A stretch of DNA of 64,000 bases, taken from NCBI GenBank assembly GCA_903896505.1, contig CAITXU010000002.1:13500-77499 (forward strand). The letters are read 5' to 3'. Below are positions 1 through 64,000 of the stretch, one piece after another (position 1 is the first letter of the stretch; every line of letters starts with the position of its first letter). The position numbers were made by a program, and so were the translations under genes. Source of the DNA: an uncultured Verrucomicrobiota bacterium (GTDB taxonomy: Bacteria > Verrucomicrobiota > Verrucomicrobiia > Limisphaerales > UBA9464). The notes below the pieces were generated by a model. It worked only from the letters and a program-made list of their open reading frames with translations. It ran no database searches and was not told where the DNA came from.

Positions 1-2
1 GC

Positions 3-146
3 CTGATTGCCGTTGGAAAGCGGGACTGGCAGGCCCGGCTGCCGTATGGCCCGTTTATCGCGGTCGCCGCAGTGATCTGGGTGGTCAGCGGCCATCACTG
101 GTTGACGTGGTGGTTGGATCGAGCCGGGGCAGGGGCTGGATCGTGA
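3..146 (+). CDS. Prepilin (type IV leader) peptidase, C-terminal fragment; 5' end lies outside the window
   Basis: My own frame-3 translation reads LIAVGKRDWQARLPYGPFIAVAAVIWVVSGHHWLTWWLDRAGAGAGS*, with stop TGA at 144-146. The hydrophobic 'LPYGPFIA' tail resembles the C-terminus of A24 prepilin peptidases. Only 47 codons are visible. Confidence 0.45.
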   Translation: MIAVGKRDWQARLPYGPFIAVAAVIWVVSGHHWLTWWLDRAGAGAGS

Positions 147-214
147 AACGAGGCAAATGGGAGTGGCAGGCGGCGGGTTGATTTCAGAAGTAAACCGTTG
201 TTTGAAACTAGTGT

Positions 215-985
215 TTGACTTTGGGCGTCGCCGGTTTATCTCATGTGCAAGTGAGTGTGACGTCACAAGATACTGTCGAGGGGGCTTCCCCTCCAGATAC
301 GCGTCAACATCTTCTGGAGGCCGCCACCATGGTTTTTGCCGAGAAGGGATTTCGGGAGGCGACAATTCGGGAAATTTGTCAGCGTGCCGGGGCAAATGTG
401 GCAGCCGTGAATTATCATTTCCGGGATAAGGAGGGGCTGTACGAAGCGGTATTGACGGCCTGCCGGAATGATCACCGGAATCCGGAGAATCACCTGGCGA
501 TGGATTCAACGGTTCAGCCTGCGGTTCGACTGGAAGCTTATGTCCGATGGATGTTCCGCCGAGTGCTGGCCTTGGACCGGGAATTCCCGCTCGGGCAGAT
601 TCTCAATCGCGAGATGATCGAGCCAACGCCGGCTCTGAGCCGAATTGTGGAAGTCCATATTCGTCCCGAGGCACGCTGGCTGGCGAGCCTGATGAGGGAC
701 CTGTTGGGGCCTACTTTTTCACGGGACGAACTCTCGCGAGCCACCATGAGCGTGGTGGGGCAGATATTGTTCTATAAACATTGCAGCTCGGTGATCCATT
801 TCCTGGACGAGACCTTGATGCCCCGGCGGGACGACTTCGAAGCGCATGTTCGTCACGTCACCGAGTTCACCCTCGCCGCCACCGCCGGACTTCGGGCGCG
901 GAGGGAATCCGAAACCCCATTGACGGCCACGACTTTCGATTCCAGTTCTCCTGAGCCGTTCTGCAAGTCCCCCAACGTCCACTAG
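215..985 (+). CDS. TetR/AcrR-family transcriptional regulator
   Basis: An N-terminal HTH reads 'RQHLLEAATMVFAEKGFREATIREICQRAGANVAAVNYHFRDKEGLYEAVL'. Position 215 is TTG. In-frame GTGs at 245/251/257 are more likely starts. The gene lies directly upstream of an efflux operon. Confidence 0.85.
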   Translation: MTLGVAGLSHVQVSVTSQDTVEGASPPDTRQHLLEAATMVFAEKGFREATIREICQRAGANVAAVNYHFRDKEGLYEAVLTACRNDHRNPENHLAMDSTVQPAVRLEAYVRWMFRRVLALDREFPLGQILNREMIEPTPALSRIVEVHIRPEARWLASLMRDLLGPTFSRDELSRATMSVVGQILFYKHCSSVIHFLDETLMPRRDDFEAHVRHVTEFTLAATAGLRARRESETPLTATTFDSSSPEPFCKSPNVH

Positions 986-988
986 ACC

Positions 989-2137
989 ATGCTCCGCCTT
1001 GCCTTGAAAATGCTCCTGGGAGACCGCGCCAAGTACATCATGCTGGTGGGCGGTCTGACCTTTTCCGCCCTGCTGATGACCCAGCAGCGGGCTGTTTTCA
1101 CCGGTCTGGTTTCCTGGACCACCAGTCACATGCGCAACATGCGGGCGTCCATCTGGGTGGTGGAGCATCGTGTGGAACAGGTGAATGAAACCAAGGCCTT
1201 GAGGGATACGGATGTCAATCGGGTCCGCAGCGTTTCAACCGTCGATTATGCCGTTCCCCTCTTCCAAGGCGTCCTCAAGGCACGGGCTGCGGATGGTTCG
1301 GACAAGCAGATTCAGTTGATTGGACTCCATGCAGGAACCCTGAAGGGCCGTCCAACGGTCATGGTGGAAGGAGGAGAAGAAGGTTTGGAACGACTGCGAA
1401 TCGCCAACAATGTCGTGGTGGATGTTCTCGCCTCCAAGCGCCTGGCGGCAGGACTGGGACGGCCCCTCCAGATTGGCGATACCTTTGAGATCAACGATCG
1501 GGAAGCCCGGGTGGTGGGCATTTGTAAGACGGAACCCCATTTCTTTGGGTACCCCTACGTTTTCTCCAGCTACGACCAGGCGCTCCAGTACGCGCCCCGT
1601 CAGCGAAAGATGTTGTCGATGATCCTGGCCGAACCGAAAGAGGGCCATTCGGCGGAAGAGGTCGCACAGCAGATTTCAAATGAGACCGGTCTGCGGGCAT
1701 ACACCGTGCCCGAATTTGAAAAGGCGACGGTTGACTGGGTGTGGAAAAACACCGGCATTCCCGTCAGTTTTTTAACCACGATCATCCTTGGATTTGTGGT
1801 CGGTGTGGCGGTGGCCGGTCAGACCTTTTATTCGTTTGTTTTAGAGAATTTAAAACATTTGGGGGCTCTCAAGGCAATGGGCGCCAGCAATGGCTTGATT
1901 TCTGCGATGTTGTTCGTGCAGGCCATGACCGTGGGGTTGATCGGATACGGGATGGGGGTGGGACTGACGGCCGTTTTTGGATTCATAGTGCGCCCCATCG
2001 GTCAGCCGCCATTTGTCATCAGCATTGAAACGCTGGTCGGTACGCTATTTTCCATTCTCGTGATATGCACTTTGGCTGCCCTTTTTGGAATTTTGAAGGT
2101 GGCGCGACTCGAACCGGCGGTCGTTTTCCGGGGCTAG
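989..2137 (+). CDS. ABC exporter permease, FtsX/MacB-type (DevC-like)
   Basis: The protein has an N-terminal TM helix, a large periplasmic loop, and three C-terminal TM helices ending '...LEPAVVFRG'. This architecture is typical of DevC/MacB-type permeases. An ABC ATPase gene follows 4 nt downstream. Confidence 0.8.
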   Translation: MLRLALKMLLGDRAKYIMLVGGLTFSALLMTQQRAVFTGLVSWTTSHMRNMRASIWVVEHRVEQVNETKALRDTDVNRVRSVSTVDYAVPLFQGVLKARAADGSDKQIQLIGLHAGTLKGRPTVMVEGGEEGLERLRIANNVVVDVLASKRLAAGLGRPLQIGDTFEINDREARVVGICKTEPHFFGYPYVFSSYDQALQYAPRQRKMLSMILAEPKEGHSAEEVAQQISNETGLRAYTVPEFEKATVDWVWKNTGIPVSFLTTIILGFVVGVAVAGQTFYSFVLENLKHLGALKAMGASNGLISAMLFVQAMTVGLIGYGMGVGLTAVFGFIVRPIGQPPFVISIETLVGTLFSILVICTLAALFGILKVARLEPAVVFRG

Positions 2138-2141
2138 ACTT

Positions 2142-2903
2142 ATGAAGACTGAAACCAACGGGTCCAATTCCAACGGTGCTGCATCGGAATTGGCGATCGA
2201 CGCCCGGTCGATCGTCAAAGTCTTCGGGTTGGGTGATGCCCGGACGGTTGCTCTCAAGGGGGCCAACTTTTCGGCCCGCCAGGGAGAGCTTCATCTGGTG
2301 GTCGGGCCCTCTGGTTGCGGGAAAACGACGCTCTTGAGCGTGGTAGCCGGTACTCTCAACTGGGACGAGGGGAAGGTGCAGGTCTTTGGTACCAGCTTGG
2401 ACGGCATGAAACGGTCGGAAATCACCGATTTTCGCCGCCGCAATGTCGGTTTCATCTTTCAACAATTTAATCTGATTCCAACTCTCAATCTGATCGAGAA
2501 CATCAGTGTTCCGCTCCTGCTGAATGGCATCCGACGTCGGACCGCTGAGGACAAGGCCGGTGAACTATTGAAGCGGGTGGGACTGGCGGGCAAGGAGACC
2601 AAGCGTCCCACCCAACTTTCCGGCGGCCAGCAACAGCGCGTGGCTATCGCTCGCGCCCTGGTCCATGAACCCCGACTGGTGATTTGTGATGAGCCCACCA
2701 GCGCCCTGGACAGCGAAACCGGGCATCAAATCATGGATTTGTTGACCACCGCCGCACGGGCGCCTGGACGTTGCGTGGTCATCGTGACCCACGATCCGCG
2801 GGTCTACAGCTATGCGGATCGCATCACCCAAATGGAGGACGGACGGGTGATGGCCGTTCTTGATGGAGAACCTCTTCAACAATTTGTTCATTCCACTCAC
2901 TAA
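2142..2903 (+). CDS. ABC transporter ATP-binding protein (DevA/LolD/MacB-type)
   Basis: Walker A 'GPSGCGKTT', ABC signature '[15 protein letters not shown]' and Walker B '[12 protein letters not shown]' are all present. Confidence 0.92.
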
Positions 2904-2917
2904 CGATCGTTCACCGT

Positions 2918-3880
2918 ATGTTCATCCTGTTTAAACGCGTTTCATTCTACGTCGCGATCGCCGGAGTTGTGGCATCGCTCTACCTCGTTTGCGCCCAGAG
3001 TCAAAAACCCAAGGACCCAGGTCCGCTCTCGGCACCAGCCCGGTCCCCGTATTCCGACATGGTCGCGGCGACTGGATTGGTGGAAGCTTCTCGTGAGAAC
3101 GTTCGAATCGCCTCACCCAAGGCGGCATTGGTGACCAAGGTCTTTGTGAAAGTGGGCGACTCGGTCAAGGCCGGCGATTCGTTATTTCAGCTCGATGACC
3201 GCGAGCCTCTCGCTCGCATTGCGAGTTTGCAGGCCTCCCTGACGGCAACGGAGGCCCAATTGGGGATCGATGAGAACCAAGTGGCGGACCTTGCAGACCA
3301 GTTGAAACGCATCGCCCGGCTCGAAAAGGACAAGGTGGCCACCGAGGACGAACTCCGGCGCCGTGAATTTGGTTTGAAAGGGGCAGAGGCTCGACTGATT
3401 TCCACCCGGGCACAGGTCGAGACCATCCGTGCCCAACTTCAGGAAGCCAAGGTGGAAGCCTCGGTGTTGACGGTGCGGGCTCCGCGGGATGGCAAATTGC
3501 TCCAGGTCAATGTCAGGGAAGGGGAATTCGCCCCCGCTGCGGCACTGACCGATCCACTCATGTTGCTGGGAGACGTGGACCGGTTGCAGGTGCGTGCGGA
3601 AGTGGACGAGCAGAATGCGGTTTTGGTCGCTCCGAACCAACCTGCCGAAGCAACCTTGAAAGGAAATTCCCGCATGAAGATGCCACTCCGGTTTGTCCGG
3701 ATTGAACCATATGTGGTCCCCAAGCGGAGTTTGACGGGAGACAGCCTGGAGCGGGTGGATACCCGGGTATTGCAGATAATCTACGAGTTCGATCAGCCCA
3801 AATTCCCGGTTTATGTCGGTCAGCAGGTGGATGTATTCATCCAGAGGGCAGGTCCCATCGCCGACTCGACCAAACCGTGA
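2918..3880 (+). CDS. HlyD-family periplasmic adaptor / membrane-fusion protein (DevB-like)
   Basis: An N-terminal TM helix is followed by a long coiled-coil segment (ASLQASLTATEAQL...IRAQLQEAKVE). A beta-barrel motif 'VRAPRDGKLLQVNVREGEF' follows. The gene lies between the ABC genes and a TolC-like gene. Confidence 0.75.
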   Translation: MFILFKRVSFYVAIAGVVASLYLVCAQSQKPKDPGPLSAPARSPYSDMVAATGLVEASRENVRIASPKAALVTKVFVKVGDSVKAGDSLFQLDDREPLARIASLQASLTATEAQLGIDENQVADLADQLKRIARLEKDKVATEDELRRREFGLKGAEARLISTRAQVETIRAQLQEAKVEASVLTVRAPRDGKLLQVNVREGEFAPAAALTDPLMLLGDVDRLQVRAEVDEQNAVLVAPNQPAEATLKGNSRMKMPLRFVRIEPYVVPKRSLTGDSLERVDTRVLQIIYEFDQPKFPVYVGQQVDVFIQRAGPIADSTKP

Positions 3881-3931
3881 ATTGGAACCAGATATTGACA
3901 AAGTGTCAGTGACGTTCACTCTTTCTCTTGC

Positions 3932-5320
3932 ATGAACCTATTTGTGATGTCGATGGGGTTGGCATTGCTGGCCGGAACCTCCGCTGCTGCGGTGACCAAT
4001 GCGCCCCCGTGGCCCACGGCGCCCCTGTCTTTGGGTGATGCCTTGGACACGGCGCTGGCGCAGAATCCGGCCATCCGCAAGGGGCGACAGGACATTGAGG
4101 AGGCCTACGGCGTTTCGATGCAATTGAGGTCCGCCGCTCTCCCAAAGCTGACGGGGACCGGCAATTATGGAGTCCTAGACCGGGGCAAGATTGAGAAACT
4201 CACCGTCGGTGGCGGCAATAGTTTCAGTTTTCGGACGGACGAATCCTGGAGTGCCGACTTGACCATCAGCCAGACCTTGATTGATGGAGGAAAGATGCGG
4301 TCGTCATTGCGGTCGGCCAAGTTGACCAAGGAAGCTGCGCTACGGAATTTCGAGTCCCTGGTGTCGGACACACTGCTGAATGTTCGAATCGCCGTGGCCG
4401 ATGTTCTACTGGATGCCGAATTGATCGTAACGCAGGAAGCTTCGGTCCATTTGCTGGAAAAGGAACTGACCGATACCCAACGACGGTATGATGCAGGAAC
4501 CGTTCCACAATTCAACGTCTTGCGGGCGTCCGTCGAACTCGCCAACGCCAAGCCGCGCCTGATCAAGGCTCGGAACGATTATCGAATCGCCAAGAACAAT
4601 CTCGCGACTCTCCTCGGCTATGACATCCCGTCCGGCATGGGGGAGGACATTCCCCTCGAAATCTCCGGCAAACTAGCCCCATCAACCAACGATGTTGAAC
4701 TGTCGACCTCCATTGCGAAAGCTTACCAGCAACGCCCGGAATTGGCGGCCGCGCGGACCAATGAACGGTTGCGTCACGAGGACATTGTTCAGGCCCGTTC
4801 CGACTATTATCCGAAGCTAAGTGGTCAGGCGGGATACGGATGGGCAAATCGGGTGTATGGGCCGAATGGAGGAAGCCCTGGTCTGGATGATGAAGTCCAT
4901 GGATGGAGTGTAGGATTGGTGGCCAACTGGAGTATTTGGGATTTTGGTCTGACCCAGGGAAAGGTCAAAGCCGCCAGGGCCACCCAAGAGAAAGCCCGCA
5001 TCGACGTCGACGACCTGTATCGGAAGGTGGAGCAAGAAGTTCGCACAGCGCACTCCACTTTGATCCAAGCACGGGAGACGTTGGAATCGCAGGGGAAGGT
5101 AATCGAGCAGGGGCAGGAAGCCTTGCGATTGGCTGTAGCGAGGTCAGAGGCAGGAACCGGAACCCAATTGGATGTTCTGAGTGCACAGACTGCTTTAACG
5201 GATGCCCGGACCACCTACGTCCAGGCAGAACATGATTTGGTCGTAGCCCAACAGCGATTGGCCCGGGCCATGGGAGAGGGAATCATGGTGCGTTCCGTAA
5301 CTTCCAGTTCTTCAAAATAG
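3932..5320 (+). CDS. TolC-family outer-membrane efflux protein
   Basis: A signal peptide is followed by two OEP-type repeats, 'LSLGDALDTALAQNPAIRKGRQDIEEA' and 'SIAKAYQQRPELAAARTNERL'. It is the last gene of the efflux operon. Confidence 0.8.
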   Translation: MNLFVMSMGLALLAGTSAAAVTNAPPWPTAPLSLGDALDTALAQNPAIRKGRQDIEEAYGVSMQLRSAALPKLTGTGNYGVLDRGKIEKLTVGGGNSFSFRTDESWSADLTISQTLIDGGKMRSSLRSAKLTKEAALRNFESLVSDTLLNVRIAVADVLLDAELIVTQEASVHLLEKELTDTQRRYDAGTVPQFNVLRASVELANAKPRLIKARNDYRIAKNNLATLLGYDIPSGMGEDIPLEISGKLAPSTNDVELSTSIAKAYQQRPELAAARTNERLRHEDIVQARSDYYPKLSGQAGYGWANRVYGPNGGSPGLDDEVHGWSVGLVANWSIWDFGLTQGKVKAARATQEKARIDVDDLYRKVEQEVRTAHSTLIQARETLESQGKVIEQGQEALRLAVARSEAGTGTQLDVLSAQTALTDARTTYVQAEHDLVVAQQRLARAMGEGIMVRSVTSSSSK

Positions 5321-5483
5321 CGGTCCCGAACCACCCCGTCCGCCAACGCGAAGCGAGTTGGCTGACCGCAGGTCTCCGGCCGGGCCGGAGTGCGATGGTT
5401 ATGCAGCTGTCCGCTCGTTTTTTGGGGGCGAGTTTTTGTTTCCGAAGGTTGACATTGGGTGGGGGGCGGATTGACCTTCGGGA

Positions 5484-6860
5484 ATGCCCGAAATCATTCC
5501 TGTCACGACCACGCGTCGTGATTTTCTCAAGAGCACGGGGACTCTTGCCGCCGCGACTTCGCTGGCTGGCATGACGATTCCTTTTGTCCATGCGGCCGAA
5601 AACAACACTATCCAGGTGGCCTTGGTCGGCTGCGGTGGTCGTGGAACCGGTGCTGCATCCAACGCACTTTCGGTCAAGAACGGTCCGATCAAGCTGGTGG
5701 CGATGGGAGATGTTTTCGACTACCGCCTCAAGTCCAGCTACGAGGGTTTGAGCGGAGAGTACAAGGAAAAGGTCGACGTTCCCGATGACCGCAAGTTCAT
5801 CGGCTTTGACGCTTACAAGCATGCGATGGATGCGCTTCGGCCCGGCGACGTGGTGATTCTGGCAACCCCGCCGGCTTTCCGCTGGGTTCATTTTACCTAC
5901 GCCATCGAAAAGGGGTTGAACGTGTTCATGGAGAAGCCGGTGACGGTGGATGGACCTACAAGCCGCCGGATGCTGGAGCTGGGAGCCAAATCGGTGCTGA
6001 AAAACCTGAAGGTGGGCGTCGGCCTGATGTGCCGTCACTGCCGCATTCGTCAGGAGTTGTTCACGCGCATTCAGGACGGCCAGATTGGCGACATCGTGGC
6101 TCTCCGTTGTTACCGGATGCACGGACCGGTCGGATCGGCCTTTTCCAACAAGAAGCCGGACAACATGAACAGCGAGCTGCTGTGGCAGATTTCCCGGTTC
6201 CATAGCTTCCTTTGGGCCAGCGGCGGGTGCTTCAGCGACTTCTACATCCATAACATCGATGAGTCGTGCTGGATGAAGAACGCCTGGCCGGTCGAGGCTC
6301 AAGCCTCCGGTGGACGGAGCAACCGCGGTGAGGCGGTCGACCAGAACTTCGACAACTACAACGTCGAATACACCTTCGCCGATGGTAGCAAACTGTTCCA
6401 CTACGGTCGGACGATGGGCGGCTGTCACGATCAGTTTGCCAGCTACGCCCATGGCAGCAAAGGCCTGGCGGTTATATCCAGCGAATCCCATGCGCCCGCC
6501 AAATCCCGGATTTACAAGGGACAAAAGCAGGACAACGCCAACGTGCTCTGGCGGGCACCGAAAGACGAACCCGATCCCTACCAATTGGAATGGGAAGACC
6601 TCATTGATGCCATTCGCAATGACAAGCCGTACAACGAAGTCAAACGGGGGGTCGAGGCGAGCCTCGTCGCTTCGATGGGGCGCATGGCCGCACACACCGG
6701 CCAAATCATCACCTGGGATGAAATCATGAATTCCACCCACGAATTCGCGCCAGGTCTTGACCAATTGACGATGGATTCCGTGGCCCCCATCCGTGCGGAT
6801 GCCAATGGTCGATATCCGGTGCCGCTGCCCGGCATTAACAAGCACCGCGAATACGCATGA
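5484..6860 (+). CDS. Gfo/Idh/MocA-family oxidoreductase with twin-arginine (TAT) signal
   Basis: TAT motif 'TTRRDFLKSTGTLAAATSLAG' and Rossmann motif 'IQVALVGCGGRGTGAA' are present. The 458 aa length is typical of periplasmic members of the family. Confidence 0.85.
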   Translation: MPEIIPVTTTRRDFLKSTGTLAAATSLAGMTIPFVHAAENNTIQVALVGCGGRGTGAASNALSVKNGPIKLVAMGDVFDYRLKSSYEGLSGEYKEKVDVPDDRKFIGFDAYKHAMDALRPGDVVILATPPAFRWVHFTYAIEKGLNVFMEKPVTVDGPTSRRMLELGAKSVLKNLKVGVGLMCRHCRIRQELFTRIQDGQIGDIVALRCYRMHGPVGSAFSNKKPDNMNSELLWQISRFHSFLWASGGCFSDFYIHNIDESCWMKNAWPVEAQASGGRSNRGEAVDQNFDNYNVEYTFADGSKLFHYGRTMGGCHDQFASYAHGSKGLAVISSESHAPAKSRIYKGQKQDNANVLWRAPKDEPDPYQLEWEDLIDAIRNDKPYNEVKRGVEASLVASMGRMAAHTGQIITWDEIMNSTHEFAPGLDQLTMDSVAPIRADANGRYPVPLPGINKHREYA

Positions 6861-6982
6861 GGCCCGAATCGGGAGGCACATCTGAGTTGAGCCCTGACGG
6901 TTCAACTCAGGTGAATTCAGGAAGTGGAAAGCCGTCGGAAGCCGCCTCCCCAAATGGTAGTGCCCCATCCTCTTTGGGGTGA

Positions 6983-7258
6983 ATGAGGTATTTGATGCGC
7001 CTGTATCCTGCGAACCAGAATTCGGTACTGAGCGCTTTGCATCGCATTCTTGCGTGGGTTTGCCTGTTGATATCGTTTGGAATTTTAGTCGGTATATCTA
7101 AAGACCGATCCATATTCCCAAGGACGATTGAAGAAATATTGCCCGCCTCTGCCGTCGGGCTCTTCGTGCTTTCCTGCGGAATCCTTCGTTCGAGATCGAT
7201 GATAGGCTGTGTGCTGGCGCTCTGGTCGCTGTACGTGTTTTTCCTACCCACCGTCTAA
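6983..7258 (+). CDS. Hypothetical small membrane protein (about 3 TM segments)
   Basis: The 91-aa ORF has three hydrophobic stretches: LAWVCLLISFGILVGI, AVGLFVLSCGIL and CVLALWSLYVFFL. It lies in a visibly AT-richer islet. No recognisable family, and an antisense ORF of similar size exists. Confidence 0.3.
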   Translation: MRYLMRLYPANQNSVLSALHRILAWVCLLISFGILVGISKDRSIFPRTIEEILPASAVGLFVLSCGILRSRSMIGCVLALWSLYVFFLPTV

Positions 7259-7313
7259 GGCCCAGAACTACCGATAATTTCGATGCCGAAATACAAAGGG
7301 ACAGGTCAAATGT

Positions 7314-7341
7314 TTGACATCCGTTTGCCCCTCGCTACATT
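7314..7341 (+). promoter_or_regulatory. Candidate sigma70-like promoter of the Y1-transposase homologue
   Basis: TTGACA at 7314-7319, a 16-nt spacer, then TACATT at 7336-7341. The ATG at 7348 lies only about 7 nt downstream, so the mRNA may be leaderless. Identified by pattern match only. Confidence 0.3.
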
Positions 7342-7347
7342 TCTCCC

Positions 7348-8406
7348 ATGCGACAGGCACGCTTGAAGTTGGATTCCTGTGTGGGAGCAGCGTACTACCA
7401 TTGCATCTCGCGGGTGGTGGAGCGGCGTCTCGCGTTTGGACCCAATGAGAAGGAGCAGTTTGTCCATTGGATGCAGGCGTACGCCGGGTTCTGCGGGGTA
7501 CGGGTGCTCACTTACTGCATCATGTCCAATCACTTCCATCTCCTGGTGGAGGTGTCTCAGCGTCCGGAGGTTCTCCCGGGGGATGAAGAGCTGTTGGGAC
7601 TCTATGCCCTGGTCCATGGGGACGATGCGGCTGAGAGTCAGCGCAAGCTGATGGTGAACTGGCCGGAGGAACAACGGCAGCAGTGGCGTACAGGGTTGTA
7701 CGCACAGATGTGGGATGTGAGTGCCTACATCAAGCTGCTCAAGCAACGGTTCACCCAGTGGTTTAACCGGTGGCATCGGCGCAAGGGCACTTTGTGGGAG
7801 GAACGCTTCAAGAGCGTGCTGGTGGAGGGGTCACGAGATTCCCTGGCCCGGGTGGCGGCGTACATCGACCTCAATCCGATTCGAGCCCGATTAACTGATG
7901 ACCCCAAGGAGTATCGCTGGAGTGGGTATGCCGCTGCGGTGGCGGGGTTGCGGGTGGCCAGGGAGGGGATTCGGGGCATCATCGACCCGAGTGACCGGGA
8001 AGAAAGCAATCTGACCGCGGCGATGGCCCGGTATCGGCTTTGGGTGTTTGGGGAAGGAATGACCGAAGGGGTTCAGGGAACCGATGGCCCGGCCATTCGG
8101 GCCGGGATATCTCCGGAGAAGGTCAAGGAAGTGTTCGCCCAGAAGGGAAAGCTGGGCTGGGGGGATTATGTCCGGTGTCGGGTGAGGTACTTTACCGATG
8201 GAGCGGTGATTGGCAGTCGGGGATGGGTGAATCAGGTCTTTGAAGACCATCGCCAGCGGTTTGGACCCAAGCGCAAGGATGGGGCGAGGCGGTTCAAGTT
8301 CCTGAACGAGGCTGATATCTTTGGGTTGAGGGACCTGAGGATCGATTGCGTCGTGATTTCTGGCGGGACCAACTCTACCTCACGGACAGCAAAGACCCCG
8401 GACTAA
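7348..8406 (+). CDS. IS200-like / REP-associated Y1 (HUH) tyrosine-transposase-domain protein with a ~150-aa C-terminal extension
   Basis: 'YHCISRVVERRLAF' is followed by the HUH motif 'MSNHFHLLVEV' and the catalytic-Tyr helix 'AAYIDLNPIRARL'. I found no terminal IS structures, so this looks like a single-copy, domesticated-type gene. Confidence 0.75.
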   Translation: MRQARLKLDSCVGAAYYHCISRVVERRLAFGPNEKEQFVHWMQAYAGFCGVRVLTYCIMSNHFHLLVEVSQRPEVLPGDEELLGLYALVHGDDAAESQRKLMVNWPEEQRQQWRTGLYAQMWDVSAYIKLLKQRFTQWFNRWHRRKGTLWEERFKSVLVEGSRDSLARVAAYIDLNPIRARLTDDPKEYRWSGYAAAVAGLRVAREGIRGIIDPSDREESNLTAAMARYRLWVFGEGMTEGVQGTDGPAIRAGISPEKVKEVFAQKGKLGWGDYVRCRVRYFTDGAVIGSRGWVNQVFEDHRQRFGPKRKDGARRFKFLNEADIFGLRDLRIDCVVISGGTNSTSRTAKTPD

Positions 8407-8502
8407 TCAAGTTGACCAGATTCGGGGTGAAATGAGGTGAACTCGGGCGCGACCCGCCGCCTTCGGCAAGTCTTTCCGAGCTGCGGTGGGTAGCTGCGGG
8501 CT

Positions 8503-10536
8503 TTATTCCTCGGCGGCGGTCAGCTTGGCCAGCACCGATAAATCCTCCAGGGTCGTGGTGTCGCCCTTGATTTCGCCACCACAGGCCACCTGTTTGAGGA
8601 GGCGGCGCATGATTTTTCCGGAACGGGTCTTGGGCAATCCGTCGGCGAACCGGATATCGTCGGGCTTGGCCACCGGGCCAATTTCTTTGCCTACATGGGC
8701 GCGTAATTCGTCCCGCAGACCCGGCGCGGCAATGATACCGGTTTTCAGGGTCACGAAACAGACAAGCGCCTGGCCTTTTAATGGGTCAGGGCGGCCCACC
8801 ACCGCTGCTTCGGCGACACTGGGATGGCTAACCAAGGCGCTTTCCACTTCGGCCGTCCCAATGCGATGGCCGGCGACGTTCAGGACGTCGTCAATGCGTC
8901 CGACGATCCAGAAATAGCCGTCCTTGTCCTGGCGGCAACCGTCGCCGGTGAAGTAAGCCCCTTTAACCTCGCTCCAGTAGGTTTCCTTGAAGCGCTTGGG
9001 ATCACCCCAAAGGCCTCGAAGCATCGAAGGCCAGGGCTGGCGAATAATCAACTTGCCACCACTTCCTTTGGGGACCGGATTTCCCTGATCGTCCACCACC
9101 TCCGGTCGAATTCCGAAGAAGGGCAGGGTAGCAGAACCTGGCTTTGTGGGCGTGGCGCCGGGAAGGGGCGAGATCATGATGGCCCCTGTTTCGGTCTGCC
9201 ACCAGGTGTCGACAATGGGGCAACGCTTTCCTCCCACCACCTGATGGTACCACATCCAGGCCTCCGGGTTGATCGGTTCCCCCACGGTTCCAAGAAGGCG
9301 CAGCGAACTGAGATCATGCTTTTTGGGCCATTCATCTCCCCACTTCATAAAGGCTCGAATGGCGGTGGGAGCGGTATAAAGAATAGTGACCCGGTACTTG
9401 GATATGATGCGCCAAAAGCGATCTGGTTCTGGAAAATTGGGTGCCCCCTCATAGATAAGACTGGTGGCACCGTTAGCCAGAGGTCCGTAGACCACATAGC
9501 TGTGACCGGTTACCCAACCGATATCAGCGGTACACCAATAGACATCGGGTTCCTGGATATCAAAGATGTACTGGTGGGTCAGTTTGGCTCCAAGAAGGTA
9601 TCCGGCAGTGGTGTGGAGAATGCCCTTGGGCTTTCCGGTCGAACCGCTGGTATAAAGAATGAACAGCGGCGATTCGGAGTCCATCTTGGCCGGTGGGCAA
9701 ACGTCGGTGACATACTCCAATTCGCGATGCCACCAGACATCCCGACCTTCGGTGACGTGAACCTCGTTGCCGGTCCGGCGAACGACCACGACCTTTTCGA
9801 TACTCTGGGCGAGCAGTTGGCCATCGGGTCCGAGGATGGTGAGGGCTTCATCCACATTTTTCTTCAGGGGAACGACACTGCCTCGCCGGTAGCCGCCATC
9901 GGCAGTGATCACCAGTTTCGCACCACAATCGGCAATTCGGTCGGCCACGGATTGGGCGCTGAATCCGCCAAAAACGACGCTGTGAATGGCCCCGATGCGG
10001 GTGCAGGCCAGCATGGCGATGGCGGCCTCGGGGATCATGGGCAGATAGAGGATGACGCGGTCTCCCTTTTTTACGCCATTCCGCTTGAGGACATTGGCAA
10101 ACCGACAGACTTCACGATGAAGCTGTTGGTAGGTCAGTACGCGTTCCTCGCCTGGGCGGCCATCGGACGCCGGCTCTCCCTCCCAAATGAGGGCTGCCTT
10201 GTTGGCCGTTGCAGTGCCCAGCCATTTGTCCAGGCAGTTGGCCGAGACATTGAGCTTTCCGCCGACGAACCATTTAGCGTCGGGAACCTTCCATTGGAGG
10301 ACCTTCTTGAACGGAGTGAACCATTGGAGTTGTTCGTTGGCGATTTTGCCCCAGAAAGCCTCCGGCTCATTCACGGAAGCGGACCAGAGTCTGCGGTACT
10401 GGGCCAAAGACTTGACCCGGGCAGCCAGGGAAAATTCCTTGGCGGGGGGAAATACCCGGGATTCCTGTGACAGGGAGGAGATATTGGCCGACGGCGCAGG
10501 AGACACGTTCATGGAGATGGAAGAGACGGAGTGCAT
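8503..10536 (-). CDS. acs: Acetyl-CoA synthetase (acetate--CoA ligase)
   Basis: '[17 protein letters not shown]', 'DTWWQTETG' and '[15 protein letters not shown]' are present. The length and full-length pattern match Acs. The start could be the second Met (MNVSP...). Confidence 0.97.
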
Positions 10537-10664
10537 CTTTGCGAAGGGATCGGCCTCGCGTCAATCAATCGAGAGCCGTTGACGACGATGTCTTTGAATC
10601 GGGCTTGTTCCGACGACGCCGTCCGGCAAGCCTTTACCCCGTCTCAAACGAACCTCGTTAACCC

Positions 10665-11825
10665 ATGGATACCGTACGCCTCGGCCTGATTGGACTTGGA
10701 AATATTGGGCGGCATCATGCTGCTTACTTGCTGGATGGAAAGGTCCCCCGTTGCGAACTGAGAGCGGTGGCGGCATCTGCAGAAGCCCGTACGGCACCGT
10801 ATGTCGCCCGTGGGTTGACGGCTTTTCCCGACGGTCTTGCTTTGATCCGATCCGAAGCGGTGGATGCCGTCCTGATTGCCACTCCGCATCCGACCCATGT
10901 GGCATTGGGGGTGGCTGCGTTGGAGGCGGGCTTGCACGTGATGGTGGAGAAGCCATTGGCGGCTCACAAAGCGGACGCAGAACGATTGCTAGCTGCGGCT
11001 CGCCAGCGACCCCATCTTCAATTGGCCGGCATGTTCCAACTTCGGATCGAACCGCGCTATGCTCGCATCCGATCGCTCCTGCAATCGGGCGAACTGGGAA
11101 CCCTCCAGCGCGTGACCTGGATCAATACGGACTGGTTTCGAACCGAGGCTTACTATGCCAGCGGCGGGTGGCGGGCCACCTGGCAGGGTGAAGGGGGCGG
11201 GGTGTTGTTGAACCAATGCCTGCATAACCTGGACGTTCTCTGCTGGCTGATGGGGTCTCCTCGGCGGGTCCGTGGCTTTGTGCAGATGGGCCGGTGGCAT
11301 GATATCGAGGTGGAGGACGAGGCGACGGCGCACCTGGAATTTGCCGGAGGCGCTTCTGGGTTGTTTGTCGGAAGCACCGGTGAATCGCCTGGAACCAATC
11401 GGCTGGAATTGGTCGGAACCCGGGGGCGATTGGTGTTGGAAAACCAGCGCCTGAATCTGATTCGGAATGAATTCGATGCGTTGGAATGGTCAAAAACGAC
11501 CACGAGCGGGTTCACCCCACCCCCGGTTTGGAATTGCGAGCTTCCTTTCGAGAATCATCCCGCGCCGCACGCGGCCCTGATGCAGAATTTTGTCGCGGCA
11601 ATCCTGGATGGGACTGCCCTGATCGCCCCCGGAGAAGCCGGTCTCGCCTCGGTCGAATTGGCGAACGCCATCGTCTATTCGTCATTGACGGAGTCCACCG
11701 TGGACCTGCCGTGGGATGGTGTCGCCTGGGAAGCCAAACTGGCAGAATTAATATCTGGATCGACCCGACAGAAAGTTGTCAGGTCGATTGGGACAACCGA
11801 CTTTGCTGCATCCTTCCGACGCTAG
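10665..11825 (+). CDS. Gfo/Idh/MocA-family oxidoreductase (cytoplasmic)
   Basis: 'VRLGLIGLGNIGRHHAAYL' is a Rossmann motif, and the catalytic motif 'MVEKPLA' is present. Confidence 0.85.
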   Translation: MDTVRLGLIGLGNIGRHHAAYLLDGKVPRCELRAVAASAEARTAPYVARGLTAFPDGLALIRSEAVDAVLIATPHPTHVALGVAALEAGLHVMVEKPLAAHKADAERLLAAARQRPHLQLAGMFQLRIEPRYARIRSLLQSGELGTLQRVTWINTDWFRTEAYYASGGWRATWQGEGGGVLLNQCLHNLDVLCWLMGSPRRVRGFVQMGRWHDIEVEDEATAHLEFAGGASGLFVGSTGESPGTNRLELVGTRGRLVLENQRLNLIRNEFDALEWSKTTTSGFTPPPVWNCELPFENHPAPHAALMQNFVAAILDGTALIAPGEAGLASVELANAIVYSSLTESTVDLPWDGVAWEAKLAELISGSTRQKVVRSIGTTDFAASFRR

Positions 11826-11834
11826 CCTACGCGA

Positions 11835-13121
11835 TTAGCGCGAGGCATGCACCGGAGGGACCTCCACACACACCGCCTCCTTGGTGCTGCGGGCGTAGAT
11901 ACGACCACCGCTGACGACGGGTGTTCCCCAGCATTTACCGGACAAAACGGATGCCCGGGCCACTTCCTGATAGGCTTCCGGAGTCGCCTTCACCAACACC
12001 AGTTCACCGGCATCGCTCAAGATGAGCACGTGACCGTCGACGAGAATAACCTGGCCAGGTCCGAAACCCTTTTGCTCCCACTCCACCTTGCCGGTGGCCA
12101 CATCGACGCATTTGAGAGGGCCGTCGCCGTACTCCTTGAATTGGAAAAGGCCGTACAGTTTTCCATTGTGGAGAACCGGGGTGCTCCAATGGTTTGCCAG
12201 AGGCTTATTTCCCTTGAAACGATAAATCTCAGCGGCTGAAAAGGTGTCCCCATTTTTGGACACGCGGCACGCACCGGCACCCACATCGTAACCGGCCGAA
12301 CAATAGACGATGTCTCCCGCCACCACCGGCGAGGCGGCAGTAGAGACACGATAGGGGAAGGCGTAGCGCCAAAGTTCGGCTCCAGTCTTGGGATCGATGG
12401 AGAGCAATCCGGACTGTAGAAAAAACACCACTTGGTGCCGACCCAAAATCTCGGTTGGAGTTGGCGTCGCGTGAGTCATCTTCTCATCGAACGCCGACCA
12501 AGCGAGCTCACCATTGGACTTCTTGAACGCCAGCAATGATTTTCCCGGGCCGCCACCGGCGACCAGGACCAAGTCCCCGTCGACCAAGGGAGCGGCAGCA
12601 TTTTGCCATTGGATGTTCCGTCCACCGTATTCCTTGATGAGGTCGTGCTGCCAATCCAAGGAGCCGGTTTTGCCATCAAAGCTGCTCACAACCAGTTTGC
12701 CTGAGGTCACGTAAACATGGCCATTGCTAATGGTGGGAGAGGACCGGGGCCCGTCTCCGCCGCCATTGGTGGATGTGCCCGAGTCACCGCCACCGTCGTA
12801 TTTGACGGGGCCCAGCGTCTTAAACCAAAGCTCCTTGCCTGTGTCAGCATTCCGGGCGACCACAACCTCCTGGGATGCGCCGTCAATGTTCCGGAGTTCG
12901 AGGTTGGCGGCCAGTTCTCCGGACACGACGAGACAACTGAAACCAGCCTCACTGGGTACTTTCCAGAGGACCTTGGGGCCACCGGCTGGCCAGGTCTTGC
13001 TGATCTTTTCAGGGGATGAACCGTCGCCTTTCGGACCACGGACGAAGCTCCAATCGGCGGCAGCACAGGTTAAACCGAAGGTCAGGCAACCCAGGGCGGA
13101 GATGCGGATCAAAGAGTTCAT
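11835..13121 (-). CDS. Secreted PQQ-like / BamB-like beta-propeller repeat protein
   Basis: A signal peptide (MNSLIRISALGCLTFGLTCAAA) is followed by repeated ~40-aa blades with G-x-L/V-x-A-x-D...G-x-x-x-W patterns. Examples are 'GKELWF', 'GSLDWQ', 'GELAWS', 'GAELWR' and 'GKVEWE'. Confidence 0.7.
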   Translation of the reverse strand: MNSLIRISALGCLTFGLTCAAADWSFVRGPKGDGSSPEKISKTWPAGGPKVLWKVPSEAGFSCLVVSGELAANLELRNIDGASQEVVVARNADTGKELWFKTLGPVKYDGGGDSGTSTNGGGDGPRSSPTISNGHVYVTSGKLVVSSFDGKTGSLDWQHDLIKEYGGRNIQWQNAAAPLVDGDLVLVAGGGPGKSLLAFKKSNGELAWSAFDEKMTHATPTPTEILGRHQVVFFLQSGLLSIDPKTGAELWRYAFPYRVSTAASPVVAGDIVYCSAGYDVGAGACRVSKNGDTFSAAEIYRFKGNKPLANHWSTPVLHNGKLYGLFQFKEYGDGPLKCVDVATGKVEWEQKGFGPGQVILVDGHVLILSDAGELVLVKATPEAYQEVARASVLSGKCWGTPVVSGGRIYARSTKEAVCVEVPPVHASR

Positions 13122-13183
13122 TGGATGAGGATGAGGGGAGATTTGAGTGCAGCTGGCGGCTGGTCAACTGGGAACTGCGAAGT

Positions 13184-13978
13184 TCACGGAGTCTTGACAG
13201 GCGGAGCTACGGGAGCGTTGGTCGTGACCTCCACCTTGGCACTCCCATCGGTGCCCACCGTGGCGCTGAGGACAAGCCCTGGAGCCGCATTGGAACCCAC
13301 GGTTTTTGGGCGAACGCCTTCGTTGAGAACTTCGGCACCCTTCTTGTCGAAGCCGTAGAGACCTTTCCGGATGAAATCCAAGCGTCGGCTGATGCTGAGC
13401 TCATCCTTCAGCTTTTGGACCTGCTTTTTCAGAACAGCCAAGTCATTGAACTTCCTTTCCAGTTCGGCCTTTTCGGCCAGAAGCCGCTTGAGTTCCTTCT
13501 CGAGGAGTGCCCGGTCACCTTCGCTGGCAGCGAGCTTGGACTCGGTATCCTTGATCTGGTTATTGAGGCCGGAAATTTCGACGTTTAAGCCTTCCATCTT
13601 TTTCGAGAGCTCATCCTTCTCTCCAGAAAGTTCGCTGATTCGAGAGTTGCGCTTGGCGATCTCCGCCTCGGCCGCTGCAGCAGCATCTTTGGCCAATTGT
13701 TCGGTCTTCGCCAGTTGGAGAGTCGCTGAGGTCCATTTGTTGGAGTAGGAGCTGAGTTCGTCGGATTTGCGTGCCAAAGTTGTTTCGAGGTGGGTATTGA
13801 CCGACTTCAATTCGTTGACCTTGCCCTCGGTGCGGACCACCTCGTTTGATCGGTTGAGAAGCTCCTCGGTCAACTTCTGCCGCTCCTGCTTGGCTTCATC
13901 CATCGTCTTCCACAAAAAGCCCGCCAGACCGAGGGTAACGACCGTCAGCAGCAGGACTATCAAGGTTTTGGCGTTCAT
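13184..13978 (-). CDS. Hypothetical membrane-anchored coiled-coil protein
   Basis: An N-terminal TM helix (LIVLLLTVVTLGLAGFLW) is followed by ~170 aa of heptad-like E/K/L-rich sequence. No family recognised. Confidence 0.6.
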   Translation of the reverse strand: MNAKTLIVLLLTVVTLGLAGFLWKTMDEAKQERQKLTEELLNRSNEVVRTEGKVNELKSVNTHLETTLARKSDELSSYSNKWTSATLQLAKTEQLAKDAAAAAEAEIAKRNSRISELSGEKDELSKKMEGLNVEISGLNNQIKDTESKLAASEGDRALLEKELKRLLAEKAELERKFNDLAVLKKQVQKLKDELSISRRLDFIRKGLYGFDKKGAEVLNEGVRPKTVGSNAAPGLVLSATVGTDGSAKVEVTTNAPVAPPVKTP

Positions 13979-14148
13979 GCGTTTCGTAGGACCTTGAAAG
14001 GCTTGCGTCCACTTGGCAAGGTCGAGGCGTGGTTGGACTTAATATCCATGAGTCAATCCGAGGTTTGCGCGGCGGTCGTTGGGAGGTATTCGCACCCATA
14101 GAAGACCGACCCGCTTGCGGTCTGACTAACCGACGCTAGCCTGCATTC

Positions 14149-14826
14149 ATGGAATTTCCGGACCATGTGGGTGTGATGATTCTTGGGGAATGCATGTTGT
14201 TTCCCGAGGCCGTGCTCCCCTTGTTCATTTTTGAGCCGCGGTATCGCGCCATGCTGGCGGACTCGTTGGAGACCCACCGGTTGTTTGGTCTGGCCATGCA
14301 GAAGCCCGGTTCCAACCGGGAGTCACCCTGTGAAGTCGCCGGGATTGGACTCGTCCGGGCTTCCCAATTAAACGAAAACGGGACTTCCAATCTGGTCCTT
14401 CAAGGCATCGCTCGCATCCGACTTGGTAAAGTCGTCCAGCTTAAACCGTACCGTGCTCATGCGTTTGAGGTTATCGAATGTCCTCCTGCCGATCCCGAGA
14501 CAACCCCCCAACTCATCGACCGGTTGATGGACTTGGTCGACGCACGCCTTCACCACGGAGCCATTAAAATCCCGGTGGCCATGATGAATCTCATTTCCGG
14601 CCTCTGTCCGGGACGGGAGTCGTTGACGGTGGCCGACTGTCTCAATGCCCTCCGACAGGTGAATAATCCCAGTCGGCTGGCTGATTTGATCGCGTTGCTG
14701 CTTCTTCCGCAGGCGGTTCATCGACAGCTCATTTTGGAAACCGCCTCGGTTGAAGCCCGACTTTCCATCCTCATCCAGTGGATGACGGGCGAAGTCGCCC
14801 GACTTCAAAAAAAATCAGCCTCATGA
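14149..14826 (+). CDS. LON N-terminal (substrate-binding) domain-only protein
   Basis: 'LPLFIFEPRYRAML...THRLFGL' matches the Lon N-domain pattern. No AAA+ or protease domain is present. The stop overlaps the next start (ATGA at 14823-14826). Confidence 0.75.
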   Translation: MEFPDHVGVMILGECMLFPEAVLPLFIFEPRYRAMLADSLETHRLFGLAMQKPGSNRESPCEVAGIGLVRASQLNENGTSNLVLQGIARIRLGKVVQLKPYRAHAFEVIECPPADPETTPQLIDRLMDLVDARLHHGAIKIPVAMMNLISGLCPGRESLTVADCLNALRQVNNPSRLADLIALLLLPQAVHRQLILETASVEARLSILIQWMTGEVARLQKKSAS

Positions 14827-15644
14827 GCTGGGCCCTCGGCTGGCAAAAGTACAGTCGGGTGCTGGTCATCGGCATTCAGAATACCCTCGTTTATCGAGCC
14901 AACTTCCTATTTCGCGCATCCATTTCGTTGGTCCCATTGCTGGGAACCCTTCAGGTTTGGCGGACGATCTACGGAGGCAAAGCCGATGGAGGAACGATCG
15001 CCGGCTACACCCTGTCGGGTATGATCAGTTACTACCTGATCGTCAATGTGGTGGATGCCCTGACGGCTGTCACGGACGACGATTGGGAAATCGCGGCAGA
15101 CATTCGCGATGGAAAAATCAGCCAGTTTCTGTTGCGTCCCATTGATTACCTGACCTACCGGCTTTGCCTCTATTTGTCCGGTCGAGCCATTTACACCAGC
15201 GTGGCCGTGATTCCCGTCATCTTGTTCACTCTTTATCTTCGTCACGACTTTAGGTGGCCCACCCAACCCATCACTTTTTTGCTGTTTCCCTTGTCCGTTC
15301 TGATGGGAGGTTTGATTCAGTTCTTCATCGCCTATCTGATGGCCCTTTTGGCTTTTTGGTTTCTCGACGTCAGCACCCTCATCTTCATCCAGTTTGCGTT
15401 TGAATATATCGCCAGCGGCCATCTGTTTCCGCTCGATCTGCTCCCGGCGGGGCTTCAGATGGCCATTTTCCTGACTCCGTATCCCTACCTCACTTATTAT
15501 CCGGCGAAGGTGTTTTTGGAAGAGGACCATGGGCCCCTCGTCTTTGGTTTTGCAATTCAATTGGCCTGGCTTGTCATTGGCTACGTCGCCGCTCGATGGG
15601 CTTGGTCTCGGGGACTGCGCCGCTACACCTCCGTCGGAGGTTGA
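14823..15644 (+). CDS. ABC-2-family transporter permease (PF06182-like)
   Basis: Six predicted TM segments, 'LVYRANFLFR' near the N-terminus and a C-terminal 'RRYTSVGG'. I chose the ATG at 14823 (MSWALG...) rather than the track start at 14778. Confidence 0.7.
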   Translation: MSWALGWQKYSRVLVIGIQNTLVYRANFLFRASISLVPLLGTLQVWRTIYGGKADGGTIAGYTLSGMISYYLIVNVVDALTAVTDDDWEIAADIRDGKISQFLLRPIDYLTYRLCLYLSGRAIYTSVAVIPVILFTLYLRHDFRWPTQPITFLLFPLSVLMGGLIQFFIAYLMALLAFWFLDVSTLIFIQFAFEYIASGHLFPLDLLPAGLQMAIFLTPYPYLTYYPAKVFLEEDHGPLVFGFAIQLAWLVIGYVAARWAWSRGLRRYTSVGG

Positions 15645-16453
15645 TGACTATGGGGACACTTCAACGGTATGCAGCCATTTACGGCGCACTCTGGCGGAAC
15701 AGCGTGACCCGGGAAATGCAGTTCAAGTCCAACTTTCTGCTCTGGATTGTGGTGGAGCTGCTTTGGTTTGCCCTCCAGCTCGCCTTTATGCAAGTGCTGT
15801 ACGGCCAGACCGACAGCATCGGCGGATGGAGTCGTTGGCAGGTCATTCTTCTGGTCGGGGTGTCCAACTTCATCCAGCAATTGTTCACCGCCATTTTCCT
15901 GACCAACGTCAATGAGCTTTCAGAGCATGTGCGAACGGGAAAGCTGGACTTCATGCTGCTGCTACCGGTCAACACGCGTTTCCTGATTTCCTTCCGCAAA
16001 GTCGACCTGGGTTCGTTCATCAATGCGGCATTCGCCGCCGTCGTTATATTTTATGCGGCGCTCCAATTGGACCTGCATCCCTCCTTCCTTCAATTCATCG
16101 GATTTGCGGTGGTTTGTGTGGCTGGTATTTCGGTCCATTACTCGATCATGTTCCTCTTGGCGACCATCGCGTTTAGCACGGTGCGCGCCCAAGGTATTCT
16201 GACCGGCTACTACAATCTGTTCAACATCGCCCGTCTGCCCGAGGGCGCATTCCAACGGGGCTCGTTCAAAGCCATTTTTACCTTTGTCCTGCCCATGTTA
16301 CTGGTGGCTAATGTCCCGGCAAAAACGCTGCTGGGTTTTCCCTCACTGCCGTCCCAAGTGGGACTGCTGATGCTCATGAGCCTGATATGTTTTTCGGCCA
16401 GTGAACTGTTCTGGAGATGGTCCCTGCGGCGGTATACCAGCGCCAGCTCGTGA
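15644..16453 (+). CDS. ABC-2-family transporter permease (paralogue of the preceding gene)
   Basis: The protein is multi-TM and ends 'LRRYTSASS', as its neighbour does. The ATG at 15644 overlaps the upstream TGA (TGATG). Confidence 0.7.
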   Translation: MTMGTLQRYAAIYGALWRNSVTREMQFKSNFLLWIVVELLWFALQLAFMQVLYGQTDSIGGWSRWQVILLVGVSNFIQQLFTAIFLTNVNELSEHVRTGKLDFMLLLPVNTRFLISFRKVDLGSFINAAFAAVVIFYAALQLDLHPSFLQFIGFAVVCVAGISVHYSIMFLLATIAFSTVRAQGILTGYYNLFNIARLPEGAFQRGSFKAIFTFVLPMLLVANVPAKTLLGFPSLPSQVGLLMLMSLICFSASELFWRWSLRRYTSASS

Positions 16454-16517
16454 CCGAAAGTGTTTCAGGTGCGGATTCCCGGTTTCGTTTCCAGGAGACC
16501 GGGTCTAGAATCCTGAT

Positions 16518-17597
16518 GTGGTTCAAAACGTAATTCTGGACTGGTCAGGAACTCTCGTAGACGACCTGCCGGCGGTGTGGCAGGCCACCAATCATGTCTT
16601 TCGTCAGTCCGGCCTTCCCGAAATGTCACTTCAGCAGTTCCGTTCGGAGTTTTGTCTGCCGTTTTCGAATTTTTATTCCCGGTACCTTCCCGATAGGGAG
16701 TTGGCGGAACTGGAGGTTTTGTTCCATGCAGCGTTTGCCCACTCCCAGGATTCGGTGACCCCTCTGCCTCATGCACTGGAATTCCTCGAGTATTGTCGCG
16801 GGCGGGGGTGGCGTCTTTTTCTACTGAGCGCGGTCCATCCCCGAATGTTTTCCCGGCAGGCCGGTCCGCATGGGCTGGAGACCTTTTTTGAACGCGCCTA
16901 CCTTGGTGTGGCTGACAAACGCCACCAAATCCACACGGTGCTAACAGAAAACCGCCTGGATCCGGCGTCGACGGTTTTCATCGGGGATATGGAGCACGAC
17001 ATTGAAACCGCCCATCACGGCGGCATTCGTAGCGTGGCCGTTCTGACTGGCTACCAATCTCTCCATCAGCTTCGTTCGGCAGGTCCGGACCTCATTGTTG
17101 AACACTTGGGCGAGCTCCGGGCGGTTTTGGAACGGAATGAAGGTCATTTGCCCGTTGTTGCGGTACGCAAACGGTCCATAACTCTGGAGAAACGACCCGT
17201 GGCCACCGTGGGTGCGTTGATCCAGAACGACGTGGGTCAATGGCTTATGGTGCGAACCCACAAATGGTCGGATCTTTGGGGAATTCCCGGTGGGAAAATA
17301 GAGCCGGGCGAAACCAGCGAGGCCGCCCTGCGTCGCGAAATTCGCGAGGAAACAGGCCTGGAGGTCGATAAAATCCAGTTCGTGCTGGTCCAGGACGCCA
17401 TCAACCCTCCCGAATTCTATCGGGAAGCCCATTTCCTGCTCCTCAACTATACCTGCGAGGCTCGGACTCCGATTCGGGTTCAATTGAACGAGGAGGCGCA
17501 GGAGTATCGCTGGGTGAGTTCGGAGGAAGCCCGCGAGTTGCCGTTGAACACACCGACGCGCATCCTGCTCGACTCGGTGGTGCCGACGGTCAATTGA
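16518..17597 (+). CDS. Bifunctional-looking fusion: HAD-superfamily phosphatase (N) + Nudix hydrolase (C)
   Basis: HAD motif I 'ILDWSGTLVDD' (DWxGT variant) and motif IV 'FIGDMEHDIETA' are present. A complete Nudix box 'GGKIEPGETSEAALRREIREETGL' lies in the C-terminal ~145 aa. The start is GTG. Confidence 0.8.
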   Translation: MVQNVILDWSGTLVDDLPAVWQATNHVFRQSGLPEMSLQQFRSEFCLPFSNFYSRYLPDRELAELEVLFHAAFAHSQDSVTPLPHALEFLEYCRGRGWRLFLLSAVHPRMFSRQAGPHGLETFFERAYLGVADKRHQIHTVLTENRLDPASTVFIGDMEHDIETAHHGGIRSVAVLTGYQSLHQLRSAGPDLIVEHLGELRAVLERNEGHLPVVAVRKRSITLEKRPVATVGALIQNDVGQWLMVRTHKWSDLWGIPGGKIEPGETSEAALRREIREETGLEVDKIQFVLVQDAINPPEFYREAHFLLLNYTCEARTPIRVQLNEEAQEYRWVSSEEARELPLNTPTRILLDSVVPTVN

Positions 17598-17606
17598 TTG
17601 TTTTTC

Positions 17607-18026
17607 ATGGACACCATCACGATCTCAGACTTGGAGGTTTTTTATACGGTGGGTGTTCCCGATGCGGAACGCCTTCAGCCTCAGCGGCTGTTGTTAACCC
17701 TTTCCCTGGAATCCGACTTCACCGCCGCGGCAGCGGGCGACGATTTATCGGCTGCCATCGATTATTCGGCAGTCTGTCGACGGTTGCGCGACCTGGGTCA
17801 CTCCCGGTCATGGAAGCTGATTGAGCGGTTGGCTGTCGATCTGGCGCAACTCCTTCTGGAGGAATTCGGGCCAACCCGGGTGACGGTCGAGGTCCGAAAG
17901 TTCATCCTGACTGAGACCCGATATGTCTCAGCCCGTGTGACGCGGGAATGGAAGGAAATGGCCCAGGAGACCTCGCATCAGCGAATCACGCGACAGGTCG
18001 GCGGAGTGCCGGCGGGCTGGCGGTAG
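17607..18026 (+). CDS. folB: Dihydroneopterin aldolase
   Basis: 'ITISDLEVFYTVGVPDAERLQPQRLLLTLSLE' and 'DDLSAAIDYSAVCRRL' follow the FolB pattern. The ATG at 17607 lies 9 nt after the upstream stop; the track start at 17598 is TTG. Confidence 0.8.
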   Translation: MDTITISDLEVFYTVGVPDAERLQPQRLLLTLSLESDFTAAAAGDDLSAAIDYSAVCRRLRDLGHSRSWKLIERLAVDLAQLLLEEFGPTRVTVEVRKFILTETRYVSARVTREWKEMAQETSHQRITRQVGGVPAGWR

Positions 18027-18106
18027 ACCTCGGGGGCTCTTATAAGCTTTACTCGGAAGGTCTCAGGGATAACGTGATCTCCGTTCCACCTCAATCGTCC
18101 CGGTCC

Positions 18107-18403
18107 ATGCACTATATTGCCATCGCCCAGTTTCCCAAGGACGCCCGCGTCATGGGAGAGCTGGCTTCCCGCAGAAAAAACTACCGCTATCCGGCTGCCT
18201 TCACCAATGTGCAGGCGTACCTGGATGTGCATGGGGGGCGGTCTCTCGTTCATTTCGAGACCGACGATGCCACGGCCATCTTGCAGTATACGGCGGCATG
18301 GCCGGAGGTCACCTTTGACATTTTCCCGGTTGTTCCTTCCGACACCGGTTGGGGTGCCTATCTGCTCCGCAAGGGTGAACTGACGCCACCAGCACCGCGA
18401 TAG
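18107..18403 (+). CDS. Small conserved hypothetical protein (DUF3303-like)
   Basis: The sequence from Met54 of the track ORF, '[12 protein letters not shown]...[19 protein letters not shown]', resembles the DUF3303 pattern. This is from memory and unverified. Confidence 0.5.
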
Positions 18404-18747
18404 ACGCAGCACGAGGTGCAGGTCTCGGCGACCTTGATCTCCGAAAGCTGCGGGAGAACGGGTTTAAGGCGGTCCCAAACCCAGACGGCCAATTGTTCGC
18501 TGGTCGGATTTTCCAACCCTGGAATCTCGTTGAGATAGGAGTGGTCGAGTATCTGGACCAGCGGTCGCACTGCCGCCTTCAAGTCGGCAAAATCCATGAC
18601 CCAGCCGAAAACCGGGTCCAATGGGCCTTCGACGGCGACCTCGATGACAAAGCTGTGACCATGGAGGCGGGAGCATTTATGACCAGGGGGGACAGCGGGA
18701 AGCCGATGGGCGGCTTCAATTTGAAATGTTTTGCGGAGTTCGAACAC
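18358..18747 (-). CDS. queD: 6-carboxy-5,6,7,8-tetrahydropterin synthase (PTPS family)
   Basis: '[30 protein letters not shown]' and '[11 protein letters not shown]' are present, including the zinc and catalytic residues of QueD/PTPS. Confidence 0.85.
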
Positions 18748-18792
18748 GGTTTGGGAGTTGTTGGGCTTCGATAAATTAGGATAAGAAAAGCA

Positions 18793-20232
18793 TCAGGAGG
18801 ATGCCTGTTCCCAATCAGTCCACTGGACCAATTCCGCCAGGGAAGGCCGTCCGTCGTGTCGCCACGCCAGGGGAGGGTCCTGCATCCGACCGAGGGGGCA
18901 GACTCGGGAGACCCCCCATCGAGCGAGTTCCAGTGCCAATTCCTGGGAACGCCCTTCGGTGGTCGCAATCCCGACGGTACTGACCTGGCCACGGACGACT
19001 TCGGCACGACGGAGGGCATCGGCCAGATTCCGGCAGGGCTTCACATAGATGAATCGATTGAGGCAGGAGGTGCGGAATGCAGGGTCCGCCTCGTAAACGA
19101 CGGTCCAGGCTGTGGAGCCTTCGCTGGACCAGACCTGGGTTTCTGCGGTGGGAGCCTCAAAAAATGCCCCACGAGGCACAGTGATGGCGTCGCGATGCAG
19201 GGACCGGTGGTGAGCAGCCCTCAATTGGTGCAGGGATCGTCGTTGGTCAATGGCCGCGGCTTCGTCCGGTCTGAGGGCACCACGGGGTTCCGCGTTCTCC
19301 AACCGTGCCAATGCCTCGGATAATGCGGCGGCAAATCCTTCCGGTGCCAGGCTGCCGGTGTCCTCCACATAGTAGACATGCGGCGAGAGGCAGCCCAATT
19401 GATTCCACGCCGCCACGTCGATTGCCGCACGTTCTGCGACTTTTTTGGCCAGAAAGGTGCCCAGTACTTCCCCGGTCACAAATCCGAAACTCAGGCGATG
19501 ACCATGGGCAACACATCGGCAGGTGGAAGGCATTCGTCGACGGAGGTCTTCGACGACGGCATCGCTTCCCTGCACCACCAGGCAGTCGGACTCCCCCATC
19601 ATCGATCCTTCGAGGGCCTCATTGCCACCGGGCCAACTGGCCAGTTCGAGACATGCCCCCAGCTTGGGCTCCAGTTCCGCCAGGGAATGAGCGAAGAGCC
19701 TAGGGAGGATGGTCGACCTTTGGGAGCATTTGATGAATTGCCCGGAACGGAGAAGCAGGCCGGCCACCATCAGGGAGAGGGTTGAGACGGGCAGGTTGCC
19801 GGCGGCCACCTGGGCCAGTAGTTCGGGGCCACGGGCCAGAGCAAGGCGTCCGTGCCGCAGCTCGGCGGACGGAGCAGAAAACTCGTCCAACCGCCTGGAA
19901 TCCCCCAAGTCCTGAGTGATCCAACCCATGAGATGGTCGTGGGTCAACTGTCGAAAAAAGGCATCCAATCCCCTGGCCATGGTGGGCGTACTGAAGCCAA
20001 GTTCTGCCGCTCCTGCCTGGAGCGCTATGCGGCGCAATGGGTAGTCAAGTTGCAACCACCGGTCGGCGTTGTAGGCGATGAGGTCGACTAGTTCCGAGGT
20101 GCGCCGAGGGAGCAGCCATTGAGTCCGATTCCGCTTCACCGAAATGCAGGCATCGCGCACCAGGGAGGGAGTCAATGGAGCCTCAGGCGGAAGGTCCGCC
20201 AAAAAAAGGTTGGGCAGGGCAGGGAGGTGCAT
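18793..20232 (-). CDS. LuxC-like acyl-CoA (acyl-protein) reductase family protein
   Basis: 'LAQVAAGNLPVSTLSLMVAGLLLRSGQFIKCSQRS' and the overall pattern resemble the PF05893 acyl-CoA reductase family. I chose the ATG at 20232 (MHLPALPNLF), 17 nt after the upstream stop. The first 45 codons of the track ORF look non-coding. Confidence 0.7.
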   Translation of the reverse strand: MHLPALPNLFLADLPPEAPLTPSLVRDACISVKRNRTQWLLPRRTSELVDLIAYNADRWLQLDYPLRRIALQAGAAELGFSTPTMARGLDAFFRQLTHDHLMGWITQDLGDSRRLDEFSAPSAELRHGRLALARGPELLAQVAAGNLPVSTLSLMVAGLLLRSGQFIKCSQRSTILPRLFAHSLAELEPKLGACLELASWPGGNEALEGSMMGESDCLVVQGSDAVVEDLRRRMPSTCRCVAHGHRLSFGFVTGEVLGTFLAKKVAERAAIDVAAWNQLGCLSPHVYYVEDTGSLAPEGFAAALSEALARLENAEPRGALRPDEAAAIDQRRSLHQLRAAHHRSLHRDAITVPRGAFFEAPTAETQVWSSEGSTAWTVVYEADPAFRTSCLNRFIYVKPCRNLADALRRAEVVRGQVSTVGIATTEGRSQELALELARWGVSRVCPLGRMQDPPLAWRHDGRPSLAELVQWTDWEQASS

Positions 20233-20249
20233 GGGCACGGAGGGACCAC

Positions 20250-21389
20250 TCACACAGTCAACAGAGAGCAACCCCGGGGTTCCGATTGAGGAATCCGTCC
20301 CACGAGTTGAAACCCGTTGTCGTGCCGGATGGCCAGATCGCCGGTCTGGACGCCCAGGACGCTCCAAACATTCGCCAAATCGATCACTGCCAGCGTGCCG
20401 GTTGCATCCTCTTCAACATCCGATCCCGTCTCGGGTGAAAGTACCCGAATTCGAGTCCAGGGAGGGAATCGAAAGTGCCGTTCCGGTTTGCCCCCGACCG
20501 CATGACTGTACGCCTGGGAGGAAAGTTCACACATGCCGTATTCGGTAATGATGTGACTGGGCGGCACCCCCAAACGTCGGCTCAATTCGGAGTGCAGCAC
20601 TTCGGGGCTCAAAACCCTCGAACGTCCCTTGTAGCCGCCGGTTTCCATCAGCCGTGAACCGACCGCAAGCCGATAACGAAGATTCCTTTGTTCTGCCAGA
20701 TCGAGGAAATGAACGAAATTAAACGCCGTTCCCATCAGGATGAGTGGCCGGTTTCCACACAAGGAGCGGCGCAGGGCGAAGAGAAGACGGTCGGTGTCGA
20801 GCGCCCAGTCGCCTTTGGAATCAAGCATCCCCGCGAAGAGCGAATCTTTTGCCCCGAATCGCCGGATGGTGGTTCCAATCATGTAGGCGAGCGAGGAATG
20901 GGGGACCACCTCTGGCGGCGGGGTCAGGGAAAGGATGGCCCAACGTCCATCGGATTCGCGCAGTTCGAGGGCCTCCTCTTGGACCTCTTCCTTCAGGAGG
21001 AATGGCTCAAACCAACCGGCAAGGGACTCCTCGTAGATGGCCAAAGACTGTTGTGAATGCCAATGGCGACTGGGCCGATGGCCAGTCGTCCCGCTGGAGT
21101 GGAAACAGGTGGAAGCGGCACCGGGTTCGAAGCAAGTGAGGTCGACCTCCTTGAAGGCCTCCGTTGGAACCAGCGGAATCTGTTGCCAACACGAGAGGTT
21201 GTCCGGGTTGGTCCCGTGGGATTCGCACCAGGCGCGATAGGCGGGGTTTGCCTCGAATTGAAGCCGGAATAGTGACCGGGCTAGTTGGTCGAAACCGGGA
21301 TCGCCGAAGAAATCGGCCTTGCCCGATGCGGCAAAAGCAAAGATGCGGGAGCGTATCTGCGCCCCAAATTCAACTAAAGAGGTGGCCAT
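20250..21389 (-). CDS. LuxE-like acyl-protein synthetase / adenylate-forming enzyme
   Basis: 'FHSSGTTGHRPSRH' is an ANL-type P-loop. 'METGGYKGRSR' and 'ITEYGMCELSSQAY' are also present. I chose the start at 21389 (MATSLVEF). Confidence 0.7.
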   Translation of the reverse strand: MATSLVEFGAQIRSRIFAFAASGKADFFGDPGFDQLARSLFRLQFEANPAYRAWCESHGTNPDNLSCWQQIPLVPTEAFKEVDLTCFEPGAASTCFHSSGTTGHRPSRHWHSQQSLAIYEESLAGWFEPFLLKEEVQEEALELRESDGRWAILSLTPPPEVVPHSSLAYMIGTTIRRFGAKDSLFAGMLDSKGDWALDTDRLLFALRRSLCGNRPLILMGTAFNFVHFLDLAEQRNLRYRLAVGSRLMETGGYKGRSRVLSPEVLHSELSRRLGVPPSHIITEYGMCELSSQAYSHAVGGKPERHFRFPPWTRIRVLSPETGSDVEEDATGTLAVIDLANVWSVLGVQTGDLAIRHDNGFQLVGRIPQSEPRGCSLLTV

Positions 21390-21491
21390 GGCGGTTTTGA
21401 CAAATCGGAGAAGAGAAGGGCTCCGAAATCGGTTGGTTTTCCGCGACAACCGATTCGTGACAATGAACGAAACTCGATTCGTCGGCAAGTT

Positions 21492-21782
21492 TCAGATGGA
21501 ATCCGCCCGGTTCCCGCCTAATGCGGCTAGTTTCGACTTTAGGGTTGGATCGTGGCCCAAACCCTGATCTCGGATGAATTGTTCGAGGACCGCCAGGAAC
21601 TCCTCTGAAACGAAGAGGTCGACGTCGGCACTCAAGAAAGCGCCGTCGACAAGCAGCTGGAGCGGCGCGGAACCAAAAACAGTGATTTCCAAGCACGGCT
21701 GAACTGGCAATGCAGCTAGGAAGCGATCAAGTAAGCGACCTGCGTTCGATTGCCAATCGATTTGCGCGACCTCGAATTCCAT
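21492..21782 (-). CDS. Small nucleotidyltransferase-fold-like protein (possibly truncated or frameshifted)
   Basis: 'ITVFGSAPLQLLVDGAFLSADVDLFV' contains the G-S ... D-x-D pattern of minimal NTases. The ORF is only 96 aa and overlaps the upstream ORF by 56 nt. Confidence 0.35.
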   Translation of the reverse strand: MEFEVAQIDWQSNAGRLLDRFLAALPVQPCLEITVFGSAPLQLLVDGAFLSADVDLFVSEEFLAVLEQFIRDQGLGHDPTLKSKLAALGGNRADSI

Positions 21783-21954
21783 GAATTGCCTGATCGATGA
21801 GCCGCGACGTCACTCCGGTGTCAGTAGCCAACAATCGGGCCAATTGAACATCCCGAGGCGAAACTTTTCCGGATTCCTGACGCAAAAGAATGCGCGCAGC
21901 AATTCGAGATTTACGCCATGAGCGATCCATCGACTGGCCTGACGTCACAGACAC
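21727..21954 (-). CDS. Small hypothetical protein, possible HTH
   Basis: 'SPRDVQLARLLATDTGVTSRLIDQAI' has a helix-turn-helix-like pattern. This is a very weak call. Confidence 0.2.
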   Translation of the reverse strand: MSVTSGQSMDRSWRKSRIAARILLRQESGKVSPRDVQLARLLATDTGVTSRLIDQAIHGIRGRANRLAIERRSLT

Positions 21955-22095
21955 CTCCAGAGATTATCGGCCATTCAATGAGTGGTCAAATGTACGGATA
22001 ACCTTGCAGTCGCATCGATCTGGCTTCTGCCTCAACCACCTCTGCTAGTTGAACGCACCTCCGTTTCGAAGCACCAATCCAATCGGATTTGGGGA

Positions 22096-22719
22096 CTAGC
22101 CAATCGCCAGTTCAACGATCCGTTCCTGCAATTGTTCGGTCCAACGGGCGACGTAGCTCAGGCTGCGGTAAATTTGTTCCAGACGTTCCAACGGAAGGGC
22201 AGCCGCACGGCCGACACTCCCGATTTCGGGGGCCTGTTCCCAGACTGCGTTCATCTGACGCAATTCCGTTTCCAACTCAACCTGTTTGGCGTGGACCTTG
22301 CCTTGAAGGGCCTGCAACTGGTCGGCCCATTCAAGGCCCTCTCGCATGACCTGCAATTTGAGCATGGGAGACGTTGCCGCAGTCAGGCGGGGCAGGAAGG
22401 AATCGCAATCCCGACAGGCCTGTCCGATTTCCACAAAAAGGTCCATGGTCCCGGGCGGAATCCGCTGGATATCCCGGGGGGGTGCACCCGATTCCAGCTC
22501 AAGTAATAATGGAAGACGTTCACGGGCTTCCCGCAATTGATTATAGGCTGAATTGAGTTCCGCATAGCGGACATTTGCCGAAGCCTGCTCTTCGGGTGAA
22601 GCGGACTGAACGCGGTCGGGATGCAATGGAGAACTCATTTCGCGGAAACGAGCCTTCAATTGGTCCACGTCCACCCAGGGCCGACGCGGTTCCGACAGCA
22701 CCGCAAAGGCGTCAATCAT
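22096..22719 (-). CDS. J-domain co-chaperone, HscB-like
   Basis: From Met77 of the track ORF the sequence reads 'MIDAFAVLSEPRRPWVDVDQLKARFREMSSPLHPDR...YAELNSAYNQL'. It carries the HPD motif. The start lies 5 nt downstream of the IscA-type gene. Confidence 0.6.
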   Translation of the reverse strand: MIDAFAVLSEPRRPWVDVDQLKARFREMSSPLHPDRVQSASPEEQASANVRYAELNSAYNQLREARERLPLLLELESGAPPRDIQRIPPGTMDLFVEIGQACRDCDSFLPRLTAATSPMLKLQVMREGLEWADQLQALQGKVHAKQVELETELRQMNAVWEQAPEIGSVGRAAALPLERLEQIYRSLSYVARWTEQLQERIVELAIG

Positions 22720-22724
22720 GGGAC

Positions 22725-23126
22725 TTAGGCGCTGAAACTCTCGCCGCACGAACAACTTGTGGCGGCATTGGGATTCTTGACCTTGAATCCTCCTTCGGTC
22801 AGGGCGTCGACATAATCGAGCTCGGAACCGGTCACATACAAGGCACTCTTGGGGTCCACGACGACCTTGACCCCTGAACTTTCGACAAGGATATCGCGGC
22901 TCTGGGGCTGGTCCTGGAGGTCCATCTTGTATTGAAGCCCCGAGCATCCGCCGCCGACGACCGCCACGCGTAGGACACCGGATGGGCGTCCCTGCTTCGT
23001 CAGAAGGGAGGTGACTTTGTCGCCCGCCGACGAGGTCAACCGGATCAGACGCTCGTCGCCAACCCGAAAACTGGGGGCGGCGGATGACTTGCTCTGGGCA
23101 CCGATTTTTCCTGCGATCATGGCCAT
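22725..23126 (-). CDS. Iron-sulfur cluster insertion/assembly protein, IscA/ErpA/HesB family
   Basis: 'GGGCSGLQYKMDL' and the C-terminal 'SCSCGESFSA' supply the three conserved Cys residues. Confidence 0.9.
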   Translation of the reverse strand: MAMIAGKIGAQSKSSAAPSFRVGDERLIRLTSSAGDKVTSLLTKQGRPSGVLRVAVVGGGCSGLQYKMDLQDQPQSRDILVESSGVKVVVDPKSALYVTGSELDYVDALTEGGFKVKNPNAATSCSCGESFSA

Positions 23127-23222
23127 GACAGGTTAGGGCCGGACGGAAGGCCCGTCAACGGGCGCGAACACCGCCGACGTGCCGGCCTGATGGAAGAACA
23201 TCGGCATGGCAGGTGTACAAAT

Positions 23223-23276
23223 AAAGGGACAGGTCATTTGGTGGTCCGGACAGTCCAACAGATGACCTGTCCCTTT
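23223..23276. repeat. Perfect 15-bp inverted repeat (AAAGGGACAGGTCAT ... ATGACCTGTCCCTTT) forming a long hairpin; member of a short repeat family
   Basis: The arms are at 23223-23237 and 23262-23276, and TTGG/CCAA pairing continues inside the loop. The 14-mer AAAGGGACAGGTCA recurs at 7296-7309. Confidence 0.8.
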
Positions 23277-23390
23277 GTTTTGTTTTCGGCTGATTTCCAA
23301 AAGGTTGTGGGGCAGGTGCCATGTCGACCGGACGATCCCTGCAACTTTTTGCGGAGCCGACTGTTAGACGCTGCACGTAGAAACGGCAGT

Positions 23391-25133
23391 ATGGCTTTTG
23401 CATCACTCCAATCCATTCTCGAACGCGCTGGTCTGGCCAGTCGCGACCAATTTGTCAGTTGGTCGGAAAACTGGCGGAAGCTCGCTGCTGCCGGGGATGT
23501 TGAACCGCAATTGGCCTTCTTCGCGAAGGAAGGCGGGATGAGCGAAGAGCAGTTTCTACAGCGCCTCGCGACCGCCCTGGGCTGGCCATTTCTGGAGACC
23601 TCGAAGTTGACGGTCAGTAATGAGGTTCGGAAACGGGTGTCCACCAAGACGGCTTTCCAGTTTGCCGTTTTACCGGCCGGTATTGAAAACGGAGTGCTGC
23701 AACTGGCGTGTCACAACCCTTTTGACCCGGCCATGCAGGCGGCGGTGCAGTTTGATTGCCAGAGCCCGGTGAAGTTTGGGCTGGCGACCCGTGGCGAAAT
23801 CGAGAAGGCCCTGAAAAAGTACTACGGCGTGGGTGCGGAAACCCTCGATGAGATGGGGGCTGAAGAGACCATCGACCTGGAGTTGACCGATGACCGCGAA
23901 ATTACCGAGGACGATCAGGACGCGAGTGTCATCAAGTTTGTCAACCAAGTGATCTGGGAAGCGTTTAAGGACCGGGCGACTGACATTCACTTTGAGCCGT
24001 CCGAAGATGAACTGCGGATTCGCTATCGAATTGACGGCATCCTCCACCAGACGCCGCTCCCTCCCCAAATCAAGCGCTACCAGGCGGCACTGGTTTCCCG
24101 AATCAAGGTGATGAGCGGGATGAACATTGCTGAAAAACGATTGCCCCAGGACGGACGTATCAATGTCCGCATCAAGGGGGAGGAAATTGACATCCGCGTT
24201 TCCACCGTTCCCACCGTCTGGGGGGAATCGGTCTCCCTTCGTTTGCTGACTCGTGGCAAGATTTTCTTTGGTCTGGAGAAGTTGGGTTTCTGGCCGGACG
24301 AGGATGCGGCGATTCGTGAATTGATCGTCAAGCCCCATGGCATTTTTCTGGTCACCGGCCCCACCGGCTCCGGGAAATCAACCACGCTCTATGCCTTCCT
24401 GAGCACCATCAATTCGGTGACCAAGCGAATCATGACCATCGAGGAGCCGGTGGAATATGAGCTGAAAGGCATCAACCAAATCCCGGTTCGTCCGGATATT
24501 GGGCTGACCTTCGCCGTGGGTCTCCGTCACATCCTCCGGCAGGACCCCAACATCATCATGGTGGGCGAAATTCGCGATTTGGAGACTGCGGAAATCGCCA
24601 TCCGGGCATCGCTGACCGGTCACTTGGTCTTCAGCACGCTTCACACCAACGATGCTCCCAGTGCTTTTACCCGCTTAATTGACATGGGTATTGAACCGTT
24701 TCTGGTGGCTTCATCCCTTGAAGCGGTCATGGCACAACGCTTGGTGCGGACCATTTGCAAGAGTTGCAGTCGGCCCCACCCCGTGGAGCGGGACTACCTA
24801 CTGAAGATTGGATTTCCAGAGCACGAAATCGCTTCCACGGTCTTCCGGAAAGGAATTGGATGTGAAGAATGCCGCCAACTGGGATATCAAGGGCGGACAG
24901 GTATTCATGAGCTGTTGCTCGTGACCGAGGCCATCCGTCCATTGGTCATGAATCGGGCGGCCGCATCCACCATTGCCCAGGCGGCCCGCGACCAGCATAT
25001 GCGGACCTTGCGGGAGGACGGCTGGCGAAAGGTGCAAATTGGACAAACCACGCTTGAGGAGGTCCTTCGGGTCACTCAAAACGAGGAACATGTCCGGAGC
25101 CTCATTGGAGCGGAAAAGGGGGTGGGGTCTTGA
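23391..25133 (+). CDS. GspE/PilB-family secretion ATPase (type II secretion / type IV pilus assembly)
   Basis: Walker A 'GPTGSGKSTT', 'MVGEIRDLETAEIA' and 'LVFSTLHTNDA' are present, as is the tetracysteine motif 'CKSCSRP...CEECRQLGYQGRTGIHELL'. I chose the ATG at 23391 (MAFASLQSILE). Confidence 0.92.
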   Translation: MAFASLQSILERAGLASRDQFVSWSENWRKLAAAGDVEPQLAFFAKEGGMSEEQFLQRLATALGWPFLETSKLTVSNEVRKRVSTKTAFQFAVLPAGIENGVLQLACHNPFDPAMQAAVQFDCQSPVKFGLATRGEIEKALKKYYGVGAETLDEMGAEETIDLELTDDREITEDDQDASVIKFVNQVIWEAFKDRATDIHFEPSEDELRIRYRIDGILHQTPLPPQIKRYQAALVSRIKVMSGMNIAEKRLPQDGRINVRIKGEEIDIRVSTVPTVWGESVSLRLLTRGKIFFGLEKLGFWPDEDAAIRELIVKPHGIFLVTGPTGSGKSTTLYAFLSTINSVTKRIMTIEEPVEYELKGINQIPVRPDIGLTFAVGLRHILRQDPNIIMVGEIRDLETAEIAIRASLTGHLVFSTLHTNDAPSAFTRLIDMGIEPFLVASSLEAVMAQRLVRTICKSCSRPHPVERDYLLKIGFPEHEIASTVFRKGIGCEECRQLGYQGRTGIHELLLVTEAIRPLVMNRAAASTIAQAARDQHMRTLREDGWRKVQIGQTTLEEVLRVTQNEEHVRSLIGAEKGVGS

Positions 25134-26506
25134 AATCATCGAAGCAGCGATTCAGCGGATGCCAGTTCCTTCTTCCCCGGAAGGAGGCTCAGCAGCTGTG
25201 GTTGTTTGCAGTCGCCAAGGAGAAGGTTACGCGGACGTCGGCAGAGACGGTTCCGCTGGGTGGACCTTTTCCGCGGACTGTCCTACAGCCGGACTGGCAG
25301 AAGCTGGCGCAGCCGCGGTTGAGCATTGCGTGTCTGCCGTCGGGATTCGTCTTTGTCCGGGTGATTCAACTCCCCGCCGGATTGCCGGAGGAAATTCCGA
25401 GCATGGTTGAATTTGAGCTCGAAAAGCTCTCTCCCCTTCCGACGGCGCAAATCGTCTGGAGTTATGAAATCCTTGAACAATCAACCGACGGACTATCGAC
25501 CGTCCTGGTGGTTGTGGCGGCTCGAAATGCCGTCGAGGAGTTTCTCGGGAACCTGGAAGCCACCGGGTTTGTTGCTGATCGGTTGGAGGTTCCTCTGGTG
25601 CGTGAATTAAGTTCGCTCCAACCGACCGAGGACGGCATCTGGATTTTTGTTGAGGACGGCTTGGACGAACGAACGGTTCTGGCGGGGTGGCGTATCGGTG
25701 GTACGTGGCGTGAGGTTACTTTGCTTCGGCTTGCGGAGGGCGAGGCAGGTGCGGAACAATTGATTCAGCAGTTGGCCTGTGGAGCGTGGGGGGGCGAGTT
25801 GGCGGGATGGCTCCGAGCCCTGCCGCCATTGCATCTATTGGGGAGTCCAGAGGCGGCCCATTTGCTTGCCGGACCCCTTGAATCGTGGCACGGGAGTCCT
25901 GTCCGGGTTCAGCCGAGAACGCCTGCGGAGCATTTGGCCCAAGAGGGGGCGCGGTATCATCTTCAGCCTTCTTCGACGTCGCTGGTGCCGACCGAAGTGA
26001 TTGCCCGTCATCGCAACCAGCTGATTGATCGGCTGTGGATCAAGGGGCTTGGAAATGTGGGTATATTTTATTTGTTCGCCGTCTTTTGCTATCTGGGGGC
26101 ACTGAAATATCAGGAACACCAATTGGATGACGCCAAGGGTGAATCGATATCATTGGGAAAATCCTATACCAACACCCTGCAGTTGAAGGAACGCATTGCC
26201 GTCATTCAGGGGCAGATTGATCTTCGCTTTGCCGCTCTTAATGCGTGGCGGGCCGCTGTGGAACAACTCCCCGAGTCGATGACATTGTCCAAGCTGAATT
26301 TCGACAAGGGCCGGACCTTAAAGCTGCTCGGCTCGGTTCCGGCTGAGAGTGTGGCTGATGTCACCCGGTACAACTCAGCTTTGAAAAAAGTGATGATCGA
26401 TGGTCAGCCGCTTTTCGCGAGCGTGACGCCTGCCAACATCGCTGCCCAGGCGGGGCCTTCCAGCTGGTCGTTTGAAGCGGTTCTGCGCCGCTCTGAAACC
26501 CCATGA
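25130..26506 (+). CDS. Putative pilus/T2SS assembly protein, fused PilM-like (cytoplasmic) + PilN/GspL-like (TM + periplasmic) architecture
   Basis: There is a single TM helix (LGNVGIFYLFAVFCYLGAL) at about aa 315. A coiled coil and a small periplasmic domain follow. The gene sits between the ATPase and PilO-like genes. The start is TTG and overlaps the gspE stop. The call rests on architecture and context, not on motif identity. Confidence 0.45.
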   Translation: MKSSKQRFSGCQFLLPRKEAQQLWLFAVAKEKVTRTSAETVPLGGPFPRTVLQPDWQKLAQPRLSIACLPSGFVFVRVIQLPAGLPEEIPSMVEFELEKLSPLPTAQIVWSYEILEQSTDGLSTVLVVVAARNAVEEFLGNLEATGFVADRLEVPLVRELSSLQPTEDGIWIFVEDGLDERTVLAGWRIGGTWREVTLLRLAEGEAGAEQLIQQLACGAWGGELAGWLRALPPLHLLGSPEAAHLLAGPLESWHGSPVRVQPRTPAEHLAQEGARYHLQPSSTSLVPTEVIARHRNQLIDRLWIKGLGNVGIFYLFAVFCYLGALKYQEHQLDDAKGESISLGKSYTNTLQLKERIAVIQGQIDLRFAALNAWRAAVEQLPESMTLSKLNFDKGRTLKLLGSVPAESVADVTRYNSALKKVMIDGQPLFASVTPANIAAQAGPSSWSFEAVLRRSETP

Positions 26507-27204
26507 GCACCTGGCTGGACAAACTGAATCTGCAACCGCAGGAACGTCGAGCAGTCTTGGGTGGCTTGGTCCTGCTCGCGCTGGTTTTCAACTATTGGTT
26601 CATCTGGCCCTATTTTTCCGAATGGGCCAAAGTGAATACCGAGTTGGAAAAGGTGCAGGCTCGTAGTGCCACCTTCCAGAAGGAGATAGCCCGATCCAAG
26701 GAATACAAATCCCGGCTGGCCGAGTTGGAGAAAAAAGGAGCTGGTGGGGTGCTGGAGGAAGAGCAGGCGAATCGGGTGCAGGCGACCATTCAAACCGAGG
26801 CCTTCAATCACAACGTCAACATCACGCGCTTGAGTGCCACCCGCGGCTATGGCCCGACCAACGCCTTTTTTAACGAAGAGGTGGCGGTGGTGGATGTGAT
26901 TTCGGGCGAAGAAGACCTGATCAGCTTCCTGCATGCGCTGGGTTCTGGCGACTCCATGATCCGGGTGCGTGATATGAACAATCTGGGTCTCGATCCCAGC
27001 CAGCAGCGGCTCATGGCCAAACTCACCCTTGTTGCCAGCTTCCAAAGGAAAGTCGTGGTTCCGCCTCCAGCAGTGAAGCCCGCCCCGGCGGAAGTTCAGC
27101 CCAAGCCCGCATCCGTTCCGAAACCTCCGGTGACCAACACTCTTAAAGCACTGTCCGCAACCAATCGACCGGCGATGACGAATTCTCCGGTCAAGAAGAA
27201 ATAG
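26503..27204 (+). CDS. Putative PilO/GspM-like assembly protein
   Basis: An N-terminal TM helix (VLGGLVLLALVFNYWFIW) is followed by a coiled coil, an alpha/beta domain and a Pro-rich tail. ATGA overlap with the upstream gene. Confidence 0.45.
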   Translation: MSTWLDKLNLQPQERRAVLGGLVLLALVFNYWFIWPYFSEWAKVNTELEKVQARSATFQKEIARSKEYKSRLAELEKKGAGGVLEEEQANRVQATIQTEAFNHNVNITRLSATRGYGPTNAFFNEEVAVVDVISGEEDLISFLHALGSGDSMIRVRDMNNLGLDPSQQRLMAKLTLVASFQRKVVVPPPAVKPAPAEVQPKPASVPKPPVTNTLKALSATNRPAMTNSPVKKK

Positions 27205-27212
27205 GCTCTCCC

Positions 27213-29609
27213 GTGAACGTCATTCCCTCCCTTTTCATTGTCGCCCCGCTGCTGGGTGCTGTTGCACTGGCGCAAGACCCGGTTCCTCCTGCTGCGACAG
27301 TCCCTCCAGCCTCAGCCAGTCCGGCCGCTGCACCCACGAATGCCGTGCGTCCAACTATTGGCCCCAACGTTCCTGGCCCCGGTATCGCTCCCCGCCGTCC
27401 TTCTCCCGTCAATCTGCCGGGTGCCCGGCCCCTGGGGGCCTCCGCGACCAATGGTGTAGCCGGGCCCGCGGCATTTCCTGGTGCCGCCCGCCCTGGGACC
27501 CCGGGGCGTGTTGGAGCACCCACAGCTCAACCACCGGCCAATGATCCGCCTGCGGCCGCAGCCAATCCCACCGGGGATGGAACAACTCCAGCCGCCACCG
27601 ATGATGATCCCAATGCAGACGGGCAGGACATCATTGAATTCCGCAAGATGGACCTGAACCAATTTCTGGACCAGTACTCGGAGGTGGCCAAAAAGACGGT
27701 TTTGCGGGGGCAGGGACTGCCAACGCCGCAAATTGATTTCAAGCCGGTCACCAGCCTCAGCCATGACGAATTAATCCAGATATTTGACACAATTCTGGCG
27801 CTCAACGGAGTGACCATCGTTCCCACCAGCGAAAAGGTGGTGCTGGCGGTTCCTACGGCCCAGGCCAGTCAAGAGGGTGAGCCGTTCAGCAAAATCACCA
27901 GCTCGACGAATTATCCGGAAGCCAGTGTGTATACGACGCACATTGTTCAGGTGAAACACATGGCGGTTGAGGAGGCCGCTGACCTCTGCCGACAATTCGC
28001 AAAAAATCAGAATGGAATTATCGGTCTGCAGTCCGCCAAGACGCTCGTCATTCGGGACTACGCCATCAACGTCAAGCGGATGCTCGAAATGCTGGCCAAG
28101 GTCGATGTCGTTCCTGAGCAAACCTACGAACTGGAGGTCATCCCCATCAAATACGGACGGGTCGAAGACATTTATTCAACGATGAGCGCGGTCATCGGGG
28201 GCGGCGGTGGCGCTGGATTTGGCGGGGCGGGCGGCGTGGGGATGGGGCGCACCGGTACAGGCGGTGGCTTTGGCGGCGGGGGCGGTTTTGGACGAGGCGG
28301 CTTGGGGACATCGGGTGGGGTTCGGACGGGTGGTCTCGGAGGGGGCTATGGAACCGGTGGGTATGGTGGAGGCTATGGCACTGGAGGTTATGGTACCGGA
28401 GGAGGCGGTTACGGGACCTATTCCAACGAAGGGTTCACTCCGGTGGGACCTTCCGAATCCGGTGCCATGAGTCCGATGCAGGCCGCGCCCGCTGTCCGGA
28501 CAACGCCTGGGGCTCCCGCGGGTGGTGGAACCTTTGGCCAGCGGTACAATTCAGCCAATCGCACCGGGGCGGGACAACGGGGCGATGTAGAACCGTTGGT
28601 GGGCGATGCCCAAATCACACCCGACATGCGCGGCAATTCCCTGATCGTCTATGCCAATAAGAAGGACATGGCGACCATCAAGAGGGTGCTTGAGAAAGTG
28701 GACACCTTGCTTCCTCAGGTTCTGATCGAGGGGGTGATTATGACCGTGGATTTGTCCAAGGGACTCGATTGGTCGGCCAGTGCGGGTCAAAGTCCCAAGA
28801 CTTTTAACAGTAGTCCCAAGGTCGTCGGCGGTGGAGTGGTGAACAATCCGAGCAAGACCACGCCGCTGAATTCACTGAGTTTCCTGACCAGTGCCGCCAC
28901 CAATTTTCCTGCGTCCAACGGCTTTGGCTATGTGGCTCAAATCGGCAAGAACTGGAATGCCGTCATCAATGCGGCCGCCAGCGATTCGCGTACGGAGATC
29001 ATCCAACGGCCCCGGATCATTACCTCGCATGCCACGCAGGCCGAATTCTTCGTGGGCGATTCCATTCCCTACCGGCAGGGCGGCTACAGCTACGGAGGTT
29101 CGGAGAGTTATACTTATTCTTCGCTTCCCGTCGGTATCCGGCTGTCGGTGCAGCCGTACATCACCCCGGACGGATTGGTGGTCATGCAGGTTCAGCAGTC
29201 CATCGACAGCGTGGTGGGAACCGTCGACACATCCACGGGCGTTCCGCCCCAGACCTCGCAAAAAAGCGCGAATTCCGTGGTTTCGGTCATGAGCGGCGAT
29301 GCCATTCTCCTGGGCGGCTATATCAACAATCAGCGGGGCCGGGCCAGCTCCGGGGTTCCATTCCTGAAAGACGTTCCGCTCCTGGGATACTTGTTCAAGA
29401 CGGACAATCAATCCTCATCCAAGAGTGAGTTGATGGTTTTGATTCGCCCGACCGTACTCGTCAGTCCCCGCGAGGCGGCGAAACTGGCCGAACGCCAACA
29501 GCATGAGAGTGGGGACATTCGGGAGTTGGAAATCAACTTTGAGAATCAGGAAAAGGCCTCGCGTGAAAAGGCGGCCAAGCTGGATAAAAAGAGTGGCTGG
29601 AAAAAATAG
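27213..29609 (+). CDS. Secretin (GspD/PilQ family) with Pro/Ala-rich N-terminal linker and internal Gly-rich insert
   Basis: N-domains 'DFKPVTSLSHDELIQIFDTILALNGVTIV' and 'NSLIVYANKKDMATIKRVLEKVD' precede the secretin core. The core reads 'TEIIQRPRIITSHATQAEFFVGDSIPY' ... 'GVPFLKDVPLLGYLFK...SELMVLIRPTVL'. The start is GTG. Confidence 0.9.
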   Translation: MNVIPSLFIVAPLLGAVALAQDPVPPAATVPPASASPAAAPTNAVRPTIGPNVPGPGIAPRRPSPVNLPGARPLGASATNGVAGPAAFPGAARPGTPGRVGAPTAQPPANDPPAAAANPTGDGTTPAATDDDPNADGQDIIEFRKMDLNQFLDQYSEVAKKTVLRGQGLPTPQIDFKPVTSLSHDELIQIFDTILALNGVTIVPTSEKVVLAVPTAQASQEGEPFSKITSSTNYPEASVYTTHIVQVKHMAVEEAADLCRQFAKNQNGIIGLQSAKTLVIRDYAINVKRMLEMLAKVDVVPEQTYELEVIPIKYGRVEDIYSTMSAVIGGGGGAGFGGAGGVGMGRTGTGGGFGGGGGFGRGGLGTSGGVRTGGLGGGYGTGGYGGGYGTGGYGTGGGGYGTYSNEGFTPVGPSESGAMSPMQAAPAVRTTPGAPAGGGTFGQRYNSANRTGAGQRGDVEPLVGDAQITPDMRGNSLIVYANKKDMATIKRVLEKVDTLLPQVLIEGVIMTVDLSKGLDWSASAGQSPKTFNSSPKVVGGGVVNNPSKTTPLNSLSFLTSAATNFPASNGFGYVAQIGKNWNAVINAAASDSRTEIIQRPRIITSHATQAEFFVGDSIPYRQGGYSYGGSESYTYSSLPVGIRLSVQPYITPDGLVVMQVQQSIDSVVGTVDTSTGVPPQTSQKSANSVVSVMSGDAILLGGYINNQRGRASSGVPFLKDVPLLGYLFKTDNQSSSKSELMVLIRPTVLVSPREAAKLAERQQHESGDIRELEINFENQEKASREKAAKLDKKSGWKK

Positions 29610-29662
29610 TTCTCCGGTCCTGCGGACTGCACATTGGCTTCGCCCGTGCGGAGGTGGGCCTG

Positions 29663-29934
29663 GTGTCGTGTATCCGAAATAGCTTACAGTTTGTTGCGCC
29701 TAAAAGGCCCCAGGGCGCGGCCCGAGGAGGGAGCATACCCGACAGCGGACTGTGACCGACGAGAAACGAAGCCCTGGGGAATTTATGGCGCAACCCGAAG
29801 GGCCGCTGCTCTTTTCGGCCCCCGCTTCGTTGCTCGCTCCTCACAGACCACTGCGGGTATGCTCGTCGCTCGTCGCCTCGCGGGAGCCGAAAATCCCTAG
29901 CGGCAAACTGTAAGCTATTTCGGATACCCCACAC
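29663..29934. repeat. ~270-nt imperfect palindrome (foldback/MITE-like element) with 23-nt perfect terminal inverted repeats
   Basis: TATCCGAAATAGCTTACAGTTTG at 29671-29693 pairs with its exact reverse complement at 29904-29926. Internal arms also pair: GAGCATACCCG...CTGTGA with TCACAG...CGGGTATGCTC, and CGAG.AACGAAGC with GCTTCGTTGCTCG. The element lies between convergent genes. Confidence 0.8.
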
Positions 29935-30087
29935 TAGTCTTTCACCTCCAAAGGCTCGACAGGAGCCTCGCTACCAATGTGGCTAATATCCAATAAGTGA
30001 CATCGATAATTCATAAGGCAATGGTGGGACGAACCTCCTGGTGAGCCGCGGCGGTTCGGATCGCCTCAGATGTCACCCATGGTCGGT

Positions 30088-30591
30088 TCATTGTGCACCT
30101 CCTCCGGCTTCAACGGTTGGAGATCTCCGGTTGAGCCCGATCCGGATGGCCAGTCCAACGAAAACAAGGCCGGCTATAGCTCGAATTCCACTGTGGGCGA
30201 ACACCACGGCACCCTGAAACCACAGAAAAGCAAAGACACCGCGCAAGACGATTCTCGGAGTGGAGTTCTTACTATTTCCGTCCGTGTTCCACCAGCGTAT
30301 GGCGTCAACGCTCCAGAGTGTTAACATGGCGTAATTGATCCAAACGCCTCCACCCCACCGCCATCCGGTGACGGAGGCGGTCTGTTCAGCAGTTGCGACC
30401 ACAGCAGACGAGTGGCTCCAATGATGGTGCCATTGAAACGCCGCGGCCAGGTGGAGACCGAGGGCGGCAACACCCAAGGTCCAAAACAGACGCGCTCGCG
30501 CGGTTTGCCGAAGAATGAGGGCATTCTCGGCACCAGCCCAGAGAGCGAAGGCCGCCCAGGCGGTCCAATGGGCAATGTCGGTGCCGGTCAT
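30088..30591 (-). CDS. Hypothetical integral membrane protein (about 4 TM)
   Basis: Hydrophobic, Trp/His-rich segments are present (AHWTAWAAFALWAG, LGVAALGLHLAAAF, GVFAFLWFQGAVVF, AIAGLVFVGLAI). No family recognised. Confidence 0.5.
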   Translation of the reverse strand: MTGTDIAHWTAWAAFALWAGAENALILRQTARARLFWTLGVAALGLHLAAAFQWHHHWSHSSAVVATAEQTASVTGWRWGGGVWINYAMLTLWSVDAIRWWNTDGNSKNSTPRIVLRGVFAFLWFQGAVVFAHSGIRAIAGLVFVGLAIRIGLNRRSPTVEAGGGAQ

Positions 30592-30687
30592 CTGGAGAGA
30601 CGATAGGAATTCGATTGGCGCAATCCAAGTCGCAGCGGATGACTACGAACGCATTCGGGAACCGTGCCTGCTCGATTTTGACCTTCC

Positions 30688-31476
30688 CTATTCCAAAATT
30701 GGTCCGGCGGCACCCGGGATTGGCAAAAGGTCAAAGAACGGGAGTCTCCGGGCATCCGGAGGTGTGCAGTCGCGATCCAGTTGTGAGCTCCACCATCCGT
30801 AGGCGTTGGGTTCGTCAAGAGGCTGGTTCAGCCTCCGGGTCAGTTCCCCCTGTTCTGCTTCCAACCGATCGTATGTGGGGAAGGTCTGGTAGTAGCTGGT
30901 GTTGAGAGCCCAACGTTGCACACAGGCGTCGGTTTGGGCGATATCGATCCGTCCGGCCAGGTGGGCGACCGCCGTGCGGGCCAGTTGCTGGAGAAACCAG
31001 ACATCAACGGGTTCGAAAACGCCGTCCGCGAGAAACTTCTGTTGCACGCCGAAGACAACGAACTTTTGGGCGAAAGTGAAGGTCGACATTCCCAAGCCCA
31101 TCAGGGACCGGAGCGTGTCTGCCACCGTGACGTCGCCACCGGTATGAGTTCCTCCGGCGCTGGCAAACGCGGTGCCGAGACGTCCCCATAGCTGAAGCCC
31201 GGCTCCGAGTTCCAGGAATCGCCGCAGAAACCATGGGGAACCTTGGGCGTAGGTCGGGGAGGCAATCACGAGGAGGTCTGCGCCTGACAAAAGGGAGTGA
31301 ACCTGCTTCTTGGAGGAGATGGCCGGAAGTGCCCACTGAAAATCGACCGTTGCCTTCAGGCCGCATTCCCGGACAGCGGCGCGGGCGTGCCAGGCAAACG
31401 CCAGCGCGGCGCGGTAGCTGTCGTGGCGGCCGGTGGCCGTGCTCGGTGAAAAATAAAGAATCCGAAGGATCATCAT
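30688..31476 (-). CDS. Flavodoxin-like fold / NAD(P)H-dependent FMN reductase-like protein
   Basis: 'MMILRILYFSPS...SGADLLVIASPTYAQGSPWFLRRFLE' follows the pattern of flavodoxin-like reductases. The start overlaps the upstream stop (ATGA). Confidence 0.5.
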   Translation of the reverse strand: MMILRILYFSPSTATGRHDSYRAALAFAWHARAAVRECGLKATVDFQWALPAISSKKQVHSLLSGADLLVIASPTYAQGSPWFLRRFLELGAGLQLWGRLGTAFASAGGTHTGGDVTVADTLRSLMGLGMSTFTFAQKFVVFGVQQKFLADGVFEPVDVWFLQQLARTAVAHLAGRIDIAQTDACVQRWALNTSYYQTFPTYDRLEAEQGELTRRLNQPLDEPNAYGWWSSQLDRDCTPPDARRLPFFDLLPIPGAAGPILE

Positions 31477-32729
31477 TGGGGGAACACCACGGATGGGTCA
31501 ATTCGGAATTGGCGCCAACCGCCCGCCGGCCATCGCCAGCGACTGACGACCTGTTCCGTCCAATGCTTGTCCATATCGGTGGTTGGCGACGGTTTCACCA
31601 TCATGACAGCAGCCGGATATCCCTCCGGGTTGACGGCCACTACCAAGTCCAGGAGTCGGGGAAAACTGTTTTGTGCCCAGCGGGTCGAAGCCACCAGATC
31701 GGGATAGGCCCCGCCAGGTTGGTGAAAATCAGTACGGATTGAGCTGATCGGGGGCCAGGTGATCATGGTATTGATCAGTGAAAAATCAGTCATTTCAGAT
31801 AGTGAGACGGGCCGCGAAATAACTTTCAGATCGCGGAGGGAGGAAAGCATCCGGGACCAGGTGGACGGGTTCATGGCACCGATTCGGCCAAACCCAGACT
31901 CGAACGTCGCCAGCCGGGCAATTTTTTCGAGGGAACGACGCTGGTATTCACGGTCGAGGTCCGGGGCATATTTTTCGATGACCAGATTGGCCGCCATCTC
32001 GGGCTGCACGAGGGCGGCCTGCCATCCGCTGCGCGACACATCGAGGAATTTCTGAATCGCATCCCGATGCGTTTTCAGCGTGGAGTCACTGGTAAAATAG
32101 ACCTGCGAATAGGCGGTATACCCATGTTCATAATAGGGGATGAAGTTGATGGGCTGTTTTAGCGTCTCCAATTCAACAATCTCGTCGATGAGATAGCCCT
32201 GTACGGCATCGCAGGTGCCATCGAGGAGCGGTTTCAGGTTGTGGTCTTTCTCAATAACCTTGAATTGCTCACGTCGGAAACCGTCGTGGGTGAGAAGGAA
32301 TTCGAGGGCTTTCTGGCCATCGGGATGGATGCCAAGCGTCTTGCCCACGAGGCGGGAAAGATTGGTGTAGCCTTTTGTTTGAAGGCTAACCAAAGCCATC
32401 GGACTGGCTTGGAACATCGTGCCGATGGCCTTGATGGGGGCTCCTTTGGATCGGGCGTTGACCAGGACACCGCTTTCAGAGCACCCAATCCAATTGGTTC
32501 CCGCCACCACCTTTTCGACAACGGTCTGGTTCTGATCCACCGGCAGAAAGGTCACGTCGAGCCCCGCCTCCCGATACCATCCCAGCTCCTGGGCGAGCAA
32601 CAGTCCGGCAAATTGGGAATTAAAATGCCAGTCCAATTGGAAGACCAACTTCGTCAGCGGGGGGGCACCGAAGTTCGTCCAGCCCCAGGCCAGGCTGGCG
32701 AAGAGAGCCATCAGTCGTAGCAGCTTCAT
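31473..32729 (-). CDS. ABC transporter substrate-binding protein, NMT1/THI5-like (NitT/TauT/ThiY class) with ~95-aa C-terminal extension
   Basis: A signal peptide precedes 'LTKLVFQLDWHFNSQFAGLLLAQELGWYREAGLDVTF', which is typical of NMT1/THI5-like binding proteins. I cannot assign the extra C-terminal segment. Confidence 0.75.
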   Translation of the reverse strand: MKLLRLMALFASLAWGWTNFGAPPLTKLVFQLDWHFNSQFAGLLLAQELGWYREAGLDVTFLPVDQNQTVVEKVVAGTNWIGCSESGVLVNARSKGAPIKAIGTMFQASPMALVSLQTKGYTNLSRLVGKTLGIHPDGQKALEFLLTHDGFRREQFKVIEKDHNLKPLLDGTCDAVQGYLIDEIVELETLKQPINFIPYYEHGYTAYSQVYFTSDSTLKTHRDAIQKFLDVSRSGWQAALVQPEMAANLVIEKYAPDLDREYQRRSLEKIARLATFESGFGRIGAMNPSTWSRMLSSLRDLKVISRPVSLSEMTDFSLINTMITWPPISSIRTDFHQPGGAYPDLVASTRWAQNSFPRLLDLVVAVNPEGYPAAVMMVKPSPTTDMDKHWTEQVVSRWRWPAGGWRQFRIDPSVVFPQ

Positions 32730-33562
32730 GGGATGGTTGAAGGAGAGATGAGAGTGACCACCAAACGGGCGGGTGCTGCGGTTGCGTAGCTTCGCTGCAG
32801 TTCCGTCGCAGAGGGAAAAATCTCCCCTCCAACTTCCCGTCCCTCGATCTCAAACTCGAGTCGACTGACTTGGAATGGCCAAGGGGTCAATTGAAAGGTC
32901 CGCGGTGCAGACCGCTGGACCGCGATGGTGGATTTACCCCCGGAATTTAGATTAAAGGCGTGGAGCAGGGTGGCAGGTCCGCCAAAATCGACGCAGGAGA
33001 GCAGGGAAAGATTGTCGCAACCCTGGAGGAGTCGGAAATTGTCAAGGACCCTATCCATCTCGATATCTGCATCATCGAACCGGCCGGTGGCGGCCGCAGC
33101 TGCCCGCAACTCCAATTGTCGTTGCCGCTGCCCGGCGACGAACGTATCGAGGAGGGGCAGTTCAGCGGGCTTGATGGTGCTCCGGTCCGCGTGCTCAGTC
33201 AGAAGATTGCAGGTGTGAAAGGAGATCAGCAGGGCGGCATAAGGGTTGTCCGCCGCCACGACATCGAGGGCACGACCCCGAACCGCAAGGTAATCCGGAA
33301 GGTCGATCTCCTCAAAGGCGGTGTACTTACCCACCAATTCGACGCCGAAAGCACTGGGTTTTCCGGCCCGTGTGATGGAGGGAGCGGAGTCCCGAAGAGC
33401 CCATCCATCGTCATGTCGACGAATGCCCTCCAGAACGTCCGGACGTGGTTCTGGTCGGGCAAAAAGCGAATTGCCCCAAGCTTCGGCAAACTGGCCGGCA
33501 AGGCGGGCGTGATCGGGGTGGCGGATGAGGAACCATCCGGAATCAGTCTGACAACGGAGCAT
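32726..33562 (-). CDS. DUF3891-like protein
   Basis: 'GWFLIRHPDHARLAGQFAEAWGN...GIRRHDDGW' resembles the DUF3891 N-terminal pattern. This is from memory and unverified. ATGA overlap with the SBP gene. Confidence 0.5.
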   Translation of the reverse strand: MLRCQTDSGWFLIRHPDHARLAGQFAEAWGNSLFARPEPRPDVLEGIRRHDDGWALRDSAPSITRAGKPSAFGVELVGKYTAFEEIDLPDYLAVRGRALDVVAADNPYAALLISFHTCNLLTEHADRSTIKPAELPLLDTFVAGQRQRQLELRAAAAATGRFDDADIEMDRVLDNFRLLQGCDNLSLLSCVDFGGPATLLHAFNLNSGGKSTIAVQRSAPRTFQLTPWPFQVSRLEFEIEGREVGGEIFPSATELQRSYATAAPARLVVTLISPSTIP

Positions 33563-33587
33563 AAAGCAATGGGGCGATGGATGCGTC

Positions 33588-34379
33588 TTATTCCATTTGT
33601 GGCTTCATGGCCGCCTCATGCCACTGACGCAAGAGCAGCCACTCAAAGAAGACCACAACGAAAAAGAAAAGAAAACCGAGGGCGCTGGCGGTCAGAACCA
33701 GGGCGAACAGGTAGTCTGTCTGGAGCTGACTGTTGGCGTAAGTGATCGAATAGCCGAGTCCCCCCTGACCGACCGCATTCGAGCTTGCGAATAACTCTCC
33801 GGTAATAGCTCCGATAACCGAAATTCCGCCCGAGATTCGAAGCCCGATGAAAAGGCTGGGAACAGCGTGGGGCAGTCGCAGATCGAGCAGCATCTGCATT
33901 CTTGACGCATTGGACATGACGAACAGGTCCACGAGGTTTCGCGGCACGGAAATCAACCCCTGGGTGGTGTTGGCAATGATTGGGAATAGGCAGATGATGA
34001 AGGCGACCAGCATGACGCTACGGGTTCCGGAGCCGAACCACATCAGAATGAGTGGGGCGATGGCGACGATGGGGACGGTTTGGAGCAGGATGGTGTAGGG
34101 ATAAAGCGAACGTCGGATGGCGGCCGACTGGGCAAAAAACAGTGCGATAATAATGCCTGCTGCAATGCTCAGGACATACCCTCCCGCTGCTTCGAAAGCC
34201 GTGACGCGAAACGCAAACCAAAGATTTTCCCGACGTTCAATGACGGCGTTGAGGACGGCGATCGGTCCAGGAAGGATGTAGGGGGGAATTTTGAAGAGTT
34301 GGCAGGCACCCGCCCATCCGAAGATGACCGCCAGGAAAACCGCCACGGGCCAGGCCCAGGTTCGGAAAAAGGCATTCAT
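33588..34379 (-). CDS. ABC transporter permease (NitT/TauT-type, BPD_transp_1)
   Basis: Six TM segments and an EAA-like loop region 'FAQSAAIRRSLYPYTILLQTVPIVAIAPL'. ATGA overlap with the ATPase gene. Confidence 0.85.
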   Translation of the reverse strand: MNAFFRTWAWPVAVFLAVIFGWAGACQLFKIPPYILPGPIAVLNAVIERRENLWFAFRVTAFEAAGGYVLSIAAGIIIALFFAQSAAIRRSLYPYTILLQTVPIVAIAPLILMWFGSGTRSVMLVAFIICLFPIIANTTQGLISVPRNLVDLFVMSNASRMQMLLDLRLPHAVPSLFIGLRISGGISVIGAITGELFASSNAVGQGGLGYSITYANSQLQTDYLFALVLTASALGFLFFFVVVFFEWLLLRQWHEAAMKPQME

Positions 34380-35200
34380 TTTTGTGATTTCACCGCACGC
34401 AAAGCCGAACTGACTTCCCCGACGAGCGCCAGGAACTCCGGAGCGCTTCGGAGCGAGGCCGACCGTGGATTTGGAAAAGGCACCTGAATTTCCCGGTGAA
34501 TCTGACCTGGATTGGCTTTCAGAACCATGATGCGGTTGGACAGAAAAACCGCCTCGGAAACGCTATGGGTGACGAAAAAGGTGGTGAACTTGTCCACCTC
34601 CCGCAGCCGGAGGACTTCCTCATTCAAGAAATCCCGGGTCATTTCATCCAATGCACCAAACGGTTCATCCATTAATAGGATTTTAGGTCGAATGGCGAGT
34701 GCCCGGGCGATGGAAACCCGCATCTTCATTCCTCCGCTGAGTTGACGCGGGTAATGGTCGGCCACGGACTGCAACCCGACCAGTTTCAAAAGTTCGCGTG
34801 CCTTGGCAGCACGGTTGCCGCGGGTCTCCCCCCCTTGAAGCTCCAGTCCTAGTTCGACATTGCGGCTGACCGTCCGCCAGGGCAGCAGGGTGGCGTCCTG
34901 AAAGATGAAGGACATGATTTCACGGGCATTTTCGGGAATCATTCCATCAATTTGAATGAATCCAGAACTCATCGGGCTCAGGCCGGAAATCAGGCGCAAT
35001 AAAGTGGACTTGCCACAACCGCTCGGCCCAATCAGGGAAATGAAGTCGCCTTTCGCCACATCGAGTTGAACCTGACTCAATACAGTGGTGCCGTTGGGCC
35101 AGGTTTTGGTCACGTCACGAATCGTAATGAAGGGAGGTCCCGGGAAAGGGAGGGCCGTTTGCCCTTCGGCTGGAGCGGAAACCGTTTGCGGGTTGGTCAT
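34376..35200 (-). CDS. ABC transporter ATP-binding protein (NitT/TauT-type)
   Basis: 'GPSGCGKSTLL', 'LSGGMKMRVSIARAL' and 'LLMDEPFGALD' are present. I chose the ATG at 35200 (MTNPQTV...), which forms an ATGA overlap with the upstream stop. Confidence 0.9.
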   Translation of the reverse strand: MTNPQTVSAPAEGQTALPFPGPPFITIRDVTKTWPNGTTVLSQVQLDVAKGDFISLIGPSGCGKSTLLRLISGLSPMSSGFIQIDGMIPENAREIMSFIFQDATLLPWRTVSRNVELGLELQGGETRGNRAAKARELLKLVGLQSVADHYPRQLSGGMKMRVSIARALAIRPKILLMDEPFGALDEMTRDFLNEEVLRLREVDKFTTFFVTHSVSEAVFLSNRIMVLKANPGQIHREIQVPFPNPRSASLRSAPEFLALVGEVSSALRAVKSQK

Positions 35201-36984
35201 GGGAGCAAAGGAAGGACCAGCTGGCTTGCGTGGGACCCCGTATGCACCAGCTGTCGGAGACTGTGACGCCAATCGGAGGGGGTGGCGAGTTGTGGGGCAA
35301 CGTCGGAACCGGGATTGCGGTCGTAGAGAGGAAACGCCGAACCCGATACATCCAATCTCAATCGTTCCCCGGGAGAGAAGGTGCAGCAGGTGGGTTCGAG
35401 TGGGAACTCCCAGCGTTGAACGGTGTCCGCCTTGTGGGCACCGGAGGGAAAAAGCCAGGAGCTTCGGGCGATGCCCACACTGACCGGGAAGGAACGTCCG
35501 TCGGGCAGCACCCGCAGTAATTTGGCGACCAGGTCGGCATCGGACCGGCTGCTGGTGGAGTAAAGAATCACCTTCGGTGCCCCGGCCACCGTCAATGGGA
35601 GGGACAATGGCTCGCTGGTGTACACGAGGACATTGTTCAACTGTTCTGCCCGGGCCTGATTGAATGGTCCCGGTGAACCTTGTGGTCCCGGTGACAGGAC
35701 CGGGACTTCCGGTTCATCCACCCAGGAATCACGCGGCTCGGAGGAGGCGGGCTCTGTCGTCAGCCGACCGTCCCCGCGGCTTGAATTGGCCCGGCCCAGG
35801 GAATGAAGGTACCACACGGATTCGGAGCTCTTCCATTTTCCGTAGGCACTCCAGGAATCGCACGTTTTCCAGCGATTCTCTCCCATCGCGAAAAGTCGGA
35901 CTTTAGGTTCGCTGGAAAACTCACCGGAATCCTTCAGCCAGTGATTGAACCAGCGGAGAAGCAGTCGATCAGTGTCGAAATCGGCCTCGGGTCCAAAATC
36001 CAATTCTCCCACGAGCCGCCCCCATGGAATATGCTGCCACGGGCCAGCCACCAGGTATTGATGGTTCCGATAAACCGAATCCGCTTGGGCCGAGGTCAAG
36101 GACTCATAGAGGAGGGCGCTGCCATGGAGGTAACTGTCGTACCAGCCCAGGATATGGAGCGCGGGCACCCTCAACTGACCAAAGGTACGGCTGATGTCCA
36201 TGGCCGCCCAATAATCATCCGACTGGCGATGCCCCGTCCAGTCGGCGTAGTAAGTGGGCAATCGAGGGTCAGTCAGTTCGGGAATTCGTGCATACGGGCA
36301 CTGGGCAAAGAGCGACGGCAATTGAAGGGCCGCTGATTCCAAGGCTCGACCTGGAGCGGGATCGCTCAGTCTTCGAGCGTCAGCGCGTAGCATTTGGTGA
36401 GCCCATCCGACGGTTCCGGCAAGCCGCAAAGCACCATGGTGGTAAAACCATCCGTTAAAGAGATCTCCCGTGGTCTGTGCTGGAACGATGCATTGAAGGG
36501 CAGGGGGGCGCTCCGCGGCGGCCAGTAGTTGGGTCAGACCTTGATAGCTGAAGCCATACATGCCCACCCGTCCGTTGGATTCCGGACGGCGCGCGACCCA
36601 GTCGATGGTCTCTTTCCCATCGCGACCCTCATCGCGAAACGGATAAAATGTTCCCCCGCTGTCCCCCCGCCCCCGGACATCCTGGATGACCACATTGAAG
36701 CCATGCCGTGCGAACCAGGCTGCTTGTGCGCAGACCACGGTGGTGGCAATGGTTTTTCCATACGGCTGACGGACCAAAAGGGTGGGGCATGGGGTGCCCT
36801 GGATCGCTTCCGGCGGATAGTAGTGGTCGGACACCAGTTGGGTTCCGTCCGAGAGCGAAAAACAAACCCCACGTTCCACACGGACGCCATCTCCCAAGTC
36901 CACGCATTCGGACTTCGGCAGAGGCGCGCCCTTTCGCCGCGATCTGACCGCGCGGTTGGCTTTCGCGGAGGAGGTTGAAGGCAT
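35197..36984 (-). CDS. CocE/NonD-family (peptidase S15, X-Pro dipeptidyl-peptidase-like) hydrolase
   Basis: 'LLVRQPYGK', 'VIQDVRGRGDSGG' and the nucleophile elbow 'MYGFSYQG' are present. The large C-terminal beta-domain is typical of the family. Confidence 0.8.
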   Translation of the reverse strand: MPSTSSAKANRAVRSRRKGAPLPKSECVDLGDGVRVERGVCFSLSDGTQLVSDHYYPPEAIQGTPCPTLLVRQPYGKTIATTVVCAQAAWFARHGFNVVIQDVRGRGDSGGTFYPFRDEGRDGKETIDWVARRPESNGRVGMYGFSYQGLTQLLAAAERPPALQCIVPAQTTGDLFNGWFYHHGALRLAGTVGWAHQMLRADARRLSDPAPGRALESAALQLPSLFAQCPYARIPELTDPRLPTYYADWTGHRQSDDYWAAMDISRTFGQLRVPALHILGWYDSYLHGSALLYESLTSAQADSVYRNHQYLVAGPWQHIPWGRLVGELDFGPEADFDTDRLLLRWFNHWLKDSGEFSSEPKVRLFAMGENRWKTCDSWSAYGKWKSSESVWYLHSLGRANSSRGDGRLTTEPASSEPRDSWVDEPEVPVLSPGPQGSPGPFNQARAEQLNNVLVYTSEPLSLPLTVAGAPKVILYSTSSRSDADLVAKLLRVLPDGRSFPVSVGIARSSWLFPSGAHKADTVQRWEFPLEPTCCTFSPGERLRLDVSGSAFPLYDRNPGSDVAPQLATPSDWRHSLRQLVHTGSHASQLVLPLLP

Positions 36985-36993
36985 GGAAAACGG

Positions 36994-37782
36994 TCAGAGA
37001 GGCATCAGATTCTGGTAGCGATACATTTCTTCGAGAGCGGAAGCCATGCGGGCGCTCATTTCCTCCGCCCACGCCTGCCCCTTTTCCGCCGTGCTCGGAT
37101 TTGGGTCACCCATGACACCGCTGGGAGCAATGTCGCGGGTAAGCCAGGCAAACGTGGCATAGGCGAATTCGGGTTTGAGGATGCCCGGGTCACCGACACG
37201 GGCGATGTAGTTCACCGTATATTTGTCGGTATGGACCAGTTCCGGGGTCGCGGCCAACAAGATGGAGGTTTCCACCTCCCCGGCGTGAAAACCAAAGGTG
37301 GCTTCTTGCTCGCAAACCCCCGAAGCCGGTCCGCCGCCGTAAAGGCAGAATACCCTCAAGCCAAACTCGGCCCGAAGGTCTCGAGCCATGACATCCACCA
37401 GGGAATGATTGCCGCCGTGACTGTTGAAGAAGACAATCTTTTTGAATCCGGCGGCGTGGAGGCTGGAAGCGAGGTCCCGAAGTACTGCGATGAACGTTTC
37501 CCGACTCAGGCTGAGTGTTCCCGGAAATCCGATGTGTTCGTTACTTTTGCCATAGCAAACTGGGGCCAGCGCATAAATGGCCATTTCCTTTGGAATTTGG
37601 GACAGGGCAAGTCCGAGGAGGTAATTGTTGATGAGGGTGTCCGTGGCCAGGGGCAGATGATGCCCGTGCTGTTCGATGGCCGCCGTAGGGATGACGAGCA
37701 GCGTTTGGTCTCGCGGCAAGGCATCCACCTGTTTCCAAGTGAGGTAAGGAAGGAACCGTTCTGGAGGAATCCAGGTTTTCAT
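36994..37782 (-). CDS. Creatininase-family amidohydrolase
   Basis: 'AAIEQHGHHLPLATDTLI' and 'FFNSHGGN' are family metal-site motifs. Confidence 0.85.
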   Translation of the reverse strand: MKTWIPPERFLPYLTWKQVDALPRDQTLLVIPTAAIEQHGHHLPLATDTLINNYLLGLALSQIPKEMAIYALAPVCYGKSNEHIGFPGTLSLSRETFIAVLRDLASSLHAAGFKKIVFFNSHGGNHSLVDVMARDLRAEFGLRVFCLYGGGPASGVCEQEATFGFHAGEVETSILLAATPELVHTDKYTVNYIARVGDPGILKPEFAYATFAWLTRDIAPSGVMGDPNPSTAEKGQAWAEEMSARMASALEEMYRYQNLMPL

Positions 37783-37825
37783 TCAGGAAGAAGGGGTGGT
37801 GTTTTATCGGATTTCGGTCTCTGGG

Positions 37826-39268
37826 TTAATCGCCATAGGCCGGGGCGAAAGCGGGCGTTTCGGTGGGTGCCTGTTCGAGAGTGGCAGCAAAACCCCGCAT
37901 TTTGCCTGGGTTCAGTAACCCGTTGGGATCGTACTGCTGCTTGGCCACGAGTTTTTCATCGTCGGGTCGCCAGCGTCCTGACCCCTCAAGGAAGTTCACG
38001 TGGGGATTGGCCACACTGACACCAATCTGACCGCAGAAAGCAATCATCTCTTGGAGTCGTTCGTCGGTGGTGTAGCGGATGACCGGCAAGCTTCCCGGCG
38101 TCACGATGCCGTCCCATTTGACGATCTCGACATGCATGAGAAAATCGGAACCAAACCGTTGTTTGAGCTGTCGCATTTGCTCACGGGCCCGGTTGGGGTC
38201 CAGTCCACATTGAAGGTAGGTCAAGGATGGGTCCGCCTTCAACGCCCAGAGGGTGGTGTGATTCCAGGTGAAATCGCTCAATTGCGGTCCTCGACGAACT
38301 TCGGAATAAGGGGAGACAAAGACCACTTCACCGCCCCCGGGAACCACGCTGTGCGTGAGTCGTTCCAACTGATCATCAGCGATTTCGAAAAAGGAGAGTG
38401 CCTGCCCGTTGGGTACCCACTTTTGGAGTGGGGCAAACCAGGAGGGGATTGGCCATTCGAAACAGGTCACCAGGCGCTTTTTGAAGCCCTCGTTGAGGGC
38501 CAAGGCTTCCGAAAAGTCGAAGGCACGTTCGAAGGTGGGATGGGACACGGCGATCTGCGCCCAGAGCGTCCGGGGCGCCAGCCTCAGTTCTACACGGACG
38601 ATGACGCCGTTGGTTCCCCAGGCATGCAGCACTTTAAAAATGTCGTGCCCACTCAATCTGATTTCCCGGGGATTTTCTTCAATGGTCAGGATGGTCAGGG
38701 CATGAACCGTCCCATTTTCCCGAAGGCCCCCCCAGGTGATGCTTCCGATTCCACCACTGCCCCCTGCGCAGAATCCAGCGACGCTGGCTTTGACATACGT
38801 GCTGGGATAGCAACGGAGTTCCCATCCGGATTGCCGGGCCGCGGCTTCGATTGAGCCCAATCGGACTGCCGGTTCGCAGACCGCCAGGCCGTCTGCGGTA
38901 ATCTCGATGATTTTATCCAAGGCCGCGAGGTCCATCAAAATGCCACCATGGGTGGGGATGCATTGGCCGTAATTGCCAGTTCCGGCACCGCGAAGTGTGA
39001 TGGGAATCCGCCGGTGAAAGGCGTATTGGATTGCCGCCCTCAATTCCTCAACCGATCGAGGTTGAATGACAACCTCGGCCAGCTTGTCCGCCAAATCCCG
39101 TTTGAGGATCGGCGAATACCAGTAGAAGTCGCGGCTGAGACGTTCCACTTCGGGCGTGGACGTGATGATTCGGTCGGCGGGAAGAAATTCCGCCAGGGCT
39201 TTGAAGTCTGCGGGGGTCATGGCACCTGAATTAGGGGTGATCGGATTGGGAGAGATGAAAAGACGCAA
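37826..39268 (-). CDS. FAD-linked oxidase (FAD_binding_4 / PCMH-type)
   Basis: 'PITLRGAGTGNYGQCIP' is followed by the downstream 'GGSGGIGSIT'. Length is 480 aa. Confidence 0.8.
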   Translation of the reverse strand: MRLFISPNPITPNSGAMTPADFKALAEFLPADRIITSTPEVERLSRDFYWYSPILKRDLADKLAEVVIQPRSVEELRAAIQYAFHRRIPITLRGAGTGNYGQCIPTHGGILMDLAALDKIIEITADGLAVCEPAVRLGSIEAAARQSGWELRCYPSTYVKASVAGFCAGGSGGIGSITWGGLRENGTVHALTILTIEENPREIRLSGHDIFKVLHAWGTNGVIVRVELRLAPRTLWAQIAVSHPTFERAFDFSEALALNEGFKKRLVTCFEWPIPSWFAPLQKWVPNGQALSFFEIADDQLERLTHSVVPGGGEVVFVSPYSEVRRGPQLSDFTWNHTTLWALKADPSLTYLQCGLDPNRAREQMRQLKQRFGSDFLMHVEIVKWDGIVTPGSLPVIRYTTDERLQEMIAFCGQIGVSVANPHVNFLEGSGRWRPDDEKLVAKQQYDPNGLLNPGKMRGFAATLEQAPTETPAFAPAYGD

Positions 39269-39276
39269 GGGTTTGG

Positions 39277-39897
39277 TCAGGCTGTCGCTTTGGGTTTGGA
39301 GTGACGCCAGGTCTTCATCATGGCCTGCATTCGTTCGTCCTCAAACAGAGCGACACATGCTACCCGTTCCACGTGTCCCATCACGGCGCAAGTCATGTCG
39401 GAACGTCGTGCCACCGTTTTTGCAGGAACATAAATCTGACGGCAATGCCGTGCGGCATCGCTAATGGTGGCTCCGAAGACCACACGATCGACGGCACACC
39501 ATAAGGCCATGCTCATACACATGGGGCAAGGCTCGCAGGTGGTGTAGAGCGTGTGACCCTTCAGGCTGAGGGTTTTGAGCTTCTTGCAGGTGGCCCGCAG
39601 AACCCGGACCTCGGCATGACTGCTCGGGTCCCACTCCGCAGCCACCGCGTTGAGTCGACGAAGGACCAGACGCCCGGTCGCGGTTTCCACGACATCGGCA
39701 CAAAACGGTGTTTGCCGGGGTGTGCCGAGATGGCGGGCTGTCCAAGCCGCCAACTGGGCCATCTGTCGCCGGTCAAAATCGGTGATTGTACGAGACGTGT
39801 CGGTCGCCATCCACCGGTCAAAGGAGCAAAGGGCAAGCCACTCCGGTGATGCTGCAAAGGAAAGTGGCAGGTCGGAGGACAATCCCACCCTTTTCAT
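39277..39897 (-). CDS. CDA-fold nucleoside/nucleobase deaminase (TadA/guanine-deaminase-like)
   Basis: 'HAEVRVL...TLYTTCEPCPMCMSMALWCAVDRVVFG' is the zinc motif H-A-E ... P-C-x-x-C. I chose the ATG at 39897. The track ORF extends to 40167 through low-complexity sequence and a 16-bp palindrome. Confidence 0.8.
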   Translation of the reverse strand: MKRVGLSSDLPLSFAASPEWLALCSFDRWMATDTSRTITDFDRRQMAQLAAWTARHLGTPRQTPFCADVVETATGRLVLRRLNAVAAEWDPSSHAEVRVLRATCKKLKTLSLKGHTLYTTCEPCPMCMSMALWCAVDRVVFGATISDAARHCRQIYVPAKTVARRSDMTCAVMGHVERVACVALFEDERMQAMMKTWRHSKPKATA

Positions 39898-39922
39898 GAA
39901 CTGTGTCCGGCGATTTTCGGGT

Positions 39923-39938
39923 CTAACCCCGGGGTTAG
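39923..39938. promoter_or_regulatory. 16-bp perfect palindrome CTAACCCCGGGGTTAG; candidate operator in a divergent promoter region
   Basis: The sequence is self-complementary. It lies between the deaminase start (39897, minus) and the amidase start (40040, plus). Confidence 0.3.
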
Positions 39939-40039
39939 GAGGAGTATTGGACTGTTTTCCGGCAGAATTTGTGCTCGGAGCTTTTCCAAGCCGTGAGTCC
40001 AGATAGTCTTCCAAGGGCACATCGGCTGCCCTCTTTTGA

Positions 40040-41356
40040 ATGAATCGAGAAAAAATCACCACCCTTCCGCTCAAAGAATTGCACCGAAGATTGATCTCCA
40101 GTGAGCTCAACATCTCGGATGTCGCCGAAGCCGCATTGGAATCCGCGCCCGATGCCATGGCAGCCAATGCCTATCTCGATTGGCGGCCGCAAGCCATTCT
40201 CGCGGACGCTTACTCGTCGGATTCCCTGCTCTCGCTGCCACCGCTTGCGGGATTGCCCGTTTCGGTCAAAGACATATTTGATTGCGCGGGATGCGTGACG
40301 ACCTGTGCCTCCAGTTTTTTTTCCAAGCTGCGCCCGATTCCGCAACGTGACGCCGGATACGTGACCCGTTGGCGGCGGGCCGGTGCATTGCTGGCTGGCA
40401 AGACCAACCTGAATGAATTTGCCTACGGGATCACCGGCGAGAATATCACGTTTGGCGACTGTACCATCCCCGGATTTCCGCAATCACTGACGGGTGGGTC
40501 CAGCAGTGGGGCAGCCGCGTCGGTGGTGGCGGGTTCCGCTTGTATCGCCCTCGGGACCGATACCGGGGGATCATTGCGAGTTCCAGCGGCTCTTTGTGGG
40601 TTGGTCAGTTTTCGTCAATCACTGGGTTTTGGTGAATTCGATGGATTGTTTCCACTCGCCCATTCCTTTGATACGGTTGGCTGGCTTCAACGCCATGTCG
40701 GGGACCTCTCCTGGGTCGCGCGCTGTCTCCATCCCGAGATGCCTGTTGTTCCATTGGGTGGTCCTCCACGAATCGTGATTCCAACGGGACGATGGCTGGA
40801 CGGTGTCTCCCCTGAAATCGAGGTGGCCCTCGACCAGTTGATCCGTCGTCTGGAAAATGCAGGTGCATCGGTCCTGAGGCAGGAGGCTTCTGGATTCGAA
40901 GGGGCCGTGGAACTCTTTGTGCCCATCCAGGCCCACGATGCCTTCGCCGCACATGCTCCGTTTTGGGTGGCGCATCGTGACGAATACGATCCGGCGGTGC
41001 GCGCTCGCATTGAATCTGGCGGGGCGGTCACGGCCTCACGTTATCAGGAGCTTCAGGCGGAGCGGCAGTCCTGGACGGTGAGGGTGTTTGATCCCTTGTG
41101 GTCACAGGCCGAATTCCTATTGGCACCGGCGGTGCCGGTGACGCGCTTACTGGCGGGTGCCGACCACTCGGCCACACGCCCCCGCCTGCTTCGTTTGACG
41201 ACGCCGGCCAGTCTTGCAGGACTGCCGGTCCTGACGACACCCCATCGCGAAATGGACATTCAGGGAATCGGTTTTCAGTGGATGGCACGTCGTGGTAACG
41301 ACGCCCACCTGTGGGCCCTGGCCGATTGGCTCGATGCTCAGAAAGTTGTTTTTTAG
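40040..41356 (+). CDS. Amidase-signature (AS) family amidase
   Basis: 'GGSSSGAAASVVAGSACIALGTDTGGSLRVPAALCGLVSFRQS' is the AS signature with a Ser-cisSer-Lys-type core. Confidence 0.9.
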   Translation: MNREKITTLPLKELHRRLISSELNISDVAEAALESAPDAMAANAYLDWRPQAILADAYSSDSLLSLPPLAGLPVSVKDIFDCAGCVTTCASSFFSKLRPIPQRDAGYVTRWRRAGALLAGKTNLNEFAYGITGENITFGDCTIPGFPQSLTGGSSSGAAASVVAGSACIALGTDTGGSLRVPAALCGLVSFRQSLGFGEFDGLFPLAHSFDTVGWLQRHVGDLSWVARCLHPEMPVVPLGGPPRIVIPTGRWLDGVSPEIEVALDQLIRRLENAGASVLRQEASGFEGAVELFVPIQAHDAFAAHAPFWVAHRDEYDPAVRARIESGGAVTASRYQELQAERQSWTVRVFDPLWSQAEFLLAPAVPVTRLLAGADHSATRPRLLRLTTPASLAGLPVLTTPHREMDIQGIGFQWMARRGNDAHLWALADWLDAQKVVF

Positions 41357-41698
41357 ACAGTTAACGAACCATCAGCCTGTAGCAATCTACGCATGTCCAG
41401 GCTGGCCTGAACTTCCGTCATCCGTTGAGAATGAATCTCATTCAGGATTCCGGAATTCGAGATGAGCGGAATCGCGGCATGGTCCGAAACGGAATCGCCC
41501 AATCATATGGAAATCAGCCATTTATTGGATGCCCCCACCCTCAACGTCTTTGGGAGTGGGAGTCAAAGGATTACAACCGATAACGAGTCCGTAACTTGGC
41601 ACGCCGCCTGTTACCCTCCCTTTTGCCTCGGCTAGGCGACATTCGTTCCGGTGGAGATTGAGTGTTGAAGTCAGTCGATTTGTTTGTGTGTGGTTCAA

Positions 41699-41733
41699 AG
41701 CCCCTACCGCTTCGTCGGTGGGGGCTCTTTTTT
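41699..41733 (+). terminator. Strong Rho-independent terminator (plus strand)
   Basis: An 11-bp stem pairs AGCCCCTACCG (41699-41709) with CGGTGGGGGCT (41716-41726), including one G:U pair. The loop is 6 nt. CTTTTTT follows the stem. Confidence 0.75.
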
Positions 41734-41782
41734 GGCCGGTTGAAACCAGGTGAGAGGGAGTTATCCGACTACTTGGAACCCA

Positions 41783-44020
41783 CTACTTGGCGACGGAATT
41801 GGTTCCTGCGGTCGTGACCGCTGCTGGCTCCGAGACCGTCTTTCCCTGCACCTTGCTCCGATTTTCGTTGGGAGTGCCCAAACGACCACCCGTCCATTCG
41901 GAAATGTAACCCATGTGGTTGAGAAGTGCGAAGAGGGCGTAGATGACGATTAGAACAACGGCACGTTTTGGCCAGGGGTTTGTTTTCTCCGCAAAGGGGT
42001 CGATCAGATTGTGGCGTGAACCTGGAGGAAGTTTCGGCACCTGGGTCAGGGTGGTGCCGAAGGGGATGTTGATGCGGGCACGGGCGTTGATGGCCCAACC
42101 GTTCGCATCCAGGATGGGGCCAAGATTCCGTTTGCGCAGCTTGATGAAGGCCAGGATCAACGATGGACCGGAAATCAAGAGGATGATGCCAAGGATGGCT
42201 CCGACGACGGCAAAAGCCCCGTGCGCGACAATCTGGCTCCCGGTGCTGATTATGGCGGCGAAAAATCCGCCAATGGCCCCAAAGGCGACCCCGAGGGCGG
42301 CCACCGTTCCGACGTCGACCTGCTTGGGCGGGGCCGCTTTTGCCTGGTCCAGGTTGGCCGTGGTTTCCGCCGCCTTGGCCAATTTATCGGTTGCAGAGGT
42401 GTCGGCCGCCGCTGCGCGTTTGGCGATTTGCTCTTCGATCAGCCGGACGAATTTTTTGTAGGGCGACCAGAACGCCTGCCGCAGACTGATCGGATTGTCC
42501 ACGATCTTGACAATGGTTGCATCAAAGTCGCGGCCCTTGCGATCGTAGAACACACCGTTGCGTCCCACCATGAGGTTGTCGGAATCGCCATCGGTAAAGG
42601 CGGCCACAATTTGCAGTTTCTCGCCCGAGACCTTCCGGACGCAGTCGCAGTATGCCAGGTAGGTACCAGCGAGTCCGACCATGGTGGCGTGGCGGCCGCT
42701 GTCGCCGACCGTAAGACAGAGTTGGCAGCTGCGCTCATCAAGATACAGCGTTCCCACCTGAAAGATGGCGGGACGCTTCCCGGAATAGAGGTCCTCGAAA
42801 CTGACAAAATTGGCGGCCAGACGGTGCAGATCCCGCTGGTAGCGAATCAACCGGTCGACCGAGGAGACATTCGATGCCTTTTGTTCCTCGGCCTTGTCTG
42901 TTAGAATCAACTGATTGATCTTGGCCTGGGCATCGCTCGCAAGGATTTCTCGAATGCGGGAAACCTCCAGGACGCTCACTTCAGAAACCGGTTTTGCCGC
43001 AAGCCAGGCGGAATGGGGAGCGAACACCACAATCAACTTCGACCAGTCGGCTTCGGTCAGTTCTGAGACGTCGCCGAGGAGCGGGCGGACGACGGACTGA
43101 ACAAACCCGGAGATGGCCGTCGACCATGCCGGATTCAACCCGGAACCGAGGGGAAGGGCCTGACCTGGCGCGATCCGGGCCAAGGGAAACCCTGCCAATT
43201 CCTGTGCGGAAATGCCGATGTCCCTGGCAGTCAGCGTGAGGTACTCCTTTTCATCGCGATTCAGGGCGGCCAACGCCCTGGGATCAAAAGCCGCCAGTCG
43301 GCAGCGTCCAAAATAGTCGTTGATCTTGGTTTCGACGGCATGAAACGCTTCGTAGGCTCCAGTCGATTCTCCCGGTCCGCGGATTAAAGCGTCTTCTTCG
43401 TATTTGCGCGCCCAGTCGTTGTGAGTCACCAAGGCGGCAAAGAAGCGATCGGCTTTGGCCTGGTTCGTTCCCGGCTTTCCGGATCGGTCGGATTCCGGCC
43501 CATGGAGTTTGATGATGGTCTCGATGACGCCCTGAGTAAACGCATCCTCCGCAGCTTCCGCAGGAATCACTCCATCCCCGTTGAAACGGCTTTGGGCAAA
43601 AATTTTGGTCGGTTCCGACGTGTCTTCGATGGAAATCTCTGTCCGATTTCCCTGGCCCAGATTGACCAGTATCTGACGAGCCGCCGCCAGGACGGTGGCC
43701 CCTTCGGCCGTGGAATCATTAATCGCAGCCAGTGGAAGGGAGGGATTTGCCCGAATGAGGTCGTCCGGGTTTTTCAGTAAAGAACCGGCCCACTGAATGG
43801 CCTGTATTAACTCGGAGGCCCGGATGCGGCCATCCTGATCGGTATCGATGTAGCTGAGGGTTTTGGGGTCAAATTCAAGACCGCTGGTTGGACATGCCAG
43901 AGCGACCCAAAGTTTTTGGTCGAGAAGCGGCAAATTGAGGAGGTCGGCGCCCGATTCCAGGCGGACCTGATCAAAGCCGCCGATGCGGGAAAAACTCCAA
44001 ATGTGAGCGGATGAAGACAT
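41783..44020 (-). CDS. Large hypothetical protein with EF-hand-like Ca-binding loop(s) and C-terminal TM region
   Basis: A canonical loop 'DTDQDGRIRASEL' and a second 'FNGDGVIPAE' are present. C-terminal hydrophobic helices read VAALGVAFGAIGGFFAAII, AFAVVGAILGIILLISGPSLILAF and AVVLIVIYALFALL. I chose the ATG at 44020 (MSSSAHIW). Confidence 0.7.
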   Translation of the reverse strand: MSSSAHIWSFSRIGGFDQVRLESGADLLNLPLLDQKLWVALACPTSGLEFDPKTLSYIDTDQDGRIRASELIQAIQWAGSLLKNPDDLIRANPSLPLAAINDSTAEGATVLAAARQILVNLGQGNRTEISIEDTSEPTKIFAQSRFNGDGVIPAEAAEDAFTQGVIETIIKLHGPESDRSGKPGTNQAKADRFFAALVTHNDWARKYEEDALIRGPGESTGAYEAFHAVETKINDYFGRCRLAAFDPRALAALNRDEKEYLTLTARDIGISAQELAGFPLARIAPGQALPLGSGLNPAWSTAISGFVQSVVRPLLGDVSELTEADWSKLIVVFAPHSAWLAAKPVSEVSVLEVSRIREILASDAQAKINQLILTDKAEEQKASNVSSVDRLIRYQRDLHRLAANFVSFEDLYSGKRPAIFQVGTLYLDERSCQLCLTVGDSGRHATMVGLAGTYLAYCDCVRKVSGEKLQIVAAFTDGDSDNLMVGRNGVFYDRKGRDFDATIVKIVDNPISLRQAFWSPYKKFVRLIEEQIAKRAAAADTSATDKLAKAAETTANLDQAKAAPPKQVDVGTVAALGVAFGAIGGFFAAIISTGSQIVAHGAFAVVGAILGIILLISGPSLILAFIKLRKRNLGPILDANGWAINARARINIPFGTTLTQVPKLPPGSRHNLIDPFAEKTNPWPKRAVVLIVIYALFALLNHMGYISEWTGGRLGTPNENRSKVQGKTVSEPAAVTTAGTNSVAK

Positions 44021-44169
44021 CGTTGTGGACTGGGTGTTCGGGTCTTTTGAACGGGTTGCGTCGGGCAATGCTTTACAAGAAGTCGATGAAATCACCAATA
44101 AAAATGCTGGAATAAGGGAATTTCTCTCCTGGCCTTCCCGACAGCCGACAAATCTCCTACGGTTCAACA

Positions 44170-44949
44170 GTGCTTGAGCGCAAACCGTGGGAAGCCGAGG
44201 CCGTCTTGGCCTTGTTGATGGGTCTGTTCCTCATCTTTGGAATGGGTGGCATACTGGCGTCGGTATTACCCCGGCCGGCAACGATGGGGGCCTCCGTGCC
44301 CGGCAATCCCGGAACCGCTTCCCCTGTTGTTGCTCCACCCAAGCCGGCCTTTTCCTCCTTCGTGCTGGGTACGTTGACGTTTCATGGTGCCATCCTGTTT
44401 TTGGTGCATCGATTTGTCCGAATGCACCACGTCCGTTGGGCCGATGCCTTTGGATGGCGGCGCTCCGGTGTCTCCCGGGCATTGGGTGCCGGGGTAACGG
44501 CGGCCGGGATAGCTGTTCCGGTGGCCTACGGCTTGCAATGGTTGTCCGTTGCGGCGCTCCGCCATTGGGGACGTCGATGGGGGTATGAACCCAGCGCCCA
44601 GGGGTCTGTCGAACTGCTGCTTCATGCCGGTAGTTGGGCCGAGTCCGCCTATATTTTTGTGTTCGCAACCCTGGTGGCTCCCGTGGCGGAGGAGTTGCTG
44701 TTTCGCGGTATCCTTTTCCCGTTTGTCCGGGATTTGGGAAAACCGCGTCTGGCGTTTTGGGGAAGTGCCATCTTGTTTGGAGCCATTCATGGCAATTTGG
44801 CGGCGTTTATCCCGCTGGTTTGTTTCGGAGCCTTGCTTGCCGCGCTCTACCTTCGAACGGGGAATCTCCTGGCGCCGATAGCGGCGCATGCCTTGTTCAA
44901 TTTCGTTCCATTCATCTTGCTGGCCTGTGGTCTCAAATCGGTGGAGTAG
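44170..44949 (+). CDS. CPBP-family intramembrane glutamic endopeptidase (CAAX protease-like)
   Basis: Motifs 'EELLFRG', 'FGAIHG' and 'HALFNF' are present in a multi-TM protein. The start is GTG. Confidence 0.85.
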   Translation: MLERKPWEAEAVLALLMGLFLIFGMGGILASVLPRPATMGASVPGNPGTASPVVAPPKPAFSSFVLGTLTFHGAILFLVHRFVRMHHVRWADAFGWRRSGVSRALGAGVTAAGIAVPVAYGLQWLSVAALRHWGRRWGYEPSAQGSVELLLHAGSWAESAYIFVFATLVAPVAEELLFRGILFPFVRDLGKPRLAFWGSAILFGAIHGNLAAFIPLVCFGALLAALYLRTGNLLAPIAAHALFNFVPFILLACGLKSVE

Positions 44950-45004
44950 GAAACGGAAGGGGAAGGAGTCGCAGCGTCCGTCGTGTTCTGATAGGTTCCG
45001 CGGA

Positions 45005-45943
45005 GTGACAGAATTTGACCTCATCATGGCGATTCGGCCCCTGTTGACGTCCCAGCCTCACGTGGTGGTGGGGCTGGGCGATGATTGCGCGGTTTTGAAG
45101 GCAGGCCCTGACTTCGACCTCCTCTTGAAAACGGATGCGGTGGTCGAAGGCATCCATTTTTTGCCCGAGACGGACCCGGAACGGGTGGGACACAAGGCGC
45201 TGGCGCGTCCTCTCAGTGACATCGCGGCCATGGGGGGGACGCCGACTTCGGCGGTCGTGACTTTGGGGCTGCCTCCGGGCTTTGATCCGGAGCGGGTTCT
45301 TGCCCTGTATCGAGGGATGAACCGATTGGCCGTCCAACACCAAGTGGCGGTGGTCGGAGGCGAGACGACAACAAATCCGGGACAATGGCTGGTGAGTGTA
45401 ACCGTCGTTGGCTCCATACCCCGGGGGCAGGCATTGCTCCGATCGGGAGCCCAGGTGGGAGATGCCATTTTCGTTTCGGGTGAGTTGGGAGGATCCCTCG
45501 CTGGTCATCACCTCGATTTTGAGCCGCGCCTTGCAGAAGGTCGATGGCTCCGATCCTGCGGTTGGGCTCATTCGCTGATGGACATCAGTGATGGATTGGC
45601 TGGCGATTTGCCTCACCTCCTGGCCGCCTCCGGAGGCTTAGGAGCCGAATTGCTGGGGTCGGCCATTCCAGTCAGTCGTGTTGCGCGCGTACGGGCGCTG
45701 GAGCCAAAGGCGAAACCGGCACTCTTGGCGGCGCTGACGGACGGCGAGGATTTTGAGCTGCTCTGGACTTGCGCCCCGAAGGATGCGGTCCGACTGCTGG
45801 ATGGATGGAAATCCGCCTTTCCGACGGTGCCCATTCATTGCATCGGTCGCGTGACCGAACAACCGGGCGTCCGGATTCGGGACAGTCGGGGAATTCAACA
45901 GCTTCCTGCGCGAGGCTATGAGCACTTTTCCGCGCATGTCTGA
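45005..45943 (+). CDS. thiL: Thiamine-monophosphate kinase
   Basis: The N-terminus 'VTEFDLI' (GTG at 45005), 'GLGDDCAVL' and 'VVGGETT' are present, with an AIR-synthase-like fold pattern. Confidence 0.85.
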   Translation: MTEFDLIMAIRPLLTSQPHVVVGLGDDCAVLKAGPDFDLLLKTDAVVEGIHFLPETDPERVGHKALARPLSDIAAMGGTPTSAVVTLGLPPGFDPERVLALYRGMNRLAVQHQVAVVGGETTTNPGQWLVSVTVVGSIPRGQALLRSGAQVGDAIFVSGELGGSLAGHHLDFEPRLAEGRWLRSCGWAHSLMDISDGLAGDLPHLLAASGGLGAELLGSAIPVSRVARVRALEPKAKPALLAALTDGEDFELLWTCAPKDAVRLLDGWKSAFPTVPIHCIGRVTEQPGVRIRDSRGIQQLPARGYEHFSAHV

Positions 45944-46403
45944 TTCTCTTCCAGCAAAGTCCGTCCGCCAGACTTCGTCGACCGCGGCGACCGAAACCGA
46001 GGGCGAAGCCTATGGCCGGAACGCGAGAGCGGGGCAGGTCATAGGATTAAGCGGGGAACTGGGTGCCGGAAAAACCGCCTGGGTACGGGGGTTTGCCCGG
46101 GGAATCGAGTACCGGGGAAGGGTTCAATCCCCTTCCTTTGGTCTGATCCATGAATACCTGGGCGGGCGTTTGCCGATGTATCACCTGGACCTCTACCGGC
46201 TCGGATCACCCTTGGAGGTCATTTCTGCTGGGCTTGAAGTCTATCTGGAACAACCGGACGGCGTGACGATCGTGGAATGGCCGGAACGTTGGTGGCCCGG
46301 ATTTTCGACCGAGGCATCGTCCCGTCCGGGATGGTCCCGGGTCTGGCTACGCAATCGGGGTGAAAACATCCGGGAAATCGCATATGAACTGCCTGGCGCT
46401 TGA
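45936..46403 (+). CDS. tsaE: tRNA t6A37 biosynthesis ATPase TsaE
   Basis: 'GLSGELGAGKTAWVRG' and 'MYHLDLYRL' are present. The start is either 45918 or 45936; the latter overlaps the thiL stop. Confidence 0.85.
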   Translation: MSDSLPAKSVRQTSSTAATETEGEAYGRNARAGQVIGLSGELGAGKTAWVRGFARGIEYRGRVQSPSFGLIHEYLGGRLPMYHLDLYRLGSPLEVISAGLEVYLEQPDGVTIVEWPERWWPGFSTEASSRPGWSRVWLRNRGENIREIAYELPGA

Positions 46404-47061
46404 GTTTGCCTACGATTATCGAAGTGTGGCTCTGCGCTATCGAGGCGAGGTATTTGAGGTGGTCCAAAATGGAGGCAGACATACCCCGGCGGTGGGATTG
46501 ATTCATCAGGTGCTTCAACTGGCTGGAGCTCGCTCTCGAGAGATTGACCGTTTGGTGGTTGGCTTGGGTCCCGGGAGTTACACAGGTGTCAGGCTAGCCA
46601 TTTCGGTGGCTCAAGGATGGCAGCTGGCGACCGGAGTCGAGAGTGTGGGTTGGTCCAGCTTTGAGGGCTTGGCCCGAACAGCCTCCCGATTCGGCCTGAC
46701 CCATGCGACATTGGCGGTGGACGCTCAACGGAATGAAATGGCGGTGGCCCGGGTGGACTGGTCATCCGACGGAAGTCATCGAGTTGAGGAAATTGAGTTG
46801 GCCACTTGGGACGTGGTCCGACAGCGGGCTGCGGCGGGAGAGGTGATTTTAGGGCCCGGCCTTCCGGGATCGTTGGGGGTAGGGCGCGAACTGCGGCCTT
46901 CCGCGACAGACTTGCTGGCCAGCCTTCCGGACAATCCTGTGATCACGCCTGGAGAGGCATTGGCGCCCATCTATTTGCGCGTGGCGCAATTTGTGAAGGC
47001 ACCTCCAATCCGGAATTGGTCGGGCTCCGATGCCGCCCCTCCGTCCGTGGCCTTGATCTGA
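46384..47061 (+). CDS. tsaB: tRNA t6A37 biosynthesis protein TsaB
   Basis: 'MNCLALEFAYDYRSVAL' and 'GLGPGSYTGVRLAISVAQG' are present. Confidence 0.85.
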   Translation: MNCLALEFAYDYRSVALRYRGEVFEVVQNGGRHTPAVGLIHQVLQLAGARSREIDRLVVGLGPGSYTGVRLAISVAQGWQLATGVESVGWSSFEGLARTASRFGLTHATLAVDAQRNEMAVARVDWSSDGSHRVEEIELATWDVVRQRAAAGEVILGPGLPGSLGVGRELRPSATDLLASLPDNPVITPGEALAPIYLRVAQFVKAPPIRNWSGSDAAPPSVALI

Positions 47062-47063
47062 CC

Positions 47064-47459
47064 ATGCCCATTTTTTACGAATGCGACCGTTGCACCGCCT
47101 GCTGTCGCTGGCCGGGCGAGGTCCGATTGACGGATGCAGAAGTGTCTACCATGGCCGCATTCCTCGGGATCACGGAGGCGGCGTTTATCGAGAAATTCAC
47201 CCGACTCAATCGCCAGCGAATTGGTTTGACCGTCGCCGAACAACCGGGTGGGGCCTGCGTTTTTCTGGATGGTGAAAACTGCCGGGTTCAACCTGTAAAG
47301 CCGCAGCAGTGTCGGGACTTTCCAAATCTTTGGAATTTCCCGGGCTTCGAAAAACTCTGTCGCGCGAGACCCATCGAACTCGGCGTTTCGGAGTGGCGAA
47401 ACCGAATTTTGAATGCGACTGGACGGCATCCGCCACCGGGTTCATTTGCAGAGACGTAA
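47064..47459 (+). CDS. YkgJ-family cysteine-cluster (zinc/iron-chelating) protein
   Basis: 'CDRCTACCRWPG' is followed later by 'CVFLDGENCRVQPVKPQQCRDFP'. I chose the ATG at 47064. Confidence 0.75.
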   Translation: MPIFYECDRCTACCRWPGEVRLTDAEVSTMAAFLGITEAAFIEKFTRLNRQRIGLTVAEQPGGACVFLDGENCRVQPVKPQQCRDFPNLWNFPGFEKLCRARPIELGVSEWRNRILNATGRHPPPGSFAET

Positions 47460-47504
47460 ACCGACCGACAAGCAATTGTAACCTGCGAGCTGCAAAATCT
47501 TGGG

Positions 47505-48182
47505 GTGTTCATCTCTGCGGTTCTGAGTCTACCGACCTTCGTCAGGCAAGGCGTTGTTTTCCAGTGGGTTGCCTTGTTGGCTTCGTTCGGCACCCTGACG
47601 GTGGAAGCCCAAGGTGATCTTACTTCCCCAGTCGCAGTGACCAACGGTCTTTCTGCCCGGTTTGTTCTCCGGCCCCAGCTCCCGCCCCCTCCCGATGGCG
47701 TCTCCGATTTCTCGCTGACCGAACTCTTGGTGGCTTCGAACAACGGTTCGGGGGTGGACTACTCGCCCCGGGCGCGTCAATTGGACGGCAAACTTGTTCG
47801 GGTCAATGGATACATGGTCCGGCAGGCCTCCCCCATTCCCTGGGCGATTCTCCTTTCCCCGGTGCCGCAGTCGGCCCACGAGCGCGAGTACTTTCTCTGC
47901 GACGATCTTCCGATATCCACCATCCACGTTTTCCTGCCTAAGAGCGCCCAGCCATTGGTTCCGTTTCACCCGGAAATGGTGGCCATCATTGGCCGTTTGG
48001 AGCTGGGTGGGCGTACTGAAGCGGACGAAAGAACCTCGATGGCCAGGGTCTTTGTCAAACCTGGTCAGGTGGATGCGATGGTCTCAGTGACCAATCTGGT
48101 CCGCACTCCGATTCCCGTTGAGGGAGCCTCCCTTTTGGTTGGAACCAATCCGGTGCCAGCCGCCTCTTTGCCGAAACCGTAG
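47505..48182 (+). CDS. Hypothetical secreted protein (DUF3299-like?)
   Basis: A signal-like N-terminus (VALLASFGTLTVEAQG) and 'LDGKLVRVNGYMV' are present. The family assignment is from memory only. The start is GTG and uncertain. Confidence 0.5.
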   Translation: MFISAVLSLPTFVRQGVVFQWVALLASFGTLTVEAQGDLTSPVAVTNGLSARFVLRPQLPPPPDGVSDFSLTELLVASNNGSGVDYSPRARQLDGKLVRVNGYMVRQASPIPWAILLSPVPQSAHEREYFLCDDLPISTIHVFLPKSAQPLVPFHPEMVAIIGRLELGGRTEADERTSMARVFVKPGQVDAMVSVTNLVRTPIPVEGASLLVGTNPVPAASLPKP

Positions 48183-48220
48183 CATTAAACCCCAACACAA
48201 ATCACATCCCGCAGACTGAT

Positions 48221-50305
48221 ATGAATCGCAACGTCAACTCGCTTCTGGCAATGGCTCTCGGCCTCGCCACTGTTTCGACCGTGGTCGCTCGTCCGCCGAC
48301 GCCCGCACCGACGGTCACCCGCCTCACTCCTCCGAGCCAGTTGTTCTCCTTGGGAGACCCCAATCTTCCCGTGGTGGCCCGGTTCCTCCCCGGTCAACGT
48401 TTCGACCTTCAGGCCACCGTCAAGGCCGGTGGTTCTGCGGTCATCACCAATGCCTGGTTCTCGGTCGACGGCAGCCCGGTGGTGAGCACCAACCCGGTGA
48501 CCTTGCTTACCCCAACCGCGAGCGGTTTCACCGCTGGCTCCAAGATTGCAACCCTCCGCGCCTACTCCAATATTACCCCGGGTGTTCATACCCTGACTGT
48601 TACCGCTCAACAGAATGATGGCAGCTCGGTTTCTGCCACGGGCAACTTCGAAGTCGTCGGAATCACCGCTTCCGGACGCAAAGCCAAGAACATCATTGTC
48701 TGCCTCGGTGACGGCATGGGCATCGCCCATCGCACTGCCGCCCGGTTGGTGGCCAAGGGCTCGAATCTCGGTAAGTCCAACGGTAAGCTGAACATGGACA
48801 CCATGCCGTTCACTGGTTTGGTTGAGACCGCCTCTTTGAACTCGATTGTGACCGATTCCGCTCCTGGAATGGCCTGCTACTCCAGCGGCAATAAGGCTCA
48901 AAACAGCCAGGAAGGTGTGTTTCCAGACGACACCACCGACGCCTTTGATAATCCCCGTGTGGAATACGCCGGTGAATATCTCCATCGCACCCAGGGTGCC
49001 TCTATCGGCATCGTGACCACTGCAGACGTGTTCGACGCCACTCCCGCTGCCTGCGCGATTCATACCTCCAACCGCGGACTCGGCACCGGTATTATTGATC
49101 AGTACATCGATGAGGCCGTTCCCAACGGTTTGACCGTCCTGTTGGGCGGCGGACGCAAATGGTTCCTGCCCGCCAACACCAACAGCGTGAAGCAGGCCAC
49201 TTCGGTCCGTGCGTCCAGTTCTGACTACACCCTTCCGGCTGAATTGTACACCGCTTGGAATGTGGCTCCGGGTGTCAAGGGCGATATTAATCGCGACGTC
49301 ATCGCCGACTTCGTCTCGGCTGGTTTCACCTACGCTCCCGACAATACCACCCTGGCGGCCATCCCCGCCAACACCACCAAACTCCTCGGTATCTTCTCGT
49401 TCTCCAACATGAACGTGGCCAAGGACAAGCTCGACGGTCCGAATCGTCGTAACGTCAACGGCCCCAATGGCGTCCCCGTTGTGAATGACTACCTGCTGCC
49501 GGACCAGCCGATGCTGGACGACATGACCGGCAAGGCGCTCCAAGTCCTCAGCAAGAACCAAAACGGTTTCTTCCTCATGGTCGAAGGCGCCAGCATCGAC
49601 AAGCAGGCTCACTTGATGGACTCCGACCGCTGGATCCTCGAAGCCATCGAATTCGACAAGGCTGTCGGACGGGCCCTCGACTTCGCCAAGACCAACATCG
49701 ATACCTTGGTCATCGTGACCGCCGACCACGAATGCGGTGGTATCAACATCATTGGTGCTTCCACCAAGACCAAGTCCCAACGGGATGCCCTTTTGGCGAG
49801 CAACAGCACAGCAACCCAGGTGGTGACCAACCTGATCGGCAATAACAACACGGTGCAATTGTTCACCAACAACGTTGGTACGGCTCTGCGCGACAAGGTC
49901 GTTGGAACCTACGACAGCGCCGGTTTCCCGGTCTATCCCAAGTCGGTGACCGACGGTTATCCGGTGACCATGGACGTGGACCAGAAGATCATCATTGGTT
50001 ACGCCGGTGGTGCCGACCGGTTCGAGAACTTCACCACCGCTCCGACCCCGCTTCAGGACAGCCAGCAGCCGCTCGTGTCCGTGGCTCCCCTCAATACCTA
50101 TCCCGCCTCCGCCGCCTTCCGTGGTACGGCGAACGGTTATTTTATCAGCGGTGCTGTTCCTCCAGACCAAGCCGTCCACACCGCTTCTGATATCCCCGTC
50201 TCTGCTTACGGACGCGGCGCCGCCGCCTACACCGGCGTGATGGATAACACCGACGTGTTCTTCAAGGCCATGCAAGCCGTTCTCGGTGGTGCGACTCGCC
50301 CCTAA
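48221..50305 (+). CDS. Alkaline phosphatase family protein with ~130-aa N-terminal extra domain
   Basis: A signal peptide is followed by the metal site 'VCLGDGMGIAHRTAARL'. The active-site Ser is in 'DSAPGMACYSSGNKA', and the later 'VTADHECGG' is present. Confidence 0.85.
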   Translation: MNRNVNSLLAMALGLATVSTVVARPPTPAPTVTRLTPPSQLFSLGDPNLPVVARFLPGQRFDLQATVKAGGSAVITNAWFSVDGSPVVSTNPVTLLTPTASGFTAGSKIATLRAYSNITPGVHTLTVTAQQNDGSSVSATGNFEVVGITASGRKAKNIIVCLGDGMGIAHRTAARLVAKGSNLGKSNGKLNMDTMPFTGLVETASLNSIVTDSAPGMACYSSGNKAQNSQEGVFPDDTTDAFDNPRVEYAGEYLHRTQGASIGIVTTADVFDATPAACAIHTSNRGLGTGIIDQYIDEAVPNGLTVLLGGGRKWFLPANTNSVKQATSVRASSSDYTLPAELYTAWNVAPGVKGDINRDVIADFVSAGFTYAPDNTTLAAIPANTTKLLGIFSFSNMNVAKDKLDGPNRRNVNGPNGVPVVNDYLLPDQPMLDDMTGKALQVLSKNQNGFFLMVEGASIDKQAHLMDSDRWILEAIEFDKAVGRALDFAKTNIDTLVIVTADHECGGINIIGASTKTKSQRDALLASNSTATQVVTNLIGNNNTVQLFTNNVGTALRDKVVGTYDSAGFPVYPKSVTDGYPVTMDVDQKIIIGYAGGADRFENFTTAPTPLQDSQQPLVSVAPLNTYPASAAFRGTANGYFISGAVPPDQAVHTASDIPVSAYGRGAAAYTGVMDNTDVFFKAMQAVLGGATRP

Positions 50306-50329
50306 CGACTGGTGCCCCATCCATCAACT

Positions 50330-50956
50330 ATGAAGACACAACTCCTCGCCGCCGCAGCGGCTCTGGCCCTGATGGGCGCGGCATCCGCCGCCACCGGGAC
50401 GCTCGATTTCGGGACGCTCTCGGCAGGTACGGACGCCAACACTCTGGCTCCGTCCGGAACAATGCTGGCTTACGCCAACCTCGTGCAGGACACAGATATC
50501 AACGGCGACCCCATTCCTGGAGCTTTCTCCTGGAAGGTGGATTCGTCGGCCGGAACCACTCTGGTTCAGGACCCCTCGGTTCGCGGTCACGGAACCGGTC
50601 CCATCGCTCTGGATGCGGTGGACCAGCCGATTCTGTTGATCTTCCCCACCACCGGTGACCTCGTTTCCTTCTCCGGTGTCCTCGATCACGGGCCCCTGTC
50701 GGGCGGACTTCCTTCGCAGAACCTCGTGTTCGCGGACTACCATGGTAAGCCGGTCGGTTCCCTGGCGCTGGACTACACCCAACCCGGGCTCAGCTTTAGC
50801 ACGGGTCCCATCTCGGGAGTTCGCGAAGTGATCCTTCCTTCGGGCCGTTACATCGAAAAAATCAGCTTTGTTGCCGCTCCAGAGGTTAACGGCCAGGCGA
50901 TGATCGGTGCGCTGGCATTGGCCGGGGCCGTGGTGTTGCGTCGCTGGAAGCGCTAA
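50330..50956 (+). CDS. PEP-CTERM-type sorting-signal protein (secreted, function unknown)
   Basis: The signal peptide is MKTQLLAAAAALALMGAASA. The C-terminal 'APEVNGQAMIGALALAGAVVLRRWKR' has the P-E motif, TM helix and basic tail. Confidence 0.6.
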   Translation: MKTQLLAAAAALALMGAASAATGTLDFGTLSAGTDANTLAPSGTMLAYANLVQDTDINGDPIPGAFSWKVDSSAGTTLVQDPSVRGHGTGPIALDAVDQPILLIFPTTGDLVSFSGVLDHGPLSGGLPSQNLVFADYHGKPVGSLALDYTQPGLSFSTGPISGVREVILPSGRYIEKISFVAAPEVNGQAMIGALALAGAVVLRRWKR

Positions 50957-50981
50957 AGACCTGTTTGGTCTGAAAATCAAA

Positions 50982-51013
50982 GGCGGTGGTCCTTCGACCA
51001 CCGCCTTTTTGCT
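50982..51013. terminator. Bidirectional Rho-independent terminator
   Basis: A perfect 10-bp stem pairs GGCGGTGGTC (50982-50991) with GACCACCGCC (50996-51005), with loop CTTC. TTTTT follows on the plus strand, and the minus-strand flank is also T-rich. It lies between convergent genes. Confidence 0.8.
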
Positions 51014-51082
51014 CTTTGAAGCCGTTTTGGGCCGACCCCTCGGACCCGCCTAAAAACCACCCGGCACGTTCAGTGACCCGCC

Positions 51083-51277
51083 TCAACCGGCAGTTGCCGG
51101 AACGGCCGCGGCTGCCGCGGCTGCCTGATCAACCTTTCCACCCAAAATCTTAAACATGACGGCACCACAGGTGGGACACTTGCCCTTCACGGCCTTGCGA
51201 CCATTTTTCATGGTTTCTTCGACCCCGTCAGCAATCGGCTTCTTCGCCTTGCATTTGACACAATAACCCTCGGCCAT
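51083..51277 (-). CDS. Small zinc-ribbon protein (DUF5679-like)
   Basis: 'YCVKCKAKKPI...GKCPTCGAVMFKILG' gives two CxxC pairs. Ala-rich tail. Confidence 0.6.
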   Translation of the reverse strand: MAEGYCVKCKAKKPIADGVEETMKNGRKAVKGKCPTCGAVMFKILGGKVDQAAAAAAAVPATAG

Positions 51278-51384
51278 AACAAATAATGTCCTATGATGGG
51301 GTGTTCATTCCCTTCCTCGGACGACGGGGAAGATGCTGTCCCAAGAGCAGAGTGTCAATGAACCGCCATCCTGGCACCGTCCAC

Positions 51385-52101
51385 CTAATGGGCTAAGTTC
51401 CACTCTGGCAACGAGTAACGGGAGGACGCCCAGTGCTTCATCGCTTCCTCGGGCGGGCTGGGGTGGGGACTATCCGCTTCCCATTCGCCCAGGATTGCGG
51501 TTCGGATTGCGTCGGGTGGAATTCCAAGATTGGCAATAAAATCCAAGTGCCGTCGACTCGCCCTGTAATCGGGTTCGGACGAGGGGTGGGCCAGCCATTT
51601 GTCGATTCCGGTCAGGTCAGCCCCCCAAAGGATCGTCCCGTGGAACAGTAGGGCATTCCTTTGCCGTCGTTGGGCGTTTCCGGAAAACTTCAGCTCGATG
51701 CCCCCTCGGTCAATGGCAAGGTCGGTGTGGCCTCGAACAACAACGCCCTGAATGCCGGCCCGGGCCATCGCCGATGCCTGTCGGGACATGATCCATTGAT
51801 TGGTGGTTGAAAGCGCGGTCAAAGGGCCGGACTCTGGAATACGAAGCGCCAGACCATAGTTGAGGCAGCCCGGACCCTGGAGGACCGCCCCACCGCCACT
51901 GCATCGGCGGTAGATGGGAATGCCGTCGAGGTCGCAGGCTGCGCGGTGGACTTCACGTTCAACGCGCTGGCCCCGTCCAATCACCACAAATGGAGCAGTG
52001 GATTCCCAAAACCATAAGGTTTCGGGTCCGCCGCCGGCGACATCCTCCAAAAAGGCGTCGTCCCACCCGAGGAACTCCGCACCCGAAGTTCCCGATGCCA
52101 T
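51385..52101 (-). CDS. Lipoate/biotin protein ligase (BPL/LPL catalytic domain) family protein
   Basis: 'LWFWESTAPFVVIGRGQRVEREV', 'RRCSGGGAVLQGPG' and 'KFSGNAQRR' follow the LplA/LipM-like catalytic pattern. I chose the ATG at 52101. Confidence 0.7.
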   Translation of the reverse strand: MASGTSGAEFLGWDDAFLEDVAGGGPETLWFWESTAPFVVIGRGQRVEREVHRAACDLDGIPIYRRCSGGGAVLQGPGCLNYGLALRIPESGPLTALSTTNQWIMSRQASAMARAGIQGVVVRGHTDLAIDRGGIELKFSGNAQRRQRNALLFHGTILWGADLTGIDKWLAHPSSEPDYRASRRHLDFIANLGIPPDAIRTAILGEWEADSPHPSPPEEAMKHWASSRYSLPEWNLAH

Positions 52102-52273
52102 GAAATGAACCACAGGACGGAAGATGCCTGTGGTTCGGGCTGGTTCCAAGCTGTTGCAGGGGCCTTCCTTACCAGAAAATGGTATCGGAATCCCTTTTGC
52201 AAGGGTGGTTAGCCTGCTTTGGTATCAAACGGGCTTGGCACACGGGGCAAATCGGTTAATTTTAGACCTTGTC

Positions 52274-55009
52274 GTGACCGCTTCTCTTCCGCCCAACCCG
52301 TCCGTTCCCGCTGACCTTCCCCCTACCGCTGCGTCGCGCCCATTGGGACGCCCCGGTTCGACCCTCACCCGCCTGAGCGATTCGCTGGCTGACTTGGCGG
52401 CTTTGGCTCTTTCGGGGAAAAGCCCATCCCAACAGCGACTGATCATCGCCGATTTTATTGAGGACCTTCGCCGCGCCGGTCACGCAATACCGACGGTGAC
52501 CTCGACCCCTTATGTCAACACCATCCCGGTGGACGAAGAGCCGGAATATCCAGGAGACTTGGAGATTGAGCGGCGGATCAAATCCTTCATCCGTTGGAAT
52601 GCGATGGCCATGGTCGTTCGCGCCAACAGTGGAGATCTGGGAGTTGGCGGCCACATCTCGACCTTTGCCTCACTGGCCACGCTCTATGAGGTCGGATTCA
52701 ACCATTTCTTTCGAGGTGGAGATGCCGGTCATTTGGCTGACTTGATCTATTTCCAGGGCCATGCATCGCCGGGGAACTATGCCCGGGCTTATGTGGAAGG
52801 TCGTTTGGACGATCAGAGCCTGATGAATTTCCGCCAAGAACTTCAGCCCCATTCCGGCCTGTCCAGCTATCCGCATCCCTATTTGATGCCGGATTTTTGG
52901 CAGTTCCCCACCGTTTCAATGGGGCTCGGACCGATCCATTCGATCTACCAGGCTTACTTCAGCCGATATTTGCAGGCGCGCGGTCTGACGCCTCCGGGGG
53001 ACGACCCAAAGGTCTGGTGCTTTATTGGTGACGGTGAGTCCGATGAGCCGGAAACCCTCGGTCAGGTCAGTTTCGCCGGACGCGAACACCTTGATAACCT
53101 CGTTTGGGTGGTGAATTGCAATCTTCAGCGGCTGGACGGTCCCGTACGGGGCAATGGCAAGGTGATTCAGGACCTGGAGGGAATCTTCCGGGGAGCTGGC
53201 TGGAATGTCATCAAGGTGGTCTGGGGGGGCAATTGGGATGAATTGCTGGCTCAAGACCATTCGGGACTATTGGTCCGCCGGATGGAGGAAGTCGTCGACG
53301 GCGAGTACCAAAAATATGTGGTCGAACCCGGAAGCTATGTCCGGAAACATTTCTTTGGCAAATATCCGGAGCTGTTGAAGCTGGTGAATCACCTGACCGA
53401 CGATCAACTCAAGCGGCTGATGCGCGGTGGACATGATCCCCGAAAAGTCTTCGCGGCTTACAAGGCGGCCACCTCCCACAAGGGGAGTCCGACCGTGATT
53501 CTGGCCAAAACCGTGAAGGGATATGGTTTGGGGGAGGCCGGCGAAGGCCGGAATCCGACTCACGGTCAAAAGAAGCTCAATGAAAAAGAGCTTCGAGAAT
53601 TTCGTCACCGATTCCACATCCCCATTGGCGATGAAGTGATCGCGGACATGCCGTTTTACCGTCCGGCGGCCGACAGCCCGGAATACGAGTATCTCCATGC
53701 CCGTCGTCGGGAATTGGGTGGGTACCTTCCCAAGCGGAATCCCCGGGCCCCTCGTCTGGATGTGCCGGAACCGTCCGCCTTTCCTGCGTTGCTGACCGCC
53801 AGCAATCTGGCAAAGGCTTCCACCACCAAAGCCTACACCATTCTCATCAGTGCCTTGATGCGGGACAAAAATATCGGCAAGTACATTGTCCCGATTGTTC
53901 CCGATGAGGCCCGCACCTTCGGTATGGAAGGGCTTTTCAGCCAGGTGGGTATCTATAGCGCGGCGGGGCAACTCTATGACCCGGTCGATTCGTCGAGTGC
54001 CACTCCCTACCGCGAATCCAAGACGGGCCAGCTCATCGAAGCGGGTATCAACGAAGCGGGTTCCATGGGCAGTTTCGTTGCTGCAGGGACGGCCTACTCC
54101 AATTACGGGGTGCCGACGATTCCGTTTTACATCTATTACTCGATGTTCGGATTCCAACGGGTCGGAGATCAGGTCTGGTTGGCAGGAGACAGTCGTTGCA
54201 AGGGGTTCCTCATGGGTGCCACTTCTGGACGGACGACCTTGAATGGAGAAGGACTCCAGCACCAGGACGCCCACAGCCATCTGATTGCGGCTTCTGTTCC
54301 CAATCTCTATTCTTACGAGCCGGCATTTGGATATGAATTGGTCGTCATCGTTTGCGATGGGCTCAAGCGGATGTACCACGATCTCGAGGAGATTTTTTAT
54401 TACATCAGCGTCCACAACGAGGACTATGCCCACGCTCCTCTCCCGGAGAACCCGGCCGTCGTGCCAGGGATTCTGAATGGCATGTACAAGTTTCGTCCTG
54501 GGAAGCCAGGATTGAAGCATCGGGCTCAATTGATCGGTTCCGGTGCCATCCTGATGCAGGCCCTCAAGGCTCAGGAACTGTTGGAGGCCTATGGCGTATC
54601 TGTGGACGTCTGGAGTGCCACCAGCTTTAAGCGTTTGAGGAGTGAAGCCCAGGCGGCCCGGCGTTGGAACATGCTCCATCCCACCGAAACACCCAAAGTC
54701 AGTTATCTGGAGACGGTGGTGGCTGGACAGGAGGGTCCGTGGATTGCGGTCACCGACAATTTGAAGTTGGTCTCGGACCAGATTGCTCCATGGATTCCAG
54801 GTGGACTGTTCAGCCTTGGTTGTGACGGTTTTGGACGAAGCGAGGCCCGGGGCGTTCTGCGACGGTTCTTCGAGATTGACGCTGTCAGTGCGGCCGTGGG
54901 GACGCTCTACACGCTGAGCCAAAAAGGTGAAATCCCGAAGGAGACCGTTGCCCGGGCAATCCAAGAATTGGGATTGGACCCGGAAAAATCCCACGGTATC
55001 TGCGTCTAA
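52274..55009 (+). CDS. aceE: Pyruvate dehydrogenase E1 component, homodimeric type
   Basis: 'YVNTIPVDEEPEYPGDLEIERRIKSFIRWNAMAMV' and the ThDP motif 'FIGDGESDEPETLG' are present. Similarity to AceE runs the full length. The start is uncertain (GTG at 52274; the track ORF begins at 52124). Confidence 0.95.
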   Translation: MTASLPPNPSVPADLPPTAASRPLGRPGSTLTRLSDSLADLAALALSGKSPSQQRLIIADFIEDLRRAGHAIPTVTSTPYVNTIPVDEEPEYPGDLEIERRIKSFIRWNAMAMVVRANSGDLGVGGHISTFASLATLYEVGFNHFFRGGDAGHLADLIYFQGHASPGNYARAYVEGRLDDQSLMNFRQELQPHSGLSSYPHPYLMPDFWQFPTVSMGLGPIHSIYQAYFSRYLQARGLTPPGDDPKVWCFIGDGESDEPETLGQVSFAGREHLDNLVWVVNCNLQRLDGPVRGNGKVIQDLEGIFRGAGWNVIKVVWGGNWDELLAQDHSGLLVRRMEEVVDGEYQKYVVEPGSYVRKHFFGKYPELLKLVNHLTDDQLKRLMRGGHDPRKVFAAYKAATSHKGSPTVILAKTVKGYGLGEAGEGRNPTHGQKKLNEKELREFRHRFHIPIGDEVIADMPFYRPAADSPEYEYLHARRRELGGYLPKRNPRAPRLDVPEPSAFPALLTASNLAKASTTKAYTILISALMRDKNIGKYIVPIVPDEARTFGMEGLFSQVGIYSAAGQLYDPVDSSSATPYRESKTGQLIEAGINEAGSMGSFVAAGTAYSNYGVPTIPFYIYYSMFGFQRVGDQVWLAGDSRCKGFLMGATSGRTTLNGEGLQHQDAHSHLIAASVPNLYSYEPAFGYELVVIVCDGLKRMYHDLEEIFYYISVHNEDYAHAPLPENPAVVPGILNGMYKFRPGKPGLKHRAQLIGSGAILMQALKAQELLEAYGVSVDVWSATSFKRLRSEAQAARRWNMLHPTETPKVSYLETVVAGQEGPWIAVTDNLKLVSDQIAPWIPGGLFSLGCDGFGRSEARGVLRRFFEIDAVSAAVGTLYTLSQKGEIPKETVARAIQELGLDPEKSHGICV

Positions 55010-55267
55010 CCCCCAGCCGTTTTCTTTGAGGTGGGAGCGGCTTCCAGCCGCTTATTCCGGGACCATCATTTGAAGGCGGAAGCGATATTCCGTTTTTCGG
55101 GCTTGTTTTGAATGGAGGATACTCCCAAAGCCGTCGGCCCCAGCCTCCGTTCATTTTTTGTGACTTCCATGTAAAGAGGACTTGCGTTGGATGTGGGCGA
55201 CCGGCATGCTCCGCCTCCCTTTGGTGGAAATTGCTGGCCGTTGGGGTTGGCGTTCGACAAATCGACT

Positions 55268-55531
55268 ATGGTCAAAATCCGTTTGAAGCGTACTGGGGCG
55301 AAAAACAGCCCGGTTTACCGTGTGGTGGTGGCTGATGGCCGCAGCCCACGCGATGGCAAATTTATTGAGGAATTGGGTACCTACTGGCCCTTGCGGAAGG
55401 ATGAACTGAATTTCTCGATCAACCTCGATCGCGCCAAGTATTGGCTCGGGGTTGGCGCTCAGCCGAGCGAGACTGTTTCGAGCATGATCCGCAAGGCCGA
55501 CAAAGTGGCTGTGGTGGCTCCGGCTGCCTAA
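55268..55531 (+). CDS. rpsP: 30S ribosomal protein S16
   Basis: The sequence starts '[41 protein letters not shown]'. Confidence 0.95.
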
Positions 55532-55618
55532 GTCCGCCAGGGACCGAGACCTTCGTCTCTTCGTGCCTGAATTTCATCCGCCGTTTATCCGCACTTCACC
55601 CAATCTTGCCGCTGATCC

Positions 55619-55852
55619 ATGCAGTCCTTTGTCGAATTTGTGATCCAGGGCCTTGTGGATCGACCCGATGATGTTCGAGTCACGGCGGTGCAGCGGCATG
55701 GCATGACCGTCTACGAGGTGGAATTGGGGGAAGGGGATGCGGGAAAGGTGATCGGGCGTCGGGGGGCTACGATTCAGGCCATTCGTTCTCTACTGCAAGT
55801 CGGTGCCATGAAGGCGGGACTGCGGTGCCAACTGGACCTGGTCGAGGATTGA
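55619..55852 (+). CDS. KH-domain RNA-binding protein (YlqC/UPF0109 family)
   Basis: '[18 protein letters not shown]' is a KH GxxG loop. The protein is 77 aa and lies between rpsP and trmD. Confidence 0.8.
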
Positions 55853-55889
55853 CGAGGGCACCCCTGGGGAGCCCAACTTGGCGAGTACG

Positions 55890-56594
55890 ATGAAGGTTGA
55901 CGTGCTCACCTTGTTTCCGGGGATGTTTTCGGGTCCATTGGACGAAAGCATCGTCGGACGAGCCCGGGAAACCGGACGGCTCCAGCTCAGGGTGCATAAT
56001 TTGAGAGAGTGGACTCACGACCGTCATAAGACGGTGGATGACACTCCCTACGGCGGGGGACCTGGAATGGTCCTGAAGCCGGAGCCGATCTTTGAAGCAG
56101 TGGAAGCCCTCAGGGCTGCCAGCGAGGTGCCCACCCGGGTGATTTTGCTGACGCCGGGAGGACGGGTGTTCAACCAGGCTGTGGCAAGAGAATTGGCTGC
56201 CTTGCCGGCTTTGTTGCTGGTGTGCGGTAGCTACGAGGGATTTGACGAGCGGGTGCGGGAACATCTCGTGGATGACGAGATCAGCCTCGGTGATTTTGTA
56301 CTGACCAATGGGGCGTTGCCCGCGATGGTGATGATCGATGCGGTCACGCGTTTGCTTCCGGGTGTCCTGGGAGACGATGCCAGTAGTGACGACGAATCGT
56401 TCAGTCGGGGGGTGCTGGAGTATCCGCACTACACCCGGCCAGTGGAATTTCGCGGTTGGCGGGTGCCAGATATTTTGTTGTCTGGCAATCATGCCGCCAT
56501 CGCAAAATGGCGGCGTGCGGAAGCGAGTCGACGGACCGCAGACCGCAGGCCGGATTTGTGGGAAAAGTTGCGCTGGCGGAAGCCGGCTGGATGA
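55890..56594 (+). CDS. trmD: tRNA (guanine37-N1)-methyltransferase
   Basis: '[13 protein letters not shown]', '[15 protein letters not shown]' and '[13 protein letters not shown]' are present. Confidence 0.95.
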
Positions 56595-56598
56595 AATA

Positions 56599-57036
56599 AT
56601 GGGAGTTATGGTTATGAAGCTGAATAAATCGGCGCTGTTTGACAAAATCGAGGGCGAGCAATTTCGGAAGGAGTTGCAGAATTTTTCCGTGGGGGATTCA
56701 GTCCGCGTCCACACCAAGGTGGTGGAAGGTGACAAGGAGCGAATCCAGGTGTTCGCCGGGATTGTGATCGGCGTCAAGGGACGCGGGCTCAACCTGACCT
56801 TCACCGTCCGTCGTCTCAGCTACGGCGAAGGCGTGGAACGTATTTTCCCGCTGCACTCCCCCCGGATTGACAAAATCGAGGTGGAACGTCACGGGGATGT
56901 TCGCCGGGCCAAACTGACCTACCTGCGCGGACGCATCGGCAAGGGCGCCATGTCCATCAAGGACAAGGAGAGCCCCGAGGCGGCTGCTTCCAGTCGCACG
57001 GCGCGTTCAGCCAAGGGCGCCGCCGCTGCTGCCTGA
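56599..57036 (+). CDS. rplS: 50S ribosomal protein L19
   Basis: '[60 protein letters not shown]' is present. The start is one of three ATGs at 56599, 56608 and 56614. Confidence 0.95.
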
Positions 57037-57237
57037 TTTCCCACGATTGACCGGATGGGCTGAATGGCCCATGGTTGTTTCGAGGAGGGTCGGGATGACC
57101 GACTTCCGGGTATCGCCGTGCAAGCTTCCGGGGAGCAGACTTCGACCAATTCGGCATCGCCGGTGCGACAGCCGCTGCTGTCACGTCATTCGGAAGCTTG
57201 GTGGCGACGGGCGGCCCGACGTCAGCATGAAGCAGTG

Positions 57238-57516
57238 ATGGTGCATTTATTTGGTGGTACCGTCATCGCTGAGCATCCATTGCGGGGCAAAGTGATGCTG
57301 GTGGGTCGTGACCCCGGCAAAGCCCTGGTCTTGCTTTCTTCGCGTGCCTCCAGGCATCACGCCCGCCTCTTTCAGCATCGAGGTGCCTGGGTCATGGTGG
57401 ACACCGGCAGCCGTCATGGCATTTGCTTGAATGGGGTTCAGGTTCACTCGGTCAGCCTGCGTGAGGGGGATTTCCTCCAATTGGGGGATGACATTTTGAC
57501 GTACACCCTGCGCTGA
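57238..57516 (+). CDS. FHA-domain protein (single domain, ~92 aa)
   Basis: 'VMLVGRDPGKALVLLSSRASRHHARLFQHRGAWVMVDTGSRHGICLNG' contains the G-R ... S-x-x-H ... N-G pattern. Confidence 0.75.
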   Translation: MVHLFGGTVIAEHPLRGKVMLVGRDPGKALVLLSSRASRHHARLFQHRGAWVMVDTGSRHGICLNGVQVHSVSLREGDFLQLGDDILTYTLR

Positions 57517-57518
57517 CC

Positions 57519-58421
57519 ATGGATGTCTTCGTCAAATTCTGGGGAACCCGGGGTTCCATTCCGACCCCTGGCGAGCACACCCATCGGTTTGGCGGCAACA
57601 CGGCCTGCATCGAGATTCGCCACGAGGAGACTCTCATCATTTGTGATGCCGGTTCGGGCATTCGTGAGTTGGGTGAAGACTTGTTGACCAGGTCAAATCA
57701 ACCGATTACGGGGCACCTCCTGTTCAGTCATTGTCATTGGGATCACATTCAAGGTTTCCCATTCTTCTCGCCCGCTTACCGTCGGGAAAATCGATTTTAT
57801 ATTCACGGTCGGCACCCCGGGGATGATCGCTTCTACCGTCTCCTTTCGGGGCAAATGGAGTCGGATTACTTCCCCATTGGATTTCAGGCTCTTCGGGCCG
57901 AAATCAGTTCGTCGGATTTGGAAACGGCGGGCAACAAGATTGGCCGCGTCCAGGTCCGATGGATTCAACTGAAACACCCCGGGGGATGTCTGGGATATTC
58001 TCTTCAGGTGGATGCAGTGAAGGTCGTCTATTTGACGGATTGCGAAGTGCCGATTCCCGCCGACCGGCCACGCTCAGAATTGCGGCCTATGCCTCCGGAA
58101 TTGGTGGAGTTCGTCCGAGGCGCCGACCTGTTGATCGGTGACGGTCAGTATACCGACGACGAATATGCGGACCGCTCGGGATGGGGACACTCGAGTTGCT
58201 TTACGGTGGTGGATTTGGCCGTTCAAGCGACCGTTAAACACCTTGCCTTATTTCACCATGATCCTGCCCGTACCGATTTTGAACTGGATGAATTGGTGGA
58301 TGCCTGCCGGGTTCGGATCGAATCCCACAGAAGCACCATGACGGTTACCGCCGCCCGGGAGGGGGTGGAGTATCGGTATGCAACCACGGAGATTCCTATG
58401 GGTGTCGAATCGGGCCACTAG
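57519..58421 (+). CDS. MBL-fold metallo-hydrolase
   Basis: 'FWGTRGSIP' is followed by the metal motif 'LLFSHCHWDHIQGFPFF' and the later 'LFHHDP'. The start lies 2 nt after the FHA gene stop. Confidence 0.8.
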   Translation: MDVFVKFWGTRGSIPTPGEHTHRFGGNTACIEIRHEETLIICDAGSGIRELGEDLLTRSNQPITGHLLFSHCHWDHIQGFPFFSPAYRRENRFYIHGRHPGDDRFYRLLSGQMESDYFPIGFQALRAEISSSDLETAGNKIGRVQVRWIQLKHPGGCLGYSLQVDAVKVVYLTDCEVPIPADRPRSELRPMPPELVEFVRGADLLIGDGQYTDDEYADRSGWGHSSCFTVVDLAVQATVKHLALFHHDPARTDFELDELVDACRVRIESHRSTMTVTAAREGVEYRYATTEIPMGVESGH

Positions 58422-58455
58422 TGTCGTGTATCCCAAATGGCTTACAGTTTGCCGC
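58421..58455. repeat. Solo copy of the terminal motif of the 29.7-kb foldback element
   Basis: GTGTCGTGTATCCCAAATGGCTTACAGTTTGCCGC matches the left terminus at 29663-29693 in 29 of the first 31 nt. Confidence 0.75.
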
Positions 58456-58456
58456 G

Positions 58457-59542
58457 ATGGCCGGTTCTGATATCCTTTTGGTCGTGCGAGCATTATTTGG
58501 GGCCGGGTGGGCGTTGTCCTTGGCATTTTCCGCCTTGGCGGCCGAGCGGACCTTCGACTGGAGCACAGAAGGTGAGGGAAAGTTGCCCGAAGGGTTCCAT
58601 TCACGGTTGACCGGAAGTGGAAAGACAGGGGACTGGAAAATCGTTCGCGACGAACTTCCAACCGAATTCAAACCGTTCAATACCAACGCCGTTTCCATCA
58701 ACCGCTTTCCCGTGGTTGCCCAGGTTGTCCCCTCCAACGAGGATGAACGGTTTCCTCTGCTGATGTTTGATGAAGAGGTTTACGGGGATTTGACCTTTAC
58801 CGCCCGAATCAAAGTGATTTCTGGAGCCTTGGAGCAGATCGCCGGATTGGTTTTTAGATCGCAAGATGAACGGAATGGCTACGTCGTTCGAATCAATACC
58901 CTCGATGGAAACGTTCGATTCTATAAATTCGTCAATGGCGTTCGGTCCAATCCCATTGGGAAGGACTATCCACTCAAAAAAGGGCAGTGGTATCAGCTCT
59001 CCGTCAACTGCACCGGTAATAAGATCAAGGTCTTATTGGACGGAAAAGAGGCCATCCCGGAATTGACGGACAACAGTTTCACCAAGGGGCATATCGGATT
59101 CATCACCAAGTCCGATACTGTGGCCTATTTTTCCGATGCCCATGTCACCTACCGTCCGCTGGAGATGCTCGCAACAAAACTGGTGCGGCAGGTGGACGAA
59201 CTCCAACCCCGGCTACTGAATTTTCGAATCTACGGTAAGACCGCTTCCCGGCCCGACTTGCACGTCCTCGCGGCCAAGATCAGCGCCGATGCCGGACGTG
59301 CAGCGGATGCCACCGAACTGAAGGTCTTTTCCGAAAACCGGATGTATTACGGAAAAGACAACGGAGATGGGGTGGTCACCGCGCCGCTCCACGACCGGAA
59401 TGGTGAAACCATTGGTGTCGCCAAGTTTTTCTTGAAATCATTTCCGGGCCAGACTGCCGCCAATTCCATTGGACGTGTCGTGCCCACATTGCATGAAATT
59501 GAGAAACAGGTTGGTTCGGCGGACGACCTGGCGGAAGAGTAA
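58457..59542 (+). CDS. Secreted hypothetical protein, N-terminal DUF1080/LamG-like domain plus unassigned C-terminal domain
   Basis: The signal peptide is MAGSDILLVVRALFGAGWALSLAFSALAAE. 'GDWKIVRDE', 'IAGLVFRSQDERNGYVVRIN' and 'KGHIGFITKSDTVAYFSDAHV' are typical of the DUF1080 jelly-roll. I chose the ATG at 58457, after the repeat. Confidence 0.55.
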   Translation: MAGSDILLVVRALFGAGWALSLAFSALAAERTFDWSTEGEGKLPEGFHSRLTGSGKTGDWKIVRDELPTEFKPFNTNAVSINRFPVVAQVVPSNEDERFPLLMFDEEVYGDLTFTARIKVISGALEQIAGLVFRSQDERNGYVVRINTLDGNVRFYKFVNGVRSNPIGKDYPLKKGQWYQLSVNCTGNKIKVLLDGKEAIPELTDNSFTKGHIGFITKSDTVAYFSDAHVTYRPLEMLATKLVRQVDELQPRLLNFRIYGKTASRPDLHVLAAKISADAGRAADATELKVFSENRMYYGKDNGDGVVTAPLHDRNGETIGVAKFFLKSFPGQTAANSIGRVVPTLHEIEKQVGSADDLAEE

Positions 59543-59746
59543 TTCCCATTCCTGAGAAAACAGGCCCTACGCATCAGCGGGAAATTTCGTTGTTTCCGAG
59601 AGTTGAGCGTTGCCGGAAGCGTCGCACAGGTGGAGGCAGGTCGAATCCGGGTCTGGGCAGGTCGATTTTGACCATAAATGGGTCACCATCGGGCAACGTC
59701 GTCTGCGTCCAGATGAACTGGCAAAGGGGATGCTCTCTTAACCCGC

Positions 59747-60298
59747 ATGAAGGCCGCCGTATTTCTGGAACGTGATGGAATTCTCAACTTGTGCGATCAA
59801 TCTGGTCGCCACCAAGTCGTTCCACGCCGGTTGGAAGAGTTTCGCGTCAACCCTGCGGCACATGCGTTGCTGTCCCAACTCAAGCAGGCAGGATTCGTCC
59901 TGATCGTCGCCACGAACCAACCTGGCGTTGTGCGCGGACATTTTTCACGGAGTGAACTGGACCGAATGCACGCACTCCTGCGCCGACAGTTGCCGCTCGA
60001 TGACATCCTGATTTGTGTGGACGATGATCCCTCCCATCCCTGCTGTAAGCCCAACCCGGGTTTGTTTCTGGAGGCAGGATTTAAATGGGGCCTGGACCTC
60101 GACCGTTCATTCGTGATTTCTGACAAATGGCCTGACGCCAAGGCAGCGCACGTGGCCGGGTGCACCAGCGTCATGGTGCAATCACCCTGGGTGGGCAATG
60201 ATCACCATGATTTTGTGGTGAACGACCTGCCGTCGGCAGTGGCCAAGATTTTGCATCTCCATGCCAATCTGTTTAGTTCGCTGCCGGCTGCTGCCTGA
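59747..60298 (+). CDS. HAD-IIIA phosphatase, GmhB (D,D-heptose 1,7-bisphosphate phosphatase)/histidinol-phosphatase-like
   Basis: 'AVFLERDGILN' (motif I variant), 'VATNQPGVVRG' and 'CCKPNPGLF' are present. Confidence 0.75.
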   Translation: MKAAVFLERDGILNLCDQSGRHQVVPRRLEEFRVNPAAHALLSQLKQAGFVLIVATNQPGVVRGHFSRSELDRMHALLRRQLPLDDILICVDDDPSHPCCKPNPGLFLEAGFKWGLDLDRSFVISDKWPDAKAAHVAGCTSVMVQSPWVGNDHHDFVVNDLPSAVAKILHLHANLFSSLPAAA

Positions 60299-60422
60299 AG
60301 ACTGGGATGATTCAAGCATAGCTTTTAGGGATCTCATTTGAAGTTGGCCCTTCCAAATAGAATCCCAAAGAACGACCTACCTTAAGTTCATTGGTGGACA
60401 CGGGAAGGTCGACTCTCTGAAG

Positions 60423-60705
60423 CCCCACCGGGGCAAAATGAGACAGCTCACGGCGGTAGCCCTGGGTTAGAAGTCTGGCTAAATTTTGAGCCCTGAAAGG
60501 GCGAAATCAAGACCGACACCAGTCATGACATTCGTCTAAGATGTCATCGCTCCGTTGAGGAGTCCAATTCCTCATTGAGAAGTCAATAGACACCAGGAAT
60601 TGGGCGAGGAATTGCGGCACTAGTTTTGCCCCTTCAGGGCAAAAATTCGTTTGGCACCGTTTCCCAGGGCGTTGCCTTGGGCTGTCTCATTTTGCCCCTT
60701 TGGGG
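60423..60705. repeat. ~280-nt foldback: two inverted ~85-nt repeat units around a ~115-nt spacer
   Basis: GGGGCAAAATGAGACAGC at 60430-60447 pairs with GCTGTCTCATTTTGCCCC at 60681-60698, an 18-nt perfect core. The arms stay similar for about 85 nt. An internal perfect 8-bp hairpin TTTTGCCC/GGGCAAAA lies at 60624-60644. The element lies between convergent genes. Confidence 0.8.
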
Positions 60706-60803
60706 CGTTCCCAACGATGCCCTCCACTCGATTCAGACCCAGTTACATCCAGCCCGACCCCGAGCCCTTCGTCTGGGAGGCTGCCATAAAATGTCCGGTA
60801 CAC

Positions 60804-62831
60804 TCAAAGCCGATCGTCCCCTGGCTTTCGTCCGGAGAGCATTTTCCGGTAGGTCGCCATGGCCAGCAGTGGCCAGGCATTTCGGTACATGTCGTATTTC
60901 AGATAAAAGACCTTCGGGAACCCGGTACCGGTGATTTCTTCTTCCGTCCAGGAACCATCCTGATTTTGGGTGGCAATCAAATACTCAATGCCCCGGAGCA
61001 GCGCCGGGTCGTCCGCCTGTCCCATGGCACAGAGTCCCATGATCGCCCAGGCAGTTTGGGAAGGGGTGCTCGGTCCGGCCCCTTTGTAAATGGGGTCGTC
61101 GTAGGTGTTGCAACGCTCTCCCCATCCGCCATCGGGCTGTTGAACCGACCGTAGCCATTCCGCTCCGCGTTGAATCCACGGTTGCTGCATATCGATGCCC
61201 AAGGCGACCAGACCCCGGAGCACCTGCCAGGTGCCATAAATGTAATTCACACCCCATCGTCCAAACCAGGAGCCGTCGGGCTCCTGATGGGCACGGACAA
61301 ATTCTAGTGCTCGACGGACCTGCGGATGGTCCAGGGAAATCTGATCGTAGCCGAGTAGCTCAAGAATCCGGGCCGTAATGTCCGCGCATTCCGGATCGAG
61401 CATGGCATTGTGGTCCGCAAAAGGGACCTTCTCGAGGATCGACTTGGTGCAATCCTTGTCGAAGGCGGCCCAGCCACCATCGCGGCATTGAAAGCCCATC
61501 ATCCAGCGCATGCCCCGTTGATAGACTTCATCGCGCCGGGCGCGGTCCGGGAAGGGCATGGTCCGCAAGGCCAGTAAGACCATTGCGGTATCGTCCACAT
61601 CCGGGTTCCATTGATTGTTGAATTCAAACACCCATCCGCTGGGTTCCACATCAATCGGGTTTTTGTGATACCAGTCGCCGCGCAACCGAATCTCACGGTC
61701 CATCAGCCAGGAGCCGGCCTTGGCCATCTTGGGATGGTCTGCCGGAACCCCCGATTCCCGGAGACAAATGGCCACGATGGCGCTGTCCCAAACGGGTGAA
61801 AAGCACGGTTCCATTCGGACGCTGTCGGCATCGAAATGCATGAGGCGCTCGAGCTCGCGATGGGCTCGAACGACCTGCGGATGGTCATCCGGGTAATCCA
61901 GCGCAATCAGGGCGATCAGGGCATTGAGCATCGCCGGGAAAATGGCGGCTAGTCCGTCGCTGCCTTCGAAGCGCTCCAGCATCCATTGCTCGGCCCGACG
62001 AAGTGCCCGACCTCGGAAGGGATGCAGCCCCAAACGGCTCACCCACTCCGCCAGTTTGTGCAGCCGGTCCAGCCACAGGAACATGTTGCGAAGCGAAAAG
62101 TCGAAATAGCGCGGACGAAGCGGTTCATCCAATTCCCATTTTCCCTGCGGATAGAGCTCATCCAGGTTGATTTCCTTCCGCAGGCGTCGGGTGGGGCGGA
62201 AATGGTTGATGATGGCCAGCGGTATGAGCATTGCCCTCGACCAGTTGCTCATTTCCCAGAAGTTAACGTGAAACCATTTGCCAATGAGCAGCACCTCGCA
62301 CGGAATCGTCGGCACGTGACGCCACTCCACCAAGCCAATCAAAGCGAGGTACAGTTTGGAGAAGGTATTCATCCGGGGCACGCCGCCCATGGTGAAGGCG
62401 ACTTCCCGAGCCTTGAGCATGCGGGCGTCCGTGGCAGGAACTCCGGCGAGCTTGAGAGCCAGATACGCCTTAATGGTCGCGTTGACCTCGGCGGGACCGT
62501 TGGGATAGATATTCCAGCCGCCGTCCGGCAATTGTTTGCCGAAAATGTGGTTGATCGCCTTCCGCTCCCACTCCGGGTTGACCTTGTCCCACCAGTGGTA
62601 GAAGACCACCATATCGGCCACCAGAGTGACGTCGACCATGAGTTCTCCAACCCAATAGCCTTCTGGCTTTTGCTCCGAGAGGAGAAAGGACTGCGAACGG
62701 GTGACTGCCTCGTCAAGACGGGGAAAGGTTCGATAACCACCGGTCGAACCCACCGGGGAAGCCGCCCTACCGGGCGCAGCCTCTCCAAAGGTAACTGCCA
62801 TCGGGGAAACATGCCGAACCGCCCTGTTCAC
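60804..62831 (-). CDS. shc: Squalene-hopene cyclase
   Basis: The catalytic motif 'DVDDTAMVLLAL' is present. Multiple QW repeats are present ('QEPDGSWFGRWG', 'QQPDGGWGE', 'QNQDGSWTE'), as is 'GFQCRDGGWAAF'. Confidence 0.95.
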   Translation of the reverse strand: MNRAVRHVSPMAVTFGEAAPGRAASPVGSTGGYRTFPRLDEAVTRSQSFLLSEQKPEGYWVGELMVDVTLVADMVVFYHWWDKVNPEWERKAINHIFGKQLPDGGWNIYPNGPAEVNATIKAYLALKLAGVPATDARMLKAREVAFTMGGVPRMNTFSKLYLALIGLVEWRHVPTIPCEVLLIGKWFHVNFWEMSNWSRAMLIPLAIINHFRPTRRLRKEINLDELYPQGKWELDEPLRPRYFDFSLRNMFLWLDRLHKLAEWVSRLGLHPFRGRALRRAEQWMLERFEGSDGLAAIFPAMLNALIALIALDYPDDHPQVVRAHRELERLMHFDADSVRMEPCFSPVWDSAIVAICLRESGVPADHPKMAKAGSWLMDREIRLRGDWYHKNPIDVEPSGWVFEFNNQWNPDVDDTAMVLLALRTMPFPDRARRDEVYQRGMRWMMGFQCRDGGWAAFDKDCTKSILEKVPFADHNAMLDPECADITARILELLGYDQISLDHPQVRRALEFVRAHQEPDGSWFGRWGVNYIYGTWQVLRGLVALGIDMQQPWIQRGAEWLRSVQQPDGGWGERCNTYDDPIYKGAGPSTPSQTAWAIMGLCAMGQADDPALLRGIEYLIATQNQDGSWTEEEITGTGFPKVFYLKYDMYRNAWPLLAMATYRKMLSGRKPGDDRL

Positions 62832-62914
62832 TGTAAAGCCGTTTGTGGAGGGGCATTGGGCGTCTTTCCGTCGTGTTTGACTTCCCGTCCCCGGGTTCTA
62901 CCCGTGCCCGCTCG

Positions 62915-64000
62915 ATGAACGACATCGAAAACCTGCTCTTGCTGCTGGCGGTTCTTGCCGTGCTGGCCCCTCTGACCCGCTGGCTGCACGTCGCCCAGCC
63001 GATCGGGTTCGTTCTGGGAGGCTTGATCCTGAGCCTGATGCCCGGCTTTCCACGGGTCATGCTCGATCCAGAGCTGGTGTTCCTCCTCTTTCTTCCGCCG
63101 CTCCTCTACATCCAGTCGTTCTTCACTTCCTGGCGTCATTTCAAACGTGAATTGCGGCCTATCACCTTTCTTGCCGTGGGGTTGGTTCTCTTTACCACCG
63201 TCGGTATCGGTTATCTGGCCCACGCGATCATTCCGGGGCTACCGCTGGCTGCCGGCTTCGTGCTGGGAGCCATCGTATCGTCCCCAGACGCGGTGGCGGT
63301 GGCGGGAGTGGCCCAGCAACTGCGCCTTCCGCATCGATTGGTCACCATTTTGGAAGGCGAAAGCCTGGTCAACGATGCCACGTCCCTGGTCGCCTTGAGC
63401 TTTGCGCTGGGTGCACTCGCCAGTGGACAATTCTCCCTATCCAGTGCCGCCCTGCGGTTTGTCGTGGTGGCCGCGGGCGGGGTTGGTGTTGGATGCAACG
63501 TGGGATGGCTGATGCTGGCCTTGCGACGGCGAATCAAGGACGAATCGCTCAGCCTTCTTCTCTCCCTCCTGAGTCCCTACGCGGCTTATCTGCCTGCCGA
63601 CCGTCTTGGATTCTCCGGGGTCCTTTCTGCCGTATCCGCCGGACTTTTTCTGGGATGGCGATTACCCCGGCATCTCACCTACTCGATGCGTCTTCAGGGA
63701 GCTGCCTTGTGGCGAATGATCGAGTTCATTCTCAACGGACTCATCTTCCTCCTGATTGGACTCCAACTCCGAACCGTTTTGGCCCAGGTCCATGAGCGTT
63801 ATCATCCGTGGCAGTTGGTGGAGTTCGCCGTCGTGATTTGTCTGGGCGTGATACTTCTCCGCCCGCTCTGGATTTTCCTGGTCGTTCCCCTCCAACGAGT
63901 CCTCATTCCAGGACTTCAGCGTCGGGACCCATTACCACCCCTCAGTTACCAGGCCGTGCTCTCCTGGTCCGGCATCCGCGGTGTGGTTTCGCTGGCCGCC
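62915..64000 (+). CDS. Na+/H+ antiporter, CPA1/NhaP-type; 3' end outside the window
   Basis: My own translation from the ATG at 62915 reads MNDIENLLLLLAVLAVLAPLTRWLHVAQPIGFVLGG...FLPPLLY...GAIVSSPDAVAVAG...ILEGESLVNDATSLV... The frame stays open to the window end. It is absent from the ORF track because there is no stop. Confidence 0.85.
   Translation, partial: MNDIENLLLLLAVLAVLAPLTRWLHVAQPIGFVLGGLILSLMPGFPRVMLDPELVFLLFLPPLLYIQSFFTSWRHFKRELRPITFLAVGLVLFTTVGIGYLAHAIIPGLPLAAGFVLGAIVSSPDAVAVAGVAQQLRLPHRLVTILEGESLVNDATSLVALSFALGALASGQFSLSSAALRFVVVAAGGVGVGCNVGWLMLALRRRIKDESLSLLLSLLSPYAAYLPADRLGFSGVLSAVSAGLFLGWRLPRHLTYSMRLQGAALWRMIEFILNGLIFLLIGLQLRTVLAQVHERYHPWQLVEFAVVICLGVILLRPLWIFLVVPLQRVLIPGLQRRDPLPPLSYQAVLSWSGIRGVVSLAA

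Follow-up and report, generated by a model that had tools for sequence, protein, structure and literature searches.

The stretch of DNA analyzed here, referred to as the window, is 64,000 nucleotides long. The gene for a GspD-type secretin (27213-29609, plus strand) ends at 29609, and the stop of a conserved 167-amino-acid open reading frame (ORF) encoded on the minus strand (30088-30591) lies at 30088. These two genes converge, as the first-pass annotation of the locus had stated, and a foldback segment occupies the spacer between them. Two ORFs had been predicted across the segment (29634-29900, plus strand; 29533-29934, minus strand) and described as mirror images of each other. Both ORFs exist, and the description is true in a loose sense, the similarity between the two being weak (41% identity over 34 amino acids). 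Neither ORF inside the palindrome was assigned to a family in a Pfam search, and we judged both to be spurious by-products of the palindrome.

The full-length segment spans 29660-29937 (278 nt), with the minus strand in the orientation common with the consensus of the repeat family described below. This span includes a bounding tetranucleotide on each side, CTGG (a mutated CTAG) at 29660-29663 and CTAG at 29934-29937, such that the element proper covers 29664-29933 (270 nt) if CTAG is a duplicated target and 29662-29935 if TA alone is duplicated. Its ends consist of a terminal inverted repeat of 34 nt, of which the window-left arm lies at 29660-29693 (plus strand, including the bounding tetranucleotide) and the window-right arm at 29904-29937 (minus strand, including CTAG); the window-left arm is presumed to be a transposase-binding end. 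The two arms show 91% complementarity, with 3 mismatches and an exact core of 23 nt. The 23-nt perfect repeat had been annotated at 29671-29693 (+) and 29904-29926 (−), and this 23-mer (TATCCGAAATAGCTTACAGTTTG) is indeed exact at both positions, with 0 chance matches in 100 shuffles, the repeat in fact reaching 34 nt.

A second, sub-terminal inverted repeat (24 nt, 83%) lies within the segment, where an outer arm at 29693-29716 (+) pairs with an inner arm at 29771-29794 (+); in the consensus of the family, it corresponds to a helix of 24 pairs (helix 6). An internal 14-bp stem couples TTTTCGGCCCCCGC at 29812-29825 (+) to GCGGGAGCCGAAAA at 29880-29893 (+), and in the family alignment this stem (helix 3) is 98.6% paired across copies. 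The mutual complementarity of the internal halves, noted in the first-pass annotation, was thereby borne out. A comparison of folding energies with those of shuffled sequence, also proposed there, was carried out on a 291-nt region. Predicted energies were −157 kcal/mol for the plus strand and −163 kcal/mol for the minus strand, compared to approximately −104 and −109 kcal/mol for the shuffles, corresponding to z scores of −10.0 and −10.3; 0 of 200 shuffles folded equally well.

A small hairpin (GGCTC-GACAG-GAGCC, 29953-29967) had been described as following the foldback segment. It is present, but it belongs to a separate conserved non-coding block that lies outside the element, directly to its right (29953-30065, plus strand), and that begins with this hairpin. 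The block is 79 to 81% identical to an unrelated locus (L014:1289-1401) and is absent from the orthologous spacer of two relatives (L022 and L023). Imperfect inverted arms about 26 nt long are present, a hairpin fold was obtained for the L014 copy with a z score of −4.3 on the minus strand, and no Rfam match was found. It may constitute a second small foldback repeat family.

Further copies of the foldback element were sought in public collections. A genome scan, which used one genome per species and a terminus query with two degenerate positions allowed, returned 3 loci in two uncultured Verrucomicrobia metagenome-assembled genomes (MAGs), while 15 loci came from a metagenome scan, one lake metagenome contributing 11 of these. 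From both scans, a total of 17 related loci was assembled from Verrucomicrobia MAGs and lake metagenomes. An exact match to the 23-nt terminus at L004:461-483, on an AT-rich metagenome contig otherwise without similarity to the element, is probably a chance match given the size of the collection. The copy count suggested in the first-pass annotation thus yielded additional copies at unrelated loci in related genomes and metagenomes, and the sequences flanking the family loci are unrelated to one another.

Four of these loci (L005, L009, L010, and L018) carry full-length, two-ended copies of 271 to 277 nt. The copy at L018:2844-3120 is 92% identical to that of the window, and the other three are 84 to 88% identical; a profile of the family matched the window copy over the whole model (E = 1e-93). 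The element is short (270 to 278 nt) and without coding potential, and its 34-nt termini are the best-conserved part across all copies of the family. Three additional loci hold two-ended derivatives with internal deletions, of about 90 nt at L012 and about 85 nt at L013 and L017. The sequences at L013:240-324 and L017:1394-1478 share an identical form of about 85 nt and an identical deletion junction at unrelated loci with different flanks; therefore, the short form itself was copied to new sites. The L013/L017 junction falls at a shared ATAC, and of one terminus only about 11 to 13 nt are left; mobilization may thus require no more than a very short end, or the deletion may have recurred at the ATAC microhomology. 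One-ended copies were found at L001, L002, L003, L008, and L016, each with a different break-point followed by unrelated sequence, and solo termini were found at L011 and at 58418-58460 of the window, so that one full copy and one fragment lie within 64 kb. The remaining copies (L006, L007, L014, and L015) are cut off by contig ends.

The first three genome matches each comprised one terminus and the same arm of about 165 nt, which suggested an RNA gene on one arm only (an omega-RNA, an IS end, or a 5′ leader); this candidate was rejected when full two-ended copies turned up. The scan pattern demanded TTACAG and was biased against the other arm, which reads TTGCAG in most copies, and the asymmetry of the truncated copies (5 of 5) is an ascertainment artefact of this requirement. 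L001 was also considered as an orthologous locus and set aside, as the 167-amino-acid ORF adjoining it encodes an unrelated protein, AIR carboxylase.

All two-ended copies conform to the arrangement CTAG-TGTCGTGTATCC...GGATACACGACA-CTAG or to a version in which the tetranucleotide differs by one base, as on one side of the window copy (CTGG), and no direct repeat longer than the tetranucleotide was detected outside the ends of these copies. CTAG occurs 25 times in the window compared to 237 expected occurrences, an under-representation of about 9-fold, and its presence at both ends is meaningful because CTAG is strongly avoided in the genome. Other tetranucleotides depleted in the window are TATA (0.21), GTAC (0.40), and TTAA (0.43). 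At two sites, L018 and window 58419-58421, the CTAG includes the TAG stop codon of the upstream gene; some further CTAG sites of the window (e.g., 982, 2134, and 11822) are located at the 3′ ends of ORFs. As rare CTAG sites often overlap TAG stops, copies would be expected to land at gene ends and in intergenic spacers.

Because CTAG is palindromic, the flanks fit a TA duplication inside CTAG and a 4-bp duplication of CTAG equally well. Both types of target use have precedents: IS630 was described as inserting at TA within CTAG (Tenzen and Ohtsubo 1991, according to the passage in PMC2170065 that cites it), IS5 gives CTAG direct repeats (PMC10379815), and the IS5-derived MITEPsy1 of Pseudomonas syringae inserts at CTAG (or YTAA) with duplication of the tetranucleotide (PMC3189936). 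In principle, the flank pattern is also compatible with a non-duplicating enzyme that cleaves at CTAG. From the sequences of filled sites, a duplication of TA or CTAG would appear the same as a CTAG that forms part of the ends.

The fragment at 58418-58460 (+) is made up of CTAG, the terminus of 34 nt, and the initial 9 nt or so of the interior, and it matched the family profile with an E value of 2e-9, agreeing with the family consensus at 41 of 43 positions. A third terminus had been annotated at 58421 and taken as an argument for mobility. The terminus is real, its position being slightly different (58418-58460, with the 23-mer at 58429-58451 and 2 mismatches), and the argument is supported, as this is a truncated family copy that abuts CTAG. 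Its CTAG contains the TAG stop of an MBL-fold gene (57519-58421), it ends at ATG 58457 of a DUF1080-type gene, and it fills the whole 35-nt spacer between the two. The spacer of the closest orthologue (L028, 93% protein identity) likewise opens with CTAG but goes on with unrelated sequence, the terminus proper being absent; L028:1797-1846 rejoins the window at a 14-nt sequence, GTTTGCTGCGAGGG, shared with the inner end of the terminus (1 of 2,000 shuffles). The more distant orthologues L030 and L032 displayed no significant similarity to the 58418-58460 terminus. An ancient remnant common to all orthologues was considered for this solo terminus and rejected, since only L028 has the 14-nt sequence at a significant level. 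We infer that a copy may have inserted at the 58418 CTAG in the lineage of the window and was mostly lost later, possibly via recombination at GTTTGCTGCGAGGG. The predicted start of the DUF1080-type gene is ATG 58457 in the window, where the remnant ends, but a downstream ATG in L028; the remnant may have reshaped the 5′ end of this gene.

At the locus of the full-length copy, L022 and L023 have the same gene order as the window, with a secretin that is 95% identical at the amino acid level and 84% identical at the nucleotide level, and the convergent 167-amino-acid gene is kept. The spacer between the two genes measures 190 nt in L022/L023 and 478 nt in the window, a difference of 288 nt that is near the 274 to 278 nt of the element, and no trace of the element was found in the L022/L023 spacer by BLAST or with the family profile. 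The remaining spacer of L022/L023 is too diverged for base-by-base alignment, and the comparison therefore establishes absence, not an exact empty site. A base-exact empty site was likewise not recovered elsewhere: contigs of near-identical strains break, as does L027, and the P0004 contig ends early. Among the near-identical strains, contigs L024 and L025 stop inside the element, L026 stops short of it, and the P0001 contig ends just before it; the contig of the single close relative at the L018 locus, L027, likewise breaks. Such breaks are the usual behavior of a multi-copy repeat in short-read assemblies. The right junction of the window copy is also present in the independent assemblies L024 and L025.

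Overall, we conclude that 29660-29937 is very probably a non-autonomous DNA transposon, a miniature inverted-repeat transposable element (MITE) about 270 nt in length. Of the two readings offered in the first-pass annotation, that of a MITE or foldback mobile element is supported by the dispersed copies, the deletion forms that spread, the CTAG bounds, the assembly breaks, and the absence from the orthologous spacer. The annotation had also named an outcome that would speak against mobility, namely no further copies together with conservation at orthologous loci; the opposite was observed. A transposase acting in trans would bind the 34-nt ends and insert the element at CTAG. This enzyme would be either IS630/Tc1-mariner-like, with a TA duplication inside CTAG, or IS5-like, with a 4-bp CTAG duplication. 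The window copy itself is probably an ageing one that is no longer mobile, because one of its bounding tetranucleotides has become CTGG instead of CTAG and there are 3 mismatches between the terminal repeats.

Genes for such an enzyme were sought in several settings. No DDE transposase was found among the approximately 55 ORFs of the window that were scanned with Pfam, nor was a transposase gene bounded by these termini found in the window, beside truncated copies, in viral contigs, or in plasmids. The ORFs adjoining truncated copies are housekeeping genes. Scans of viral contigs for the element itself were empty, and neither the plasmids, where a distant BLAST search gave one chance match, nor the literature searched contained a match to a known element; a full-text literature search returned nothing relevant on the terminus sequence or on MITEs in Verrucomicrobia. 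The family is apparently an undescribed MITE family of a freshwater Verrucomicrobia clade.

Two explanations other than a mobile element were weighed. The first is that the palindrome arose by chance or, the window being probably a metagenome-assembled contig, through faulty assembly, e.g., as an inverted chimeric join. Chance does not account for the 23-mer, however; in independent assemblies, the right junction recurs together with the first 37 to 94 nt of the element, and four other full-length copies have the same architecture on other contigs. We assign this explanation a negligible probability, and the other copies and independent assemblies already refute it. The second concerns a primary function for the host, with the element acting as a structured RNA, a bidirectional terminator, or an mRNA-stabilizing hairpin and the other repeats being paralogous copies; the first-pass annotation had entertained the first two of these as its alternative reading. 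On both strands, very stable folding is predicted (z of about −10), the element lies between convergent genes both here and at L018, and some compensatory changes keep the pairing. Bacterial MITEs such as Correia, ERIC, and RUP affect transcripts. Against such a primary function, the orthologous spacer of L022/L023 lacks the element, and the copies occur in varied contexts, also as truncated or deleted fragments. The global foldback is, moreover, not conserved in the subfamily formed by L005, L009, and L010. In these copies, another sequence stands in place of the segment that pairs with the left interior, leaving a terminal stem with two separate hairpins, and the single long foldback is therefore not a trait of the family. 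Searches for known RNA features gave no Rfam match, either for the whole window at gathering thresholds or for 29500-30200 at E ≤ 1, and no tRNA or tmRNA with ARAGORN. Inside the element, no sigma-70 promoter or intrinsic terminator consensus was seen, and no T-run follows the hairpin. The alternative in the first-pass annotation was thus not upheld, as Rfam matches, terminator or promoter consensus, and conservation at the orthologous locus were all absent, and we regard it as highly unlikely that the element is primarily a functional element of the host. With the segment read as a MITE, any influence on its neighbors, for example if a hairpin came to lie at the 3′ end of each convergent transcript, would be incidental.

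A minor oddity concerns the arms of the copies, which co-vary beyond expectation. In an alignment of the five full-length copies, 6 of 99 consensus pairs have changed on both sides with pairing kept, compared to 1.4 ± 1.0 in shuffles, of which 0 of 500 attained the observed number; slid controls gave 0 to 2 double-sided changes. Two of the co-varying pairs are in the terminal repeats, at columns 17/262 (C-G to G-C in the window copy) and 22/257 (A-T to C-G in L009), and the window copy has a perfect A-T where most copies have an A-C mismatch. A plain cut-and-paste model does not require such co-variation. Possible causes are the existence of separate master copies, the two ends of each following a single transposase variant; correction of one arm by the other within a hairpin or cruciform; and selection on a single-stranded hairpin. 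Five sequences are too few to separate the three. The maintained complementarity of the arms, including the pairs 17/262 and 22/257, would fit a hairpin element moved as single-stranded DNA by a Y1/HUH tyrosine transposase, that is, an oversized REPIN or "TIRtron"-type element whose CTAG is not duplicated. Tyrosine-transposase genes tied to terminal-inverted-repeat families have been described (PMC3733652), a RAYT-like Y1 gene lies in the same window (7348-8406), and, with a palindromic CTAG, filled sites would look alike under Y1 and DDE models. Opposed to this are termini that carry CTAG and are not self-complementary GTAG-tagged REP units, and a Y1-like gene that lies 21 kb away, flanked by neither these nor any other inverted repeats. 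Terminal inverted repeats of 34 nt together with a flank that is palindromic and symmetric form a classic DDE signature, and co-variation of the ends is also expected if both track the DNA-binding specificity of one transposase variant. We therefore consider movement by a Y1/HUH enzyme unlikely. It seems similarly improbable that the concerted change of the arms reflects, beyond shared ancestry, propagation or maintenance as a single-stranded hairpin, be it through an HUH transposase, such as the product of the RAYT-like gene in the window, or through arm-to-arm correction. A DDE mobilizer of the IS630 or IS5 type is the more likely, if unproven, option.

The RAYT-like gene (7348-8406, +) encodes a 352-amino-acid protein with an IS200-like Y1 domain (PF01797, E = 2e-11) and matches the REP-associated tyrosine transposase model NF047646 with an E value of 7.5e-13, under the family cut-off. 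Around 7348-8406, neither flanking inverted repeats nor REP-like units were detected, and nothing there resembles the MITE; a link of the MITE to this gene was rejected on these grounds. Short palindromes tagged with GTAG or CGTC and flanking a RAYT gene, by which REP/REPIN systems are defined, are found neither in the element nor around this gene.

Several known systems invite comparison. Correia (NEMIS) and ERIC/YPAL elements are 100 to 300 nt in length, have terminal inverted repeats, form long hairpins, are intergenic, and exist in full and internally deleted forms. No cognate transposase is known for them. The element described here resembles them in size, terminal inverted repeats, hairpin folding, intergenic siting, and deleted forms, although the sequences are unrelated and the phyla differ; RNA-level effects (processing, promoters) have been shown experimentally for Correia/ERIC elements. 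Correia/ERIC-type elements are listed as a group in PMC3733652. With REPINs, REP-RAYT systems, and the "TIRtrons" of the same source (PMC3733652), the element shares the capacity to form hairpins, the maintained complementarity of the arms, and a RAYT-like gene in the window. Compared to a REPIN, however, it is much larger, its arms are not GTAG-tagged palindromic REP units, and no copies of the repeat flank the Y1-like gene.

MITEs derived from IS630/Tc1-mariner transposons, such as RUP of Streptococcus pneumoniae and Nezha of cyanobacteria, are likewise small and non-coding, with terminal inverted repeats of about 25 to 35 nt, and likewise multi-copy and mostly intergenic; they insert at TA. 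The preference of IS630 for TA in CTAG, as cited in PMC2170065, fits the arrangement C-TA-[element]-TA-G at every complete copy examined here. In contrast to these systems, no IS630-family transposase with matching ends was found in the present case, and compared to RUP, Nezha, and IS630, this element occurs in Verrucomicrobia and has two nested hairpin modules, with a single long foldback in one subfamily. The CTAG-[element]-CTAG pattern fits the CTAG duplication of the IS5-derived MITEPsy1 equally well (PMC3189936, PMC10379815). MITEPsy1 is 100 nt long with 18-nt terminal repeats starting with GGAAGG, whereas the terminal repeats here are 30 to 34 nt and start with (C)TAGTGTCGTG; no IS5-type partner was found.

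The segment is thus best read as selfish DNA of an ordinary kind, and not as a gene for a dedicated RNA or as a terminator. A new mechanistic question arises only if the co-variation of the arms reflects single-strand hairpin transposition; if that were true, Verrucomicrobia would harbor a REPIN-like element of 270 nt, and neither this size class nor this phylum has been described for such systems. For annotation of the locus, the two overlapping ORFs predicted within the element should count as spurious, and the element accounts for the breaks of short-read assemblies of this lineage at this point. The family could be usable as a strain-level marker. It also illustrates how transposon targeting of a strongly avoided CTAG is funnelled to stop codons and gene ends.
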